Shown piece by piece: positions 1-64,000 of a DNA stretch of 64,000 nt. Position 1 is the first letter of the stretch. Each line of letters begins with the position of its first letter. Source of the stretch: Candidatus Omnitrophota bacterium (GTDB lineage: Bacteria; Omnitrophota; Gorgyraeia; Gorgyraeales; Gorgyraeaceae). Below the pieces are notes generated by a model. The model saw nothing but the letters and a program-made list of their open reading frames with translations. It was not told the DNA's origin and did no database searches. The translations under genes were made by a program, and so were the position numbers. The stretch is taken from contig JBDRBM010000042.1 of assembly GCA_043822665.1 (NCBI GenBank), positions 3,453 to 67,452 of the forward strand, given 5' to 3'.

Positions 1-515
1 TAAACGCTGACGCGATTAATGAGATAAAAGAAAGCCTTCCTAATGACTTAAGGGTGTTTTCTTCCAGCATGGATAATATTATCCTGTATGTCGGCAAGCG
101 CGCTGTAATAACAAAGGCAGATGTTGAAAAGATTATAGGCGTAAATCCTTCACATACCGCGTTTGACCTTATGGATGCAATAGAAAAGAAGAATTCCGCG
201 AAGGCATTGCGTATCTTTTCAGCTTTGAGAAACGATAAAAAAAGGGAGACAGAGCTTTTAGGGCTCCTGTCATGGAATGTGAGGATGCTTTTAAGGGTCA
301 AAGAACTTACGGGGGTTAAGAATAGACTGGAGATACGCCGGGATCTTGGTTTAAGCCCCAGGAGGTTTGAGCAGATTGCAGTACATGCGGAGAGGCTTAA
401 AAAGAAAGAAATATTAGTTTTGTTAAAAGAGATACTATCAGCCGATCTTGATATTAAATCAGGGGTGTCTCCCAGCGATGTAATGGAGCGCTTGATAGTA
501 AAGATATGCACTTGA
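1..515 (+). CDS. holA: DNA polymerase III delta subunit, C-terminal part (gene begins upstream of the window)
   Basis: The frame of ORF 54..515 stays open back to nt 3, so the CDS is 5'-truncated by the window edge. The helical C-terminal pattern AFDLMDAIEKKNSAKALRIF...LLGLLSWNVRMLLRVK resembles HolA domain III. The call is by recollection only. Confidence 0.55.
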   Translation, partial: NADAINEIKESLPNDLRVFSSSMDNIILYVGKRAVITKADVEKIIGVNPSHTAFDLMDAIEKKNSAKALRIFSALRNDKKRETELLGLLSWNVRMLLRVKELTGVKNRLEIRRDLGLSPRRFEQIAVHAERLKKKEILVLLKEILSADLDIKSGVSPSDVMERLIVKICT

Positions 516-583
516 TCGCAGGGCTTATGCAGGCTCGCGCCCTGTATCATAAAGATAAAGGATATGATTCTGCGGACCTGCGA

Positions 584-847
584 TTACTTTGTTAACTGAA
601 ACTTCTTTGCCAGGCGGGATTTTTTGCGTGAGGCAGTATTCTCGTGTATTATGCCCTTTGAGCAGGCTTTATCAAGTTCTGTTACAACTTTTTTAAGCTG
701 TATTTTTGCCTCTTCCAGTTTTTTGGCAGATAGGAATTCGATGAATTTTTTAGTTTCTGTCTTCAGACGAGATTTTACAGGCAGATTTCGTCCGGTTTTC
801 TTTTCAGTTACTTTTATATCCTTGTAAGATGCATGTAATATAGGCAT
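584..847 (-). CDS. rpsT: 30S ribosomal protein S20
   Basis: The 87-aa basic product MPILHASYKDIKVTEKKTGRNLPVKSRLKT...ASRKKSRLAKKF fits S20 in length and pattern. The ATG at 845-847 (minus strand) is preceded by AAGGAG. The ORF-track start at 901 is an upstream extension. Confidence 0.85.
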   Translation of the reverse strand: MPILHASYKDIKVTEKKTGRNLPVKSRLKTETKKFIEFLSAKKLEEAKIQLKKVVTELDKACSKGIIHENTASRKKSRLAKKFQLTK

Positions 848-980
848 GGCATTGCTCCTTTTCGTGAAGGATAAAGTAACATATATTATAGGGTATGTCA
901 AGTGGTTAAATTTGAATAAAATATAATAAACGAAAAGATAAGTAGCGCTTTTTGCTCCTGACTAATGCTTTGAGAGTTAT

Positions 981-1022
981 CCACAATTGTAGGGGACCCT
1001 TAAGGGCCCCCTACAATTGTGG
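981..1022. repeat. REP-like palindrome, GTAGG..CCTAC family, copy a (reverse orientation)
   Basis: 42-bp near-perfect palindrome CCACAATTGTAGGGGACCCTT|AAGGGCCCCCTACAATTGTGG in the rpsT/murJ divergent spacer. Related copies lie at 9669-9716, 28004-28043 and 42061-42100. Confidence 0.85.
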
Positions 1023-1105
1023 AAATCCTGGATTACGCTCTCTATGGAAAAAAGACCAGTGGTAAAGTGCTCAATTTTTGATTCGAATTTCGAATTTTTA
1101 CAGAT

Positions 1106-2626
1106 ATGTCAAAAAAACACATTCTTAGATCAGCCGGAATTATAGGTTTTGCCACGGTTATAAGCAGGATCTTGGGGTTTTTACGCGACATCCTCATAGC
1201 CAAGTTTTTTGGTACTGCCAGATATGCCCAGGCATTCGTGGTAGCATTTCGGATACCCAATATGCTCAGGGATTTGATAGGGGAAGGAGCTACAAATGCC
1301 GCGGTTGTGCCTGTACTGAGCGAGTACTTTGAGACAAATAAAAAAGAAGAATTCTGGCATCTGACGAACGTTCTACTGAACGCAATCCTTATTATCCTGG
1401 CATTTGTGACCTTGCTTGGCGTAGCCTTTGCGCCGATAATTATACGTTTAGTTGCCCCGGGATTTATAGACGACCCTGAAAAGTTTGAGTCTACAGTATA
1501 TCTGACGCGCCTCATGTTTCCCTATGTATTGCTCGTAGGGCTATTGGCATATTGTATGGGTATACTGAATTCGTTAAAACATTTTTCCATGCCTGCTTTT
1601 GCGCCAGCCATATTGAATCTTTCGATAATAGCCTGTGTCTTGCTGCGTCAGGGCAGTGTTACCGCGATTGCGGCAGGAGTTTTGATAGGAGGCCTGATAC
1701 AGCTCATTGTCCAGGTGCCTGTTCTGATGATAAAGGGATTCAAGTTTAATTTTTTAAGCGGCATATATCATCCGGCTGTAAAAAAGATAGGCAAATTACT
1801 GATACCCAGGATTTTAGGTTCATGCGTTTATCAGATAAACATTTTTATAAATACGATGCTGGCATCACTTGCGTATATAGTAGGCGAGGGCGGTGTCGCG
1901 GCGCTCTATTATGCCAATAGAATTTTTCAATTTCCGCTCGCGATATTCGGTATTGCTCTGGCCCAGGCAGTTTTGCCGACAATGTCAAGAGAGGCCCTTG
2001 AATCGGGACTCGGTAAATTAAGAGATACGTTTTCTTTTTCTATCAGGGCAGTGAATTTTATTATGCTGCCGGCCTCTATAGGCCTAATAATGCTTTCAAA
2101 ACCCATAACAAGCACGCTGTTTGAAAGAGGTATGTTTGACCACTATTCAACGGTTATTACCGCACAGGCGCTTTCATTTTATTCTATAGGCCTTTTTAGC
2201 TACGCGGGTATAAAAATCCTGGTGTCGTGTTTTTATTCCTTGAAAGACACCCTGACGCCAGTAAAGGTAGCAAGCGCGTCACTTGTCATTAACATACTAC
2301 TCAGCATTATCCTTATGTTTCCTTTAAAGATAAGCGGCCTGGCCCTGGCAACATCATTTTCAGGGATTTTTAATTTTTTCATTTTGTTTTTTATATTGAG
2401 AAAAAAGATCGGAAATATTGACGGAATAAAGATATTGCATTCATTCCTGAAGACACTAATGGCCAGTATCGCTATGGCAGTGATTATCTATATCTCTAGT
2501 TTTAAAATAGGGTTAAATCTCTTGCTTGTCGTATTGCTGGGGATGCTGAGTTATGGTGTGGCCGCTGTGATATTTGACGTGAAAGAAGCAAAGGAGTTTT
2601 TGAAGTGGGCATTGAGGATAAAATAA
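1106..2626 (+). CDS. murJ: lipid II flippase MurJ/MviN
   Basis: The N-terminus ILRSAGIIGFATVISRILGFLRDILIAKFFG...FRIPNMLRDLIGEGA is the MurJ signature. The 506-aa protein is polytopic and hydrophobic. Confidence 0.9.
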   Translation: MSKKHILRSAGIIGFATVISRILGFLRDILIAKFFGTARYAQAFVVAFRIPNMLRDLIGEGATNAAVVPVLSEYFETNKKEEFWHLTNVLLNAILIILAFVTLLGVAFAPIIIRLVAPGFIDDPEKFESTVYLTRLMFPYVLLVGLLAYCMGILNSLKHFSMPAFAPAILNLSIIACVLLRQGSVTAIAAGVLIGGLIQLIVQVPVLMIKGFKFNFLSGIYHPAVKKIGKLLIPRILGSCVYQINIFINTMLASLAYIVGEGGVAALYYANRIFQFPLAIFGIALAQAVLPTMSREALESGLGKLRDTFSFSIRAVNFIMLPASIGLIMLSKPITSTLFERGMFDHYSTVITAQALSFYSIGLFSYAGIKILVSCFYSLKDTLTPVKVASASLVINILLSIILMFPLKISGLALATSFSGIFNFFILFFILRKKIGNIDGIKILHSFLKTLMASIAMAVIIYISSFKIGLNLLLVVLLGMLSYGVAAVIFDVKEAKEFLKWALRIK

Positions 2627-3849
2627 AAGATATACCAAAGGCCCCAGGCGTGTACCTGATGAAAGACGCTAGCGGAGAAGTGCTTTATATAGGAAAGGCA
2701 AAGGATCTTTTTAAAAGGGTGTCGAGTTATTTTCAGAGCTCCAGGCCCAGGACAAGCAAAGAGATGTCTCTTTTGAAATATGTAAAAGACCTGGATTTTA
2801 TAGTTACGACTTCGGAAGAAGAGGCCCTTATATACGAATCCAATCTTGTTAAGGAAAAGAGGCCCAGGTATAATGTGGAGCTTAAAGATGACAAAAGCTT
2901 CCCTTATTTAAAGTTGACGCTGAATGAAAGATTCCCCAGGCTTTTTATAACCAGAAAAAGGCATGATGACGGCGCAAGGTATTTTGGACCCTATACACGC
3001 GTTAAGCTTTTACGCAAGGCCTTGTCTATAATGAAAAATATTTTTCCTTTGAGGACTTGCAGAAAGATGCCCACGCAGATTTGCTTATCTTACCATATAG
3101 GGCAATGCGCGGGGCCGTGCATGGGTAAGATTGATGAAAAAGAATATAAAGAGGTTGCGCGACAGCTTATACTTTTTTTAGAAGGTAAAAAGATACGGCT
3201 TCTGGATGAATTGAAGCTGAAAATGCATAAGCTGTCAAAAGAGCAAAGATTTGAAGAGGCAGCTGCCATTAGAAACAGGATAGCGGCTCTTTCAGAGGTG
3301 CCTGGTAAGAGGTTCAGCGATTATAGCGGCTGGGGAGCAGTCGCTATAAAACTGAAACGTCTCCTCAGGCTTCCGTGGCTTCCTTTAAGGATAGAGGCAT
3401 TTGATGTCTCAAATATATCTGGCAAAGAGGCGACCGGCTCCATGGTGTATTTTCTAAACGGTAAACCAGACAAGTCAAACTATAGGAAGTTCAGGATAAA
3501 AGGCGTTAATGAGATAAATGATTATGCTATGATTAGTGAGATAGTGAGACGCAGGTATGAAAGGCTGAAAAAAGAAAAGGGCAAATTACCGGATCTTATT
3601 GTAATAGACGGAGGAAAGGGTCATTTACGCGTTGCATATGAGGAACTGATGAGGTTAAATCTCAGACGTATCCCAGTGATAGCTATTGCAAAAGAACATG
3701 AGAAAATATATACGCGGGGGTCCAAAATACCACTGGATATAAACAGGGATTCTGAGATATTACATTTTATACAGCAGATAAGAGACGAGGCGCACAGGTT
3801 CGCGTTGAAATACCACCATAAGCTGAGAAAGATAAGCTATAAGCTGTAA
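2605..3849 (+). CDS. uvrC: excinuclease ABC subunit C, unusually short (414 aa)
   Basis: It has a GIY-YIG domain (GVYLMKDASGEVLYIGKAKDLFKRV), a UVR helix (EQRFEEAAAIRNRIAAL) and a C-terminal endonuclease domain (IEAFDVSNISG, DGGKGH, IRDEAHRFA). The GTG start overlaps the murJ end. Confidence 0.85.
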   Translation: MGIEDKIKDIPKAPGVYLMKDASGEVLYIGKAKDLFKRVSSYFQSSRPRTSKEMSLLKYVKDLDFIVTTSEEEALIYESNLVKEKRPRYNVELKDDKSFPYLKLTLNERFPRLFITRKRHDDGARYFGPYTRVKLLRKALSIMKNIFPLRTCRKMPTQICLSYHIGQCAGPCMGKIDEKEYKEVARQLILFLEGKKIRLLDELKLKMHKLSKEQRFEEAAAIRNRIAALSEVPGKRFSDYSGWGAVAIKLKRLLRLPWLPLRIEAFDVSNISGKEATGSMVYFLNGKPDKSNYRKFRIKGVNEINDYAMISEIVRRRYERLKKEKGKLPDLIVIDGGKGHLRVAYEELMRLNLRRIPVIAIAKEHEKIYTRGSKIPLDINRDSEILHFIQQIRDEAHRFALKYHHKLRKISYKL

Positions 3850-3864
3850 GCTTATAACTTTATT

Positions 3865-4137
3865 ATGAAAAAATTGACTTCATTTCAGAAAAGGGTATAT
3901 ACTGTTGTAAGAGAAATACCAATAGGCCGGGTGAGGACATATGCCTGGGTTGCCGGGAAGATTGGACGGCGGGGCGCTGCGAGAGCTGTAGGAAACGCGC
4001 TTAAGAAAAATCCCTTTCCTATTATAGTGCCTTGTCACAGGGTAGTGCCTTCAAACGGTTCCACTGGCGAATACGCGTTTGGCAAGGATATTAAAGCTAG
4101 ATTAATAAAGATGGAGAGGGTCTCAAGGGCAAAGTAA
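3865..4137 (+). CDS. MGMT-family protein (methylated-DNA-protein-cysteine methyltransferase active-site/DNA-binding domain only, 90 aa)
   Basis: The PCHRV active-site motif is present (IVPCHRVV) after a helix-turn-helix-like stretch (GRVRTYAWVAGKIGRRGAARAVGNAL). The N-terminal Ada/Ogt domain is absent. Confidence 0.8.
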   Translation: MKKLTSFQKRVYTVVREIPIGRVRTYAWVAGKIGRRGAARAVGNALKKNPFPIIVPCHRVVPSNGSTGEYAFGKDIKARLIKMERVSRAK

Positions 4138-4272
4138 ACTTTGCAGCTACTCGCATAGCGCATAGCAGACTTTAGCTATGCTCCATGTACTTTGAGTTAT
4201 GTTATTTTACCTGTTCCGGGCAAAGCCCCGAGCTTGTCGAGGGGCGCAGTCGAGGGATGGAGCCTGATTTAT

Positions 4273-5370
4273 ATGTTATCAGAGATAAAAGAAAAATTAG
4301 AGATTCTGGATAAGAAACTGGGCGAGCTGAGAAATTACCTGGATATAGAGAAAAACGAAGCTAGGCTTAAAGAGCTTGAGGCAAAGATGGCGAGTTCTGG
4401 TTTCTGGGATAATCAGGAAAAAGCCAGGCCGGTTATACGGGAATTAAAGATCACAAGGGCGATCATTGACCCCTATTTCGAATGCAGGAAGAAATTCGAT
4501 GAACTGGTCGAGCTGTTGATTATTGCGGATGAAAAGGATGAAGAAGATGTGAAAGAGATAAAGGCATCGCTGGGTAAGCTGGAAAAAGACATTAACGCGC
4601 TTGAATTCAAAAGCCTGATGAACAATGAAATGGATAGGAACAGCGCCATCTTGAGCATACACGCCGGGGCAGGCGGTACAGAATCCTGTGATTGGGCCAG
4701 TATGCTTTTAAGGATGTATTCTATGTGGGCCAGTGGAAACAGCTATAAGACAGAAATAATAGATATGCTGGCAGGAGAAGAGGCCGGCGTAAAAAGCGTT
4801 GTTATGATTATAGAAGGGCCATATGCATACGGGTATCTTAAATCAGAAAGAGGGGTGCACAGACTTGTAAGGATATCCCCTTTTGATTCAAACAAGAGGC
4901 GCCATACGTCTTTTGCCTCGGTGGATGTGATACCGGAAGTCGAGGATGATATAGAAATAGATATAAATGAATCAGATTTGCGTATTGATACCTATCGTTC
5001 GAGCGGCGCAGGCGGACAGCATGTCAATGTTACGGATTCCGCGGTAAGGATTACGCATATACCCACGAATATTGTGGTCCAGTGTCAGAATGAGCGCTCA
5101 CAGCACAAGAACAAGGCTACAGCCATGAAGGTGTTAAAGGCCAAGCTTTATGAATTAAAGATGGATGAGAGAAAAAAAGAATTAGAGGCAGAATATGCCA
5201 AGAAGCAGAAAATAGAATGGGGCAGTCAGATACGCTCCTATGTCATGCATCCTTATTCAATGGTAAAGGACCATAGGACCGGCCAAGAGACATCAAATGT
5301 CAACGTTGTAATGGATGGAGTCATAGATGAATTCGTAGAGGCGTATTTAAGGTGGAAGGCGAGGAAGTAA
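4273..5370 (+). CDS. prfB: peptide chain release factor 2, encoded in one continuous frame
   Basis: SPF (RISPFDSNKRRHTSFASV) and GGQ (SSGAGGQHVN) motifs are present. ATG 4273 gives MLSEIKEKLEILDKKLGELRNYLDIEKNEARLKELE. The ORF-track start at 4192 reads through an upstream repeat. Confidence 0.9.
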   Translation: MLSEIKEKLEILDKKLGELRNYLDIEKNEARLKELEAKMASSGFWDNQEKARPVIRELKITRAIIDPYFECRKKFDELVELLIIADEKDEEDVKEIKASLGKLEKDINALEFKSLMNNEMDRNSAILSIHAGAGGTESCDWASMLLRMYSMWASGNSYKTEIIDMLAGEEAGVKSVVMIIEGPYAYGYLKSERGVHRLVRISPFDSNKRRHTSFASVDVIPEVEDDIEIDINESDLRIDTYRSSGAGGQHVNVTDSAVRITHIPTNIVVQCQNERSQHKNKATAMKVLKAKLYELKMDERKKELEAEYAKKQKIEWGSQIRSYVMHPYSMVKDHRTGQETSNVNVVMDGVIDEFVEAYLRWKARK

Positions 5371-5418
5371 AATAGTAAGCTTTCGGCTATCAGCTGCTGA
5401 AAGCTGGAAGGCTGAATT

Positions 5419-8187
5419 ATGTTTACTTGGATATTAAGCAAAATTATCGGATCGCAGAACGAGAGAGAGATCAGAAAACTTCGGCCCCTGGTAGATAAAA
5501 TAAATTCACTGGAGCCCGGAATAAAGAAGCTGAGCGATGACGAGCTGCGGCAAAAGACAGATGAATTTAGAAATCGCATTTCAGACGGCCAGACACTGGA
5601 TGATATTCTAATAGAGGCATTTGCAGTGGTGCGGGAGGCGGCCTGGCGTACGATAGGCATGCGGCATTTTGACGTGCAGCTAATAGGCGGTATTGTACTG
5701 CATCAAGGCAAGATCGCTGAAATGACAACAGGGGAAGGGAAAACTCTTGTCGCGACATTGGCTGCTTATCTTAACACGCTTAGCGGTAAGGGTGTCCATA
5801 TTGTAACGGTTAATGATTACCTGGCGCGAAGGGATAGAGATTGGATGGGGCCTGTCTTTGAATTCCTGGACCTTACAGTAGGTGCTATCCAGCATGATAT
5901 GGGCCCTGAATTGCGGCAGATGGCGTACCGTAGCGATATCACCTACGGCACAAATAATGAATTCGGTTTTGATTATCTACGGGATAATATGGTCGTAAGA
6001 AAAGAAGACATGGTCCAGCGGGAGTTGAATTACGCGATAGTTGACGAGGTAGATAGCATTCTTATTGACGAGGCCCGGACCCCGCTTATTATTTCGGGCC
6101 CCTCGGAAGAGTCCACCGAGAAGTATTATATATGCAATAAGATAGTGCCGCGGTTAAAAGGCAGGAAGATTTTGGAAAAAGATGAGATAGACGCGAAATT
6201 CAAAGGGATTGATCTTTCAAAGGGCTATGACTATATTGTTGACGAAAAGGCTCATACAGCTCATTTAACAGAAGATGGCGAGATAAAGGTAGCAGAAATG
6301 CTTGGCATTGACAATATGCATGATATAGACACCATGGAGTACAGGCATCATGTTAATCAGGCAATTAAGGCGCATGAATTATTTGAAAAAGACGTGAAAT
6401 ATGTGGTAAAAGACGGCGAGGTAATTATTGTGGATGAATTTACAGGCCGCCTGATGCCTGGCCGGAGGTGGTCAGACGGGCTTCATCAGGCAATCGAGGC
6501 AAGAGAGGGCCTTAAGATCGCGAGAGAAAACCAGACACTCGCCACTATTACTTTTCAGAATTATTTCAAGATGTACAAGAAACTTTCCGGTATGACAGGG
6601 ACAGCCATGACAGAGGCTCAGGAATTCAGCCATATTTATAAATTGGATACTATAGCAATACCCACCAATAAACCGCTCATAAGGACAAACTACCCCGACA
6701 TAATCTATAAGACCGAAAAGGAAAAATTCAATGCCGTCTGCAATGAAATTGAGGAATTGCATAAAAAGGGACGGCCTGCTCTTGTGGGGACAATTTCAAT
6801 AGAAAAATCAGAACGCATCAGCTCTTTTTTGAACCGCCGCGGCATTCCGCATAATGTATTAAACGCAAAATACCACGAGATGGAAGCGGTTATTATTTCG
6901 CAGGCTGGCAGGCTGAATGCCGTGACCATAGCGACAAATATGGCCGGCAGGGGCACAGATATATTGCTTGGCGGGAATCCAGAAGCCATGGTTAATAACT
7001 GGTTGAAGGCAAAGGGCCTGGGGCCTAAAAATGTTACTAAGGAAGAATCTGAAAAATTTCTCACTGAGGCCAGGGAAAAGGTAAGAGAGGAACATGAAAA
7101 GGTTGTTGAACTTGGCGGCCTTCATGTTATAGGCACGGAGCGGCACGAATCCAGGCGCATAGACAATCAGCTGCGCGGACGTCAAGGCAGACAGGGTGAT
7201 CCAGGGTCTTCCAGATTTTACATATCGCTTGAAGATGACCTGATGCGCTTATTTGGCTCTGGCAGGATTTCAGCCATTTATGATAAGCTCGGCATAGACG
7301 AAGGCCAGGATATCCAGCACCCTCTCATAACGAAGGCTATAGAAGTCGCGCAGAAAAGAGTGGAACAGCATAATTTTGACATACGAAAACATGTCCTGGA
7401 ATATGACAATGTGATGAATAAGCAAAGGGAAGTTATATACGAAGAGAGAAAAAAGATTTTGTTTGGCGGAGATATAAAAGGGCATATCTATGAAATAGTG
7501 GAGGAGATCATAGACAGCGCAATAGGTTTATACTTGAACCCTGACCAGCATAAATCAGATTGGAGATGCACTGATTTTATCGAGTGGTTCTGGTCAAAGT
7601 TCAATATAAGACTCCGTAATCTTGAGGACATGGTAGAAGGGAAAGACAGGGACGGTATCCTTGATGAACTGGTGGGTATAGCAAAGACGGCTTATGAGGA
7701 AAAAGAAAGAAATATGGGGCCAGATCACGTAAGGCATATAGAAAAAATGGTCATGCTTCAGGTGATTGACACAAAATGGAAGGATCATCTGTATGCCATG
7801 GATAATCTGAGAGAAGGCATTGGTCTAAGGGCATATGGTCAGCGCGATCCATTAGTAGAATACCAGCACGAAGGTTATGACATGTTCACGGCAATGATAG
7901 ACTCTATAAAAGATGAAACAATAGAGTTTTTATTCAAGATCCAGGCTGTCTCTAAAGAAGATAAGCCTCGCGGAGTATTTCAGTCTCTGCCAAAAAAATT
8001 CGTACATAGCGAGGCCGCGCCTATGTCGAGAATACCAACCCCTTCTGAAGGGCAGGGCGGGATAGAAGATGGTCTGCCGCAGTTAAATGAACCTCAGCCC
8101 CAGAGGCGCGAATCCCCAAAGGTCGGCCGCAATGACCCATGCCCCTGCGGCAGTGGAAAAAAATACAAGAAGTGCTGTGGGAAATAA
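5419..8187 (+). CDS. secA: preprotein translocase ATPase SecA
   Basis: It has Walker [10 protein letters not shown], the DEVD box [21 protein letters not shown] and the C-terminal zinc motif [14 protein letters not shown]. Confidence 0.97.
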
Positions 8188-8235
8188 TTTAGCTTTCAGC
8201 CTTCAGCTTAGAACGATCTGTTAATAGCCAATAAG

Positions 8236-9636
8236 ATGCCCCTTGCGATATTTTCAGCAATACTATTAATTCTTGCCTTCCCGAGTTTTAGTCTCAACTA
8301 TCTTGCCTTTATTGGCTTTGTCCCGCTTTTTTTTGCCGTCCAAAATAAGCCGCCAAAAAAGGCCTTTCTGATTTCATATGTTTGCGGATTTTTATTTTAT
8401 CTCGGGGTCTTATACTGGCTTTACCACGTGACTGTGATTGGTTTAATTGTGCTGTGCCTCTACCTGGCGTTATATTTTGGAATATTAGGCCTTATTTTTT
8501 CATTGCGCGCCATACGCTATTTGCTATACGTTGTTCCTATTGCCTGGGTATTCCTAGAGTATATACAATCTCATCTTTTTTCAGGTTTTGGATGGGCTTT
8601 AATGGGTTACTCACAATATAAAAATTTACCATTGATCCAGATAGCAGATTTATCAAAGGTATATGGCGTGTCTTTTTTTGTGATGATGGTAAATGTAATA
8701 GCCTGGAAGATAGTGAAGTCTATCGTGGAGTACAGAAAAAAAACCCTATTTTCAATTTTTGGCCATCTGTTATTTATGGTATTAATTTTTACACTTGTCT
8801 ACGCATACGGCTTTTTTAGACTTAGCGAAAAAGAGACGAAAACGAGCAGAATAAAGGTTTCAGTTGTTCAGGGCAATATTTCGCAGGAGGAAAAATGGGA
8901 TATTGACAACAGAGACGCTATATTGAATAAATACATCAGGCTTACAAGAGAGGCCGCAGGAGACGCGCCTGATTTAATAATATGGCCTGAGACCGCATTT
9001 CCAGGGTTTCTTTTTGCTGATGAGGGATTGACAGGCGATGTTATACGCCTGACAAAAGATACAAAGATACCGCTTTTATTAGGAGCAAATACTGAAAAAG
9101 GCGTGGAGAGTTTTAATAGCGCTGTATTGTTTTCCCCGGAAAATAATACCGTGACCCAATATGACAAAACGCATCTCGTGCCTTTTGGGGAATATGTGCC
9201 TTTTTCAGAAAAGGTTTATTTTTTGCATAATTTGGTCCTTGGCGAGCTGGGCGAATTTACACGGGGGAGAGAACTTAAAATTTTCACACTTCATCCTTCA
9301 TCTCTTATTAGAGAATGTAAATTTGGCACTTTGATCTGCTTCGAAGATATATTTCCTGAACTGTCTATGAAATTTGTCCAAAAAGGCGCAGAATTTTTAG
9401 TTGTGATTACCAATGATGCCTGGTACGGCAGGAGCGGCGCGCCATACCAGCATGCGGCCTGTTCAGTCTTCAGGGCCGTTGAAAACCGCGTACCTGTTGT
9501 GAGATGCGCTAACACCGGTTACTCATGCTTTATAGACTCTTACGGAAGGATATACGATTCTGTAAAGGAAAATAATTCCCACCTGTTTATTGCCGGCTAC
9601 AAGACTTCCAATGTCAGCATTAAGATTAAACCCTGA
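8236..9636 (+). CDS. lnt: apolipoprotein N-acyltransferase
   Basis: A multi-TM N-terminal half is followed by a CN-hydrolase half with the catalytic Cys context GTLICFEDIFPE and NDAWYG. Confidence 0.85.
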   Translation: MPLAIFSAILLILAFPSFSLNYLAFIGFVPLFFAVQNKPPKKAFLISYVCGFLFYLGVLYWLYHVTVIGLIVLCLYLALYFGILGLIFSLRAIRYLLYVVPIAWVFLEYIQSHLFSGFGWALMGYSQYKNLPLIQIADLSKVYGVSFFVMMVNVIAWKIVKSIVEYRKKTLFSIFGHLLFMVLIFTLVYAYGFFRLSEKETKTSRIKVSVVQGNISQEEKWDIDNRDAILNKYIRLTREAAGDAPDLIIWPETAFPGFLFADEGLTGDVIRLTKDTKIPLLLGANTEKGVESFNSAVLFSPENNTVTQYDKTHLVPFGEYVPFSEKVYFLHNLVLGELGEFTRGRELKIFTLHPSSLIRECKFGTLICFEDIFPELSMKFVQKGAEFLVVITNDAWYGRSGAPYQHAACSVFRAVENRVPVVRCANTGYSCFIDSYGRIYDSVKENNSHLFIAGYKTSNVSIKIKP

Positions 9637-9668
9637 GTATATGCTGTTTGTGTAGTATACCAGCTGGA

Positions 9669-9716
9669 AATGTAGGTGACCCTTAAGGGTCACCTACATT
9701 GTGGATAAGTTGAGAG
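9669..9716. repeat. REP-like palindrome, GTAGG..CCTAC family, copy b
   Basis: AATGTAGGTGACCCTTAAGGGTCACCTACATT followed by the tail GTGGATAAGTTGAGAG. The tail is shared with copy a (as its reverse complement) and with copy c. Confidence 0.85.
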
Positions 9717-9722
9717 ATTTTT

Positions 9723-9760
9723 AAACCCGCATTGCAATTAAATTGCAATGCGGGTTTGTT
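9723..9760 (+). terminator. hairpin terminator after lnt
   Basis: Perfect 17-bp arms AAACCCGCATTGCAATT-A-AATTGCAATGCGGGTTT are followed by GTTT and by two TCGCATTGTTTTT direct repeats. Confidence 0.6.
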
Positions 9761-9787
9761 TCGCATTGTTTTTTCGCATTGTTTTTA

Positions 9788-9816
9788 TTGACACTATATC
9801 ATATATAAGATATAAT
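9788..9816 (+). promoter_or_regulatory. consensus sigma70-type promoter for lysS
   Basis: TTGACA (9788-9793), a 17-nt spacer, then TATAAT (9811-9816), 25 nt upstream of the lysS ATG. Confidence 0.65.
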
Positions 9817-9840
9817 TGCGCAAGAAGGGATTTAAATTTT

Positions 9841-11286
9841 ATGGAAAATGTCAATGAATATGTACTAGAGAGGCTCGATAAGTTAAATGCCCTTAAAGAG
9901 ATAGGTATCGATGTCTATGGCAGGCGGTTTAATAAAGCGGAAAATATAGAAGGCCTTGCCAAGGGTTTTAAGGAAGGCCTTGAGGTTGAGACTGCTGGCA
10001 GGATTACTGCCCTAAGAGAGCACGGCAAAAGCAGTTTTTTTGATTTAAGAGACGCAAGCGGCAAGATCCAGGTATATATAAAATCAAATTCTGTAGGCGA
10101 GGACATATATAATAATATATTTAGGAAATTAGATATTGGAGATATATTAGGCGTAAAAGGCAAGTTGTTTAAGACAAGGACAGACGAGGTAACCATAAAT
10201 GCGGAGGATATCACAGTATTAGCGAAAGGGCTCAGGCCATTGCCTGAAAAGTGGCATGGTCTCAAAGATGTTGAGATTAGATACCGCCAGAGATATGTAG
10301 ATTTAATAGTAAACGAAGACGTGCGCAAGGTTTTTCAGATGCGCAGTAAGATTATTTCGAAGATCAGGGGTTTTTTAGATGAAAAAGGATTTTTAGAAGT
10401 TGAAACGCCTATGATGCAAGCTCTCGCTGGCGGGGCGGCAGGAGAGCCGTTTAAGACGCACCATAAGGCTTTGGACATAGATTTATATCTGAGATTAGCC
10501 CCTGAACTTTATTTAAAAAGGCTCCTTGTGGGCGGTTTTGATAAGGTGTATGAGCTTAATAGAAATTTCAGGAACGAGGGGATCTCTATAAGGCATAATC
10601 CTGAGTTTACCATGGTCGAGATTTACGAGGCGTATTCTGACTGCGAAGGGATGATGCGGCTCACAGAAGAACTTTTTGCGCAAGTTGCGCAGGAAACCCT
10701 CGGAACTTTAAAGATTAAATTTAAAGACCAGGTTATCGATTTTACCGCGCCATGGCCGAGATGGTCGTTCGCAAAGGAGATCAAGGCCAGATTTGACATA
10801 AATCCGGATGATCCTGCCAAAGAATGGATTAGCAAGCTTAAGGAAAAAGGCGTGGATTTAAAAGTTAAAGATATTACAAGGTCTCAGATAGTGAATATTA
10901 TTTCAGAAATGCTTGAGCCAGAGACAAAGGATAAGCCTATATTTGTCGTGGATTTATTTGTCGAGCTCTGCCCTCTGGCAAAAAAGAAAAAGGAAAACCC
11001 GTTATTGACAGATAGATTCGAGCTTTTTATCGGAGGCATGGAAATCGCCAATGCTTATTCAGAGCTGAATGATCCTATCGAGCAGGGAAAGAGATTTAAA
11101 GAGCAGCTTGTAGGGCAGGAAGGCGTTAAAGAGATCGATGAGGATTTTGTGCGCGCGTTAGAATATGGCATGCCGCCAGCCGGAGGTTTAGGTATCGGGA
11201 TAGACAGGCTTGTGATGTTAATGACTGATCAGCCTTCGATAAGAGATGTAATATTATTTCCGCAGCTTAAACCAGAGGCAAAATAA
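9841..11286 (+). CDS. lysS: lysine--tRNA ligase (class II)
   Basis: The class II core FRNEGISIRHNPEFTMVEIYEAY is present, with motif 3 GMPPAGGLGIGIDRLVML and an OB-fold N-domain. ATG 9841 gives MENVNEYVLERL. The ORF-track start at 9748 lies inside the terminator/promoter region. Confidence 0.93.
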   Translation: MENVNEYVLERLDKLNALKEIGIDVYGRRFNKAENIEGLAKGFKEGLEVETAGRITALREHGKSSFFDLRDASGKIQVYIKSNSVGEDIYNNIFRKLDIGDILGVKGKLFKTRTDEVTINAEDITVLAKGLRPLPEKWHGLKDVEIRYRQRYVDLIVNEDVRKVFQMRSKIISKIRGFLDEKGFLEVETPMMQALAGGAAGEPFKTHHKALDIDLYLRLAPELYLKRLLVGGFDKVYELNRNFRNEGISIRHNPEFTMVEIYEAYSDCEGMMRLTEELFAQVAQETLGTLKIKFKDQVIDFTAPWPRWSFAKEIKARFDINPDDPAKEWISKLKEKGVDLKVKDITRSQIVNIISEMLEPETKDKPIFVVDLFVELCPLAKKKKENPLLTDRFELFIGGMEIANAYSELNDPIEQGKRFKEQLVGQEGVKEIDEDFVRALEYGMPPAGGLGIGIDRLVMLMTDQPSIRDVILFPQLKPEAK

Positions 11287-11313
11287 TTTAGCCTTCAGCA
11301 GCTGATAGCTTAA

Positions 11314-12495
11314 ATGAGATACGAATTGTGGATTAGTTTTAGGTATTTAGTTTCAAAACGCAGGGAAAAGTTCATTTCCATCATAAGCCTTATTTCCATA
11401 ATGGGCGTGGCAGTTGGCGTAGCTGCTCTTATAGTGGTCCTGGCTGTTATGAGCGGATTTGACAATGACCTGCGGGATAAGATCGTAGGCACGAATTCTC
11501 ACATAGTGATTGAGCAATACGGAGGCATTAAGGATTATAACAGCCTGATAAAACAGTTGGAAGATATACCGGATGTGGAAGCAAGTTCACCTTTTGTAAG
11601 CGGCCAGGCATTGATCAGAGAAGATAAAGAGGTCATTGGAGTCATATTCCGCGGCATAGACCCTGATAGAGAAACAAAGGTTACCAGGATAGGTGAATAT
11701 TTACAGGAAGGCACGCTTTCCCTTGGAAAAGACGATGTATTGATAGGCGCCGAATTAGCATTGCGATTAAATTTCGAAGTAGGGGATGTAGTGTTTTTGA
11801 TTTCAGCCGAAAGTCCGAAGCCAAAGGAGTTCAAGGTAGCGGGCATATTTAAATCAGGTATGTTTGACTATGACATGAACCTTGTCTTTACAAGCATTAA
11901 AGGCGCGCAGGAGTTTTATGGTGCCGGAGACGCGGCAGGGGGCATAGGTATAAGAGTTACCGATGCTTATAAAGCAGACCGGATAAAAAATAACATACAG
12001 GAAAAAATAGGATTTGATTATTTAGTCAGAAGCTGGTCAGACTTAAACAAAAATTTATTCAGCGCGCTGAAATTGGAAAAGATAACCATGTTTATAATAC
12101 TTACGTTAATAGTACTGGTGGCGTGTTTTAATATAGTCTCAACGCTCATAATGATGGTAATGGAAAAGACAAAGGACATAGGCATCTTAAAGTCAGTTGG
12201 AGCCACAAATTCGAGCGTAAAAAATATATTTATGCTGAACGGTTTCCTGATAGGTTTTTTAGGCACGGCTCTTGGCGCGGCATGCGGTTTTATTTTGTGT
12301 TATTTACTCAAGACATATCAATTCGTAAAGCTGCCGCGGGATATTTATTATATAGATAGACTGCCAGTAAACCTTAATATTACAGACGCGATGACTGTAG
12401 CTGCGGCCGCGGTAGTAATTACCTTAATTTCTACTGTTTATCCTGCGTGGCAGGCAGCGAGGCTTGAGCCTGTGGACGCGCTTAGGTACGAATAA
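11314..12495 (+). CDS. lolC: lipoprotein-releasing ABC transporter permease, LolC/LolE family
   Basis: The N-terminus YELWISFRYLVSKRREKFISIISLISIMGVAVGVAAL.VVLAVMSGFDNDLRDKI is typical of LolC/E. It has an FtsX-type C-terminal TM bundle, and lolD follows. Confidence 0.8.
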   Translation: MRYELWISFRYLVSKRREKFISIISLISIMGVAVGVAALIVVLAVMSGFDNDLRDKIVGTNSHIVIEQYGGIKDYNSLIKQLEDIPDVEASSPFVSGQALIREDKEVIGVIFRGIDPDRETKVTRIGEYLQEGTLSLGKDDVLIGAELALRLNFEVGDVVFLISAESPKPKEFKVAGIFKSGMFDYDMNLVFTSIKGAQEFYGAGDAAGGIGIRVTDAYKADRIKNNIQEKIGFDYLVRSWSDLNKNLFSALKLEKITMFIILTLIVLVACFNIVSTLIMMVMEKTKDIGILKSVGATNSSVKNIFMLNGFLIGFLGTALGAACGFILCYLLKTYQFVKLPRDIYYIDRLPVNLNITDAMTVAAAAVVITLISTVYPAWQAARLEPVDALRYE

Positions 12496-12514
12496 CACAC
12501 TATGCACCAATATT

Positions 12515-13216
12515 ATGCTGCGAGCTGAAAAGATACATAAAACATACAGAGACGGCAAGAGAGATTTAGATGTTCTGCGCGGTATAGATTTAGAGATTGA
12601 AAAAGGCGAAACGATCGCGGTAGTGGGGCCGTCAGGCGCCGGGAAATCCACGCTTTTACATATAATGGGCGGCCTGGACAAGCCGACTAGAGGCAGGATT
12701 TTATTAGATGATGTAGATTTATATAGATTGCCTGATAAGAAAAAGGCATGGGTCAGGAATAGTAAGATTGGTTTTGTATTTCAGTTCTATCATTTACTGC
12801 CGGAATTCACGGCAATAGAGAATGTGCTGCTTCCAGCGCTGATTTGGGCTCAAGGTTTCTCTCGATGGAATTTACCTGAGACAAGGCCGAAGGGTTTAAG
12901 GCAGGCAAAGGATAACGCTGAGAATTTATTGAAAGGATTCAGCCTTGGAGAAAGATTAAGGCATAGGCCTGGAGAACTTTCAGGAGGTGAACAGCAGAGA
13001 GTGGCTATAGCGCGGGCCCTTATCAACAATCCTGAGCTATTGTTATGCGATGAACCCACAGGCAATCTGGACTCCAGTATGGGAGAAGAGATCCTTGATA
13101 TTTTATTTGCCCTTAATAAAAATAATAATATGACAGTTGTAATTGTGACACATGATAAGGAAATCGCGAAAAGGTCCAAAAGGGTCATAGAGATAAAAGA
13201 CGGTAGATTAGTGTAA
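12515..13216 (+). CDS. lolD: lipoprotein-releasing ABC transporter ATP-binding protein
   Basis: Walker [10 protein letters not shown], signature [15 protein letters not shown] and Walker [16 protein letters not shown] 12515 gives [11 protein letters not shown]. Confidence 0.85.
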
Positions 13217-13332
13217 TGCGTGAAATTTCAAAATTCCGCGCAAGTGAATGAGCTTGAGAATGGCATGGGCGCGGATAATATTGTAACAAATAAGCGGGGC
13301 ATATTTTAGTATGCCAACTTGGAGGCGAAAAT

Positions 13333-14205
13333 ATGGGATCAAAAGTGTATATAAACGGCGAGTATTTTGACAAACAAGATGCAAAGATTTCCGTTTTTGA
13401 TCATGGACTTCTTTATGGGGATGGCGTCTTCGAGGGAATCCGCTCCTATGGCAGGCTTGTTTTTAAGCTAACTCAGCATATCGACAGGCTCTACGAATCT
13501 GCTCATGCGATTATGCTTAATATTGACAAGTCCAAGAAGGAGATGGAAAGGGCTGTTGTGGATACGCTGAAGCTAAACAAACTTGACGATGCCTACATCA
13601 GGCTGGTTGTAACAAGAGGCATTGGCGATCTCGGGCTTGACCCCAGAAAATGCAAGGATGCCTCGATCATAATAATTACTGACAAGATCCAGCTTTATCC
13701 TGAGAAATTGTACAAAGAGGGATTGAGCCTTATTACAGTGCCGACTCCAAGGAATATACCTGAGGCATTGAACCCTCAGATAAAGTCTTTAAATTACCTG
13801 AACAATATCCTTGCAAAGATAGAGGCCATTAATAGCGGTTATGAGGAAGCATTGATGTTTACCGCGTCAGGTTATCTGGCAGAATGCACTGGCGATAACA
13901 TTTTTATCGTGAAAGGGAATTCTCTTTTGACACCTCCCGCATATCTGGGGATCTTAAAAGGGATCACGCGGGCTAGCGCAATGGAAATCGGCAAAAAATT
14001 AGGCCTTGATGTACGGGAAGAGGTCCTTACGCGCCACAACCTTTTTACAGCTGACGAATGTTTTCTAACAGGCACAGCAGCAGAAATTGTGCCTGTTGTG
14101 GCCATAGAAAAAAGGATTGTAGGAAACGGAAAACCTGGTAAAATTACCCTTAAACTCATGAAAGAGTTTAGGAGATTGACAAAGACAGAAGGAGTGAGAT
14201 ATTAA
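13333..14205 (+). CDS. ilvE: branched-chain amino acid aminotransferase (fold-type IV PLP enzyme)
   Basis: The protein is 290 aa with DHGLLYGDGVFEGIR near the N-terminus and ECTGDNIFIVK later. I cannot fully exclude a D-amino-acid aminotransferase. Confidence 0.75.
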   Translation: MGSKVYINGEYFDKQDAKISVFDHGLLYGDGVFEGIRSYGRLVFKLTQHIDRLYESAHAIMLNIDKSKKEMERAVVDTLKLNKLDDAYIRLVVTRGIGDLGLDPRKCKDASIIIITDKIQLYPEKLYKEGLSLITVPTPRNIPEALNPQIKSLNYLNNILAKIEAINSGYEEALMFTASGYLAECTGDNIFIVKGNSLLTPPAYLGILKGITRASAMEIGKKLGLDVREEVLTRHNLFTADECFLTGTAAEIVPVVAIEKRIVGNGKPGKITLKLMKEFRRLTKTEGVRY

Positions 14206-14234
14206 GCTGATAGCTGACACAGGAGGGTTCCAAT

Positions 14235-14756
14235 ATGTTATGTGATATTTGCGGGAAGACCCAGGCCACAGTTCATCTTACAGAGATCGTGGATGAAAAA
14301 ATGACAGAACTGCATCTATGCGAGGAATGCGCTGAAAAAAAAGGCGCCCAGATGGAAAGTCATTTTAGCCTGGCTGATTTACTGGCAGGCCTGGCTGACC
14401 TGGGGGGCCAGTTTACTACCACAAAAAAAGAATCGAAGATCAAATGTTCGCGCTGCGGCCTGACTTACGAAGATTTTAAAAAAGTAGGGCGCCTTGGCTG
14501 TGGAGAGTGCTACACCGCGTTTAAAGAGGCCTTATTGCCTTTACTGAAAAGGATACACGGCTCTACGCAGCATTATGGCAAATCTCCGAAGAAACTTTCA
14601 AAGCCTCCAAAGGTGTCAAAGGTTGTAAAGGATCAGAAGGACGAAATGCAGGACTTAAAGGATAAGCTTCAAAAAGCAATACAACTGGAGGAGTTTGAAG
14701 AAGCCGCGAAACTGCGTGATACAATAAAAGAGATAGAGAAAAAAAATAAAAAATAA
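14235..14756 (+). CDS. mcsA: McsA-like protein (zinc-finger pairs plus UVR motif), activator of the arginine kinase
   Basis: Two CxxC..CxxC pairs are present (CDICGK..CEEC; CSRCGL..CGEC), with a C-terminal UVR helix LEEFEEAAKLRDTIKEIE. It sits directly upstream of mcsB-clpC. Confidence 0.75.
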   Translation: MLCDICGKTQATVHLTEIVDEKMTELHLCEECAEKKGAQMESHFSLADLLAGLADLGGQFTTTKKESKIKCSRCGLTYEDFKKVGRLGCGECYTAFKEALLPLLKRIHGSTQHYGKSPKKLSKPPKVSKVVKDQKDEMQDLKDKLQKAIQLEEFEEAAKLRDTIKEIEKKNKK

Positions 14757-14784
14757 AATTAGAAATTAAAAGGGGATCTACATT

Positions 14785-15834
14785 ATGAACCTAGATGATT
14801 TATTAAATGACAAAGGTGAGTGGTTGAGGTCGACAGGGCCAAACTCTGATATAGTGATGTCTTCGCGAATAAGGCTCGCAAGAAACCTTTCAAAATATCC
14901 TTTTTCTCATTGGGTAAGCAAGAAAGAACAGGAGGATATCCTGGCGATTGTTAAAGAGGCGGCAAGGACCTCTAAAAAAATGAAAAATGCTTTATGCCTC
15001 GACATAGGAAAACTAGATTCCATAGACAAACAATTTCTGGTGGAAAGACACTTGATGAGCAAGGAACATTCCATGGATTCGGAGAGCAAAGGCCTGTGCA
15101 TAAGCGATAAGGAAGTCGCGAGTATAATGATAAACGAGGAAGACCATCTGAGGATGCAGGTAATGAAATCCGGTTTTGACCTTAGGGACGCATGGTGCAT
15201 AATAAACGCCATGGATGATGAGATTAGCAGTTTTCTTTTGTATGCCTATTCAGAGGATTTTGGTTATCTTACAGCATGTCCTACAAATGCCGGTACAGGC
15301 ATGAGGGCGTCTGTAATGCTGCATCTGCCGTCTCTTGTCATGACTAAGCAGATAGGTAAAGTCCTGCAGGCCATTACAAAACTCAGCCTTACTGCCAGGG
15401 GGCTTTACGGAGAGGGCACAGAGGCCAGCGGAAACTTCTTCCAGATATCTAACCAGGTTTCCTTGGGGCACAAGGAAGTGGATATCATTGATAACATAGA
15501 GAGAATAATCAAACAGATTATAGGCCATGAGCAAAGCGCAAGGGAGGTCCTTCTTTCGCAGAACAGGGCAATCCTTGAAGACAGGATCTGGCGCGCATAC
15601 GGAACACTCAAGAGCGCGCATATTATTACGAGCGGCGAGACCATTGACTTACTTTCTCTTGTAAGGCTCGGCGTTGATTTAAATTTGATCAAATCAGTAG
15701 ACCGCGCGCTCATAAATGAATTATTTATTATTATACAACCCGCTCATCTTCAGAAGATAGAGAAGAAAAAACTGAATCCGAACGAAAGGGATGTAAAAAG
15801 AGCCGAGATCATTAGAAAGAGATTAGATAGATAA
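14785..15834 (+). CDS. mcsB: protein arginine kinase (ATP:guanido phosphotransferase)
   Basis: The phosphagen-kinase active-site region CPTNAGTGMRASVMLHLP is present, along with EEDHLRMQV. Confidence 0.88.
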   Translation: MNLDDLLNDKGEWLRSTGPNSDIVMSSRIRLARNLSKYPFSHWVSKKEQEDILAIVKEAARTSKKMKNALCLDIGKLDSIDKQFLVERHLMSKEHSMDSESKGLCISDKEVASIMINEEDHLRMQVMKSGFDLRDAWCIINAMDDEISSFLLYAYSEDFGYLTACPTNAGTGMRASVMLHLPSLVMTKQIGKVLQAITKLSLTARGLYGEGTEASGNFFQISNQVSLGHKEVDIIDNIERIIKQIIGHEQSAREVLLSQNRAILEDRIWRAYGTLKSAHIITSGETIDLLSLVRLGVDLNLIKSVDRALINELFIIIQPAHLQKIEKKKLNPNERDVKRAEIIRKRLDR

Positions 15835-15882
15835 GAAAAGATTACGAGCTGGAATTAAAACTTTATCATACAGGAGGTTATC

Positions 15883-18333
15883 ATGTTTAATCGTTTTACG
15901 GAACGCGCAAGGAAAGTGATTTTGCTGGCAAAAGAAGAGGCAAAGAGATTTAATCACGATTATATCGGCACAGAGCATATATTGCTGGGCCTTATACGAG
16001 AAGGCGAAGGAGTGGCGGCAGTAGTGCTGCAGAAAATAGGGCTGAGCCTTCAACAGATCAGGCTGGAGATAGAGAAGATTGTAAAGCCAGGCCCAAGCAC
16101 AGTCGTATCAGGCGATATACCCTTTACCCCAAAGGCCAAAAAGGCAATAGAGCTTTCCGGAGAAGAGGCCAGGGCCCTGGGCCATAATTATATCGGCACA
16201 GAGCATATATTACTCGGCCTTATTAAAGAGGGCGAAGGAATGGCGTCTCAAGTGTTATTGAATTTAGGCCTTGACCTGGATAAGGTCAGAAGAGAGATAG
16301 CGGAGCTTTTAGGTTCCGCTACCCCTGGTTTTATGGGAGGGACTTCGCCTCAATCAGGAGCAGGGTATGGTCCTGGCGCTAAAGCGAGTTCAAAGACTCC
16401 GGCCCTTGACGCATTTGGCAGAAACCTTACACAGCTGGCACGGGAGAATAAACTAGATCCTGTAATAGGAAGACAGAATGAGATAGAACGTGTCATACAG
16501 ATACTTTCCAGGCGCACAAAAAATAACCCTGTTTTACTTGGAGAAGCAGGCGTGGGAAAGACAGCTATAGTGGAAGGGCTGGCCCAGAAGATAGTAAACG
16601 GCGATATACCTGAAATACTAAAAGGTAAAAAGGTTATTATATTGGACCTTGCGCTCATGGTAGCTGGCACAAAATACAGAGGCCAGTTTGAGGAGAGAAT
16701 AAAGGCTATCATGGATGAGATAAAGAGATCCGAAAATATTATCATGTTTATAGATGAACTGCATACGCTTGTGGGGGCAGGCGGCGCAGAAGGCGCCATA
16801 GATGCCTCAAATATCTTGAAACCAGCGCTTTCAAGAGGGGAGATACAGTGCATAGGCGCGACTACTTTTGATGAATATAGAAAATATATCGAGAAAGACG
16901 CCGCGCTTGAAAGGCGTTTTCAGACGATAATGGTGGACCCACCGACAGTTAAGGAAACAATAGAGATACTAAAGGGCTTAAGAGACAGGTATGAGGCGCA
17001 TCATAAAGTTGAGATTACGGATGATGCCTTGGAGGCAGCGAGTAAGCTGTCTGACAGGTACATAGCCGGCAGGTTTCTGCCTGATAAGGCCATTGACCTG
17101 ATGGATGAGGCAGGGGCAAAGGCAAGGCTTTCGGTGATGACTGCCCCTCAGGAAATAAAAGATGTAGAGGACCAGACAGAGAATATACGCAAGGAGAAAG
17201 ACGCCGCCATAAAGAATCAGGACTTTGAAAAGGCAGCCCATCTTAGAGACGAAGAAAAAGAGGCCCGCAAAAAACTGGAAAAGATAAGGCAGGAATGGAA
17301 GAAGTCCAGAATGGAGGCCAGGCCAAAGGTTGACGAGGAGCTTATATCCAATATTGTTTCAAAATGGACGGGTATTCCCATTGTCAGGCTGGAGGAAAAG
17401 GAATCCGCAAGGCTTCTTAAGATGGAAGAAGAGCTACACGTGAGGATTGTAGGGCAGGATGAGGCAATAACTGTCATTGCCAAGGCTGTCAGGCGTTCAC
17501 GCGCCGGCATAAAGAATCCCAAAAGGCCTATAGGTTCGTTTATATTTCTTGGCCCTACAGGGGTGGGAAAGACACATCTTGGCCGTGTACTTGCGGAATT
17601 TATGTTTGGCGATGATAATGCTCTTATACAACTGGACATGTCAGAGTATATGGAGAAGTTTAATGTATCGCGTCTTGTAGGAGCTCCGCCTGGATATGTG
17701 GGATATGAAGAAGGCGGACAGCTTACTGAGAAAGTCAGGCGCAGGCCATATGCTGTAGTGCTGTTGGATGAAATAGAAAAGGCGCATCCTGATGTATTCA
17801 ATATATTGCTGCAGGTATTGGAGGATGGACGGCTTACAGACAGCCTTGGGAGAAAGGTTGATTTCAGGAACACTGTTCTTATAATGACCTCAAATGTCGG
17901 AGCGGATATCTTCAGAAAACAGGGGTCCATAGGCTTTAAGTCGGAAAAAAAAGAGATTACTTATAAAGATACAAAAGAGAGGCTTCTTGAACAGGTAAAA
18001 AAGACATTTAAGCCAGAGTTTCTGAACAGGATAGACGATATCATAGTCTTTCACGGCCTTACAAAGGAGCACCTATACACTATCGTAGACATAGAACTTA
18101 ACGAAGTAAAAGACAGGCTAAAGGAACAGAATATATCCATAGAAATAGACAGAAAGGCAAAGGATCTTCTGATAGAAAAAGGTTTTGATCCTATGTTCGG
18201 GGCAAGGCCTTTAAAGCGGACCATACAGAGGCTTCTGGAAGACCCCTTGGCAGAAGAAATAATCTCGAATAATTTTGACAGGGAAAAGACTATCAAGGTA
18301 ACTGAGAAAAACGGCAAACTTGTGTTTATATAA
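15883..18333 (+). CDS. clpC: ATP-dependent Clp protease ATP-binding subunit ClpC
   Basis: It has a duplicated Clp-N repeat ([12 protein letters not shown] twice), two AAA+ modules (GEAGVGKTA; GPTGVGKTH) and a UVR linker [11 protein letters not shown]. Confidence 0.93.
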
Positions 18334-19436
18334 TGCGTCATTTAATCTTAAGGCGCAGGGCGAGAGTAATCCTGCTCGTAATTTTATTGGCCGTTATAAC
18401 CGCGTCGGTAATACCTTGGGCATACTATAAATTTTTTATAGACAGGGAAGGGCTGTTTGACCTGGGACCTGCCTTATACAGTTTTAAAATGCCGGAGTTC
18501 TTTAGAGAGAATGAAATTGACAGGGCTGTGTCCATAGACATCAATTTTTTAAACAACGGCTACATGTCCTCTGAATTACACATTGAAGGCCTGAATTTGA
18601 AAGGTCCTGTTATTTCAGGCAATGTTTTTGTAAAAGGCAGGTTTATTAAAGATAACTCCGGAAAGACAGAGACATTTTCCGGAAAATTATTTTCAGATGA
18701 TATAAGCATTAATTCAAAGCCTTTTATGCCGGTGAAGGCGTCTTTTGATATGAACGGCGCCGCTATAGAGATAAAGTCTCTACGGTTCGGCAGGGCTTAT
18801 GAGATAAAAGGAAGGATAGGACTTGAGGCCCCTTTTGAGACTGATCTGCGGCTTGATGTTAAAAGGGCGGATATAAGGGATCTTGCCCGGATAGCGAGGC
18901 CCAGAAAATCAGACATTGCCCTTGGAATGATGAACGGCGTTTTTTATTTTAAGGGTAAGTTATCGAATCTTTACTCAAATGGTATCCTTGAGAGCAGAAA
19001 CGGAAGGGTCGGAAGAGTTGAATACGACGTAGCCACTATCAGGATAGAAGGGTTTGGACCGATAATAAATATAGTGGATTCAAGGGCAAGATGGGGTAAG
19101 AGCCTTTTGACAATAGAAGGATACATTGACTTGAGGAATATCGAGAAAGGGACCCTGTTTGACGGCCTGCGCGTTAAATCTGATATGAAAACAATAGTGT
19201 GGGATGGATGGGATATAGACCAGAAGAATAAGGATGAATTGAGTATGAGTAAGGACATAAGCGATAAGATGCGCGTGGGATTCAAGGCATTTACTAAAGA
19301 ACCGCTTACTCATTACAGGGATAGAGAAAATCCTGATGAGATGAATCTGGAGTATAAGATGGGGCAGGAGCATCTGAAGATGAAGATCAAGGAGAATGAG
19401 GAATTTTTCGGCATAGAGCATAGCGTGAAATTTTAG
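18333..19436 (+). CDS. hypothetical membrane-anchored protein (367 aa), function unknown
   Basis: An N-terminal signal-anchor RRRARVILLVILLAVITASVI is followed by a beta-rich repetitive body. Its ATG overlaps the clpC stop (TAATG). It lies directly upstream of mlaE. Confidence 0.5.
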   Translation: MRHLILRRRARVILLVILLAVITASVIPWAYYKFFIDREGLFDLGPALYSFKMPEFFRENEIDRAVSIDINFLNNGYMSSELHIEGLNLKGPVISGNVFVKGRFIKDNSGKTETFSGKLFSDDISINSKPFMPVKASFDMNGAAIEIKSLRFGRAYEIKGRIGLEAPFETDLRLDVKRADIRDLARIARPRKSDIALGMMNGVFYFKGKLSNLYSNGILESRNGRVGRVEYDVATIRIEGFGPIINIVDSRARWGKSLLTIEGYIDLRNIEKGTLFDGLRVKSDMKTIVWDGWDIDQKNKDELSMSKDISDKMRVGFKAFTKEPLTHYRDRENPDEMNLEYKMGQEHLKMKIKENEEFFGIEHSVKF

Positions 19437-19458
19437 TGAGCCTTTATTTGAGGAAAAT

Positions 19459-20241
19459 ATGAAATTGTTCATAAAGGGCTTAGGCGAGAAGACACTGAAT
19501 TTTTTTATTTACATAGGTGGTGTATTTCACCTTTTTATAAGCGCGTTATTTCATCTCTTTGCCCCCCCTTTACGCAAAAAAGAGATATTTACCCAGATGT
19601 ACAAAGTGGGGGTGTTGAGTTTTCCTATCGTATTTTTGGTCGCGTTTTTTACAGGCATTGTCCTGGCCCTTCAGAGCGCGTATCAACTGACAAAAATGAA
19701 CGCGCAGATTTATATATCGAGCCTTGTCGCGCTTTCCATGGTAAGAGAACTGGGCCCCGTGCTGACAGCGCTTGTAATAGCAGGCAGGGTTGGGGCAAGC
19801 ATTACGGCTGAGCTTGGCACGATGAAGGTAACCGAGCAGATAGACGCGCTGGAGACGCTGGCGGCGAATCCTGTTAAATATCTTGTAGTCCCTAGGCTTA
19901 TGGCGCTCTGTATAATGTTGCCCATATTGACAGTTTATGCTGACTTTTTTGGGATAATCGGAGGTTATTTAATAGGCGTTTATAAGCTGCTCATAGGCCA
20001 TACAATATATGTAAAGATGACATTCGATCCATTAGTATTCAAGGATCTATTCACAGGCCTTTTAAAGTCGTTTGTTTTCGCGATTATTATTTGCATTGTT
20101 TCCTGTTATGAGGGGTTCAGGACAGAAGGCGGAGCGGAAGGGGTTGGTAAGGCCACGACACTTTCTGTTGTGATATCTTTTATAATGATAATAGTGGCAG
20201 ACTGCCTGTTTACGGTTTTGTTTTATTTTGTGTTTCCATAA
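19459..20241 (+). CDS. mlaE: MlaE-family ABC transporter permease
   Basis: The 260-aa polytopic protein carries the conserved stretch RELGPVLTALVIAGRVGASITAELGTMKVTEQIDALE, typical of MlaE/Ttg2B. Confidence 0.85.
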   Translation: MKLFIKGLGEKTLNFFIYIGGVFHLFISALFHLFAPPLRKKEIFTQMYKVGVLSFPIVFLVAFFTGIVLALQSAYQLTKMNAQIYISSLVALSMVRELGPVLTALVIAGRVGASITAELGTMKVTEQIDALETLAANPVKYLVVPRLMALCIMLPILTVYADFFGIIGGYLIGVYKLLIGHTIYVKMTFDPLVFKDLFTGLLKSFVFAIIICIVSCYEGFRTEGGAEGVGKATTLSVVISFIMIIVADCLFTVLFYFVFP

Positions 20242-20244
20242 ATA

Positions 20245-20324
20245 CAGCTATAAGCTTTAAGCTATAAGAGAAAAAGATCCCTGATTCTTACAGCTTATAG
20301 CTTATAGCTTACAGCTTATAGCTG
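20245..20324. repeat. long inverted repeat built of CTTAYAG heptamers between mlaE and mlaF
   Basis: The left arm 20245-20268 (CAGCTATAAGCTTTAAGCTATAAG) is the reverse complement of the right arm 20301-20324 at 23 of 24 positions. Five tandem CTTAYAG units occupy 20287-20321. Confidence 0.85.
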
Positions 20325-20327
20325 ATT

Positions 20328-21080
20328 ATGATTGAGATAATAAATCTTTCAAAATCATTTGGAGATAATAAAGTGCTGGATAACCTGAACCTTACAATAA
20401 ATTTCGGCGAGGTAATGGTCATAATAGGCCGTTCCGGCTGCGGTAAGAGCGTGCTTTTAAAGCACATAATAGGGCTTCTTAAGCCAGATCTTGGCCAGGT
20501 ACTAATAGATAATAATGATATAACAAAGATAGATTATAAAGAACTGGATAAATTAAGATTAAGCTTTGGCATGCTTTTTCAGGGCGCAGCTTTATTTGAC
20601 TCTATGACAGTAAGTGAGAATGTAGGCTTTGCTTTAAGAGAGCATACCAAGACGGGAAAGGATCTTATCAGGGAAAAAGTTGCCATGGCCCTGGAGATGG
20701 TGGGGTTGAAAGGCATAGAGGAATTGATGCCGTCTGAGCTTAGCGGCGGCATGAGAAAACGCGTAGGCCTGGCCAGGGCCATATGCAATGACCCGAGAAT
20801 TATCTTGTATGACGAACCAACAACAGGGGTTGATCCCGTGATGGCAGATGCTGTAAATGAACTCATAATAGGCTTAAATCAAAAATTGAAAGTGACCTCT
20901 ATCGTGGTTACGCATGATATGGTAAGCGCCTATAAGATAGCTACCAGGATCGCTATGTTATATAAAGGCAAGATTATAGCTGTTGGGACTCCGGATGAGA
21001 TAAAAAATACAGAGGACCCTGTAGTAAGACAATTCATTACAGGGGCTTCGAAAGGGCCTATTACTGAAGAGAGCGACTAG
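20328..21080 (+). CDS. mlaF: MlaF-family ABC transporter ATP-binding protein
   Basis: Walker A GRSGCGKSV, signature LSGGMRKRVGLARA and Walker B ILYDEPTTGVDP. It is flanked by mlaE and mlaD. Confidence 0.85.
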   Translation: MIEIINLSKSFGDNKVLDNLNLTINFGEVMVIIGRSGCGKSVLLKHIIGLLKPDLGQVLIDNNDITKIDYKELDKLRLSFGMLFQGAALFDSMTVSENVGFALREHTKTGKDLIREKVAMALEMVGLKGIEELMPSELSGGMRKRVGLARAICNDPRIILYDEPTTGVDPVMADAVNELIIGLNQKLKVTSIVVTHDMVSAYKIATRIAMLYKGKIIAVGTPDEIKNTEDPVVRQFITGASKGPITEESD

Positions 21081-21117
21081 GATGTAACCTTTTCATTAAC
21101 TATACAGGAGGCAGACG

Positions 21118-21840
21118 ATGTTTACCAGATCAAATTTTGAACTTAAGGTTGGCATATTTATTTTTATAGGAATAGTCATCCTGTCGGTAATAGTATTTTC
21201 TATAGGTAATTTTTACAGTGTAAAGCGCGGCTATATGCTCAATGTTATTTTTAGCTTTGCCAACGGCATAAGCGTTGGCGCGCCTGTAAGGTATGCCGGA
21301 GTCGAGGTAGGCGAGGTTCAGGAGATAAATGTCTATTTTGACGAGGAAGAAAACAAACCAATGGTAAGCCTTCTTGCATGGGTGGCCCAGAATACATGGG
21401 TTAACGAAGACGCCGTAGCGACTATTAACACACTTGGCTTACTGGGCGAAAAATATCTTGAAATAACGCCTGGCACAAGGGAGACAAGGTTATTGGAGAA
21501 GGGCGATACGCTAAGAGGCCATGATCCTGTGTCGACCGAAGAACTTACCAGAGGGACACAGGCAACTCTCTTGAAGATAGAAAGCATGATAGAATCTATA
21601 GATAAGATCGTAGGAGACGAAGCCTTCAGCGCATCCATCAAAAATACTGTTTCCAATATCGAGTCCATGACCTTTAGCTTAAAAGATTTTATCAATAGCG
21701 CAAAAGAGGGCAAAGGCACTGTAGGCAGGTTTATGTCGGATGACTCATTGTATAGGCATATAGATGAAATGATACTTGATATAAAAGAACACCCCTGGAA
21801 ACTTTTGTATAGGCCGAGAGAAGACAAGAAGAAGAAATAA
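21118..21840 (+). CDS. mlaD: MlaD/MCE-domain protein
   Basis: An N-terminal TM anchor is followed by an MCE core ([22 protein letters not shown]). Confidence 0.8.
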
Positions 21841-21857
21841 AATTAGGAGGAAAAATA

Positions 21858-22877
21858 ATGACTTTAATATTCATGCGTGTTTTTTTTATAATACTTAGCA
21901 TAGTAGTAGGTTATCAGATAGGTTCGTTTGTGCAGATCGGTGATACTGATTTCAGCATGGTAGGCGGCGTAATAGGGTTTATAGCGGCGGCACTGATAAT
22001 ATTCTTTGAATTTATCATGAGGAAGGTTTCCGTAAGAGGGCTTTCGTCAGCTGTATTCGGCCTTATATTCGGCCTTATAATGGCTAAGCTTGTTTCTGAC
22101 ACGCTCGCGCTCATGCACCTTAACGAAACAGTATTTTATTCATTGCGCGTGGTGCTTACGCTAATATTTTGTTATCTGGGCATGATAGTGGCCATACGCG
22201 GCAGGGACGAGTTTAATATCATTGTCCCGTATGTAAAGTTTTCAAGGCAGGGCCAGAAAGATGAACTGGTAATCCTTGATACAAGCGTTATTATAGATGG
22301 CCGTATAGCGGACATATGCAACACAAATTTTCTGGAAGGCAAATTTGTGGTTCCGAGATTCGTCTTAAAGGAACTGCAGCAGATAGCTGATTCCAGCGAC
22401 TCTTTAAAGCGGGCACGCGGAAGGCGCGGCCTTGATATACTAGGGAAGCTGCAGAAAAATTCCCACATAGATATTAAGATACACAGTGAAGATTTTCAGG
22501 ATCTAAAAGAGGTGGATGCAAAGATTGTTAAACTTGCCAAGGTCCTGAGCGCGAAGGTTTTTACGAATGATTTTAATCTGAATAAGATTGCGGAGATACA
22601 GGGCGTGAGCGTATTGAACGTGAACGAGCTGGCCAATGCCTTGAGGCCTGTGGTACTGCCAGGAGAATTTCTTGAGATAAGGCTGATAAAGGAAGGCAAA
22701 GAGTACAATCAGGGCGTTGGGTACCTTGAGGACGGCACTATGGTGGTAGTGGATAACGGGAGAAGGCTTATAGGGCAGAGCGTACGTGTAGTTGTGGGAA
22801 GCGTGCTTCAAACCGCGGCAGGCAGAATGATATTCGGTAAGTTACCAGAGGACATAAAGAGAAATAATAAAAAATAA
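21858..22877 (+). CDS. yacL: PIN/TRAM-domain membrane protein, YacL-like
   Basis: Four N-terminal TM helices are followed by a PIN domain ([14 protein letters not shown]) and a C-terminal TRAM-like beta domain. It sits upstream of ispD-ispF, as in Bacillus. Confidence 0.7.
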
Positions 22878-22936
22878 CATAGCCAAAAGCGCATGGAGCA
22901 CGGCAAAAGTCCGATATGCGATATGTGATATACGAT

Positions 22937-23623
22937 ATGCGAGTAGCTGCTATTGTTCCCGCCGCAGGCAAAGGCACAAGGATAAAATCAACAGTAGAAA
23001 AGCCTTATATAAATATTAATGGTAAACCTATACTTGCCTGGACATTATTACATCTTTCACGCAACAGCAAAATAAAGGAGATAATCGTCGCTGTAAATAA
23101 ACGCAAGATGCGCAGGGCACAACGCGACATAATAGACAGATACAAGATAAGGAAAGCAAGGCTTGTCGCGGGCGGCAAAGAAAGAAAAGATTCTGTTGCC
23201 AGGGCGTTAGAAAAGGTTTCATCCGATATGGATTATGTATTGATCCATGATGGAATCAGGCCTTTTGTAAACAGCAATTTGATAAATGCGTGCCTAAAGA
23301 CAGCGAAACGTTTCAAGGCGGCTGTAGCAGGTGTGCCTGTGAAGCCGACTTTGAAGATAGTCAAAGATGATCACCGCATTCATCATACGCCTGATAGGAA
23401 GGATTTCTGGGAGGCCCAGACCCCGCAGGTTTTCAAAAAGGAACTCATAAAAATGGCGTATAGAAAAGCTGCCGAAAAGGGGATTGACGCTACTGACGAT
23501 TCCGCGCTTGTGGAGGCGCTGGGCATGAGGCCAAAGATTGTCATGGGGTCATATAGTAATATAAAGATTACGACAAGGGAAGATCTGCAGCTGGCAAAGA
23601 TATTTAAAAAGGAGCTTTTATGA
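22937..23623 (+). CDS. ispD: 2-C-methyl-D-erythritol 4-phosphate cytidylyltransferase
   Basis: The AAIVPAAGKGTR glycine-rich loop is at the N-terminus. ATG 22937 is preferred, with an alternative in-frame ATG at 22916 inside a heptamer repeat. Confidence 0.88.
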   Translation: MRVAAIVPAAGKGTRIKSTVEKPYININGKPILAWTLLHLSRNSKIKEIIVAVNKRKMRRAQRDIIDRYKIRKARLVAGGKERKDSVARALEKVSSDMDYVLIHDGIRPFVNSNLINACLKTAKRFKAAVAGVPVKPTLKIVKDDHRIHHTPDRKDFWEAQTPQVFKKELIKMAYRKAAEKGIDATDDSALVEALGMRPKIVMGSYSNIKITTREDLQLAKIFKKELL

Positions 23624-24087
23624 GAGTAGGCATAGGTTATGATATTCATAGATTTGTTGATGAGCGGCTGCTCATGCTTGGCGGTATCGAGATCCCGCAT
23701 ATAAGAGGCCTTGAAGGCCATTCAGACGGAGACGCGCTTATACATGCGATATGCGATGCCATACTGGGCGCGGCCGGCATGGATGACATCGGCCACCAAT
23801 TTCCCGTGAATGACGATACCTACGCGGGCATAGCCAGCATAGAACTCCTGAAAAAAATAAGTCATATGATAAAGAAAAAGAATTATAAGGTAGATTATGT
23901 AGATTCTGTTATTATTTTGGAAGAGCCAAAGATAGCGCCTTTTAAAGACAGCATGAGGCAGGAGATAGCTATGGCGTTATGCATAGATAAAGACAAGATC
24001 AATATTAAGGCGACTACGCAGGAAGGGATAGGCGCTATAGGAAGAGGGGAGGCAATAGCGGCGTATGCGATTGCTTGTTTAGTTTGA
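23620..24087 (+). CDS. ispF: 2-C-methyl-D-erythritol 2,4-cyclodiphosphate synthase
   Basis: RVGIGYDIHRF and GHSDGDALIHAICDAILGA are zinc and substrate motifs of IspF. The start overlaps the ispD stop. Confidence 0.93.
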   Translation: MRVGIGYDIHRFVDERLLMLGGIEIPHIRGLEGHSDGDALIHAICDAILGAAGMDDIGHQFPVNDDTYAGIASIELLKKISHMIKKKNYKVDYVDSVIILEEPKIAPFKDSMRQEIAMALCIDKDKINIKATTQEGIGAIGRGEAIAAYAIACLV

Positions 24088-24088
24088 T

Positions 24089-25492
24089 ATGAAAATATAT
24101 AACACGCTTACAAGAAAAAAGGAAGTATTCAGGCCGCTCGAAGAAGGCAGGATTGGAATGTATGTCTGCGGGCCTACTGTTTATGATGAGCCGCATATAG
24201 GCCATGCCAGAAGCGCTTACATATTTGATGTCATACGCCGGTATTTCATATACAGAGGGTACAGGGTTAAATTCGTGAGGAATGTTACGGATGTTGACGA
24301 TAAGATAATTGATAAGGCAAAAGAAGAGTTTAAAGGGGAAGACATAAGTATTGCCGTAAAAAAGGTCTCTATGAAATATCTAGAGATATATCATAAATAC
24401 ATGAGCGCTTTAAATATCATGCCTCCGGATAGAGAGCCTAAGGCTACCAAATATATAGGGAAGATGAAAGATTTTATTAAGGACTTGATTGAAAATGGAG
24501 TTGCTTACGAATCAGGCGGAGACGTATATTTTGATATAAAGAGAACCAAAGATTACGGAAAATTGTCTAATCAGAGCCTTGAAATGCTTGAGTCAGGGGT
24601 AAGGATTGTGCCGGGTGAAAATAAAAAAGATCCGCTTGATTTTGCCCTGTGGAAAACAGCCAAGGAAGATGAGATTTCATGGAAGAGCCCGTGGGGATCC
24701 GGCAGGCCCGGCTGGCATATAGAATGTTCCGTAATGAGTTCGGATATCCTTGGCGATGAGTTTGATATACACGGCGGAGGCATAGACCTTATTTTCCCGC
24801 ACCACGAAAATGAACTTGCCCAGTCAGAGGGCGCGGATAAGAAGTTTGCCCGCTACTGGATACATAACGGCCTTTTAACCATTAATAAAGAGAAAATGGC
24901 AAAATCGCTTGGGAATTTTATTACGATAGAGAGTGTATTAAATAAATATCCAGCCGATGTCCTGAAGATTTTATTTTTACAGGCTCACTATTCTCATCCA
25001 GTTGATTTTTCATGGGAAAAAATGGAAGAAGCAAAAAAGGCTTATGAAAGAATCAGCATCTTAAGAGATAGATTAAAGAAAGTGAAATTTCATGAAAAGG
25101 CAGGCCGGCAAGGAACAATAGATACCTTGCGGTTTGAACAAATCTTTAGAGAATCAATGGATGACGACTTTAATACCCCAAAGGCTTTAGCCGTGGTTTT
25201 TGATATGATTAAGATGGCCAATAATACTATAGATGGTGAGGATAAATCGAAGATGTTTATTTTAAAACATACTACGAAGACATTAGAGAAGTTTTTCAGT
25301 GTTTTTGGTTTAACATTCAAAGAGAAGAAAGCGCCAATATCAGAAAAAGAAATTAAAGATTTAATTGTCTTGAGAAATAAAGCCAGGGAGAAAAAAGATT
25401 TCAAGGAGGCAGACAGGATCAGGGAGAAGCTGAGAGAGGCTGGTATAATCCTGGAGGACCAAAAAAAAGGCACATCATGGAGGCTAAAATAG
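24089..25492 (+). CDS. cysS: cysteine--tRNA ligase
   Basis: A HIGH motif (EPHIGHARS) and a KMSKS variant (KMAKSLGN) are present, with the zinc-site context WHIECS. Confidence 0.93.
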   Translation: MKIYNTLTRKKEVFRPLEEGRIGMYVCGPTVYDEPHIGHARSAYIFDVIRRYFIYRGYRVKFVRNVTDVDDKIIDKAKEEFKGEDISIAVKKVSMKYLEIYHKYMSALNIMPPDREPKATKYIGKMKDFIKDLIENGVAYESGGDVYFDIKRTKDYGKLSNQSLEMLESGVRIVPGENKKDPLDFALWKTAKEDEISWKSPWGSGRPGWHIECSVMSSDILGDEFDIHGGGIDLIFPHHENELAQSEGADKKFARYWIHNGLLTINKEKMAKSLGNFITIESVLNKYPADVLKILFLQAHYSHPVDFSWEKMEEAKKAYERISILRDRLKKVKFHEKAGRQGTIDTLRFEQIFRESMDDDFNTPKALAVVFDMIKMANNTIDGEDKSKMFILKHTTKTLEKFFSVFGLTFKEKKAPISEKEIKDLIVLRNKAREKKDFKEADRIREKLREAGIILEDQKKGTSWRLK

Positions 25493-25507
25493 CTGAATAG
25501 GGGTATT

Positions 25508-26140
25508 ATGAGAAAGAGAGGAGTGTTTATAACTTTTGAGGGGCCTGAGGGCAGCGGCAAGACCACGCATTCAAAGCTGCTGGTTGATTTTTTGAGAAAG
25601 GACGGCCGCGGGGTTGTGCATACGCGAGAACCAGGCGGGACCTTTATCAGCGAAAAGATACGTAAAATCTTATTGGATCCAGAACATAAAGAGATGGATG
25701 TAATATGCGAGATGCTGCTTTATATGGCTGCCAGGTCCCAGATAATAAAGGAGAAGATAATGCCTGCGCTGGATACGGGAAATATAGTGATATGTGATAG
25801 GTTTATAGATGCCACAATAGCCTATCAGGGGCATGCCGGGGGGCTCGATGTAAAGATTATAAAAAACATAGGCAGGCTAGTCACAAAAGGCATATCTCCG
25901 GACCTGACAATTCTATTCGATATAGACGCTAAGAAAGGCCTGGCGAGGGCCGGCAAGGATAAAGACAGAATAGAAAAAAAGCCGCTTATATATCACGAAA
26001 AGGTGAGAAGAGGATATTTGTCTATAGCGCGAAAAGAGCCTCGAAGGGTGAAGATTATTAGTGCCCTTGGGGATATAACCGAGACGCAGGGTGAAATTAG
26101 AAATATAGTTTCAAGATTACTATGTCGTTTGAAAATATAA
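25508..26140 (+). CDS. tmk: thymidylate kinase
   Basis: P-loop FITFEGPEGSGKTT and the DRF motif (ICDRFIDATIAYQG). Confidence 0.9.
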   Translation: MRKRGVFITFEGPEGSGKTTHSKLLVDFLRKDGRGVVHTREPGGTFISEKIRKILLDPEHKEMDVICEMLLYMAARSQIIKEKIMPALDTGNIVICDRFIDATIAYQGHAGGLDVKIIKNIGRLVTKGISPDLTILFDIDAKKGLARAGKDKDRIEKKPLIYHEKVRRGYLSIARKEPRRVKIISALGDITETQGEIRNIVSRLLCRLKI

Positions 26141-27090
26141 TAGGACAGGATACAGCAATAAAGGCCTTGAAAGGCATAATAGCGCAGAGTCAGCTGGTAG
26201 GTTCCTACCTTTTTATTGGGCCTGACGGTGTGGGAAAGCGAACTGCGGCTATTGCGTTGGCAAAGGCAGTAAATTGCGCGAGAGAGACACGTAATGACAC
26301 ATGTGATTGCGCTTCTTGTAGAAAAATAGATTCCGGGAATCACCCCGATGTCTTTGTAATTACCCATGAAGACAAATCAACCAGTATAAAAATCGATAAG
26401 ATTAGGGATATTATTTACGAAGCAAGCTTAAAGCCTTACGAGGGCAGGAAGAGGATTTTTATTGTAACTGACGCGGAGACAATGACGGAAGAGGCGCAAA
26501 ACGCCATTTTAAAGCTTTTAGAAGAACCGCCGCGTAACCATATATTAGTGCTGACATCTTCTAATGCGGAAGGGATACTCTCCACAGTGCTTTCCAGGTG
26601 CAAGGTTTTAAAGTTTTACAATCTGGACAAAGAGAAGATCCAAGAGTTTCTCAAGTCTCGCGATATAGAGGACAAGGAAGCCGGTTTATTCGCGCATATG
26701 GCAATGGGAAGCCTAGGAAAGGCGCTGGCCTTTAAAGAAAAAGATATGATGAGAAGGAGAGATTGTCTTCTGAACAATTTCTTTTTCAGGAAAAGCGCTT
26801 TATTACGCGAAGATTTATTAACAGAAGATATTGGCGAGGACAAAGAAGAGGGGCTATATCTCCTTTTATGCTGGTACCGCGATCTTTTGGTTTCCAAGTT
26901 GACGCGGGAAGAGGGAGAATTATTTAATATTGATCGTTCGCGAGAAATAGCTTCTTATGCTCAGAGATTTTCTAAAGATAAATTAGAACACGACATATCA
27001 GTTATTATAGATACCATTGAATATATACGTAGGAACGTAAATCCCAAGATAGCGCTTTTTAACATGGCTGTGGAACTTAAACGGAGTTAA
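26122..27090 (+). CDS. holB: DNA polymerase III delta-prime subunit
   Basis: AAA+-like GPDGVGKRTAA, a zinc module CDCASCRKIDSGNHPD and the clamp-loader box LKLLEEPP. Confidence 0.85.
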   Translation: MSFENIIGQDTAIKALKGIIAQSQLVGSYLFIGPDGVGKRTAAIALAKAVNCARETRNDTCDCASCRKIDSGNHPDVFVITHEDKSTSIKIDKIRDIIYEASLKPYEGRKRIFIVTDAETMTEEAQNAILKLLEEPPRNHILVLTSSNAEGILSTVLSRCKVLKFYNLDKEKIQEFLKSRDIEDKEAGLFAHMAMGSLGKALAFKEKDMMRRRDCLLNNFFFRKSALLREDLLTEDIGEDKEEGLYLLLCWYRDLLVSKLTREEGELFNIDRSREIASYAQRFSKDKLEHDISVIIDTIEYIRRNVNPKIALFNMAVELKRS

Positions 27091-27091
27091 T

Positions 27092-27877
27092 ATGCAGGAA
27101 GCTATACAGGTAAGAATGAGAGAGACCGGAAACATTGTTTATTATGAAAAAGGTGACATACACCCTAAGATAGGGGATTATGTAATTATCGAGGTTGAGC
27201 GCGGGCATGACTACGGCCAGGTGACAGGAGAGCCTGAAATGATTCTGGAGGCTGACCTTGCCAAGCCCTTTAAAAAGATCATACGTATAGCCACAAAAGA
27301 AGATATTGCCAGGATCAAAGAGAATAAGAGCCGCATAAAAAGCGCATTTCAGACCTGTGCCATAAAAATTCAAGAGCGCAAGCTGGACATGAAACTGATA
27401 GACGCGGAATATTCCTTTGACAGATCAAAACTTATCTTCTATTTTACCTCGGAAGGCCGGGTCGATTTCAGAGAGTTGGTAAAAGACTTGGCGCACATCT
27501 TCAAGGTCAGGATAGAGATGAGACAGATCGGCGTCAGGGATGAAGCAAGGATGCTCGGCGGATTTGGCCATTGCGGAAGGCCTTTATGCTGCGCGAGCTT
27601 CCTGAAAAACTTTGAACCAGTGACAATAAGGATGGCCAAGGAACAAAACTTACCGCTTAACCCTTCTAAGATCTCGGGTTGCTGCGGAAGATTGATGTGC
27701 TGTCTCGGGTATGAATTTCAGACCTACAAAAAATATTCAAAGGGCCTTCCCAGGGAAGGGGATAAGATAAAGACAAAGGAAGGCAAGGGAAAAGTTGTAA
27801 GCGTCAATGTGCTTAAGCGCAAGGTGATGGTTGTGTTAGAAGAGGGTAAGCAGATAGAGCTGGATTACAATAAATAG
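27092..27877 (+). CDS. yaaT: PSP1-domain protein (YaaT/RicT-like)
   Basis: A PSP1 core is present (DYGQV...FYFTSEGRVDFRELVKDLA..F..RIEMRQIGVRDEA) with a Cys cluster (CGRPLCC..CCGRLMCC). It follows tmk-holB, as in Bacillus. Confidence 0.85.
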   Translation: MQEAIQVRMRETGNIVYYEKGDIHPKIGDYVIIEVERGHDYGQVTGEPEMILEADLAKPFKKIIRIATKEDIARIKENKSRIKSAFQTCAIKIQERKLDMKLIDAEYSFDRSKLIFYFTSEGRVDFRELVKDLAHIFKVRIEMRQIGVRDEARMLGGFGHCGRPLCCASFLKNFEPVTIRMAKEQNLPLNPSKISGCCGRLMCCLGYEFQTYKKYSKGLPREGDKIKTKEGKGKVVSVNVLKRKVMVVLEEGKQIELDYNK

Positions 27878-27965
27878 GTACTGGTAACCCGTAACCAGGA
27901 ATTTTTTAAACAAAAAAATTAATTTCCAGGTCGCTAGTTTTGGGGTAGTCGCAAAGCTTGCTTTG

Positions 27966-28221
27966 CCTAACTTGATAGTATAGGAATTTCCTTTTTGTAG
28001 GCACACATTAGTAGGGGGCCCTTAATGGTCCCCTACTAATGTGCTTAACTTAATATCTTAGAAGCGTAAATTTATATAATAGGAAATTCCTTTTTAAGTC
28101 GTTGTAGGGGCGTCATTTATGGCGCCCGTTGATGCGGGTCGGATGAATCCGACCCCTACAAAGTTTGCCCGAAGGGCGTTAAATTTACAAAATGTGGCAT
28201 GTAAGAATTGTCAAGTTGAGC
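27966..28221 (+). repeat. modular MITE/BOX-like repeat, composite copy A (two left ends, an embedded REP palindrome, full internal modules, right end)
   Basis: The order is: CCTAACTTGATAGTATAGGAATTTCCTTTTT; palindrome 28004-28043; a second left end CTTAACTT..AGGAAATTCCTTTTTAAGTCGTTGTAGGGGCGTCATTTATGGCGCCCGTTGATGCGGGTCGGATGAATCCGACCCCTACAAAGTTTGCCCGAAGGGCGTTAAATTTAC; and finally TGTAAGAATTGTCAAGTTGAG. Confidence 0.85.
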
Positions 28222-28243
28222 TTTAAGATGTGATACGATTAAT

Positions 28244-29779
28244 ATGAAATTTTATATTACTACTCCGCTATACTACGTTAACGGTAATCCTCATATAGGC
28301 CACTCCTATACCAATATAGCATGTGACGTGCTTGCCAGGTTTAAGAGGGCTCAGGGTGCGGAAGTATTATTTGTTACAGGGACAGATGAGCATGGCCAGA
28401 AGATTAAGGAGGCAGCTGAGGCGCATGGTATGGAGCCAAGGGCATTTGTGGACACAATTGCGCCCCGTTTTAAAGAGCTGTGGAAAAAACTCAATATCTC
28501 TTACGACGATTTTATCCGCACAACGGAAAAGAGGCACGAAGAGGTTGTCGAGAAGCTTTTACAGATGTTTTATGAGAGCGGTGATTTATATGAAGGAGAA
28601 TACAGCGGCTGGTATTGTACGCCATGTGAGAGTTTTTGGACAAAGGCCCAGCTTATTGAGGACAATTGCCCGGATTGCAATAGGCCTGTTGAACACATCA
28701 AGGAGAAGAATTTCTTTTTCAGGCTTTCAAAGTACCAAAAGTGGCTTATAGATTATATTGACTCACACGAAGATTTTATATTACCTGTTATAAGGAGAAA
28801 TGAAATATTAAGTTTCCTGAAAAATCCTCTGAATGACCTGTGTATCTCAAGGCCAAGGACCAGGCTTTCATGGGGAGTGAGCGTGCCTTTCAGTGGAGAC
28901 CATGTTACATATGTATGGTTCGATGCCCTTATAAATTATATAAGCGTCTGCGGTTATGGCGATGACGCGGCGAAGTTCAAGAAATTTTGGCCTGCTGATG
29001 TGCACATGATTGGCAAGGATATACTCAGGCCCCATGCTGTTTACTGGCCTTGCATGCTTCACGCGGCAGGGCTCCAGCTTCCAAAGACAATATTCGCGCA
29101 TGGCTGGTGGAAGATTGGCGGGGACAAGATGTCAAAATCCAAGGGAAATATAGTGAATCCCGAGGAGATGGTTGACAGGTTCGGCGTGGATGCCTATAGA
29201 TTCTTCCTTTTAAGAGAGGTCCCTTTTGGCATGGACGGTTCCTTTTCAGAATCCGCGCTTATCGGAAGGATCAATAGCGACCTGGCGAATGACCTCGGAA
29301 ATCTCCTCTACAGGACATTATCCATGATAGAAAAATATTGTTCAGGCGTGGTGCCTGACAGAAGAGACATTGGGACATCAGACGAGATTACAGTGTCTAT
29401 GATTGATACAGCAGGAAAACTAGGATCTGAAATAACAGCGGCGATGGATAAAATAGATTTTAGCCAGGCCCTTTCAGCCGTGTGGCGATTGATAAACAAA
29501 GCCAATAAGTTCATAGAAGAGAAGGCGCCGTGGAAATTATACAAGGAGAGCAAGACCGATGAACTTAAGGATATGATGTATGACCTCTATGAAGTTCTGA
29601 GGATAGTCTCTGTAGTTTTATGGCCATTTTTACCAGCTGCTTCTAGAGAGATGGCGGTGCAGCTTGGGCTTGAAGATCCAGGAAAGAGGAGCTTGAAACT
29701 GCTTTCATGGGGCCATGCTAAACCAGGCACAAAGATTAACAAGGGGAAACCATTGTTCCCAAGAATAGAAACATTTTAA
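28244..29779 (+). CDS. metG: methionine--tRNA ligase (short form without the C-terminal tRNA-binding domain)
   Basis: A HIGH motif (NGNPHIGHSY), KMSKS (DKMSKSKGN) and a zinc knuckle (CTPCESF..CPDC) are present. The protein is 511 aa. Confidence 0.93.
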   Translation: MKFYITTPLYYVNGNPHIGHSYTNIACDVLARFKRAQGAEVLFVTGTDEHGQKIKEAAEAHGMEPRAFVDTIAPRFKELWKKLNISYDDFIRTTEKRHEEVVEKLLQMFYESGDLYEGEYSGWYCTPCESFWTKAQLIEDNCPDCNRPVEHIKEKNFFFRLSKYQKWLIDYIDSHEDFILPVIRRNEILSFLKNPLNDLCISRPRTRLSWGVSVPFSGDHVTYVWFDALINYISVCGYGDDAAKFKKFWPADVHMIGKDILRPHAVYWPCMLHAAGLQLPKTIFAHGWWKIGGDKMSKSKGNIVNPEEMVDRFGVDAYRFFLLREVPFGMDGSFSESALIGRINSDLANDLGNLLYRTLSMIEKYCSGVVPDRRDIGTSDEITVSMIDTAGKLGSEITAAMDKIDFSQALSAVWRLINKANKFIEEKAPWKLYKESKTDELKDMMYDLYEVLRIVSVVLWPFLPAASREMAVQLGLEDPGKRSLKLLSWGHAKPGTKINKGKPLFPRIETF

Positions 29780-29798
29780 AGCTTACGAGGATTTTAAA

Positions 29799-30956
29799 AT
29801 GAAACAAGTATATTTAGATCATAACGCTACTACACCGGTGCGTAAAGAGGTAATAGAGGCAATGATGCCGTATTTCAGTAATGAATATGGTAACGCGTCG
29901 AGTGTGCACTCAATGGGTCAATCAGCCAGAAAGGCTGTTGAATCAGCAAGGAGTGTAATGGGTAATTCCATAGGCACAGAGCCTGTAGACATAATATGTA
30001 CCTCCGGAGGCACAGAGTCTGATAATTTTGCGATAAAAGGCGTGGCCATGGCAAATCTTGATAAAGGCAGGCATGTCATAACAAGCGAGATAGAGCACCA
30101 TGCTGTCCTTGATTCATGCAGGTTTATTGAAGAAGAACTTGGTTTTGAGGTGACTCGCGTCCCAGTGGATAAGTACGGGGTTATAGACATGGATAGGTTA
30201 AAAGATTCTGTGCGAAAAGACACTGTACTTATTTCAATAATGTTTGCGAATAACGAAGTCGGCACAATAGAGCCCGTTAAAGAGATTGCCAATATTGCCA
30301 GGAAGAACGGAGTTTATTTTCATACTGATGCGGTGCAGGCGCTTGGCAAGGAGCCGATAGATATTGAAGAGCTTGGTGTCGACCTTTGTTCATTTTCCGC
30401 TCACAAACTGAACGGGCCTAAAGGGATAGGCGCGCTTTACGTCAGAAAAGGCGTAAAGCTTGTATCTTTTCACAGCGGCGGCAGCCATGAGAGAAAATTG
30501 CGGGCAGGGACTTTAAATGTCCCTGGCATAGTCGGGTTTGCCAAGGCAGTAGAGATAGCGCAAAGAGAATTGCCGACGGTAAATAAGAATATGAAAAAAC
30601 TGACTAAGAGGCTTTTAGACGGTTTAAATAAAAACCTTGAAGAGATATACCTGAACGGCCATCCTGACAAGAGACTTTCTAACACACTTAATATTTCTTT
30701 CAGATATGTCGAAGGTGAATCTTTAATATTGAATTTCGATTTGAAAGGCATATTTGCTTCGACAGGCTCCGCATGTACCTCAGGTTCTCTTGACCCGTCG
30801 CACGTCCTTACAGCCATGGGGGTCAAACCTGACTTGACGCAGGCCTCGATAAGATTTTCTTTTGGTCATGGCAATACAGAAGAGGATGTTGATTACTGTG
30901 TGTCTGAAATCCCGCCTATAGTTAAAAGACTCAGAGAGATGTCGCCTTTATGTTAA
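29799..30956 (+). CDS. nifS: cysteine desulfurase, NifS/IscS class
   Basis: The PLP-lysine context SFSAHKLNGPKG and the catalytic Cys loop STGSACTSGS are present. The N-terminus is VYLDHNATTP. Confidence 0.85.
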   Translation: MKQVYLDHNATTPVRKEVIEAMMPYFSNEYGNASSVHSMGQSARKAVESARSVMGNSIGTEPVDIICTSGGTESDNFAIKGVAMANLDKGRHVITSEIEHHAVLDSCRFIEEELGFEVTRVPVDKYGVIDMDRLKDSVRKDTVLISIMFANNEVGTIEPVKEIANIARKNGVYFHTDAVQALGKEPIDIEELGVDLCSFSAHKLNGPKGIGALYVRKGVKLVSFHSGGSHERKLRAGTLNVPGIVGFAKAVEIAQRELPTVNKNMKKLTKRLLDGLNKNLEEIYLNGHPDKRLSNTLNISFRYVEGESLILNFDLKGIFASTGSACTSGSLDPSHVLTAMGVKPDLTQASIRFSFGHGNTEEDVDYCVSEIPPIVKRLREMSPLC

Positions 30957-31735
30957 TCGATACACATTGTCATTTGGATTTTGAAGATTTTGAGCCTGAC
31001 AGGCAAGAGGTTATTGCGCGGTCCAAAGAGCAAGGCATAGAGCGTATAATCAATGTGGGGTCCAGCCTGGAAGGGACTGAAAAATCCATAAGGCTCAGCC
31101 AGGAAAATGATTTTATATACGCGTCAGCAGGCATTCACCCGCATGAAGCCGGCAGGATTACGGAGAAAGACATGGAATTTTTTAAAAGGTTTCTGGAATC
31201 CAAAAAGGTGGTTGCGGTAGGGGAGATAGGGCTAGATTACTATAGAAATATTTCTTTAAAAGATAAACAGAAGAGGTTATTTGCGAGACTGCTTAACGCA
31301 GCGAAAGAAAAGGACTTGCCCGTGATTATACATAATAGAGATGCGCATGAAGATACGCTGTATATATTAAAGGAGGCCATGGGGGGTGCCATAAATGGCG
31401 TTATGCATTGTTTTTCAGGCGACAGGCCTTTTCTTGAGGAATGTCTTGCCTTAGGCATGTTTGTATCTTTTACGTGTAACGTAACATTTAAAAACGCAGC
31501 TTGGCTGCGGGAAATTGTAAGACTTGTGCCTGCGGATAGGCTTCTTCTTGAGACAGATGCCCCGTTTTTGGCGCCGCAGGCCTTCCGCGGCAGGCGCAAT
31601 GAACCAGCCTATATAAAGTATCTGGCAGAAGAGATTGCAAAGATAAAAGATATGAGCTTTGAGGAAGTCGCGAAGATCACCACTGAAAACGCTAAAAGGT
31701 TATTTAAGTTGAGCAGTCAGGGAGTTTTTCTATAA
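30950..31735 (+). CDS. tatD: TatD-family metal-dependent hydrolase/DNase
   Basis: LIDTHCHLD at the N-terminus, GEIGLDY, HCFSG and ETDAPFLAP motifs. The start overlaps the nifS end. Confidence 0.9.
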   Translation: MLIDTHCHLDFEDFEPDRQEVIARSKEQGIERIINVGSSLEGTEKSIRLSQENDFIYASAGIHPHEAGRITEKDMEFFKRFLESKKVVAVGEIGLDYYRNISLKDKQKRLFARLLNAAKEKDLPVIIHNRDAHEDTLYILKEAMGGAINGVMHCFSGDRPFLEECLALGMFVSFTCNVTFKNAAWLREIVRLVPADRLLLETDAPFLAPQAFRGRRNEPAYIKYLAEEIAKIKDMSFEEVAKITTENAKRLFKLSSQGVFL

Positions 31736-32814
31736 TGTCGACTGCTCATCCTGAGGTGATTTTCTTGGAATTTTTAAAGAGGTCTCAGATGTATCAATTT
31801 TTAAGGCGTGAGAAAATATACATACTCATGCTTTTTTTTATACTCGCGGTAAATTTTTTAAATACAGGCCAGACGGAGAAGAAGCGCGTTGGGGGGGAAA
31901 AATCTTTGTCCTCCATGACGCTTGACGAAATGGGTATTACCGAGCAAAAGGTCAGGGATTATATTGCCTCTGACAGACCTGGCGCTGGATTGTTTAGATA
32001 TTTGACAATAGCAGGTTTTTTTATTTTTATACTGGCGATGGTTCTTAACATAGCGTTTATTTTTTTTGGTAAAAAGCCCGTTATAGCCGCCTCGGGCTAT
32101 AAAAATCCTGTTTCATGGGGCATAGGAGATCTTTTGAAGACCGGAGTTATAATTGTTTTTTTAAGCTATGTTGTGGCAATAATCGAGGGTTTTCTTTTCA
32201 GGATATTTCATTTTGATTTGGGATTGAATCTACGCATGATGCTAAATACTTTTCTTGTGGACATAGCAGTGGTTATGGTGGTGCTTTATTTTGTCGTGGT
32301 GAAGCATAAAGAAAGATTTCAGGCATTGGGTTTCAGGTTTTCGTCCTTTTTCAGGGATATTTTATCAGGAATAACAGCTTATATTTTTATATTGCCTTTA
32401 CTCTTGGTGGTGTTGTTTCTGTCAATAATGGCTTTAAACTTTTTTGGGTATACGCCATCTCCACAGCCTGTCTTTGAGGTGTTCATGCAAGAGAAGAGCG
32501 GTAATGCGCTATTACTCCTGACGCTGTTTGTTTCTGTATTCGGGCCTATAATTGAAGAGGTCTTCTTTAGGGGGTTTATGTACAGCGCTATGAGGAAACG
32601 CTTTGGCATAGTGGCCGCGGTTTTTTTAAGCGCCTCAATATTCAGTTTCTTGCATACAAATATCATTGGGTTTCTGCCTATAATGGTCTTGGGCGCGCTT
32701 CTGGCATATCTCTATGAGACCACAGGTTCGCTTGTATCTTCGATAGCCGTTCATATAATGCATAATTCTATTATATTGATCTTTGTTTTTTTTATAAAGG
32801 AACTGATGGCATGA
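31735..32814 (+). CDS. CPBP-family intramembrane glutamic endopeptidase
   Basis: The polytopic protein has EEVFFRGF, FLHTN and HIMHN motifs (CAAX protease/bacteriocin-processing family). Confidence 0.75.
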   Translation: MSTAHPEVIFLEFLKRSQMYQFLRREKIYILMLFFILAVNFLNTGQTEKKRVGGEKSLSSMTLDEMGITEQKVRDYIASDRPGAGLFRYLTIAGFFIFILAMVLNIAFIFFGKKPVIAASGYKNPVSWGIGDLLKTGVIIVFLSYVVAIIEGFLFRIFHFDLGLNLRMMLNTFLVDIAVVMVVLYFVVVKHKERFQALGFRFSSFFRDILSGITAYIFILPLLLVVLFLSIMALNFFGYTPSPQPVFEVFMQEKSGNALLLLTLFVSVFGPIIEEVFFRGFMYSAMRKRFGIVAAVFLSASIFSFLHTNIIGFLPIMVLGALLAYLYETTGSLVSSIAVHIMHNSIILIFVFFIKELMA

Positions 32815-33917
32815 AGACCAGGGTTTCTATTGTCAAATGCGGGACATATGATCCTTATGAAGTCCAGACTTCTGTAGAAAGGGCGTTTGAGCTTTTAGAA
32901 GGCGGGATAGGGGCCTTTATTAAAAAAGACGAGAAGGTCCTGATCAAACCAAACATGCTTTCCGGCAGGCTGCCTGAACATGGCGTAAATACCAATCTCG
33001 AGGTCATAAGGGCGTGTTCCAGGCTTATAAAAAGGCAGGGCGCTCGTCCTCTGATAGGAGATAACCCTGGGGGATCTATTACGCCCAGCGATGCCTACCA
33101 GGGCTCTGGCTTATTAAATATGGCCAAAGAAGAAAATATCGAATGTCTTGAGGCCAAGGATGTAAAAATGGTCAAAGGCCTGCCAATAGCATCTTATTTT
33201 TTTGAATGCGATAAGATTATTTCAATACCAAAGATGAAAACGCACAGCCTGATGGGATTGACAGGAGCTGTCAAGAACATGTACGGGGCTGTTGCGGGGC
33301 TTAATAAGTCTGAATTACATAAAAGATTTCCCGCGCCGGCAGATTTTGTACATGTGATTGTGGATGCTTTCCAGGTTGTCAGGCCGCACCTTGTTTTAAT
33401 GGACGGTATTGTGGCAATGGAAGGCGATGGCCCTGCTTCGGGCGCCTTGAGGAATGTCGGGCTTTTGCTGGCTGGCGAAGATAGCGTGGCAGTGGATAGT
33501 GTGTTTGCGAGTTTGATAGGCATAGACCCTTTAGACATGCTTACTACAAAAGAGGCCAGCAATAGAGGTTTGGGAGAAGCGGGTATGGAGAATATCGAAA
33601 TTGCCGGGGAATCACTGGAAGAGAATGTAGTTCGGGGATTCAAGCTTCCTGGTTCAGCGGCGCTCTTATCTCTTCCTTCTCCTATTGTCAGGCTTTTAGC
33701 GAGCCTTATAAGGTTTGGCCCGTATATAAACGAAGGCATATGTAAAAAATGCATGATCTGTAAAGATACATGTCCTGTATCTGCCATTACCATAGATGAT
33801 AAGATTTCAAAAATAGATTATAATAAATGCATAAAGTGCATGTGTTGTCACGAGATATGCCCCTATAAAGCCGTGGAGTTAAAGAGGAATGTTCTATCGA
33901 AACTCTTTGGTTTATAA
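32811..33917 (+). CDS. DUF362-domain protein with C-terminal 2x[4Fe-4S] ferredoxin motifs
   Basis: A DUF362-like N-terminal body (VLIKPNML...) is followed by CKKCMICKDTCP and CIKCMCCHEICP cluster motifs. Confidence 0.65.
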   Translation: MKTRVSIVKCGTYDPYEVQTSVERAFELLEGGIGAFIKKDEKVLIKPNMLSGRLPEHGVNTNLEVIRACSRLIKRQGARPLIGDNPGGSITPSDAYQGSGLLNMAKEENIECLEAKDVKMVKGLPIASYFFECDKIISIPKMKTHSLMGLTGAVKNMYGAVAGLNKSELHKRFPAPADFVHVIVDAFQVVRPHLVLMDGIVAMEGDGPASGALRNVGLLLAGEDSVAVDSVFASLIGIDPLDMLTTKEASNRGLGEAGMENIEIAGESLEENVVRGFKLPGSAALLSLPSPIVRLLASLIRFGPYINEGICKKCMICKDTCPVSAITIDDKISKIDYNKCIKCMCCHEICPYKAVELKRNVLSKLFGL

Positions 33918-33967
33918 GGCCGGCTCGTAGTTAAGATTGAACTTTGCGAAAGAGGGGGGGAGGGGAG

Positions 33968-34993
33968 ATGCTGTTAGAGCCTATAAAATGGGAAGCGAAC
34001 AAGATAGTATTTATCGACCAGACAGAATTACCTTTGCGTTTGAAGTTCATAAAGTGCGGAGATATTGATACGCTTTGCGAGGCAATAAAAAAGTTAAAGA
34101 TACGCGGCGCTCCTCTTATAGGTGTTTCTGCGGCGTTGGGTTATGCGCTTTCAGCTATAAATTCCACGCCAAAAACTTCGGCAGGATTAAGAAAAAACTT
34201 AGCCTGTTCATCAGCAAAATTAAAGGCGACAAGGCCGACTGCTGTAAATCTTTTCTGGGCCATGAGACGCATGGAGGATAGATTTTTGAGTTTATCAGGG
34301 TCCATGGGACTTAAAGAAATCAAAAGGTCATTGTTAAAAGAAGCGCTTTCTATTCTAAAGGAGGACCAGGATATGTGCCGGGCCATTGGCAGAAACGGCG
34401 CGCGGTTAGTAAAAAATAAAGATATTATTTTAACTCATTGCAACGCGGGGATGCTTGCCACCGCAGGCCATGGCACGGCATTATCTATTTTTTATGAAGC
34501 AAAGAGACAGGGTAAAAAGTTTAAGGTATACGCGGATGAGACAAGGCCGCTTATGCAGGGTTCAAGGCTTACGATGTGGGAGCTTATGAAAAATGGGATT
34601 GATGCCACTCTTATATGTGACGACATGGCCGCCAGCGCAATAAAGAATAAAGGTATCACAAAGATTATTGTAGGCGCTGACAGGATTGCCAGGAATGGCG
34701 ATACCGCGAATAAGATAGGGACTTACGGCCTTGCCATCCTAGCGAAATACCATGGCATACCTTTTTATGTGGCCGCGCCGAGTTCTACCATAGACTATAA
34801 TATAAAGACCGGAAAGGTCATTCCCATAGAAGAAAGAAAAAGAGAAGAGATTATTTATACAGGCGCGAGGCAAACCGCTCCGCTTAACGCTAAGGTGCAT
34901 AACCCGGCATTTGATGTTACTCCAGCCGGACTCATAAGAGCTATAATAACAGAATCAGGCGTATATGATATTAAGAGATTTAGGAGAATTTAA
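33968..34993 (+). CDS. mtnA: S-methyl-5-thioribose-1-phosphate isomerase (eIF-2B alpha/beta/delta-like family)
   Basis: The 341-aa protein has FIDQTELP, IRGAPLIG, ATRPTAVNL, HCNAG, ETRPLMQGSRLT, GADRIARNGDTANKIGTY and NPAFDVTPAGLI. ATG 33968 follows GGGGGAGGGGA. Confidence 0.8.
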   Translation: MLLEPIKWEANKIVFIDQTELPLRLKFIKCGDIDTLCEAIKKLKIRGAPLIGVSAALGYALSAINSTPKTSAGLRKNLACSSAKLKATRPTAVNLFWAMRRMEDRFLSLSGSMGLKEIKRSLLKEALSILKEDQDMCRAIGRNGARLVKNKDIILTHCNAGMLATAGHGTALSIFYEAKRQGKKFKVYADETRPLMQGSRLTMWELMKNGIDATLICDDMAASAIKNKGITKIIVGADRIARNGDTANKIGTYGLAILAKYHGIPFYVAAPSSTIDYNIKTGKVIPIEERKREEIIYTGARQTAPLNAKVHNPAFDVTPAGLIRAIITESGVYDIKRFRRI

Positions 34994-35867
34994 TCTTATA
35001 AACAGGATTTCCAGGCGGGTGAAGTTATCTGCCAACGTTGTTAAAGGTATAGGCGATGATACAGCAGTCTTAAAATATAAAAAAGATAGATATCTCCTGT
35101 TTACCACGGATATGCTTCTTGAAGATAAACATTTCCTCAAGCGCTCAGGCGGATATCTCATAGGTAAAAAATCCATAGCGGTAAATATAAGCGATATAGC
35201 GGCGATGGGAGGAATACCATTGGCTGGCGTAATTTCTTTGGGCGTTCCCCCGTCACTGGGCGTGGATTTTGTTGATAGATTATATAGAGGGATTAAAGAA
35301 ATGGCCAGGAAGTTTAAGATAGACCTGGTAGGGGGGGATACTATAAGTTCTGAAAAGATAGTTATAAACATTGCGCTTATCGGAGAGGTAGAAAAAAAGA
35401 ACCTGGTTTTACGTAATGGCGCCGCGCCAGGTGATGTTATTTTTGTAACAGGCGAGATAGGCGGTTCAATAAAGGGCAGGCATCTTAATTTTACGCCGCG
35501 CGTGAAAGTTGCCCGCTTTCTCGTCGAAAAGTATAAAATTCATTCAATGATAGACATTTCTGACGGCCTCATTATAGATCTAAGCCATATCCTAGAGTCC
35601 AGCAGTGTAGGCGCTGTTATTTATGAGAAAGATATGCCGGTTTCAAGAGACGCAAAAAATTCTAAGACAGCTATAAGAGATGGCGAGGATTTTGAACTTG
35701 TTTTTACTGTGTCAAAGGCAGTTGCTGATAGGCTGGTTAAAGATTGGCCGTTTAAGACAAGGCTTTCGATAATAGGAAAGACTTGTAATAAATCATCCGG
35801 TTTCAGTCTTGTAAGAAAAAATGGTGTTAAAGAGAAGATAAAACCAATGGGTTATGAACATTTTTAA
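34965..35867 (+). CDS. thiL: thiamine-monophosphate kinase
   Basis: LGEFNLINRI, GIGDDTAVL, TTDMLLEDKHF, NISDIAAMGG and LVGGDT motifs of the AIR-synthase-related ThiL family are present. Confidence 0.85.
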   Translation: MILRDLGEFNLINRISRRVKLSANVVKGIGDDTAVLKYKKDRYLLFTTDMLLEDKHFLKRSGGYLIGKKSIAVNISDIAAMGGIPLAGVISLGVPPSLGVDFVDRLYRGIKEMARKFKIDLVGGDTISSEKIVINIALIGEVEKKNLVLRNGAAPGDVIFVTGEIGGSIKGRHLNFTPRVKVARFLVEKYKIHSMIDISDGLIIDLSHILESSSVGAVIYEKDMPVSRDAKNSKTAIRDGEDFELVFTVSKAVADRLVKDWPFKTRLSIIGKTCNKSSGFSLVRKNGVKEKIKPMGYEHF

Positions 35868-35894
35868 TAATCAGAGCCCATTGCATCCCATGGG

Positions 35895-35992
35895 CTTAAC
35901 TTGATATAGTAGGAAATGCCTTTTTAAGTCGTTGTAGGGGCGTCATTTATGGCGCCCGTTGATGCTTACAATGTAAGAATTGTCAAGTTAAG
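35895..35992 (+). repeat. modular repeat, copy B (left end + module 1 + right end; module 2 absent)
   Basis: CTTAACTTGATATAGTAGGAAATGCCTTTTTAAGTCGTTGTAGGGGCGTCATTTATGGCGCCCGTTGATGC joined directly to TTACAATGTAAGAATTGTCAAGTTAAG. Confidence 0.9.
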
Positions 35993-36002
35993 GGATATTG
36001 AG

Positions 36003-36422
36003 ATGATTACATATAGCGCTGAAGAGACAATAAAGTTAGGGCGGGATATGGCAAAAGGATTATATAAAGGAGATATTGTCGCTCTTTACGGTGAACTTGG
36101 AAGCGGCAAGACCACCTTTGTTAAGGGAATTGGCATGGGATTGGCTGTCAGGGAGGCCAGGCATATAAACAGCCCCACGTTTGTCTTGATAAAAGAATAT
36201 AAAGGCAGACTTCCTTTGTATCACATGGACCTTTATAGATTGGGCAATCTTAAAGATATAGAGGATATTGCGGCGGAGGAATATATATACGGAGATGGTG
36301 TGGCTATTATAGAATGGGCAGAAAAATTAAAGACTATGCTGCCCGAGAAAATTATATCGGTGAGATTTAATATTAAAGGCGAGAATAAAAGAGAGGTAAG
36401 GATTGAAGATCTTAGGCATTGA
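36003..36422 (+). CDS. tsaE: tRNA t6A37 biosynthesis ATPase TsaE
   Basis: P-loop GELGSGKTTFVKG, then SPTFVL, then HMDLYRL. ATG 36003 gives MITYSAEET. The ORF-track start at 35949 (MAPVDA) is read out of the repeat. Confidence 0.88.
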   Translation: MITYSAEETIKLGRDMAKGLYKGDIVALYGELGSGKTTFVKGIGMGLAVREARHINSPTFVLIKEYKGRLPLYHMDLYRLGNLKDIEDIAAEEYIYGDGVAIIEWAEKLKTMLPEKIISVRFNIKGENKREVRIEDLRH

Positions 36423-37092
36423 TACCAGTTCAAGAGTTTTGAGCATTGCTTTCAGTCGAGACGGCAATGTTATAATAGAAGAAAATTCCGCGCTCGAAAA
36501 GACGCACGCAAGTTTTTTAATACCGAAGATTGAAGGATTACTGAAAAAGGCCCGTGTATCCGTAAAAGCGATAGATGGTTTTATTGTAGGGCTGGGCCCT
36601 GGTTCGTTTACGGGCCTGCGCATAGGCGTGAGCACTGTCAAAGGTTTTGGCATTGCCACAGATAAACAGTGCATAGGAGTTTCCAGCCTTGATTCCATGG
36701 CTTTTGGCATTGACGGAGACAAAGATAGAACGATAGTCCCGATCATAGACGCGAAACGAGGGCAGGTTTATAGCGCTATATACTCAAAAGAAAAAACTAA
36801 ACTTATAAAAAAGACAGGATATCTCTTATTGGGTATTGATAAGCTTATGAAGAAGATAAAAGGGCCGGCAGTTTTTTTAGGAGACGGCATAAACCTTTAT
36901 AGAGAGGATATAGAAAAGCTAAATAAAAAGTCCATTTTTCTGGAAGAAGAATACTGGTATCCCAGGGCAGGTAATCTTATAAGACTTGGGATCAAAAAGA
37001 TAAAAAAAGGCAAAAAATCAGACTTAGGTAAGTTACAACCAATTTATTTATACCCAAAAGATTGCCAGGTTAAAGTGAAAAGGATAGCTTGA
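36403..37092 (+). CDS. tsaB: tRNA t6A37 biosynthesis protein TsaB
   Basis: MKILGIDTSS at the N-terminus and GPGSFTGLRIGVSTVKG, the ASKHA-fold TsaB pattern. Confidence 0.88.
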   Translation: MKILGIDTSSRVLSIAFSRDGNVIIEENSALEKTHASFLIPKIEGLLKKARVSVKAIDGFIVGLGPGSFTGLRIGVSTVKGFGIATDKQCIGVSSLDSMAFGIDGDKDRTIVPIIDAKRGQVYSAIYSKEKTKLIKKTGYLLLGIDKLMKKIKGPAVFLGDGINLYREDIEKLNKKSIFLEEEYWYPRAGNLIRLGIKKIKKGKKSDLGKLQPIYLYPKDCQVKVKRIA

Positions 37093-38222
37093 TGGCTAAT
37101 CAAATGAAATTTTACAGGCCTACTTTCGCAGAGATAGACTTAGGCGCCATACGCCATAATGTGCGCAGAATAAGACAGCTAATCGGCCATGATGCCAAGA
37201 TACTCGGAGTGGTAAAGGCAGACGCATATGGCCATGGCATGAAACAAGTCTCCAGGGTTTTGGTCGAGGAGGGCGTTGAGTATATCGGCGTTGCATCGCT
37301 GGACGAAGCGCGCGAGCTTCGTCAGGCAGGTATAAAAAATAAAATACTTTCTCTCGGCGCCATACTTAATGAGGAGGCAAAAGGTGTACTGAAGTTTGAT
37401 GTAATACAGGCAATATCGGATTTACATATTGCCAGGGCGCTTTCTATGCTTGGCCAGGCAAAGAAAAAAGACATAAAAGTACACATAAAGATAGATACGG
37501 GCATGGGTAGGCTTGGATTTTGGCATGAAGAAGCCATTGGGTTTGTAAAAAAGATCAGTTCTATGGACAGAATTGTCATAGATGGCATATTTACGCATTT
37601 TCCGAACGCGGAAGAGGATAAGGTCTTTACGCTGAGCCAGATAAGAATATTTAAGGCGTTAATAGAGGATCTCCTGCGGCTCGGCATAGATATACCTATT
37701 AAACATGCCTCTAACAGCATGGCGTTGATAGATTTTAAGGACGCGCATATGAATATGGTGAGGCCAGGCCTTATAATATATGGTCTGTATCCAAAAAAAG
37801 AACTCGCGGGCAAATTAAAACTCAGGCCCGCGCTTAAATTAAAAAGTAAAGTTATTCACGTGAAATCTTTATTAAAAGGCCGCAGTGTGAGCTATGGCAG
37901 GACTTATGTGGCCGCCAAGGATACGCGTGTAGCCATTATACCAGTGGGATACGGCGATGGTTACTCAAGACATCTTTCTAATCAGGCAGACGTCCTTATC
38001 AAAGGTAATCGCTGCCCTGTTGTCGGTAAGATATGCATGGATATAACCATAGTTGATGTCGGCCATCTGAAAAATGTCAGGCCCGGCGATGAGGCTGTTT
38101 TAATAGGCACTCAAGGCAGGGGAGCTATTCCGGTAGAAGAGATAGCTGGTCTTTTGAATACGATACCTTATGAAGTGGTATGCGGTATAGGCAGGCGGGT
38201 CCCGCGGGTGTATAAAAATTAA
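37089..38222 (+). CDS. alr: alanine racemase
   Basis: The PLP-lysine motif VVKADAYGHG is present, with a C-terminal beta domain containing SYGRTY and ICMD. Confidence 0.92.
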   Translation: MMANQMKFYRPTFAEIDLGAIRHNVRRIRQLIGHDAKILGVVKADAYGHGMKQVSRVLVEEGVEYIGVASLDEARELRQAGIKNKILSLGAILNEEAKGVLKFDVIQAISDLHIARALSMLGQAKKKDIKVHIKIDTGMGRLGFWHEEAIGFVKKISSMDRIVIDGIFTHFPNAEEDKVFTLSQIRIFKALIEDLLRLGIDIPIKHASNSMALIDFKDAHMNMVRPGLIIYGLYPKKELAGKLKLRPALKLKSKVIHVKSLLKGRSVSYGRTYVAAKDTRVAIIPVGYGDGYSRHLSNQADVLIKGNRCPVVGKICMDITIVDVGHLKNVRPGDEAVLIGTQGRGAIPVEEIAGLLNTIPYEVVCGIGRRVPRVYKN

Positions 38223-38294
38223 ATAATTTTATACTTGAAAAATAATTATTTTGCGGTATGCTTATTAGTAGCAGTAAAAGAGGATAGGTGATAA

Positions 38295-38588
38295 ATGGAT
38301 AAAAATGAGGTAATGTACCGCCGGAACTTAGATAGTTTTTTCAAACCAGGCATTTGGTGGTCTGTGTGGATACTAGGCGCATTATTTTTATTATATACAC
38401 TTATTTTTAACGCTGGCTCGCTGCTTAGATATAATTATTACCTTCCTGGCGAGATAGCGTTTCGAGACGCGGATGCGGGTAAATTGTTTTTCCTTGCAGT
38501 TAATATGCCTTTCATTTCTTTTACCTGTCTTTTTGCCGGTCATGTGACACTGGCATTATACAAGATCAAAAAGACGAAAAAGGTATAA
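38295..38588 (+). CDS. hypothetical small membrane protein (97 aa)
   Basis: There are two predicted hydrophobic helices (WWSVWILGALFLLYTLIF; FLAVNMPFISFTCLFAGHVTLAL). No family was recognised. Confidence 0.4.
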   Translation: MDKNEVMYRRNLDSFFKPGIWWSVWILGALFLLYTLIFNAGSLLRYNYYLPGEIAFRDADAGKLFFLAVNMPFISFTCLFAGHVTLALYKIKKTKKV

Positions 38589-38636
38589 TTTTGATTGGGG
38601 TTTGATTTATGTAGTCTCAATCTGCGAGAGGGGTTT

Positions 38637-39110
38637 ATGTCAGAGGGAGTATTTTTAACAAGGGGAGGCTTTGAAAAACTTAAGAAACAGCTCGAGGATC
38701 TTAAAGGCCGCAGGCGCAGAGAGATAGCATCCAGCCTGGAAAAGGCCAGGCTCCTTGGTGACCTTAGCGAGAATGCGGAATATGATTCCGCCAAACAGGC
38801 TCAGGCAGTAAATGAAAAGAGGATAAACGAACTTGAAAATAAACTTGCCATGGCTAGGATAATTGATGGCGAGAGCATAGCAACTGATAAGGCCTATGTA
38901 GGAGCAACCGTAAAGCTTAAAGATATTGACTCGGCCGAAGAGATAATCTATAAGCTTGTGACAGAGGATGAGGCAGATTTTGGGGCAGGAAAGATATCAA
39001 TCTCTTCTCCTGTAGGAAAATCTCTTTTAGGCAGAAAAAAGGGCGAGATAGTGAACATAAACATTCCCGCGGGAGTGCTTAAATATAAAGTAGTAGACAT
39101 TTCCAGGTAA
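38637..39110 (+). CDS. greA: transcription elongation factor GreA
   Basis: LTRGGFEKLKKQLEDLK...LEKARLLGDLSENAEYDSAKQAQ forms the coiled-coil N-domain. The C-terminal domain has ISISSPVGKSLLGRKKGE. ATG 38637 follows GAGAGGGG. Confidence 0.92.
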   Translation: MSEGVFLTRGGFEKLKKQLEDLKGRRRREIASSLEKARLLGDLSENAEYDSAKQAQAVNEKRINELENKLAMARIIDGESIATDKAYVGATVKLKDIDSAEEIIYKLVTEDEADFGAGKISISSPVGKSLLGRKKGEIVNINIPAGVLKYKVVDISR

Positions 39111-39112
39111 TG

Positions 39113-39241
39113 GGTGAGTTATCGGGGGTACATGTGTCATTGCGAGGGCACGAAGTGCCAGAAGCAATCTCAAAAACACGACGGAGATTGCTTCGTCGCT
39201 TCGCTTCTCGCAATGACATCCCCCCCCCGTGATAACTCACC
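39113..39241. repeat. 129-bp imperfect palindrome (CATTGCGAG..CTCGCAATG type)
   Basis: The arm GGTGAGTTATC-GGGGG..TGTCATTGCGAG..GAAGCAATCTC pairs with GAGATTGCTTC..CTCGCAATGACA..CCCCC..GATAACTCACC. The inner hairpin is GGCACGAAGTGCC. Confidence 0.85.
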
Positions 39242-39364
39242 GATTACATTTCCAGATAAAATTCTATTGTAATTTCCCCTATAAAATGAGATAATATACA
39301 ACGTCTGATATCATATGTTAAATGTGCGTTTTTGGCCGTAAAAGTATAAAAGAAAGGAGAAAAA

Positions 39365-40330
39365 ATGCGGGGCAGAAACATCGTTTTTTGGTTGGTTGCA
39401 ATGTTGGTTTGCAGTTTTGTATGGGCCGCATCAGGGAGTGCAGCCTCTACTAAGTTTGTGGCAAGGGTAAATGGGGAAGGTATAAAGAAAGAGATACTTG
39501 ATACCGCTATGTCTAATTTTATCGAGAACCAGAAAATGTTCGGCAGAGAGGTTAAGGAGGAAGACAAGGCAAAGATCAGGAAGGATTTGCTTGAAAACAT
39601 GATTTCAGCGGAGCTGTTATATCAGGAAAGCAAAAAGGCAGGTCTTGGTGATTTGAGCAAAGAAGCTGATCAGCAGTTTGAAAATATAAAAAAAGGCTTT
39701 AATTCGAATGAAGAATTTGTAAAAGTTTTAAAAGAGAAAGGGATCACTGAAAAAGACCTCAAGGCGCAGATACAATACGGGATTTCTATCGAGAATTTTT
39801 TAGACAAGAAAGTTTATAACAATATTACTGTAGACGAAGCAGAAAAGAAGGCAGAGTATGAGAGCAACAAGGATAAGCTCAATGCCCCAGAGCAGGTGAA
39901 GGCTAGCCATATCCTTAAACTTGTCAAAGAAGACGCGAGTGACGAAGATAAAAAAGCAGCTCGCGAGGAAATAGATGAGTTAAGAAAAAAGGCTGTCTCA
40001 GGGGAGGATTTTGCGGAACTGGCCAAAGCAAATTCAGAAGATGGCTCAGCAGTTCGAGGCGGTGACCTGGGCTATTTCAGCAGAGGGCAGATGGTTAGGC
40101 CTTTTGAGGACGCAGCCTTTAGCATGGAAATAGGCGATATAAGTCCTGTGGTTGAAACCCAGTTTGGTTATCATGTTATAAAACTTACGGACAAAAAGCC
40201 CGCGCATCTTATGATCTATGACGAGGTAGAGAAGAACATCGAGGCTTTTTTGATGGATAAGCACAAGAAAGAAAAGATTGATAGTCTGGTGAATGATTTA
40301 AGGAAAAAGGCAAAGATAGAGATATATTGA
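39365..40330 (+). CDS. secreted parvulin-type peptidyl-prolyl isomerase (SurA/PrsA-like)
   Basis: Signal peptide RNIVFWLVAMLVCSFVWAASGSA; PpiC core ASHIL...GGDLGYFSRGQMVRPFEDAAFSM..G..SPVVETQFGYHVIKL. Confidence 0.8.
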   Translation: MRGRNIVFWLVAMLVCSFVWAASGSAASTKFVARVNGEGIKKEILDTAMSNFIENQKMFGREVKEEDKAKIRKDLLENMISAELLYQESKKAGLGDLSKEADQQFENIKKGFNSNEEFVKVLKEKGITEKDLKAQIQYGISIENFLDKKVYNNITVDEAEKKAEYESNKDKLNAPEQVKASHILKLVKEDASDEDKKAAREEIDELRKKAVSGEDFAELAKANSEDGSAVRGGDLGYFSRGQMVRPFEDAAFSMEIGDISPVVETQFGYHVIKLTDKKPAHLMIYDEVEKNIEAFLMDKHKKEKIDSLVNDLRKKAKIEIY

Positions 40331-40395
40331 TTTTTAATAGCTAAATTTAAGCAAACATGCGCCGAGGCCGAACCTCAGCGCATTGAGGGTTTACA

Positions 40396-42048
40396 ATGAA
40401 AAGTGATATTATAAAAAAAGGTGTTTCAAGAGCAGGGAATAGGGCTTTATTGTATGCCACAGGTGCGTGTTCCAGAGATTTTAACAAACCCTTCATCGGA
40501 ATTGCTTCCGGGTTTACTGACCTTATTCCGGGTCATATACACATGAGGGGCCTTGAGCGCGCTATAGAGAACGGAGTCTATGCCGCAGGAGGAAAACCGT
40601 TTGTTTTTGGCGTTCCTGGAATATGCGATGGTATCGCAATGGGTCATTTTGGGATGAGATATTCACTTGCCTCCAGAGAGCTTATCGCTGATATAGTAGA
40701 AACAATGGCAGGCGCATATGCCCTAGACGGCCTTGTGCTTTTGACCAATTGCGATAAGATTACGCCTGGCATGCTCATGGGCTGCGCAAGAGTTAATATA
40801 CCTTCAATAGTTGTGACAGCAGGCCCTATGCTTACAGGCCGCTATAAAGGTAGAAGGCTGGATCTTGTCCGTGATACCTTTGAGGCAGTGGGAAGATACA
40901 AAAAGGGAGAGATCTCCAAAGAAGAACTGGCAGAGCTGGAGATGCGGGCATGTCCTGGGCCTGGTTCTTGTCAGGGGCTTTTTACCGCAAATACAATGAG
41001 CTGTTTAACCGAGACAATAGGCATGTCTTTGCCTGGATGCGCAACATCTATGGCAGTTTCCAGTAAAAAATCCAGGATAGCGTTTGAAAGCGGCGAGAAG
41101 ATAGTGGGCCTTGTTAAAAATAATATAAAACCACGCGGAATACTGACGAAAAATGCGTTTTTGAATGCGATTATGGTTGACATGGCCTTAGGCGGATCTA
41201 CAAATACAGTTTTACACCTGACAGCCATTGCAAAAGAGGCAGGTATTAGCCTTGACCTTGATTTGTTTGATAAGATTAGCCTAAAGACGCCTAAGATAGC
41301 GGATTTAAGGCCGGGTGGTGAATATTTTCTTGAAGACCTGGAGATGGCAGGGGGGATCCCTGCTGTTTTGAACAGGCTGGAATCGAGACTTAAAGATAAT
41401 CCTACAGTGAGCGGTTTATTAGTAAAAAAGATAGCTCGTTCAGCTGTGATTGAAGATGAAGAAATTATAAGGCCTTTGAGCAATCCTTACAAAGAAGAAG
41501 GTGGTATTGCCATATTGAGGGGCAATATTGCGCCTGAAGGAGGGGTTGTAAAACAGGGTGCGGTCAATGAAGATTCAATGGTTTTTGCAGGCAAAGCAAA
41601 GGTCTTTGACTCTGAAGAAGAGGCAATGGATGCGATCTTGAGAGACAAAGTAAGAAAAGGCGATGTAGTAGTCATAAGATACGAAGGCCCTAACGGTGGC
41701 CCCGGAATGAGGGAAATGCTGTCACCGACATCTGCTATAGTTGGAATGGGCCTATCTGACGATGTCGCGCTTATAACAGATGGAAGATTTTCAGGCGGGA
41801 CAAGAGGCCCTTGCATAGGGCATATTTCTCCTGAGGCGTCAAAAGGCGGACCAATAGCTATAATAAGGAATAATGACAGTATTCGGATAGATATAGGAAA
41901 GAGGCGCATCGATATAGCGCTTAGCGGCACAGAGATAAAAAGGCGCCTAAGAGCGTGGAAGGCACCTAAGCCAAAGGTGCGAGAAGGCTGGCTTTCGAGG
42001 TATGCAAAATTTGTTTCATCAGCCAGTAAAGGAGCAGTGTTAGAATAG
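40396..42048 (+). CDS. ilvD: dihydroxy-acid dehydratase
   Basis: The IlvD/Edd motifs [38 protein letters not shown] and [11 protein letters not shown] are present. Confidence 0.95.
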
Positions 42049-42060
42049 CGGATAGTAGTA

Positions 42061-42100
42061 GTAGGTGACCCTTAAGGGTCACCTACAATTGTGAATAACT
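42061..42100. repeat. REP-like palindrome, GTAGG..CCTAC family, copy c
   Basis: GTAGGTGACCCTTAAGGGTCACCTAC (perfect 26-bp palindrome) plus the tail AATTGTGAATAACT. Confidence 0.85.
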
Positions 42101-42118
42101 TGTAAGGAAATTCTTATC

Positions 42119-43789
42119 ATGAAGATGACAGGTGCTAAAATCTTTATAGAGTCCCTCAAAAAAGAGGGCGTTGAGGTTATGTTTGGTTATCCTGGCGGAG
42201 TGGTCCTGCCTATTTTTGACGCCTTGTATGACGGCGATATAAAGTTTATATTGACGAGGCATGAGCAGGGCGCTGCGCACGCAGCGGATGGATATGCCCG
42301 CGCAACAGGAAAGGTAGGGGTGTGCCTTGCTACTTCAGGTCCTGGCGCTACAAATCTTATTACAGGACTTGCGACAGCTAACATGGATTCTGTGCCTATA
42401 GTTGCTTTTACCGGACAGGTAAAGACCTCGCTTATAGGAAACGACGCATTTCAGGAGGTAGATGTCAGCGGAATAACCCGCCCTATTTCAAAACACAATT
42501 ATCTGGTGAGGGATATAAACAAATTGACGACAGTTATAAAAAATGCTTTTCATATAGCTTCGACCGGCAGGCCCGGTGTAGTGGTAGTGGATTTACCAGT
42601 GGATGTGCAGTTTCAGGAAACAGACTTTTATTATCCTGAAAAATTGGATATAAGAGGATATAAACCTACCTGCAAGGGGCATATCGGCCAGATAAAAAGG
42701 GCCTGTAAATTAATTGCTAATAGCCATCGGCCAGTGCTTTATCTGGGCGGAGGCGTGATTATTTCTGGTGCGCACGGAGAGATTTTTGAATTTGTAAAAA
42801 AGACAGAGATACCTGTTACTATGACGCTCATGGGGCTAGGCGCATTTCCAGGTACTCACAAACTTTCGCTCGGTATGCTAGGCATGCACGGCACTGCCTA
42901 TGCAAATCATGCTATCCAGGAATCAGATCTTATCATAGCTGTAGGCGCGAGGTTTGACGACAGGGTGACTGGAAAGATAGAAGAATTCGCACCTAACGCA
43001 AAAATAATCCATTTAGATATAGACCCCTGTGCGATAAGTAAAAACGTAAAAGTGGACGTACCTATAGTGGGCGATGTTAAATGTGTATTCGGCGATATTT
43101 TGAAATATGTCAAAAAACCAGATATATCCGGCTGGCATAAACAGATTGAGGCATGGCAGAAAAAATACCCCCTTACATATAAAGATGATTCTAAGTTGCG
43201 GCCGCAGTATGTCGTGGAGGAGATATATAATCTGACAAAAGGAAATGCCATTATCACGACAGAGGTTGGCCAGAATCAGATGTGGGCCGCGCAGTTTTAT
43301 AAATATGACAAACCCAGGCAGTTTATATCGAGCGGTGGACTTGGCACGATGGGATATGGTTTCCCTGCCGCGATAGGCGCCCAGATCGGATGCCCTAAAA
43401 GAACCGTGTTTGATATAGCTGGAGACGGAAGTATACAGATGAATATACAGGAGTTGACAACAGCTGTTGTCAATAAGCTTCCTGTAAAGATTGCTATATT
43501 GAATAACGGATGCCTGGGGATGGTGCGGCAATGGCAGGAGCTTTTTTATAAAAAGAGATACTCTCATACAATATTAGAGAGGAGCCCTGATTTTGTTAAA
43601 CTTGCCGAGGCATATGGCGCGGTTGGCATGAGGATAACAAAGAAAAAAGACGTAAAAAAGGCTATAAAAGAGGCCTTAAGCATAAATAGGCCTGTAATGA
43701 TGGATTTTCAGGTAGAGCCTGAGGAAAACGTATTTCCAATGGTACCGGCAGGCCAAGCGATAAACAAGATGATAGGTGTGCTTGCATAA
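42119..43789 (+). CDS. ilvB: acetolactate synthase large (catalytic) subunit
   Basis: ThDP enzyme with [19 protein letters not shown], the ThDP-binding [14 protein letters not shown] motif, and [15 protein letters not shown]. Confidence 0.93.
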
Positions 43790-43842
43790 GTATGTCTTGC
43801 CGAGGCCAAACCTAGGCAACGAGACTTGGCAGGGAGGCAGTA

Positions 43843-44316
43843 GTGAAAAAGACAATCTCAGTGTTGGTTGAAAATCATTTTGGTGTCTTGACGCATGTCT
43901 CAGGGCTTTTCAGCGCGCGCGGGTTTAATATTGACAGCCTTACAGTAGGTGAGACAGAAGATCCTACGATTTCAAGGATGACCATTGTAGTTGACGGGGA
44001 TGAAAAGACTTTGGAGCAGGTCAAAAAACAGCTCAATAGGCTTATCGATATTATAAAAGTAATTGATCTCACGGATGAAGATTTTGTAGATAGAGAACTT
44101 GTGCTTGTTAAAGCTAAGATAAGTAATAAAAACAGGCCTGAGATATTGCATATTGCGGATACGTTCCATGCAAAGATAGACGATGTAGAAAAGGAAACAG
44201 TTGTTATTGAAGTTAGCGGCGATCAGAACAAGGTCAGGTCTTTTATAGAGATAATGAAGCCGTTTGGTATCTTGGAAATAGTACGGACTGGACGGATAGC
44301 TATGGGCAGGAAATAG
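43843..44316 (+). CDS. ilvN: acetolactate synthase small (regulatory) subunit
   Basis: An ACT domain starts the protein ([32 protein letters not shown]). It has a GTG start and follows ilvB. Confidence 0.9.
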
Positions 44317-44327
44317 AAAAGGAGGGT

Positions 44328-45323
44328 ATGGAAGTGACAAAGATGTATTATGACAAAGATGCTGATTTAAATGTTTTAAAGGGCAAGAAGATTGCGATTA
44401 TCGGATACGGTATTCAGGGCCGTGGCCAGGCATTAAATCTGCGTAACAGCGGGCTTGATGTAATAGTCAGCGAACTGGAAGGAACGGAAAATTATAAGAC
44501 AGCCGAAAACGACGGATTTAAGCCTGTATCAGCGGTTGAAGCCGCCAAACAGGCTGATGTCATACAGATCCTTACTCAAGACCATGTGCAGGCAAAGGTT
44601 TATAAGCAGTCAATAGAGCCAAGCCTTAAAAAAGGAAAAGCGCTCTTATTTTCACACGGTTTTAATATACACTTTAAGCAGATAGTCCCGCCCAAGGATG
44701 TAGATGTCCTAATGGTAGCGCCCAAGGGCCCGGGCGCTCTGGTGAGGCAGATGTACGAGGAGAAAAAAGGAGTACCGTGTCTTTTAGCTGTTTATCAGGA
44801 TGCGAGCGGAAAGGCAAAAGATATAGGCCTTGCATACGCAAAAGGCATTGGCGGCACAAGGGCAGGCGTAATCGAGACTACTTTTAAAGAAGAGACAGAG
44901 ACAGATCTTTTCGGAGAGCAGACTGTTTTGTGCGGCGGGGTAAGCGAACTTATCAAGGCAGGATTTGAGACACTGGTGAACGCTGGCTACAAACCAGAGA
45001 TAGCTTATTTCGAATGTCTGCACGAATTAAAGCTCATAACGGATTTGATTTACAAAGTTGGTATTCAGGGTATGAGAAAGAGGGTTTCGGATACAGCGGA
45101 ATACGGTGACCTTACAAGGGGTAAGAGGATTATAACTTTAGAGACACGTAAGGAAATGAAAAAGATACTGGAAGAGGTCCAGTCCGGGAAATTCGCAGAG
45201 GAATGGATAAAGGAAAACGAAAAAGGCAGGCCTCTATACAATAAACTTTCAAAGGCTGATGATAGTCACCCTATTGAGGTAATTGGCAAGAAGTTGCGCG
45301 GGATGATGGATTGGATTAAATAA
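44328..45323 (+). CDS. ilvC: ketol-acid reductoisomerase (class I)
   Basis: YYDKDADL, the Rossmann motif [21 protein letters not shown], and [11 protein letters not shown]. The true start may be ATG 44343 (MYYDKD). Confidence 0.93.
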
Positions 45324-45327
45324 ATGA

Positions 45328-45368
45328 GGACGTGACTTACGGAACAAAGTGAACGTAAGTCACTGTCC
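45328..45368 (+). terminator. strong hairpin between ilvC and leuA (terminator or mRNA-stabiliser)
   Basis: GGACGTGACTTACG pairs with CGTAAGTCAC(T)GTCC, giving 14 bp with one bulge and a 12-nt loop. Only a weak U tract (AATTTAT) follows. Confidence 0.5.
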
Positions 45369-45406
45369 GAATTTATCCCGAAGGCGCGGGGCGCCTGAGG
45401 GATCTC

Positions 45407-46945
45407 ATGAATATGAAGAAAATAATAATTTTCGATACAACTTTAAGAGATGGTGAGCAATCACCCGGCGCAAGTCTGGATATAAAGGCAAAGATAGAGA
45501 TAGCAAAACAGCTGGCCAGGCTGGGCGTGGACGTGATAGAGGCAGGTTTTCCAATAGCGTCAAAAGGGGACTTTAACGCAGTGCATGAAGTAGCATCAGT
45601 GGTTGACGGACCTGTGATATGCGGCCTTGCCAGGGCCAAAAAAGAAGATATAGATACTTGCATAAAAGCGGTCAAGCCTGCTAAGATGCCTCGTATACAT
45701 GTGTTTCTGGCTACCTCTAAGATACACATGAAATATAAACTCAAGAAGGCAGAGGAAGAAATATTAAAGCAGGCCGAAGAGTTTGTCAGATATGCGCGCA
45801 AATTCTGCAGCGATGTTGAATTTTCTCCGGAAGATGCCTCACGTTCGGATATAGACTTTTTGTGCCGCGTCGTAGAGACAGTGATAATGGCAGGGGCAAA
45901 GACAGTCAATATCCCTGATACAGTGGGTTATTCCATGCCCTTGGAATTCAGCTCCCTTATAAGGACCATAAAGACAAAGGTGCCAAACTCAGGTAAGGCT
46001 ATATTGAGTGTTCATTGCCATAATGACCTTGGATTAGCAGTCAGTAACTCTCTGGCAGCTATTCAGAACGGCGCCGAGCAGGTAGAGTGCACTATAAACG
46101 GGCTCGGAGAGAGAGCAGGAAATGCTTCTCTGGAAGAAATTGTAATGGCGCTGAATACCAGAAAAGATTTATTTCACTGTACCACGTCCATAAAGACGCC
46201 GGAGCTTTATAAAACCAGCCGCCTTGTAAGCAAGCTTACGGGTATAGTTGTCCAGCCTAACAAGGCAATAGTCGGCCAAAATGCGTTTAGTCATGAATCA
46301 GGCATTCACCAGGACGGTATTTTAAAAAAGAGGACTACGTATGAGATCATGAAACCTGAAGATGTTGGTTTTGGCGCTACCCGGCTTGTTTTGGGCAAAC
46401 ATTCAGGTAAACACGCGTTTGAAGATAGATTGAAAAAATTAGGCGTCGAACTCAGCGAAAGTGATTTGGTTAAGGCCTTTCAGCGGTTTAAAGACCTGGC
46501 AGACAAGAAAAAAGAGGTGTTTGATGAGGATTTGCTGGCCATAGTTGAAGACGAGATAATCTCTATACCAGAGACTTACAGGATAAGCGGGTTTGAGTAT
46601 AAGAGCGGGAAAGATATCGAACCTTATGCCGTAATAGAGCTTACAAAAGGCAAGATTGTAAAAAAAGAATCCTCGTCAGGAGATGGGCCTGTAGATGCCT
46701 GTTACAGGGCCATTGAAAAAATAACAGGCCTGAAATTCAAATTGCTGGATTATTCCCTTAAGTCCACAACAAGCGGAAAAGATGCATTGGGAGAGGTATC
46801 TGTTCGGGTTGCGTCTGGTTCTGGATTAGAGGTTTCGGGCAGAGGCGTTTCCACAGATATCGTAGAATCAAGCGCAAAGGCCTATGTGAATGCCTTAAAC
46901 AAATTTGTTTTTACCAAGACGCAAAAGGCTAAGTTGAAACTATAA
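45407..46945 (+). CDS. leuA: 2-isopropylmalate synthase (LeuA/CimA family)
   Basis: IFDTTLRDGEQSPG at the N-terminus and HCHNDLGLAVSNSLAA, with a C-terminal LeuA-dimer regulatory domain. I cannot separate leuA from citramalate synthase by eye. Confidence 0.85.
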   Translation: MNMKKIIIFDTTLRDGEQSPGASLDIKAKIEIAKQLARLGVDVIEAGFPIASKGDFNAVHEVASVVDGPVICGLARAKKEDIDTCIKAVKPAKMPRIHVFLATSKIHMKYKLKKAEEEILKQAEEFVRYARKFCSDVEFSPEDASRSDIDFLCRVVETVIMAGAKTVNIPDTVGYSMPLEFSSLIRTIKTKVPNSGKAILSVHCHNDLGLAVSNSLAAIQNGAEQVECTINGLGERAGNASLEEIVMALNTRKDLFHCTTSIKTPELYKTSRLVSKLTGIVVQPNKAIVGQNAFSHESGIHQDGILKKRTTYEIMKPEDVGFGATRLVLGKHSGKHAFEDRLKKLGVELSESDLVKAFQRFKDLADKKKEVFDEDLLAIVEDEIISIPETYRISGFEYKSGKDIEPYAVIELTKGKIVKKESSSGDGPVDACYRAIEKITGLKFKLLDYSLKSTTSGKDALGEVSVRVASGSGLEVSGRGVSTDIVESSAKAYVNALNKFVFTKTQKAKLKL

Positions 46946-47006
46946 AAAAGCATTCCGGACACGTAGATTGACCTATGCGGATGGAATGGTAACATAGAAG
47001 AAGCGG

Positions 47007-47036
47007 GGCGGATGTGCGTGTCCGCCTTTATGTTTG
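47007..47036 (+). terminator. intrinsic terminator-like hairpin after leuA
   Basis: GGCGGA-TGTGCGTG-TCCGCC followed by TTTATGTTTGT. It abuts the aroE ATG. Confidence 0.5.
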
Positions 47037-47037
47037 T

Positions 47038-47916
47038 ATGGACAGATACGGTGTTATAGGATGGCCGATAGAACATAGCTTATCTCCCGCAATGCAAAAT
47101 GCGGCATTTAATGCATTGGGTATTGAGGCGAAATATGAAAAGATTCCTATAGAACCACGACTGCTTGAAGATTTCCTGCTTAACAATAAAGAATATAAAG
47201 GTTTTAATATAACAGTACCGCATAAAGTAAAGGCAAGAGAGATACTTCAAAAAAAATTTAATACAGCTAAAACCCTGTCATATCCGCATTATGATAAACT
47301 GTCAGGAGCTGTAAATACAGTTAAAAGGAGTGGCGGCGATTTAGAATATTGTAATACTGATCCTATTGGGTTTCGTCATTCGTTAGAAGAGGATTTAGGC
47401 TTTAAAACAACAGGAAAAAACGTTATAGTGATTGGCTGCGGAGGGGCGGGCAGAGCTATTGTTTCTGATTTAAGTGATAGCGCTCATCGTATAAGAAAAA
47501 TATATCTCTATGATATAGACAGAGAGGCAGTTGATTCTATGCAAAGACATCTCTCAGATGTCTTGCCGGATTGGAATAAAGGAATAGAGTTTATCAGAGA
47601 AAGCGAGATATCCGGAAAAATAGAGATATGTCAGTTATTGATTAACACTTCTCCTGTAGGCATGAGGGAAGGAGATCCTTCACCCATAGATAGGAGGCTT
47701 TTAAGACGAGATTTATATATTTATGATGTGGTTTATAATAGAGAGACGCAGCTTGTTAGAGATGCGATATCAGCAGGCGCTCCGGCTGTTACAGGTAAAG
47801 GGATGCTCGCTGCTCAAGGCGCCTTTGCCTTCTCTTTTTGGACAGGATGCAAACCAGCTGATGTCATAGGTACAATGAAAGATGCTCTATCCAAGGCATT
47901 AACAAGCTTAACTTGA
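47038..47916 (+). CDS. aroE: shikimate 5-dehydrogenase
   Basis: The N-terminus YGVIGWPIEHSLSPAMQNAAF and the Rossmann motif VIGCGGAGRA are present. The last three codons and the TGA stop lie inside repeat copy C. Confidence 0.88.
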   Translation: MDRYGVIGWPIEHSLSPAMQNAAFNALGIEAKYEKIPIEPRLLEDFLLNNKEYKGFNITVPHKVKAREILQKKFNTAKTLSYPHYDKLSGAVNTVKRSGGDLEYCNTDPIGFRHSLEEDLGFKTTGKNVIVIGCGGAGRAIVSDLSDSAHRIRKIYLYDIDREAVDSMQRHLSDVLPDWNKGIEFIRESEISGKIEICQLLINTSPVGMREGDPSPIDRRLLRRDLYIYDVVYNRETQLVRDAISAGAPAVTGKGMLAAQGAFAFSFWTGCKPADVIGTMKDALSKALTSLT

Positions 47917-48097
47917 TATAGTAGGAAATTCCTTTTTAAGTCGTTGTAGGGGCGTCATTTATGGCGCCCGTTGATGCGGGTCGGATGAATCCGACCCCTA
48001 CAAAGTTCGCCCGAAGGGCGTTAAATTTACGATTCTTACATTGTAAGTTTTGTCAACTCTGAGCAAGGCCAAAGGCCGCGTCGAAGGGTCAAGTTAA
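47907..48097 (+). repeat. modular repeat, copy C (full length, with a nested CTGAGC..GTCGAAGGG mini-element in its right end)
   Basis: CTTAACTTGATATAGTAGGAAATTCCTTTTTAAG...GGGTCGGATGAATCCGACCC...CGATTCTTACATTGTAAGTTTTGTCAA, then the insert 48057-48087, then TCAAGTTAAG. Confidence 0.9.
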
Positions 48098-48101
48098 GGG
48101 A

Positions 48102-48968
48102 GTGTTGAGTTTTGTTATGGGATATTTGTTTATTTTTATATTAGGTTTGATCATAGGTAGTTTTCTAAACGTCTGCATATACAGGATACCGCGTAAAGAG
48201 TCTATTATCTTTCCTGGCTCGAAATGCGCGTCATGCAGAAAACCCATACCATGGCATGACAATATACCTTTATTAAGCTATATGTTACTCAAAGCGAGAT
48301 GCAGAGTTTGCAAGGCCAGGATCTCTTTCAGGTATTTTGTAGTTGAATTGATAAGCGCCGCAGCCTTTTTGATATTGTTTGTGATTTTTGGAATTACGGC
48401 CAGATTTTATATATACAGTTTATTGACGTTTGCGCTTATCGTGGTTACTTTTATAGATTTTGAATTCCAGGTTATACCCGATAGGATTAGTATCGGCGGA
48501 ATTCTGTTAGGTATTATATTGAGCGCTTTCTTTCCTGCATTGCACGGCAGTTATTTATGGAAAAATAGTATTGTAAAATCTATATTAGGTATCTTAACAG
48601 GCGGAGGTATTATATATTTTACAAGATTGTTTTTCAATATTGTTTTATTATGGATTCGCAGAACGGGTTATTATCTGAGAAGCAATCCATATTGGCGAAA
48701 AAGACTTTCTAGATATCGCCATGTAAAAGATTCAATGGGTATGGGAGATGTAAAGCTCATGGCTATGCTAGGGGCTTTTTTAGGATGGGAAAAGGCAATA
48801 GCGATATTTTTAATTGCCCCTTTTTGCGGGATTTTTTCAGCCATTTATCTTTTAGTCAAAAAGAAAGCCCTTGTTACGCCGTATGGGCCATATATTTCAA
48901 TGGCCGCTTTTTTAGTTATTATTTTTTGGCAACAGGGCCAGGACGTGTTGCATAGATTGTTATTTTGA
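48102..48968 (+). CDS. pilD: prepilin peptidase (A24 family, PilD-like)
   Basis: An N-terminal zinc motif (CASCRKPI...CRVCKARI) and a polytopic body with GMGDVKLMAMLGAFLGW (catalytic Asp context) are present. The GTG 48102 start has an alternative at ATG 48117. Confidence 0.85.
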   Translation: MLSFVMGYLFIFILGLIIGSFLNVCIYRIPRKESIIFPGSKCASCRKPIPWHDNIPLLSYMLLKARCRVCKARISFRYFVVELISAAAFLILFVIFGITARFYIYSLLTFALIVVTFIDFEFQVIPDRISIGGILLGIILSAFFPALHGSYLWKNSIVKSILGILTGGGIIYFTRLFFNIVLLWIRRTGYYLRSNPYWRKRLSRYRHVKDSMGMGDVKLMAMLGAFLGWEKAIAIFLIAPFCGIFSAIYLLVKKKALVTPYGPYISMAAFLVIIFWQQGQDVLHRLLF

Positions 48969-48982
48969 AACGGAGGTGTGTT

Positions 48983-50104
48983 ATGCTCAGGTTTTTAACC
49001 GCCGGAGAATCTCATGGCGAAGCGCTTGTGGGGATATTGGAAGGCATGCCTTCTGGAATTAAAATAGACAATGATTACGTAAATAGAGAGCTTCAGAGGC
49101 GGCAGGGAGGATACGGGAGAGGAGATAGAATGAAAATAGAGAAAGATGAAGCAAGAATTCTCTCAGGCCTTATAAAAGGTATTACAATAGGAAGTCCGGT
49201 GTCGATTTTGATAGAAAATAAAGATTTTTCTATAGATAAACTGGCTGATATCAAAAATCCCAGGCCAGGGCATGCAGACCTTACAGGAGTCTTGAAATAT
49301 GGATTTGACAATGCTCGTCCTGTGCTTGAAAGGGCCTCAGCCAGAGAAAGCGCTATGAGGGTTGCCATAGGGGCTGTTTGCAAATCGCTCATTTCAGAAT
49401 TCAATATTCGAATATTAAGCCATGTTGTGATGATTGGCGGAGTAGAATCTCACACAGCCAGCCTGAGTTTTGATGAGATAATAAAAAACCTTGCTGATTC
49501 AAAATTAAACTGCGCTGATCGCGCATCTGAAAAATTAATGATAGAAGAGATTAATAACGCTAGTGAGAAAAAAGATACCCTTGGAGGGATCTTTGAGGTG
49601 ATAGTGGATGGTGTGCCAGCAGGACTTGGGAGTTATGTTCATTACGACAGGCGCTTGGATGTTGAGCTTGCCAAAGCGCTGATGTCCATACCAGCTGTAA
49701 AGGCTGTTGAGATAGGCAATGGCTGCGAGGCTTCTAAAAAACTTGGCTCCAAGGTGCATGACGAGATATTTTATTCCGAGGCAAAAGGCGTATATAGAAA
49801 GACAAATAATGCCGGCGGTATCGAAGGCGGTATGTCGAATGGCGAGAATATCGTAGCGCGTGGTTATATGAAACCAATAAGCACGCTGATGAAGGGTTTG
49901 AATACAATAGACATAGATACAAAAGAGGCTGTAAAAGCCGCGACAGAGCGTTCTGATGTCTGCGTTGTGCCAGCCGCAGGTATCATAGGCGAGGCAATGG
50001 TCGCGTTTGTGATTAGTAATGTTCTATTGGAAAAATTCGGCGGCGATAATATTTTAGAAATAAAGAAGAGTTACGAGCATTACATTAACAGTTTAAAAGT
50101 TTAA
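48983..50104 (+). CDS. aroC: chorismate synthase
   Basis: MLRFLTAGESHGEALVGILEGMP at the N-terminus, then GGYGRGDRMKIE, RPGHADL and ERASARE motifs. Confidence 0.93.
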   Translation: MLRFLTAGESHGEALVGILEGMPSGIKIDNDYVNRELQRRQGGYGRGDRMKIEKDEARILSGLIKGITIGSPVSILIENKDFSIDKLADIKNPRPGHADLTGVLKYGFDNARPVLERASARESAMRVAIGAVCKSLISEFNIRILSHVVMIGGVESHTASLSFDEIIKNLADSKLNCADRASEKLMIEEINNASEKKDTLGGIFEVIVDGVPAGLGSYVHYDRRLDVELAKALMSIPAVKAVEIGNGCEASKKLGSKVHDEIFYSEAKGVYRKTNNAGGIEGGMSNGENIVARGYMKPISTLMKGLNTIDIDTKEAVKAATERSDVCVVPAAGIIGEAMVAFVISNVLLEKFGGDNILEIKKSYEHYINSLKV

Positions 50105-50689
50105 TGTAAGAGAAGTGCTTACGTAATCAGTGTCCAGATTATGTATCCTGTCCGTATGTCTCCAGCCAAAACCTAACAAATAGGAATTATTGAGTTTATA
50201 ATTGAATTCAATACCTGTTTCGCAATATTCACCCATGCCTTCTTCAAGGTTTGCGGAATACTCTTCGAATAAATGAAGGAAAAGGTCTTTTGCGACCGGA
50301 AAATCTATTGCTATTTTTGTAGTTGAGTCGACAGAATTATAGCTTGTCTCGAATGCCATATAATCAAGCATTTCTCCTGAAATAAACTGCAGGGATTGGC
50401 CAATATAAAGCCAGTTCCGGAAATATTTACCTATTTCAATGCCCATGGTTATTTTTTCCCAGTCACTTATTTCCATGTTCCATTGGGCTTCGCCGAATGC
50501 GGTTATTTCTAATCTAAAAGAACGCAAACGATTATTAATAGAAAAGCGATTGAGGACGATGTCACCGTCGTCTCCTCTTGTATCTATAAGATATTCGTTC
50601 CTATCCTTTATTTCAACGGCTATGGCAGGGTTAGTAAATGCAATCAGGATGGATATTAGAGATAAAAATATACAAAGTACGATTTTCAT
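50093..50689 (-). CDS. hypothetical secreted protein, probable small outer-membrane beta-barrel
   Basis: It has a signal peptide (MKIVLCIFLSLISILIAFTNPAIA), an alternating amphipathic pattern and a C-terminal ..SLTLNF ending in Phe. It is the only minus-strand gene between 1.1 and 64 kb. Confidence 0.5.
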   Translation of the reverse strand: MKIVLCIFLSLISILIAFTNPAIAVEIKDRNEYLIDTRGDDGDIVLNRFSINNRLRSFRLEITAFGEAQWNMEISDWEKITMGIEIGKYFRNWLYIGQSLQFISGEMLDYMAFETSYNSVDSTTKIAIDFPVAKDLFLHLFEEYSANLEEGMGEYCETGIEFNYKLNNSYLLGFGWRHTDRIHNLDTDYVSTSLTLNF

Positions 50690-50825
50690 TTGCGTAAAGC
50701 ATATCATATAAATAAATTATATGCAAGTTACAAATGAATCTGTTCTGGGACACCAGGCAGCATACAACCTTGACTATTAAAGGCGTATCTGTTATAGTTT
50801 ATAACGATATGTATCGGAGGGTGTT

Positions 50826-51335
50826 ATGCGTAATCGTAATATAGTATTAGTTGGTTTCATGGGCACAGGAAAGACTGCTGTCGGCATGGCCCTGGCGTCA
50901 AGATTAGGCCGTGAGTTCATTGAGCTTGACGAGATAATAGAGAAGAAAGAAGGCGCTTCCATAAGGGAGATATTCGAAAAAAAAGGCGAACCTTATTTCA
51001 GGAAAGTCGAGAAACAAGTTGTAAGCGATGCCGCGGAGAAAAAAGGGATAGTTATATCAGCGGGAGGCGGCGCTATAATTAACAAAGAGAATCTCAAGAA
51101 TTTTAAAAAGAACGGATTAGTCGTGTGCCTTGAGGCGTCTCCTGAAGTTATAGTCAAAAGGACAAAAGGCCTGGCTGTCCGGCCGCTCCTGAATGTGCCA
51201 GACCCAAGGAAAAAAATAGAAGAGTTATTACAAAAAAGAGCGCCATATTATAAAAAAGCAGACCTTTGCGTAAATACAAATGTTTTGAGTATAGAGGAAG
51301 TGGTAGATAAAATAATTGCCTTGATCGACTCATAG
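50826..51335 (+). CDS. aroK: shikimate kinase
   Basis: P-loop LVGFMGTGKTAVG, then LD, then GGGAI. The protein is 169 aa. Confidence 0.9.
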   Translation: MRNRNIVLVGFMGTGKTAVGMALASRLGREFIELDEIIEKKEGASIREIFEKKGEPYFRKVEKQVVSDAAEKKGIVISAGGGAIINKENLKNFKKNGLVVCLEASPEVIVKRTKGLAVRPLLNVPDPRKKIEELLQKRAPYYKKADLCVNTNVLSIEEVVDKIIALIDS

Positions 51336-51371
51336 CTAAGTTTCAATCTTGTAATACGGAGTAGAATTGCC

Positions 51372-52472
51372 ATGAATGATAGAGAGAGATTACTCGGCCT
51401 TAATATGGTAGAAGACCTGGGGAGCATAAGGACTCAGGCCCTTTTGAGGCATTTTAGATCCTTAAGCAGGATTTTTTGCGCAAGCGAGAATGAGATTGGG
51501 AAAATCGAAAAGATAGGGCCGAAATTGGCGCCAAGGATCCTGAAATCCATTAAAGACATAAATATAGAGCCAGAACTCGAATTAATAGAAAAATACGGAG
51601 TTAAGATTGTAACTTTTTTGGACAAAGATTATCCAAAGAATCTGAAGAATATCTATGACCCCCCAATGATTTTATATATCAAGGGAAATATTTTAGCGCA
51701 GGATAATGCGGCAATAGCTGTGGTAGGTTCGCGTAGAGCGTCTTTTTATGGCATGCAGACAGCTGAGAAAATGGGTTTTGAACTGGCATCGAGAGGTATC
51801 ACAGTGGTCTCAGGACTTGCAAGGGGCATTGATTCTAGCGCCCATAGAGGCGCGTTAAAGTCAAAAGGAAGGACATTGGCTGTTCTTGGTTCAGGTATCG
51901 GTAATATTTATCCGGAAGAGCACATTGAGCTGGCTAAAGAGATTTCCAAAAGAGGCGCTGTGATTTCTGAATTTCCAATACAAACCATACCTGATAGAGG
52001 AAATTTTCCAAAAAGAAACAGGATTATAAGCGGGTTATCTCTTGGCGTGGTAGTAGTTGAGGCAGCTGAAAAAAGCGGAGCCCTTATTACAAGCGACTGC
52101 GCTATGGAACAGGGAAGGGATGTCTTTGCGGTACCAGGAAAAGTAGATTCAGTAACATCAAAGGGTACTAATGGACTTATAAAGCAAGGAGCAAAGCTGG
52201 CTGAAACAGTAGAAGATATACTTGAAGAATTGAATCTGGATAACTTCTCCGAAAAAGCAAACGGGGAACCAAGTTCCGGCCTATGCGGCCAGACAGAATT
52301 GGACAAAGATGAAATTTTGGTATATAATCTATTAACCAGTGATCCAAGGCATATGGATGAATTGTCTGAGGAGAGCAAACTTAGAATCCCGGCAATTTCA
52401 GGAATTCTATTTAACCTGGAAACTAAAAAATTGATAAAGCAGCTTCCTGGGAAAAACTTTGTGAGGTGTTAG
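51372..52472 (+). CDS. dprA: DNA-processing protein DprA
   Basis: The Rossmann-like core VVGSRRASFYG...VSGLARGIDSSAHRGAL..GRTLAVLG.G....YP is present, with a C-terminal winged-helix-like tail. Confidence 0.9.
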   Translation: MNDRERLLGLNMVEDLGSIRTQALLRHFRSLSRIFCASENEIGKIEKIGPKLAPRILKSIKDINIEPELELIEKYGVKIVTFLDKDYPKNLKNIYDPPMILYIKGNILAQDNAAIAVVGSRRASFYGMQTAEKMGFELASRGITVVSGLARGIDSSAHRGALKSKGRTLAVLGSGIGNIYPEEHIELAKEISKRGAVISEFPIQTIPDRGNFPKRNRIISGLSLGVVVVEAAEKSGALITSDCAMEQGRDVFAVPGKVDSVTSKGTNGLIKQGAKLAETVEDILEELNLDNFSEKANGEPSSGLCGQTELDKDEILVYNLLTSDPRHMDELSEESKLRIPAISGILFNLETKKLIKQLPGKNFVRC

Positions 52473-52475
52473 CAT

Positions 52476-54476
52476 ATGGCGAAGTCACTTGTGGTAGTTG
52501 AATCACCTGCTAAGGCAAATACGATAAATAAAATATTAGGAAATGATTTTGTCGTTGTTTCTTCCGTTGGACATGTTATGGATCTGCCTGGTTCGAAAAT
52601 GGGGATCGACATAGAAAATAATTTTGAGCCGCAATATATAATGATACCGGGCAAGAAACAAACGATAGCAAACCTTAAGAAACAGGCAAATGGCAAAGAA
52701 AAGATATTCCTGGCCACAGACCCGGACAGAGAAGGAGAGGCCATAAGCTGGCATCTCTATAATCTCCTTGGCAGGAAAAAGAATATACGCAGGATAGTGT
52801 TTCATGAGATAACAAAGAATGCCATAGAAGAAGCTGTTAAGCATCCTGGGGATATAGACATAGATAAGGTAGATGCGCAGCAGGCAAGACGTATACTTGA
52901 CAGGCTTGTCGGATATAGCATAAGCCCATTATTATGGAGAAAGGTCGGCAGAGGCCTTTCGGCAGGGAGAGTTCAATCAGTTGCCGTTAGGATGATAGTT
53001 GACAGGGAAAATGAGATAAGGGTTTTTATTCAAAAAGAGTACTGGGAAATAGAAGCAGAGCTTGCGAAGGAAATGGAGAGCAGGGAACCGAGAATAGATA
53101 GTTTTACCGCGAAGCTTGATAAGATTGACGGGAAGAAGGCAGAGCTTGAAAATGAAAAAGAGACACAGGTTATAGTCAGGGAATTAAGTAATGAGAAATA
53201 TATTGTCAGTGATGTGAAAAAAAAAGAGAAGAAAAAAAATGCCCAACCACCATTTACAACCTCAAAGCTTCAACAGGAGGCCTTTTACAAATTGAGATTC
53301 CCGGCATCCAGGACTATGCGCGTTGCGCAACAGTTATATGAAGGTCTTGAGATAGGCAAGGAAGGCAATATCGGCCTTATTACTTATATGAGAACAGATG
53401 CGGTAAGGGTATCGAAAGAATCTGTCGAGACTGCGCGAAATTATATAGATTCTAAATACGGCAAAAATTATCTACCCGATTCACCGAATAAATTCAAATC
53501 TAAGAAAAGCGCCCAAGAAGCGCATGAGGCCATAAGACCGGCCTTGCCTCTAAGAGAGCCTGAAAGTATAAAGGAATATCTGAATGATGATCAGTTTAAA
53601 CTCTACTCGCTTATATGGAACCGTTTTATATCAAGCCAGATGATGCCGGCGGTTTTTTCAGTTATTACTGTAGAAATAAAGGCAGGCAGGTTTGGTCTAA
53701 AGACGGTTGGTTCATATCAGATCTTTGCCGGATTCAGTATTATTTATAAGGAAGATGATGATAAGAACGGCGAAAAAGATGAAAATGAAAAAATCCTGCC
53801 TCCTTTAGAGGTTGGTGAAAAGTTGGAGCTTATCAAACTAAATCCTAGCCAGCATTTTACGAAACCTCCTGCCAGGTTTTCGGAGGCTTCTTTAGTAAAA
53901 GCGTTAGAAGAATATGGCATAGGAAGGCCCTCAACATACGCGCCTATTATATTCACTATTGTGGCGAGAAATTATGTTAAGAGAAAAGAGGGATATTTTT
54001 ATCCGTCCGAACTCGGAATGGTAGTGACAGATCTTCTTATGAAAAGTTTTCCCAGGATACTAGACTTGGAATTTACAGCTAAGATGGAAGAGGAGCTTGA
54101 TGAGATAGAAGAAGGAAATGAGAAAAAGATTGACGTTTTAAAGAGGTTCTATACGCCGTTCGAGAAAGAGCTTGCCTACGCAAAAGACAATATGAGAAAG
54201 GTAAAAGGCGAGACTGTAGCCACATCAGAGGTCTGTGATAAATGCGGCAAGCCTATGGTAATAAAATGGGGGCGGCTTGGCAGATTCCTGAGTTGTTCCG
54301 ACTTTCCTGCATGCAAGTTTGCAAAACCCATTCCTACTGGGGTAGAATGTCCTGAGACAGGCTGTGAAGGCGTGCTTATTGAACGACGTTCTAAAAGAGG
54401 CCGCCATTTCTACGGCTGTAGTAACTATCCAAAGTGCAGGCATATCTCCCGAAGGCTTCCTTCTCCAAAAGAATAA
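52476..54476 (+). CDS. topA: DNA topoisomerase I
   Basis: A Toprim start (LVVVESPAKA), LATDPDREGEAISWH and the active-site Tyr region (GLITYMRTD) are present. C-terminal zinc ribbons follow (CDKCGKPM..CSDFPAC; CPETGCEG..CSNYPKC). Confidence 0.95.
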   Translation: MAKSLVVVESPAKANTINKILGNDFVVVSSVGHVMDLPGSKMGIDIENNFEPQYIMIPGKKQTIANLKKQANGKEKIFLATDPDREGEAISWHLYNLLGRKKNIRRIVFHEITKNAIEEAVKHPGDIDIDKVDAQQARRILDRLVGYSISPLLWRKVGRGLSAGRVQSVAVRMIVDRENEIRVFIQKEYWEIEAELAKEMESREPRIDSFTAKLDKIDGKKAELENEKETQVIVRELSNEKYIVSDVKKKEKKKNAQPPFTTSKLQQEAFYKLRFPASRTMRVAQQLYEGLEIGKEGNIGLITYMRTDAVRVSKESVETARNYIDSKYGKNYLPDSPNKFKSKKSAQEAHEAIRPALPLREPESIKEYLNDDQFKLYSLIWNRFISSQMMPAVFSVITVEIKAGRFGLKTVGSYQIFAGFSIIYKEDDDKNGEKDENEKILPPLEVGEKLELIKLNPSQHFTKPPARFSEASLVKALEEYGIGRPSTYAPIIFTIVARNYVKRKEGYFYPSELGMVVTDLLMKSFPRILDLEFTAKMEEELDEIEEGNEKKIDVLKRFYTPFEKELAYAKDNMRKVKGETVATSEVCDKCGKPMVIKWGRLGRFLSCSDFPACKFAKPIPTGVECPETGCEGVLIERRSKRGRHFYGCSNYPKCRHISRRLPSPKE

Positions 54477-54487
54477 TGTAATAAACG

Positions 54488-55363
54488 ATGCTGGATCGCT
54501 ATATTCAAAAATTCATGACCTATCTGGAAATTGAGAAGAATGCCTCGTGGCATACCATTACTAATTACAAGATAGATTTAAAGGAATTCAGCGTCTCTAT
54601 AAAAGATAAGGCGCTCGATAGCATTACACACATAGACGTCAGACTTTTCCTTGCGCATATGAAAGAGAAGAATTTCTCTAAAAGGACAGTGGCCAGAAAA
54701 ATGGCCGCCTTGAGGAGCTTTTTTAGGTTTCTCTGTAGAGAAGGTTATATAAAAACCAGCCCTGCGTCAGGTCTCCAGACGCCAAAATTAGAAAAGAAAC
54801 TACCATTGTTTTTAAATACGGATGAGGCTACAAAACTGATTGAGTCACCTGATCTTTCTGATGTATATGGTCTCAGGGATAGGGCAATCCTTGAGACCCT
54901 TTATTCGAGCGGTATAAGGGTGGGAGAGCTTGTGACACTCAACAGGGATAATATTGATTTTATAGGAGGCGTTCTAAAGGTTTATGGTAAAGGCAAAAAA
55001 GAACGCCTTGCGCCAATTGGAGACAGGGCCTGCAGGACCATCAGAAATTATCTTGAAAAACTGAATATTTCAGGTTTGAAGGACAAAAAGGCAGTTTTCG
55101 TAAATAAAATCGGGAGGCGCATGACTGATAGGGCTGTTAGGAGGGTAGTTGAAAAATATATAAAAAAGACTAGCTTGAACGAAAAGATATCTCCGCATTC
55201 ACTGCGGCACAGTTTTGCGACGCATTTGCTTGATAGAGGCGCAGATCTGCGCTCGGTACAGGAGCTTTTAGGCCACGCTAATTTATCCACTACCCAGATA
55301 TATACGCATGTTACAACAGAACGCCTGAAATCTATTTACGACAAGGTTCATCCCAGGGCATAG
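54488..55363 (+). CDS. xerC: tyrosine recombinase XerC/XerD family
   Basis: A SAM-like N-domain is followed by the catalytic R..HxxR..Y set (GIRVGEL; HSLRHSFATHLL; LGHANLSTTQIYTHV). It lies in a dprA-topA-xerC context typical of the chromosomal dimer resolvase. Confidence 0.85.
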   Translation: MLDRYIQKFMTYLEIEKNASWHTITNYKIDLKEFSVSIKDKALDSITHIDVRLFLAHMKEKNFSKRTVARKMAALRSFFRFLCREGYIKTSPASGLQTPKLEKKLPLFLNTDEATKLIESPDLSDVYGLRDRAILETLYSSGIRVGELVTLNRDNIDFIGGVLKVYGKGKKERLAPIGDRACRTIRNYLEKLNISGLKDKKAVFVNKIGRRMTDRAVRRVVEKYIKKTSLNEKISPHSLRHSFATHLLDRGADLRSVQELLGHANLSTTQIYTHVTTERLKSIYDKVHPRA

Positions 55364-55389
55364 ATAGAGCGCAAAGGGCATAGCGAAAA

Positions 55390-56004
55390 ATGAAAAAAGC
55401 CGTTGTATTGCTTTCGGGAGGGATGGATTCGGCGGTCGTGCTTTTTTGGGCGCGGCAAAAAGGTTATAAGACTTATTGTCTTATATTTGACTATGCCCAG
55501 CGCCACAGAAAAGAGATTAAATTTGCCAAAAAGCTGGCGCTGTCGACTAAGTCTAACTACATAGTTTTGAAGATAAAATTGCCATGGAAAGGCAGCGCGC
55601 TTTTGGATAGAAAAATAGCTATTCCCGAGAAGAAAAAATCTTTCGTGATACCTGTTACTTATGTCCCGGCAAGAAATACCATATTCTTAAGCTTTGGCTT
55701 GTCGTTTGCCGAGGCAATAAGGGCCGACACTATTTTTATCGGAGCCAATGCCAGGGATTTTTCAGGTTATCCTGACTGCAGGCCTTTATATTTTCAAAGA
55801 TTCAATGAGTTATTGAAAAAGGCTACAAAGGCCAGAGGCATTAAGATAGAGGCCCCGCTGTTATATAAAACAAAAAAAGAAATAACAAAGTTAGGCAAAA
55901 AATTAGGCGTGCCGTTTGAATTAACTTGGTCGTGCTATAAAGGCGGCCGTAAGCCCTGCGGCAAATGTGACGCGTGCAGATTAAGAGCCAAGGGTTTTCA
56001 ATAA
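55390..56004 (+). CDS. queC: 7-cyano-7-deazaguanine synthase
   Basis: PP-loop VVLLSGGMDSAV and the C-terminal zinc motif CYKGGRKPCGKCDACRLR. Confidence 0.92.
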   Translation: MKKAVVLLSGGMDSAVVLFWARQKGYKTYCLIFDYAQRHRKEIKFAKKLALSTKSNYIVLKIKLPWKGSALLDRKIAIPEKKKSFVIPVTYVPARNTIFLSFGLSFAEAIRADTIFIGANARDFSGYPDCRPLYFQRFNELLKKATKARGIKIEAPLLYKTKKEITKLGKKLGVPFELTWSCYKGGRKPCGKCDACRLRAKGFQ

Positions 56005-56014
56005 CAACTCATCG

Positions 56015-56057
56015 CTTAACTTGACGATTCTTACAATGTAAGTTTTGTCAAGTTGAG
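56015..56057 (+). repeat. modular repeat, copy D (minimal core: the two ends only)
   Basis: CTTAACTTGAC-GATT-CTTACA-A-TGTAAG-TTTT-GTCAAGTTGAG is a 43-bp imperfect palindrome with no internal modules. Confidence 0.85.
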
Positions 56058-56071
56058 CAAGGTAATACCCT

Positions 56072-56743
56072 ATGTTAAAGGCAAAGATTACAGAGATATT
56101 CAGTTCGATTCAAGGCGAAGGTCTTTATGTTGGAGAAGAGCAGGTTTTTATAAGATTCTTCGGGTGTAATCTTTCGTGCTATTTTTGCGATGAAAGAGAA
56201 AAGGTATTATTTTCAGAATATACGCCGCAGGCGCTTATTGAGTCGATAATTAAAGAGGGCAAGGGTGCTATTTCTTTGACAGGCGGAGAACCCCTTTTAC
56301 AGGTCGATTTTTTGAATGAGATATTGCCTATTTTAAAAGAAAAAGGTAAAAGAATTTATCTGGAAACCAATGGCACACTTACAAATAACTTGCTTAGAGT
56401 AATGGATTACATTGACATTGTCAGCATGGATATAAAGCTTCCGTCTTCAACAGACCTCAGGCCTTACTGGGAAGAGCACGTTTTATTTTTAAAAGAGGCA
56501 ATCAGAAAAGATGTTTTTGTAAAGGTAATTGTGACGGACCAGACGCTGTTGTCAGATATTGAAATAGCCGTCTCTATTGTCAGAGCGATAGATAAAAATA
56601 TACCTTTTATTCTCCAACCAGTAAGTTATAATAATAATGTCGAGGAAATTATGTTATTACCAGAGTTTTTTAAAAAAGCAAGTCAGACGCTGGGCAGCGT
56701 AAAAGTAATCCCGCAGGTCCATAAAATTTTAGGTGTGCGATGA
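56072..56743 (+). CDS. queE: 7-carboxy-7-deazaguanine synthase (radical SAM)
   Basis: SIQGEG at the N-terminus, the radical-SAM cluster CNLSCYFCD, and LTGGEPL. Confidence 0.88.
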   Translation: MLKAKITEIFSSIQGEGLYVGEEQVFIRFFGCNLSCYFCDEREKVLFSEYTPQALIESIIKEGKGAISLTGGEPLLQVDFLNEILPILKEKGKRIYLETNGTLTNNLLRVMDYIDIVSMDIKLPSSTDLRPYWEEHVLFLKEAIRKDVFVKVIVTDQTLLSDIEIAVSIVRAIDKNIPFILQPVSYNNNVEEIMLLPEFFKKASQTLGSVKVIPQVHKILGVR

Positions 56744-57582
56744 CGCGGATCGTAGAAAGTAGACTTATTGCAAAAGTAGTAAAAGACCTGTGCCTTAAGG
56801 CAAATACAGATCTCAGGAAGGATATCCTTTCTGCGTTAAAAAAGGCTAGGAAAGAGGAATATTCCTCGAAATCAGGACGCATGCTGGATATTGTAATAGA
56901 AAACGCAGCCATAGCAAAAAAGAAAAAATTCCCAATATGCCAGGATACGGGCATGGCAGTGGTTTATCTTAAGATAGGCCAGAGCGTAATGATCAAGGGT
57001 GATATTAAAAAGGCTGTAGAAAATGGCATTGGACAGGCATATAGAGAAGGTTATTTAAGAAAATCTGTTGTCAGCGACCCATTAATAAGGAAAAATACAA
57101 AGACAAATTTGCCCGCGATTATCCATATAGACTTAATGCCCGGCGCTAAAATAGATATAAGGGTCGCCATTAAAGGGTTCGGATGTGAAAATATGAGCAG
57201 GACCAAGATGTTCAGGCCTACAGATTCTTCAAGAGCGATAGAAGATTTTGTAGTAGCCAGCGTAAAAGAGGCAGGCTCAAGGCCATGCCCTCCGGTTTAT
57301 GTAGGCGTTGGCATTGGAGGCGCTCTGGACAAAGCCGTGTCTCTTTCAAAAGAGGCTATTTTTCGAAGCGTAGGAGATCACAATAAAGTTCAACTTATTG
57401 CTATGTTGGAGAAAAATATACTTAAAAGGATTAATAACCTGAAGATCGGAGTTATGGGGATAGGCGGAAGGGTTACTGCTTTGGGTGTGAGCATTCTGAC
57501 TTATCCGACTCACATAGCTGGTCTGCCTGTTGCAGTAAATATAAGCTGTCACGCAACAAGGGATGCGAGAAAGGTGATTTAA
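56740..57582 (+). CDS. Fe-S type hydro-lyase (class I fumarate hydratase / L(+)-tartrate dehydratase family), alpha subunit
   Basis: PICQDTGMAVV and GVGIGG motifs of the FumA/TtdA N-terminal domain are present. The start overlaps the queE stop (ATGA). Confidence 0.85.
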   Translation: MTRIVESRLIAKVVKDLCLKANTDLRKDILSALKKARKEEYSSKSGRMLDIVIENAAIAKKKKFPICQDTGMAVVYLKIGQSVMIKGDIKKAVENGIGQAYREGYLRKSVVSDPLIRKNTKTNLPAIIHIDLMPGAKIDIRVAIKGFGCENMSRTKMFRPTDSSRAIEDFVVASVKEAGSRPCPPVYVGVGIGGALDKAVSLSKEAIFRSVGDHNKVQLIAMLEKNILKRINNLKIGVMGIGGRVTALGVSILTYPTHIAGLPVAVNISCHATRDARKVI

Positions 57583-57591
57583 AGGAGCCCG

Positions 57592-58089
57592 ATGCTAAAG
57601 ATATATTTACCGTTAGAAAAAAAAGTTATACGTAAACTAAAGCATGGAGAAGAAGTTTTACTGAATGGCCCTGTTTTGACTGCCAGAGACGCGGCTCATA
57701 AAAGACTTGTTGAGACATTGCTATCTAAAAGGAAATTACCTTTTTCTCTAAAAGGCGAAACAATATATTACACTGGCCCTGCTCCGGCAAGACCTGACGA
57801 GATTATCGGAGCATGTGGACCGACTACCAGTTCCAGGATGGACAGTTTTACCCCAGTTTTATTGAAACATGGCCTTTTAGGCATGATAGGTAAAGGCGAG
57901 AGGTCAAAAGAAGTAGCGTCCGCTATTAGAAAGTCAGGCGCAGTGTATTTTGTGACTATTGGCGGGGCTGGTGCGTATCTATCTGAAAAAGTGAAAGAAA
58001 GATATATAATAGCTTACAAAGATTTAGACACAGAGGCAATACAAAGGCTGGTAATAGAAGATTTTCCAGCAATAGTATTCATAGTTTAA
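57592..58089 (+). CDS. Fe-S type hydro-lyase, beta subunit
   Basis: [38 protein letters not shown] and IGGAGAYL match the FumA C-terminal/TtdB domain. Confidence 0.85.
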
Positions 58090-58114
58090 TTATCAAGACT
58101 GCATAGGAGGGATA

Positions 58115-58807
58115 ATGAGAAAGGTTAAGATAAAGCGTAATGTGATGAAATTTGCAGAGGGGTCATGCATGATTGAAATAGGCAATACGAAAGTAATATG
58201 CACTGCTTCTATTGAAGATAAAGTCCCGCCTTTTTTGAGAAACACAGGTTCTGGCTGGGTCACAGCTGAATATGGCATGCTTCCACGCTCATGCAAGACC
58301 AGGACACCAAGAGAGGCTTCGCGTGGCAAGCAGAGCGGACGTACTTATGAAATACAACGCCTTGTGGGTAGAAGCCTTAGATCAGTGGTGGAGCTTGATA
58401 AATTGGGCGAGAGGACTGTGTGGATCGATTGCGATGTGATACAAGCTGATGGCGGGACCCGTACAGCCAGCATCACAGGGAGTTTTATTGCCCTTGCTGA
58501 CGCTTTATCAGGGCTCAAGGAAAAAGGTATTATAGAAAAACTGCCGCTTAAGGATTTTGTCGCTGCGGTCAGCGTGGGTATTGTAGACGGTGAGTTATGC
58601 TTGGACCTGGATTACGAGAAGGATTCGAAGGCAGAAGTTGATATGAATATAGTAATGACAGGCAAAGGGCAGTTGATCGAGGTACAGGGCACGGCAGAAA
58701 AAAAACCGTTTTCAAAAAAGGACCTGGATAAGTTAATAGCACTGGCGGAAAAAGGCATTAAAAAACTTATTGCTATGCAACGTCGAGTCTTAAGGGTTGA
58801 ATTATAA
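58115..58807 (+). CDS. rph: ribonuclease PH
   Basis: [30 protein letters not shown], the phosphate-binding [15 protein letters not shown], and [14 protein letters not shown]. Confidence 0.93.
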
Positions 58808-59406
58808 TGCAGCTTGTCGTCGCTACCAGGAACCAGGATAAATTAAGAGAGATAAAGACGCTGCTGAAAGGCATGTCTTTAAAAATAGTGTCACTTAATA
58901 ATTTTAAAGACGCCCCTAAAGTTATTGAAAATGGAAAAACCCTGAAAACAAACGCGAAAAAAAAGGCAGTCCAGATATCCAGGTTTTTAAAAACGCTTGC
59001 AGTCGCTGATGATTCCGGGCTAGAGATAAAAACGCTCGAAGGCAGGCCAGGCGTATACTCAGCCCGTTTTTCAGGAAAAGGCGCCACATACGCGAGTAAT
59101 AATGAAAAGGTGCTGAAGCTTTTATATGGCATGCCTATAAATAGGCGCCGAGCCATGTTCAGGTGCGTTATAGCAGTAGCAGATAAAGGAAAGATGGTTG
59201 GGGCAGCAGAAGGGAGATGTAAGGGCAGCATAGGTTTTAAGCCCATGGGCAGGGTAGGATTTGGATATGACCCCATATTTATACCTGATGGATACAAAAA
59301 GACCTTTGCTCAACTGGGTATAAAGAGAAAAAACAGTATAAGCCACAGGAGCAAGGCATTAATCAAGGCCAAAAATATAATAAAAAGATACATTTTGACT
59401 TCTTAG
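58807..59406 (+). CDS. rdgB: dITP/XTP pyrophosphatase (RdgB/HAM1 family)
   Basis: VVATRNQDKLREI, DDSGLE, FGYDPIF and SHRSKAL motifs are present. The start overlaps the rph stop. Confidence 0.9.
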   Translation: MQLVVATRNQDKLREIKTLLKGMSLKIVSLNNFKDAPKVIENGKTLKTNAKKKAVQISRFLKTLAVADDSGLEIKTLEGRPGVYSARFSGKGATYASNNEKVLKLLYGMPINRRRAMFRCVIAVADKGKMVGAAEGRCKGSIGFKPMGRVGFGYDPIFIPDGYKKTFAQLGIKRKNSISHRSKALIKAKNIIKRYILTS

Positions 59407-59451
59407 GGCTATATTGATAAAATTATAAGGCACTATTTATTGAATTTGGTA

Positions 59452-59529
59452 CGGGGCGTGGCTCAGTTTGGCTAGAGCACTTGCTTTGGGAGCAAGGGGT
59501 CGCTGGTTCAAGTCCAGCCGCCCCGACCA
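59452..59529 (+). tRNA. tRNA-Pro (anticodon UGG), CCA encoded
   Basis: Hand-folded cloverleaf CGGGGCG-TG-GCTC-AGTTTGGCTA-GAGC-A-CTTGC-TTTGGGA-GCAAG-GGGTC-GCTGG-TTCAAGT-CCAGC-CGCCCCG-A-CCA. Confidence 0.93.
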
Positions 59530-59622
59530 ACTTGGTTAAAAGTTTAAGGTTGAAAGTTTAAAGGTTTTGTTTTGATTTATGAGAACTTTAAACCTTGAAC
59601 TTTAAACTTTTAAACTAAAAAC

Positions 59623-59699
59623 GTCCCTATAGCTCAGATGGATAGAGCATCTGCCTTCTAAGCAGAAAGTCGGCTGTTCAAACCAGCCTAGGGACGCCA
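59623..59699 (+). tRNA. tRNA-Arg (anticodon UCU), CCA encoded
   Basis: Hand-folded cloverleaf GTCCCTA-TA-GCTC-AGATGGATA-GAGC-A-TCTGC-CTTCTAA-GCAGA-AAGTC-GGCTG-TTCAAAC-CAGCC-TAGGGAC-G-CCA. Confidence 0.93.
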
Positions 59700-59709
59700 C
59701 TATTTTAGT

Positions 59710-60651
59710 ATGATACGGAACTTTTTTAAAAGAAGCGCGTTTATTATTATTATATTCTGTATATCCGGGCTTATCTTCCTGGGTTACAGGTCCCTTATCG
59801 GAAATATAAAGTCGCGGCTTTTAGAATTATCAAAAAAGGCTTTTAACTCTGACATCTCGGTAGGTCAGGCGCGTCTGAGATTTCCTGTATGTCTGGAATT
59901 AAAGGACATAAAGATAGATGACGCGATTAGTATTTCAAGCGTTCGCATCTATCCCAGCCCAACCTCTTTTTTTATAAAAAATAAGCTGATAATCTCGAAA
60001 ATCAGCGTAACTGACCCCTTTATCAGCATAAAAAAAGAGGATGCCAAAAAATGGGGAACGCCTGAATTTTTATCCGTAAACAAAGAGCGCGTAAAACAAG
60101 GCCCTTTAGTGCCTGATTTCCTGCTTTCAAAGATATACATACATAACGGCGTGGTTTCGTATGATAAAGGCGGTAATAGCGAACTTGAGTTTGTTGATAT
60201 TAACGGGGAAATCGAAACCCCAGGCCTTTATTCCTCGAAAGACAGGGTCTTTGATTTCTTTTTATTGGGATTTCTAAAAAACAGGGAAACTGATTTTCTG
60301 TCACCCTTGAAGTTAAGCGGCCGAGCCGGGCCAGACAGCATGATAAAAGCCAACCTGCGGATAGATGATATAAAAATAAAGACGCTCGGCATGGTGCATG
60401 ACAAATATCTTAGTCGCGTAATGAGAGAAGGCCGGCTTGACCTCAATAGCGTCATAGAGTTGTCGGAATCCAATCTTCTGGCGAGGTGTTTACTGGAAGC
60501 CGAGGACGTAGTCCTGAAAAATGATAGCGACAGGAAAACAGAACCTCCTTTCCTGGCAAGTTTTATTTTATTATTTAATTTCAAGAATAAACTGGTCAAG
60601 CTGAAAAGTATTCAGGGTAATTTATTTAAGCTTATATTGAACCGTTCTTAA
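59710..60651 (+). CDS. hypothetical membrane-anchored protein (313 aa), possibly AsmA/DUF748-like
   Basis: An N-terminal anchor (RSAFIIIIFCISGLIFLGY) is followed by a beta-rich body. The similarity to AsmA-like N-termini is only an impression. Confidence 0.45.
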   Translation: MIRNFFKRSAFIIIIFCISGLIFLGYRSLIGNIKSRLLELSKKAFNSDISVGQARLRFPVCLELKDIKIDDAISISSVRIYPSPTSFFIKNKLIISKISVTDPFISIKKEDAKKWGTPEFLSVNKERVKQGPLVPDFLLSKIYIHNGVVSYDKGGNSELEFVDINGEIETPGLYSSKDRVFDFFLLGFLKNRETDFLSPLKLSGRAGPDSMIKANLRIDDIKIKTLGMVHDKYLSRVMREGRLDLNSVIELSESNLLARCLLEAEDVVLKNDSDRKTEPPFLASFILLFNFKNKLVKLKSIQGNLFKLILNRS

Positions 60652-60659
60652 TATTTCAC

Positions 60660-60700
60660 GGTGGATGTAGCTCAGTCTGGATAGAGCACTAGATTGTGAA
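60660..60700 (+). pseudogene. 5' fragment of a canonical tRNA-His(GUG) gene (positions -1 to 38)
   Basis: G(-1)-GTGGATG-TA-GCTC-AGTCTGGATA-GAGC-A-CTAGA-TTGTGAA. The expected TCTAG 3' anticodon-stem strand is then replaced by CCAACTCATCG. Confidence 0.8.
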
Positions 60701-60782
60701 CCAACTCATCGATTTGACAGAAATTTAGAATGGCTTTGCGGAGATTGTCATTGCATTGTCCATATAATTTAATTGGTTTTAC

Positions 60783-60857
60783 GGTAGCTATAGTGTAATG
60801 GCAGCACGAGAGATTGTGGATCTCTTAGAGCGGGTTCAAATCCCGTTAGCTACCCCA
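60783..60857 (+). tRNA. tRNA-His (anticodon GUG), intact, divergent type, with encoded G-1, C73 and CCA
   Basis: G(-1)-GTAGCTA-TA-GTGT-AATGGCA-GCAC-G-AGAGA-TTGTGGA-TCTCT-TAGA-GCGGG-TTCAAAT-CCCGT-TAGCTAC-C-CCA. A TATAAT box lies at 60763-60768. Confidence 0.88.
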
Positions 60858-60970
60858 TCCGCTTTCGTGTATAGGGCGAATCAGAGAAGATAGCCTTCGG
60901 CGGATGGTCCGCCGTACGCTAACTTCTTTGTTACGGTCCAATACAGGGAGGCGGGCCAGTATCTTTAGTC

Positions 60971-61216
60971 ATGCATTATGTTTATATATTGAGAAGCAGG
61001 AAATATCCAAGCAGGTTCTATATAGGTTCGACGACAAATCTCGAAAAACGCTTAAAAGACCATTCCAACTCTCCAAAAGACAGTTATACACATAGATATT
61101 CTCCTTGGGATTTAGAGACGTATATTGTATTCAAAGGTAAATTTTCAGCGCAACGTTTCGAATCTTACCTTAAAACCAGCTCCGGAAGGACCTTCATAAA
61201 AAGGCACTTGATATAG
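60971..61216 (+). CDS. stand-alone GIY-YIG nuclease-family protein (81 aa, YhbQ/URI-domain type)
   Basis: The N-terminus is HYVYILRSRKYPSRFYIGSTTNLEKRLKDH (the GIY..YIG motifs), and the C-terminus is AQRFESYLKTSSGRTFIKRHL, typical of the short family. Confidence 0.8.
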   Translation: MHYVYILRSRKYPSRFYIGSTTNLEKRLKDHSNSPKDSYTHRYSPWDLETYIVFKGKFSAQRFESYLKTSSGRTFIKRHLI

Positions 61217-61217
61217 C

Positions 61218-61246
61218 CGCAATTCCTATCTAAATCGATCCTATTA
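61218..61246 (+). repeat. direct repeat DR1 bounding the accessory cassette
   Basis: CGCAATTCCTATCTAAATCGATCCTATTA is identical at 28 of 29 positions to 62633-62661. Confidence 0.9.
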
Positions 61247-61269
61247 AATGAGTCTTATTAAATGGATAA

Positions 61270-61371
61270 TTACCAAACATTATAGCCATTTTTGACATAT
61301 TCGCTTGGTAATTAAGGCTTGACAATTGTTACCAAACATGGCATACTATTCTTAGATATTTGTTTGGTAAC
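61270..61371 (+). promoter_or_regulatory. promoter with four TTACCAA(ACA) operator half-sites
   Basis: TTGACA (61319-61324), 17 nt, then CATACT (61342-61347). GTTACCAAACA at 61328-61338 is the exact inverse of TGTTTGGTAAC at 61361-61371. A second pair lies at 61270-61279 and 61305-61311. Confidence 0.6.
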
Positions 61372-61386
61372 AATGCGAGGTTTGAT

Positions 61387-61704
61387 ATGGGTGTAATAAA
61401 GGATCTATTAAGAGAAGAGCTTGAGAATTCCAAAAGATTAAGAGTAGATTATAAAGAAGAACTTAAAAAACATCGGGGCGGTAGCATTGTAGTAAAGGAA
61501 ATAAGAGGGCATAACTACTATTATTTAGCCTATAGGGATGCTAAGAAGGTAAGGTTTATTTATAAGGGCAAAAGGATATCCAAAGATGATATTGAAAAGC
61601 TGAAAGAACTAAGGCGGCTTAGAGCCAAATATAAGAAATTGATCCAAAAATTAGACAAACGAATTAAATATTTAAAGAAGGCATTGCATGGAAAAGAAGA
61701 TTAA
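61387..61704 (+). CDS. hypothetical small coiled-coil protein (105 aa), putative antitoxin/regulator partner
   Basis: ATG 61387 is preceded by GAGG. The central beta-like segment GGSIVVKEIRGHNYYYLAYRDAKKVRFIYKGK is followed by a Lys/Arg-rich helix. It overlaps the next gene by 17 nt. Confidence 0.5.
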   Translation: MGVIKDLLREELENSKRLRVDYKEELKKHRGGSIVVKEIRGHNYYYLAYRDAKKVRFIYKGKRISKDDIEKLKELRRLRAKYKKLIQKLDKRIKYLKKALHGKED

Positions 61705-62371
61705 TAGCTTATGCTTAGAGGTCTTAAATAGACTCGATAAGGCAGGTGTACTAAAAGACCTTATCGTAATAGGCAGTTGGAGTATCTATTTTTATAAATA
61801 TTATTTTAAATCCAAGGGTTACTCTACTTTTATCCGAACTAAGGATATTGATTTTTTAGTTCCAATCCCTCCGAAATTTAAAAAAGAAGTAGATGTTTTC
61901 AATCTCGTCAAGGATCTGGGTTTTCTTGAAAAATACAGAGGTTCGAAAGGGTATATAAAATTGGAGCATCCGGATCTTTCTATAGAATTTCTTGTTCCGG
62001 AAAGAGGCCGCGGCGAGGATAAGCCTTATTCGATACCACAGTTGTCGATTAATGCACAACCGTTGAGATTTTTAGATTTTCTTATTGAGAATACGATTTC
62101 TATAAATACCGAGGGGTTACATATAAAACTTCCGCATCCAGCAGCATATGCATTGCATAAATTTATTATTTTTAAACGCAGGAGCAAAAAGGATAAGCAC
62201 GATAGGGATATAGAAGGGGCATTAAGGGTATTTAATGAGTTAATCCGTCACAAGAAGCACAGCGAAATAAGGTATATCTTTAAAAGAATGCACAAAAAAT
62301 GGCAGAAAAAGATATTGGATAATCTTAAATCCATAGAAGAACCGGAAATAGCTAAAATTTTGATAGAATAG
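61688..62371 (+). CDS. nucleotidyltransferase-fold protein (227 aa), AbiEii/MenT-like putative toxin
   Basis: A minimal pol-beta NTase signature is present (VIGSWS...TKDIDFLVP), plus a later K/R..D..D helix (HKFIIFKRRSKKDKHDRDIEGA). The family assignment is by pattern only. Confidence 0.45.
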   Translation: MEKKINSLCLEVLNRLDKAGVLKDLIVIGSWSIYFYKYYFKSKGYSTFIRTKDIDFLVPIPPKFKKEVDVFNLVKDLGFLEKYRGSKGYIKLEHPDLSIEFLVPERGRGEDKPYSIPQLSINAQPLRFLDFLIENTISINTEGLHIKLPHPAAYALHKFIIFKRRSKKDKHDRDIEGALRVFNELIRHKKHSEIRYIFKRMHKKWQKKILDNLKSIEEPEIAKILIE

Positions 62372-62430
62372 AGTAACGGATTAAGTATAATTAAGTTTAA
62401 AGCGCTAAAAGGAAGAGGGGTTAAGTTTAT

Positions 62431-62455
62431 GGTTCAAATCCCGTCATCCACCCCA
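62431..62455 (+). pseudogene. 3' fragment of the canonical tRNA-His gene (T loop to CCA)
   Basis: GG-TTCAAAT-CCCGT-CATCCAC-C-CCA. CATCCAC is the exact complement of the GTGGATG acceptor strand at 60661-60667. Confidence 0.8.
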
Positions 62456-62632
62456 AATTTCCTATCTATAACAGATAGGAAATTTGGTCCTGAGCGACCG
62501 AAGGGAGTCGAAGGGCCAGATTCCTATCTGTCGATGTTTCAAAGAGTTAGGGCGTTGGTTTTGTCGTTTCTTTTCAATGTGTTGTGAGCCATTTCCTACC
62601 CAGATCTATCTCCCCAATAATAGCCAAAAAGT

Positions 62633-62661
62633 CGCAGTTCCTATCTAAATCGATCCTATTA
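62633..62661 (+). repeat. direct repeat DR2 bounding the accessory cassette
   Basis: CGCAGTTCCTATCTAAATCGATCCTATTA matches DR1 at 28 of 29 positions. It is followed by a tandem ACTTGACGAT x2. Confidence 0.9.
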
Positions 62662-62685
62662 CTTGACGATACTTGACGATTATGT

Positions 62686-62713
62686 TTGACAAAGCCTAAG
62701 AAAGGGGTATAAT
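62686..62713 (+). promoter_or_regulatory. near-consensus sigma70-type promoter
   Basis: TTGACA (62686-62691), a 16-nt spacer, then TATAAT (62708-62713). Confidence 0.65.
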
Positions 62714-62751
62714 AAAAATATTATCGCTATATAAAAGATTAGAAAATCTTG

Positions 62752-62789
62752 AACCGCTAGGGAAGATGGCTAACCTTTGCGGTTTTTTT
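62752..62789 (+). terminator. intrinsic terminator about 40-80 nt downstream of the promoter
   Basis: AACCGC-T-AGGG...CCTT-T-GCGGTT stem followed by a T7 run (62783-62789). Confidence 0.6.
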
Positions 62790-63024
62790 ATGCTTCGACA
62801 GAGCTCAGCATAAACCCTGAGCAAGCAGAATGCGCCAAAGGGTTTATTTAATATTTTTGAACATAAGGAGGGGTTATCAAAAAGATAAGGATTTCATCCA
62901 AGGGAAGGAAATGCAAATCTCCGAACTGCAGGCAGATCTTGAGTATATATAATCATGGGTCCTTTTGTTTTGTTCATTTGAGGCAGCCTGATTACAGCCT
63001 GAACCCCAAGGGAGATAAAGTGTT

Positions 63025-64000
63025 ATGTTAGAAAAAGTAAACAACGCGGATAATTTTAATCATGGGACTGACCAGTCTAGCCAGGGTTTTTACGGGTTGG
63101 GCATAGCGCCAAAGATTCTTGATATACTTGAACGCATAAAATTCAAGGTACCCACTCCTATTCAGATAAAGGCTGTTCCTCTGGGTATCCAGGGTAAGGA
63201 TATTATAGGCATTGCTCAGACAGGAACAGGAAAAACCCATTCTTTCGTGATTCCCATGATTCAACGTTTAGCACAGAAAAAAGGCACGGGCCTGGTCCTT
63301 GCTCCTACACGGGAATTAGCCATTCAGATTGACGAGGCTTTTCAGGCAATTGCGCGGCCGTTCGGGATACGGACAGCCTGTCTTATCGGAGGCGCTCCTA
63401 TGCAGCCTCAGTTGCAGGCGCTTCGTAAATCCCCTAGGGTAGTAGTAGCGACTCCCGGAAGGCTTATTGACCATATGAAGAGATGGAATGTTATAGTGGA
63501 AGAAGTGATAATGCTGGTTCTTGATGAGGCTGACCGCATGCTAGATATGGGATTTCAGCCGCAGATAGAACAGATCCTGCGCTTATTGCCGAAAGAAAGA
63601 CAGACCATGCTTTTTTCCGCAACCATCCCAGACGAGATCATGCGGATAACATCCAGGTACATGAAGCTTCCTGTTTGTGTTGAGGTTGCGCCTTCAGGAA
63701 CCGCCGCGGAAAAAGTTACCCATGAATTATTTATCGTCAAGAAAGACGCCAAACTGCATCTTCTCAGAAAATTACTCGCGCAATATAAGGGCCCCATACT
63801 TTTATTTTCCCGTACAAAGCATAACGCGAAAAGGATTGTGAGGGAGATCAGAAATATGAAGCACGCCGCGGCAGAGATACATTCCAACCGTTCTCTTGGC
63901 CAGCGCCGCGAAGCGCTCGAAGGTTTTAAGTCCGGCAGATACAGGGTGCTTGTTGCTACGGATATAGCCTCCAGGGGCATCGATGTTAGCGGAATCGAGC
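63025..64000 (+). CDS. DEAD-box ATP-dependent RNA helicase (3' end beyond the window)
   Basis: This ORF is not in the ORF track because it has no stop inside the window. My translation from ATG 63025 gives a Q motif (PTPIQ), AQTGTGKT, PTRELA, DEAD (VLDEADRML), SAT and VATDIASRGID. Confidence 0.9.
   Translation, partial: MLEKVNNADNFNHGTDQSSQGFYGLGIAPKILDILERIKFKVPTPIQIKAVPLGIQGKDIIGIAQTGTGKTHSFVIPMIQRLAQKKGTGLVLAPTRELAIQIDEAFQAIARPFGIRTACLIGGAPMQPQLQALRKSPRVVVATPGRLIDHMKRWNVIVEEVIMLVLDEADRMLDMGFQPQIEQILRLLPKERQTMLFSATIPDEIMRITSRYMKLPVCVEVAPSGTAAEKVTHELFIVKKDAKLHLLRKLLAQYKGPILLFSRTKHNAKRIVREIRNMKHAAAEIHSNRSLGQRREALEGFKSGRYRVLVATDIASRGIDVSGIE

Follow-up and report, generated by a model that had tools for sequence, protein, structure and literature searches.

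Homing endonucleases in essential genes are known to reside in self-splicing introns or inteins, to occupy intergenic sites or, rarely, to split the gene into working pieces. Islands and prophages that target tRNA genes use a tyrosine or serine recombinase, are bounded by attL and attR, and regenerate the 3′ end of the tRNA. Two phage T4 proteins, SegB (PMC2330249) and mobE (PMC2790892), are free-standing homing endonucleases that carry neighbouring genes along; SegB lies in the T4 tRNA gene cluster and recognises a T-arm motif (PMC2330249). A survey of bacterial anticodon-loop group I introns does not have tRNA-His among its cases (PMC13011429). Synthetic "Cleave and Rescue" or home-and-rescue drives link a nuclease to an uncleavable copy of the essential gene that is disrupted (PMC6442612).

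The window (the whole 64-kb stretch of DNA analysed, from a contig of a metagenome-assembled Candidatus Omnitrophota genome) contains a resident tRNA-His gene of one sequence type (A-type) broken into two pieces and, between the pieces, a complete tRNA-His gene of another sequence type (B-type). The broken gene appears to be a scar left when a selfish cassette with an HNH nuclease landed in the anticodon loop of the resident gene, and the locus as a whole is probably a decayed homing-endonuclease cassette of a "replace-and-rescue" kind, with cleavage being putative. The features of the locus are as follows, with related loci designated by L numbers:

60660-60700, + strand: 5′ piece of the resident A-type tRNA-His gene, G-1 to position 38 (dead gene half)
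60701-60721, + strand: left end of the HNH cassette, starting CCAAC and including the TTGACA −35 box of the HNH promoter (alignment with L021)
60722-60772, + strand: last 16 codons of the HNH gene, NLEWLCGDCHCIVHII, and its stop codon (translation, alignment with L021)
60783-60857, + strand: complete B-type tRNA-His(GTG) with encoded CCA (60784-60857 plus G-1 at 60783; ARAGORN, Rfam)
60858-61212, + strand: segment with a small GIY-YIG nuclease gene (60971-61216; PF01541, E=1.5e-15)
61213-62414, + strand: putatively donor-derived block (L015 homology), comprising the next four features
61215-61251, + strand: "core" repeat copy 1
61270-61374, + strand: operator-like repeats
61387-61704, + strand: 105-aa ORF with no family match
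61688-62371, + strand: NTP_transf_8 gene (PF12281, E=8.9e-26)
62415-62430, + strand: 16-nt filler GAGGGGTTAAGTTTAT, homologous to neither the donor nor the resident tRNA
62431-62455, + strand: 3′ piece of the resident A-type tRNA-His gene, positions 52-76 (repeat D3, L013 match)
62456-62666, + strand: resident downstream region, comprising a hairpin (62453-62487), a conserved spacer and "core" copy 2
62630-62666, + strand: "core" repeat copy 2 (repeat D2, inverted repeat I9)

The cassette shares with SegB and mobE a nuclease gene beside tRNA genes, a target within a tRNA gene, the absence of an intron or intein, and the co-inheritance of the nuclease and flanking tRNA genes at the expense of recipient markers. 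It differs from them in being in bacterial chromosomes rather than phages, in sitting inside its target gene and leaving the 5′ half of that gene, and in bringing a co-transferred tRNA that replaces the very gene destroyed; in addition, its nuclease, whose activity is putative, is an HNH protein with zinc ribbons, unlike the GIY-YIG enzyme SegB. As in tRNA-targeting islands, the target is a tRNA gene, a tRNA piece is repeated at the far end, the host retains a working tRNA, and accessory cargo (a toxin-antitoxin-like module and a nuclease) lies between; unlike in such islands, there is no recombinase at the locus, the junctions are non-homologous, a 5′ fragment and not a 3′ fragment alone is left, and the resident gene, instead of being regenerated, gives way to a complete gene that differs from it in sequence type. 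Group I introns of tRNA genes (PMC13011429) offer an anticodon-loop insertion, an HNH-type ORF and occurrence in CPR/Patescibacteria, whereas the cassette locus has no ribozyme or 3′ exon, and rescue comes from a second complete gene, not from splicing. The logic is the same as that of Cleave and Rescue (PMC6442612), the carried tRNA being putatively resistant to the nuclease and the cut putatively lethal, but the cassette is natural, prokaryotic and single-locus. In mycobacteria, the HNH genes described lie inside large acquired tRNA arrays, a different situation. The cassette nuclease appears to use a fourth way of living with an essential gene, breaking it and bringing a spare. No description of an HNH-tRNA-His cassette was found in the literature searched, in which the arrangement is apparently new.

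Both pieces of the resident gene match the intact A-type tRNA-His gene of relative L013. In particular, the 5′ piece, comprising G-1, the acceptor 5′ strand, the D arm, the anticodon-stem 5′ strand and the loop TTGTGAA, is 97% identical to that gene over 35 nt, unambiguously through the anticodon GTG, and lies in the same position, directly 3′ of a DUF748-like gene; a 32-nt pattern for this piece occurs once in the window, versus 0.00 expected. The 3′ piece, consisting of GGTTCAAATCCCGT followed by CATCCAC, C and CCA, shares 24 of 25 positions with the L013 3′ end, and its CATCCAC is exactly complementary to GTGGATG at 60661-60667. Positions 39-51 of the resident gene are absent between the pieces (60701-62430). 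These results bear out an earlier note on this DNA, which had described a tRNA-His gene split into 5′ and 3′ pieces with positions 39-51 missing from the gap. The note had also pointed to a 14-nt T arm common to the broken and the intact tRNA-His, and the 14-mer is present in exactly two copies in the 64 kb, versus 0.02 expected.

The earlier note had passed over the 82 nt that separate the 5′ piece from the intact tRNA. They are what is left of an HNH endonuclease gene, the putative driver of the insertion: the −35 box of its promoter and its last 16 codons. Pairwise alignment reveals that the window has the layout of relative L021 minus one clean 438-nt deletion, which removed the −10 box of the HNH promoter and the rest of the gene, and which has CAGAA microhomology at its edges. 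The HNH remnant and B-type tRNA (60721-60857) are 90.5% identical to L021, and the CCAAC at the start of the cassette is also present in L021 and L038. The window copy is a dead member of the HNH element, a decayed copy of the cassette. A candidate assignment of 60701-60722, by comparison with L012, as an HNH "HHID" motif with a 21-nt deletion was rejected, the L021 alignment showing a promoter region and the 438-nt deletion.

An intact cassette comprises a sigma-70 promoter, a gene for a 153-aa zinc-ribbon and HNH endonuclease and a complete tRNA-His gene that begins 7-13 nt beyond it. An intact tRNA-His is present just 3′ of the HNH gene in 23 of 23 further loci examined, in Omnitrophota and CPR bacteria: it directly follows the gene in all 11 genome loci obtained by HNH protein search (counting L026, whose contig ends inside the tRNA), and also in L038, L039-L046 and L047, the last lying on a 1.99-Mb closed contig. 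A tRNA-His 5′ half, recognisable or decayed, lies just upstream of the HNH gene in all 13 loci measured (L021 and 12 of the 23), with a distance from the anticodon to the ATG start codon of exactly 50 nt in 11 of them, and intact cassettes always start just past the anticodon of the truncated resident tRNA-His. Fragment and carried tRNA are unlike in the 5′ strand of the anticodon stem, where they disagree at 3-5 of 6 positions in 14 of 14 loci. The proposal that the element carries only a new 5′ half was rejected as a full account: in the intact tRNAs, the 3′ half agrees with the new 5′ half and not with the old one. In Omnitrophota the cassette is usually at a syntenic tRNA-His locus, near tRNA-Pro and tRNA-Arg.

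The assignment of the protein is based on profile matches of intact relatives to PF13392 HNH_3 (28.4 bits, cut-off 24.8) and PF01844 (22.5 bits, cut-off 21.4), on a match to phrog_1271 (E=2.9e-17), and on an HH..D..N..NN..N..C..CH motif that, together with the cysteines, is invariant in the family. An AlphaFold model (pLDDT 84, pTM 0.44) gives weak partial PDB matches to the HNH domains of Cap5 and I-HmuI and to the zinc modules of YacG/DotN, and the matches in a PDB profile search are likewise weak. The HNH genes have a dN/dS of ~0.07, and synonymous sites between sampled genes are saturated. No very recent transfer is seen among the sampled cassettes (saturated dS), and among viral contigs no phage vector was found, only bare HNH-motif matches.

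Relatives of the window carry the site in empty, filled and decaying states. The L013 locus has an uninterrupted A-type tRNA-His after the DUF748-like gene, providing the empty site with a GTGGATG-type gene that the earlier note had suggested seeking; the L021 locus has, at the anticodon, the promoter, an intact 153-aa HNH gene and a B-type tRNA-His. The two loci are 93.95% identical over 1042 nt of DNA, without a gap, up to the anticodon, where the identity ends, and their ORF313 proteins (the neighbouring DUF748-like protein) are 94% identical: a presence/absence polymorphism at one precise site in near-identical genomes. This pair of empty and filled alleles upholds the earlier proposal that inserted DNA destroyed the resident tRNA-His and supplies a substitute. 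In the ORF313 tree, L013 is sister to L021, with L012 and the window plus L001 outside; the tree therefore requires that the site was entered independently at least twice. In L012 the HNH gene has a different truncation and just 17 nt of the A-type 5′ piece remain, and in L001 the B-type tRNA remains alone, showing successive stages in the decay of the cassette locus.

The carried B-type tRNA-His begins 10 nt past the HNH stop codon, as in other loci. The earlier note's call of an intact second tRNA-His(GTG) in the gap is confirmed by both ARAGORN and Rfam (tRNA score 63.4 bits), and this gene is the sole tRNA-His in the 64-kb window. It is identical at 75 of 75 positions to the tRNA-His of L001, L016 and L021. 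Two details of the earlier description need revision: the D arm called short and non-canonical is the normal native form of tRNA-His in several related lineages (L004, L010, L011 and L015-L018), and the supposed TATAAT box of the gene (60763-60768) falls inside the last codons of the deleted HNH gene. In the window, after the deletion, the B-type tRNA has no upstream sigma-70 site in a promoter scan. The results support the reading of the B-type tRNA as a substitute, carried by the HNH cassette, for the destroyed resident gene. Addiction by dependence on an essential tRNA, as suggested previously, is a plausible idea in outline: with the resident gene dead, the 64 kb hold no tRNA-His other than the carried one. 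At most, however, the indispensable part is the tRNA, not the island, because in L001 all but the carried tRNA has been purged.

The carried tRNA and the DNA beyond it point to a donor. The B-type tRNA is 100% identical (75/75) to the native tRNA-His of L015, and the block at 61213-62414 is 90.5% identical in nucleotide sequence, over 1202 nt, to L015 positions 294-1494, which lie natively downstream of a B-type tRNA-His. In contrast, upstream housekeeping genes of the window and L015 are merely 68-72% identical, and ORF313 is 39% identical at the protein level. The contrast shows co-conversion of flanking donor markers (75/75 nt of tRNA and 1.2 kb at 90.5%). The B-type tRNA and the toxin-antitoxin-like block appear to be borrowed from the distant lineage of L015. 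Homology to L015 ends at 62414; the 16-nt filler that follows is similar to 62389-62399, ATTAAGTTTAA. The region beyond the 3′ piece (62456-62666) is homologous to the region 3′ of tRNA-His in L013, in L015 and, after a 9-kb cargo, in L001. In this one assembly, the 3′ piece would mark the point where copied donor DNA joined position 52 of the resident gene without homology; none of 13 other loci searched has an orphan 3′ fragment, the window alone having one.

We propose that the HNH enzyme would cut within or close to the anticodon loop of intact tRNA-His genes, a target and cut site that we infer solely from the position of the insertion, and that the break would be repaired by copying from DNA bearing the cassette, with the retained 5′ half as left homology and the tRNA 3′ half or downstream region as right homology. 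The resident gene would be destroyed, and the cell would rely on the carried tRNA-His; transcription of that gene would start at the nuclease promoter, and RNase P would free the tRNA. In the carried tRNA the anticodon loop is unbroken, and its anticodon-stem sequence differences are only a candidate basis for immunity. In the window genome, copying would have extended ~1.6 kb into neighbouring DNA of the donor and ended in a non-homologous join (the 16-nt filler) at position 52, leaving the orphan 3′ piece; after fixation, the nuclease gene would have decayed, and the small GIY-YIG gene would have taken over the spacer.

It is a serious possibility, though short of a probability, that the HNH family (at least 217 clusters of homologues at E<=1e-10, in Omnitrophota and CPR phyla) is a natural bacterial "cleave-and-rescue" drive, specialised to destroy the chromosomal tRNA-His gene at the anticodon loop and spreading by virtue of the nuclease-immune tRNA-His allele it carries. 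Such a drive would replace the allele of an essential single-copy gene again and again, which would account for the alternation of two very different tRNA-His types in closely related genomes. If confirmed, it would be a natural counterpart to engineered cleave-and-rescue drives, would account for the fast replacement, in uncultured phyla, of tRNA-His alleles together with linked cargo (toxin-antitoxin modules, for instance), and would provide a sequence-specific nuclease of only 153 aa whose target in the genome is defined. For annotators, tRNA "fragments" beside small HNH genes would be informative scars, not noise.

Other origins of the locus can be weighed against the homing cassette. An integrase-type island would have entered the T loop or 3′ end of tRNA-His, with 60833-60857 and 62431-62455 (a 25-nt imperfect direct repeat) as attL and attR, and with the 5′ piece arising in a separate event. 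The direct repeat D3 (an exact 14-mer, which is the T arm common to both tRNA types, and CCCCA) and the use of the tRNA-His 3′ end for integration in L001, L017-L019 and L039 speak for such an island, but it is unlikely: 60701-62430 contains no recombinase, its ORFs being the GIY-YIG gene, the family-less ORF and the NTP_transf_8 gene; the junctions appear not to be att-like, and a 16-nt non-homologous filler precedes the repeat at the right junction; and the body is collinear with the native L015 chromosome, not an element. Moreover, the acceptor strand in the distal repeat belongs to the broken A-type gene and not to a regenerated tRNA, and there was no regeneration, the resident gene being without positions 39-51 and the intact tRNA being a different, self-consistent gene. 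Simple att-site models, with crossover in the T loop or the anticodon loop, were rejected; the hybrid tRNAs that they predict are not observed. A spliced intron in the anticodon loop of tRNA-His, of group I or another kind and encoding a homing endonuclease, would fit the insertion site, the intron-like insertions at U34 of the neighbouring tRNA-Arg(TCT) in relatives, and the known tRNA group I introns with HNH ORFs in CPR bacteria (PMC13011429). It is scarcely credible: the absence of 3′ exon positions 39-51 already refutes an intron for the window, the break comes after G36-A38 rather than after a U, the HNH gene is driven by a promoter of its own and has a complete second tRNA gene behind it, and Rfam gives no intron family in 59000-64000 at E<=10. 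Nor does Rfam match any further RNA family within the gap, or any family in the insertions of the L001 tRNA-Arg.

Alternatively, the HNH-tRNA-His pair could be an old vertical, possibly domesticated operon, and the window the product of ordinary recombination between tRNA-His alleles (homologous or illegitimate, between diverged alleles after DNA uptake) with no homing. Saturated dS and a dN/dS of ~0.07, which point to long-term maintenance, the usual syntenic tRNA-His locus in Omnitrophota and the lack of a vector among viral contigs are in accord with this account, and long vertical residence of the HNH genes under selection is possible; the account as a whole is nonetheless improbable in view of empty and filled alleles in genomes 94% identical, the same junction across two phyla, and 5′ halves that are well preserved and that differ in sequence type by host. 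A single old event is disfavoured, because neutral fossil 5′ halves would have decayed. An assembly chimera, joining reads of A-type and B-type strains at short common repeats, is very improbable. The contig is metagenome-assembled, its right junction is known from the window only, and short repeats at which reads could be wrongly joined are on hand, namely the 14-nt T arm and the 24-37-nt "core", but the left junction (A-type 5′ piece, HNH remnant or gene, and B-type tRNA) is also present in the independent assemblies L012 and L021, which come from other samples, and the right junction is not at a common repeat, lying 16 nt past the end of donor homology.

Under the homing-cassette reading, the remaining genes of the gap are cargo. 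The earlier note had listed a GIY-YIG nuclease and a nucleotidyltransferase module; both are present (PF01541, PF12281), but neither belongs to the mobile core: they came with adjacent donor DNA or were inserted later. The two genes of the nucleotidyltransferase-fold module (the 105-aa ORF and the NTP_transf_8 gene) overlap by 17 nt, and the inverted repeats TTACCAAACA/TGTTTGGTAA flank its TTGACA promoter, a layout that fits a putative toxin-antitoxin-like module; PADLOC gives no match for these toxin-antitoxin-like genes. The GIY-YIG segment stands in place of a 175-nt spacer of L015 and is absent from that otherwise collinear locus, and a 40%-identical GIY-YIG gene is a clean insertion polymorphism between L003 and L001. 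The 3′ end of tRNA-His is itself an integration hotspot in relatives: in L001 the 9-kb cargo ends in ACCCCA and the native downstream region, L017-L019 have other cargo at the tRNA-His 3′ end, and in L039 a large serine recombinase element abuts tRNA-His.

The canonical, A-type tRNA-His gene of the window is in two pieces, as an earlier note on the sequence had claimed, and both ARAGORN and Rfam support its further claim of an intact tRNA-His in the gap. The locus comprises the following elements.

Upstream: genes for RNase PH and a Ham1/RdgB-family protein, tRNA-Pro, tRNA-Arg, and the 313-aa DUF748-like ORF313
60660–60700: 5′ piece of the A-type tRNA-His, reading G-1, GTGGATG, TA, D arm, A, CTAGA, and loop TTGTGAA, where the tRNA sequence ends
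60784–60857: intact tRNA-His(GTG) (ARAGORN; Rfam 63.4 bits, comparable to neighbouring tRNA genes)
In the gap: GIY-YIG gene (PF01541, E=1.5e-15)
In the gap: NTP_transf_8 gene (PF12281, E=8.9e-26)
62431–62455: 3′ piece of the A-type tRNA-His, reading GGTTCAAATCCCGT-CATCCAC-C-CCA
Downstream: DEAD-box helicase gene, extending past the window end

The D arm of the 5′ piece is GCTC-AGTCTGGATA-GAGC. The 5′ piece occurs once in the window (0.00 expected), and the 64 kb hold exactly two copies of the 14-mer common to the intact tRNA and 3′ piece (0.02 expected). According to ARAGORN, the window has three tRNA genes: Pro, Arg(TCT), and a single His(GTG). The two family matches agree with the gap genes that had been proposed; a third ORF in the gap matches no family. 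A promoter scan of the window called no promoter for the intact tRNA, which is of the B type, with a short D arm.

The ORF313 protein has a match of 100% identity in a Candidatus Omnitrophota MAG. To compare the site among relatives, contigs were retrieved via ORF313 homologues, and the tRNA-His site after ORF313 was examined.

State of the tRNA-His site in relatives (ORF313 protein identity to the window in parentheses)
L013 (54–57%): intact A-type tRNA-His, then hairpin and conserved spacer; empty site
L012 (60–63%): 17 nt of the A-type 5′ end, 5′-truncated HNH frame (...VVHHIDRNRKNNKPENLEWLCRNCH...), B-type tRNA
L001 and L002 (67–73%): B-type tRNA directly after ORF313, 9 kb of cargo, ACCCCA, same conserved downstream region
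L004, L010, and L011 (41–47%): B-like tRNA natively

The uninterrupted A-type gene that the earlier note had suggested seeking in relatives is thus present in L013. The locus holds the A type in some lineages and the B type in others. The B-like tRNA is native in L004, L010, and L011, and the B type is therefore a normal native type in this phylum, rather than the divergent form it had been taken for.

A metagenome scan with the exact B-type tRNA sequence retrieved a filled site, L021. Here, the ORF313 homologue is followed by an A-type 5′ half ending ...GATTGTGAG, then by CCAACTCGTTAATTTGACA..., a −10 box, and an intact 153-aa ORF, with the B-type tRNA 9–10 nt further. The ORF comprises N-terminal CxxC zinc-ribbon repeats and a C-terminal HNH domain, and matches PF13392 (above threshold) and phrog_1271 (E=2.9e-17). 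The window shares this layout with a single clean 438-nt gap, which has CAGAA microhomology at its edges and takes out the −10 box, the start codon, and ~137 codons; an HNH remnant is left at 60722–60772 (translation NLEWLCGDCHCIVHII*). The cassette copy in the window is a dead relic. The loci form a decay series, from the intact nuclease in L021, through truncated or deleted copies in L012 and the window, to the fully purged L001. L013 and L021 share 93.95% identity over 1042 nt, ungapped, up to the anticodon, where the identity stops; the ORF313 proteins of the two share 94% identity and group as sisters in the tree, L012 and window+L001 falling outside. The cassette is thus polymorphic for presence and absence between near-identical genomes. 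Reversion cannot account for the intact A-type gene of L013, and therefore the cassette entered the same A-type position at least twice.

A search of species-representative genomes with the L021 HNH protein revealed 11 loci (nine labelled Omnitrophota or 'Planctomycetia', one Saccharibacteria, and one Paceibacterota), all 11 with an intact tRNA-His(GTG) within tens of bases 3′ of the HNH gene (the L026 contig ends inside the tRNA). Upstream of the HNH gene, the Omnitrophota loci have a tRNA-His 5′ half, which is clean in five (L023, L024, L026, L027, and L028), decayed in three (L025, L029, and L030), and nearly lost in L022; the Saccharibacteria locus retains it upstream of two tandem HNH genes. 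A matching layout is present in L038, L039–L046, and L047, the last on a closed 1.99-Mb contig. In 11 of 13 loci, exactly 50 nt separate the anticodon end from the HNH start codon; this stretch holds TTGACA-N17-TATAAT, and the tRNA starts 7–13 nt after the HNH stop codon. The sequence type of the 5′ halves varies with the host, and in L028 the polarity is reversed (B-like 5′ half, canonical intact tRNA). In 14 of 14 loci, 3–5 of the 6 positions of the anticodon-stem 5′ strand differ between the fragment and the linked intact tRNA. Within the intact tRNA the two halves pair with each other, and the 3′ half does not pair with the fragment; therefore, the whole tRNA gene travels with the nuclease. 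In sum, the insertion site is fixed, the cassette anatomy is constant, and the tRNA travels. At E≤1e-10, the family comprises at least 217 clusters, almost all of ~153 aa and annotated at most as 'HNH endonuclease'; its cysteines and catalytic residues are invariant, and its genes show dN/dS ~0.07 with saturated synonymous sites. Two CPR genomes have a tandem pair of paralogous HNH genes of the family ahead of the tRNA-His (L031 1722–2695; L032 5517–6504), and in L031 the 5′ half persists upstream of the first.

The right part of the window insertion derives from a donor. L015, a B-type locus without the HNH gene, runs from the B tRNA through a 175-nt spacer with a hairpin, a 'core', and operator-like repeats to a two-gene nucleotidyltransferase module that is the same in the window. 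Window 61213–62414 shares 90.5% identity with L015 over 1202 nt, and the B tRNA agrees with that of the donor lineage at 75 of 75 positions, whereas the upstream housekeeping genes are 68–72% identical to L016, of the donor lineage, and the ORF313 protein 39%. The B tRNA and module, being far closer to the donor than the housekeeping genes, are therefore of recent origin from an L015-like genome; donor DNA was transferred along with the cassette. A 37-nt repeat, D2 (61215–61251 and 62630–62666), consists of the donor's 'core' and the recipient's own. Homology to the donor stops at 62414 and is followed by 16 unrelated bases, resembling sequence 30 nt upstream, after which the resident gene restarts at position 52 and continues into its own hairpin and spacer. 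A 3′ fragment is absent from all 13 other loci searched, and in these the intact tRNA adjoins the native downstream region directly (e.g. L024, L030); the 3′ piece of the window is thus an unusual resolution, and the window is the only copy keeping both ends of the destroyed gene. Donor-copying would have overshot into neighbouring donor DNA and been finished by end-joining, leaving the orphan 3′ piece.

The best overall explanation, in which we have reasonable confidence, is a decayed homing-endonuclease cassette that brought a substitute tRNA-His. We infer that the HNH protein would cut intact tRNA-His genes near the anticodon loop, that break repair would copy the cassette, that the nuclease promoter would drive expression of the carried tRNA, and that the carried tRNA would evade cutting by its sequence differences; that this nuclease-drive reading is right in full is a tentative proposition. 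The well-preserved 5′ halves may be recent, or may be retained as homology arms or operator sites. A long-resident domesticated operon without active homing agrees with the saturated synonymous sites, but is at odds with the L013/L021 polymorphism and with the host-specific, well-preserved 5′ halves.

An integrase-type island fails as an explanation, having no recombinase, a distal repeat with the wrong acceptor strand, and a body collinear with the chromosome of another lineage. An intron in tRNA-His likewise fails, as exon sequence is absent and a second, complete tRNA exists. A chimeric assembly is unlikely at the left junction, which recurs in two other assemblies, and may be present at the right junction.

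The proposed cassette behaviour follows that of free-standing homing endonucleases such as T4 SegB, which targets a tRNA T-arm motif and drags adjacent tRNA genes along (PMC2330249), and shares the logic of synthetic cleave-and-rescue drives (PMC6442612). We rate the element as a free-standing homing endonuclease that lives in an essential gene by carrying a spare copy. A full-text search of open-access literature retrieved no description of a split-and-replaced tRNA-His coupled to an HNH gene, tRNA-His is not among the cases in a 2026 survey of tRNA introns in Patescibacteria (PMC13011429), and a search of viral contigs found no cassette carrier.

The GIY-YIG segment of the window (60858–61212) stands in place of the 175-nt spacer of L015 and probably represents a further, independent selfish gene. 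In L003 (3200–3520), a clean ~315-nt insertion between tRNA-Pro and tRNA-Arg consists of a small GIY-YIG gene (90 aa, 40% identical to window 60971–61216), and the corresponding site in L001 (1735–1745) is without it, which suggests that small mobile nuclease genes of a second family occur around tRNA genes. Direct and inverted repeats (TTACCAAACA / TGTTTGGTAA) around the TTGACA promoter of the two-gene module (61270–61374), conserved in L015, look like an autoregulatory operator. At the place of the module, L001 (12630–13172) has similar operator repeats, an unrelated 70-aa HNH gene (PF01844), and an apparent C-terminal nucleotidyltransferase remnant (...MPQKWQKEIL). The motif TTCCTATCT, a candidate protein-binding site, has four copies in the region downstream of tRNA-His and the donor 'core' (61222, 62458, 62520, and 62637), with similar motifs in L001, L013, and L015.

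Other elements occur at neighbouring tRNA genes. The window tRNA-Pro/tRNA-Arg spacer (59536–59613) is filled by an AT-rich inverted repeat with 28-nt arms of 14-nt tandem units. The window tRNA-Arg(TCT) (59623–59699) is uninterrupted; in several relatives it is interrupted after U34 by a ~270-nt insertion (L001 1809–2078; L003 3564–3835; L021 contig start), and in L004 (9302–9947) by ~640 nt holding a PD-(D/E)XK ORF (PF11645). These insertions look like group I introns; an Rfam search of them gave no match. In L004 (7230–7320 and 9128–9242; also L005–L008), a ~90-nt direct repeat, comprising 37 nt of upstream sequence and tRNA-Pro positions 1–52, surrounds an AbiEii toxin-antitoxin cassette. 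A 5′ fragment is followed there by cargo and then by the intact tRNA-Pro, which is the tRNA-His layout minus the HNH gene. At the 3′ end of the cassette-borne tRNA-His, a gene for a large serine recombinase (544 aa), with inverted repeats on both sides, adjoins the tRNA (L039 6543–8177; L043 1438–3072; L044 719–2353), and L023 from 6549 has a similar end sequence; this element is another user of the tRNA-His site.
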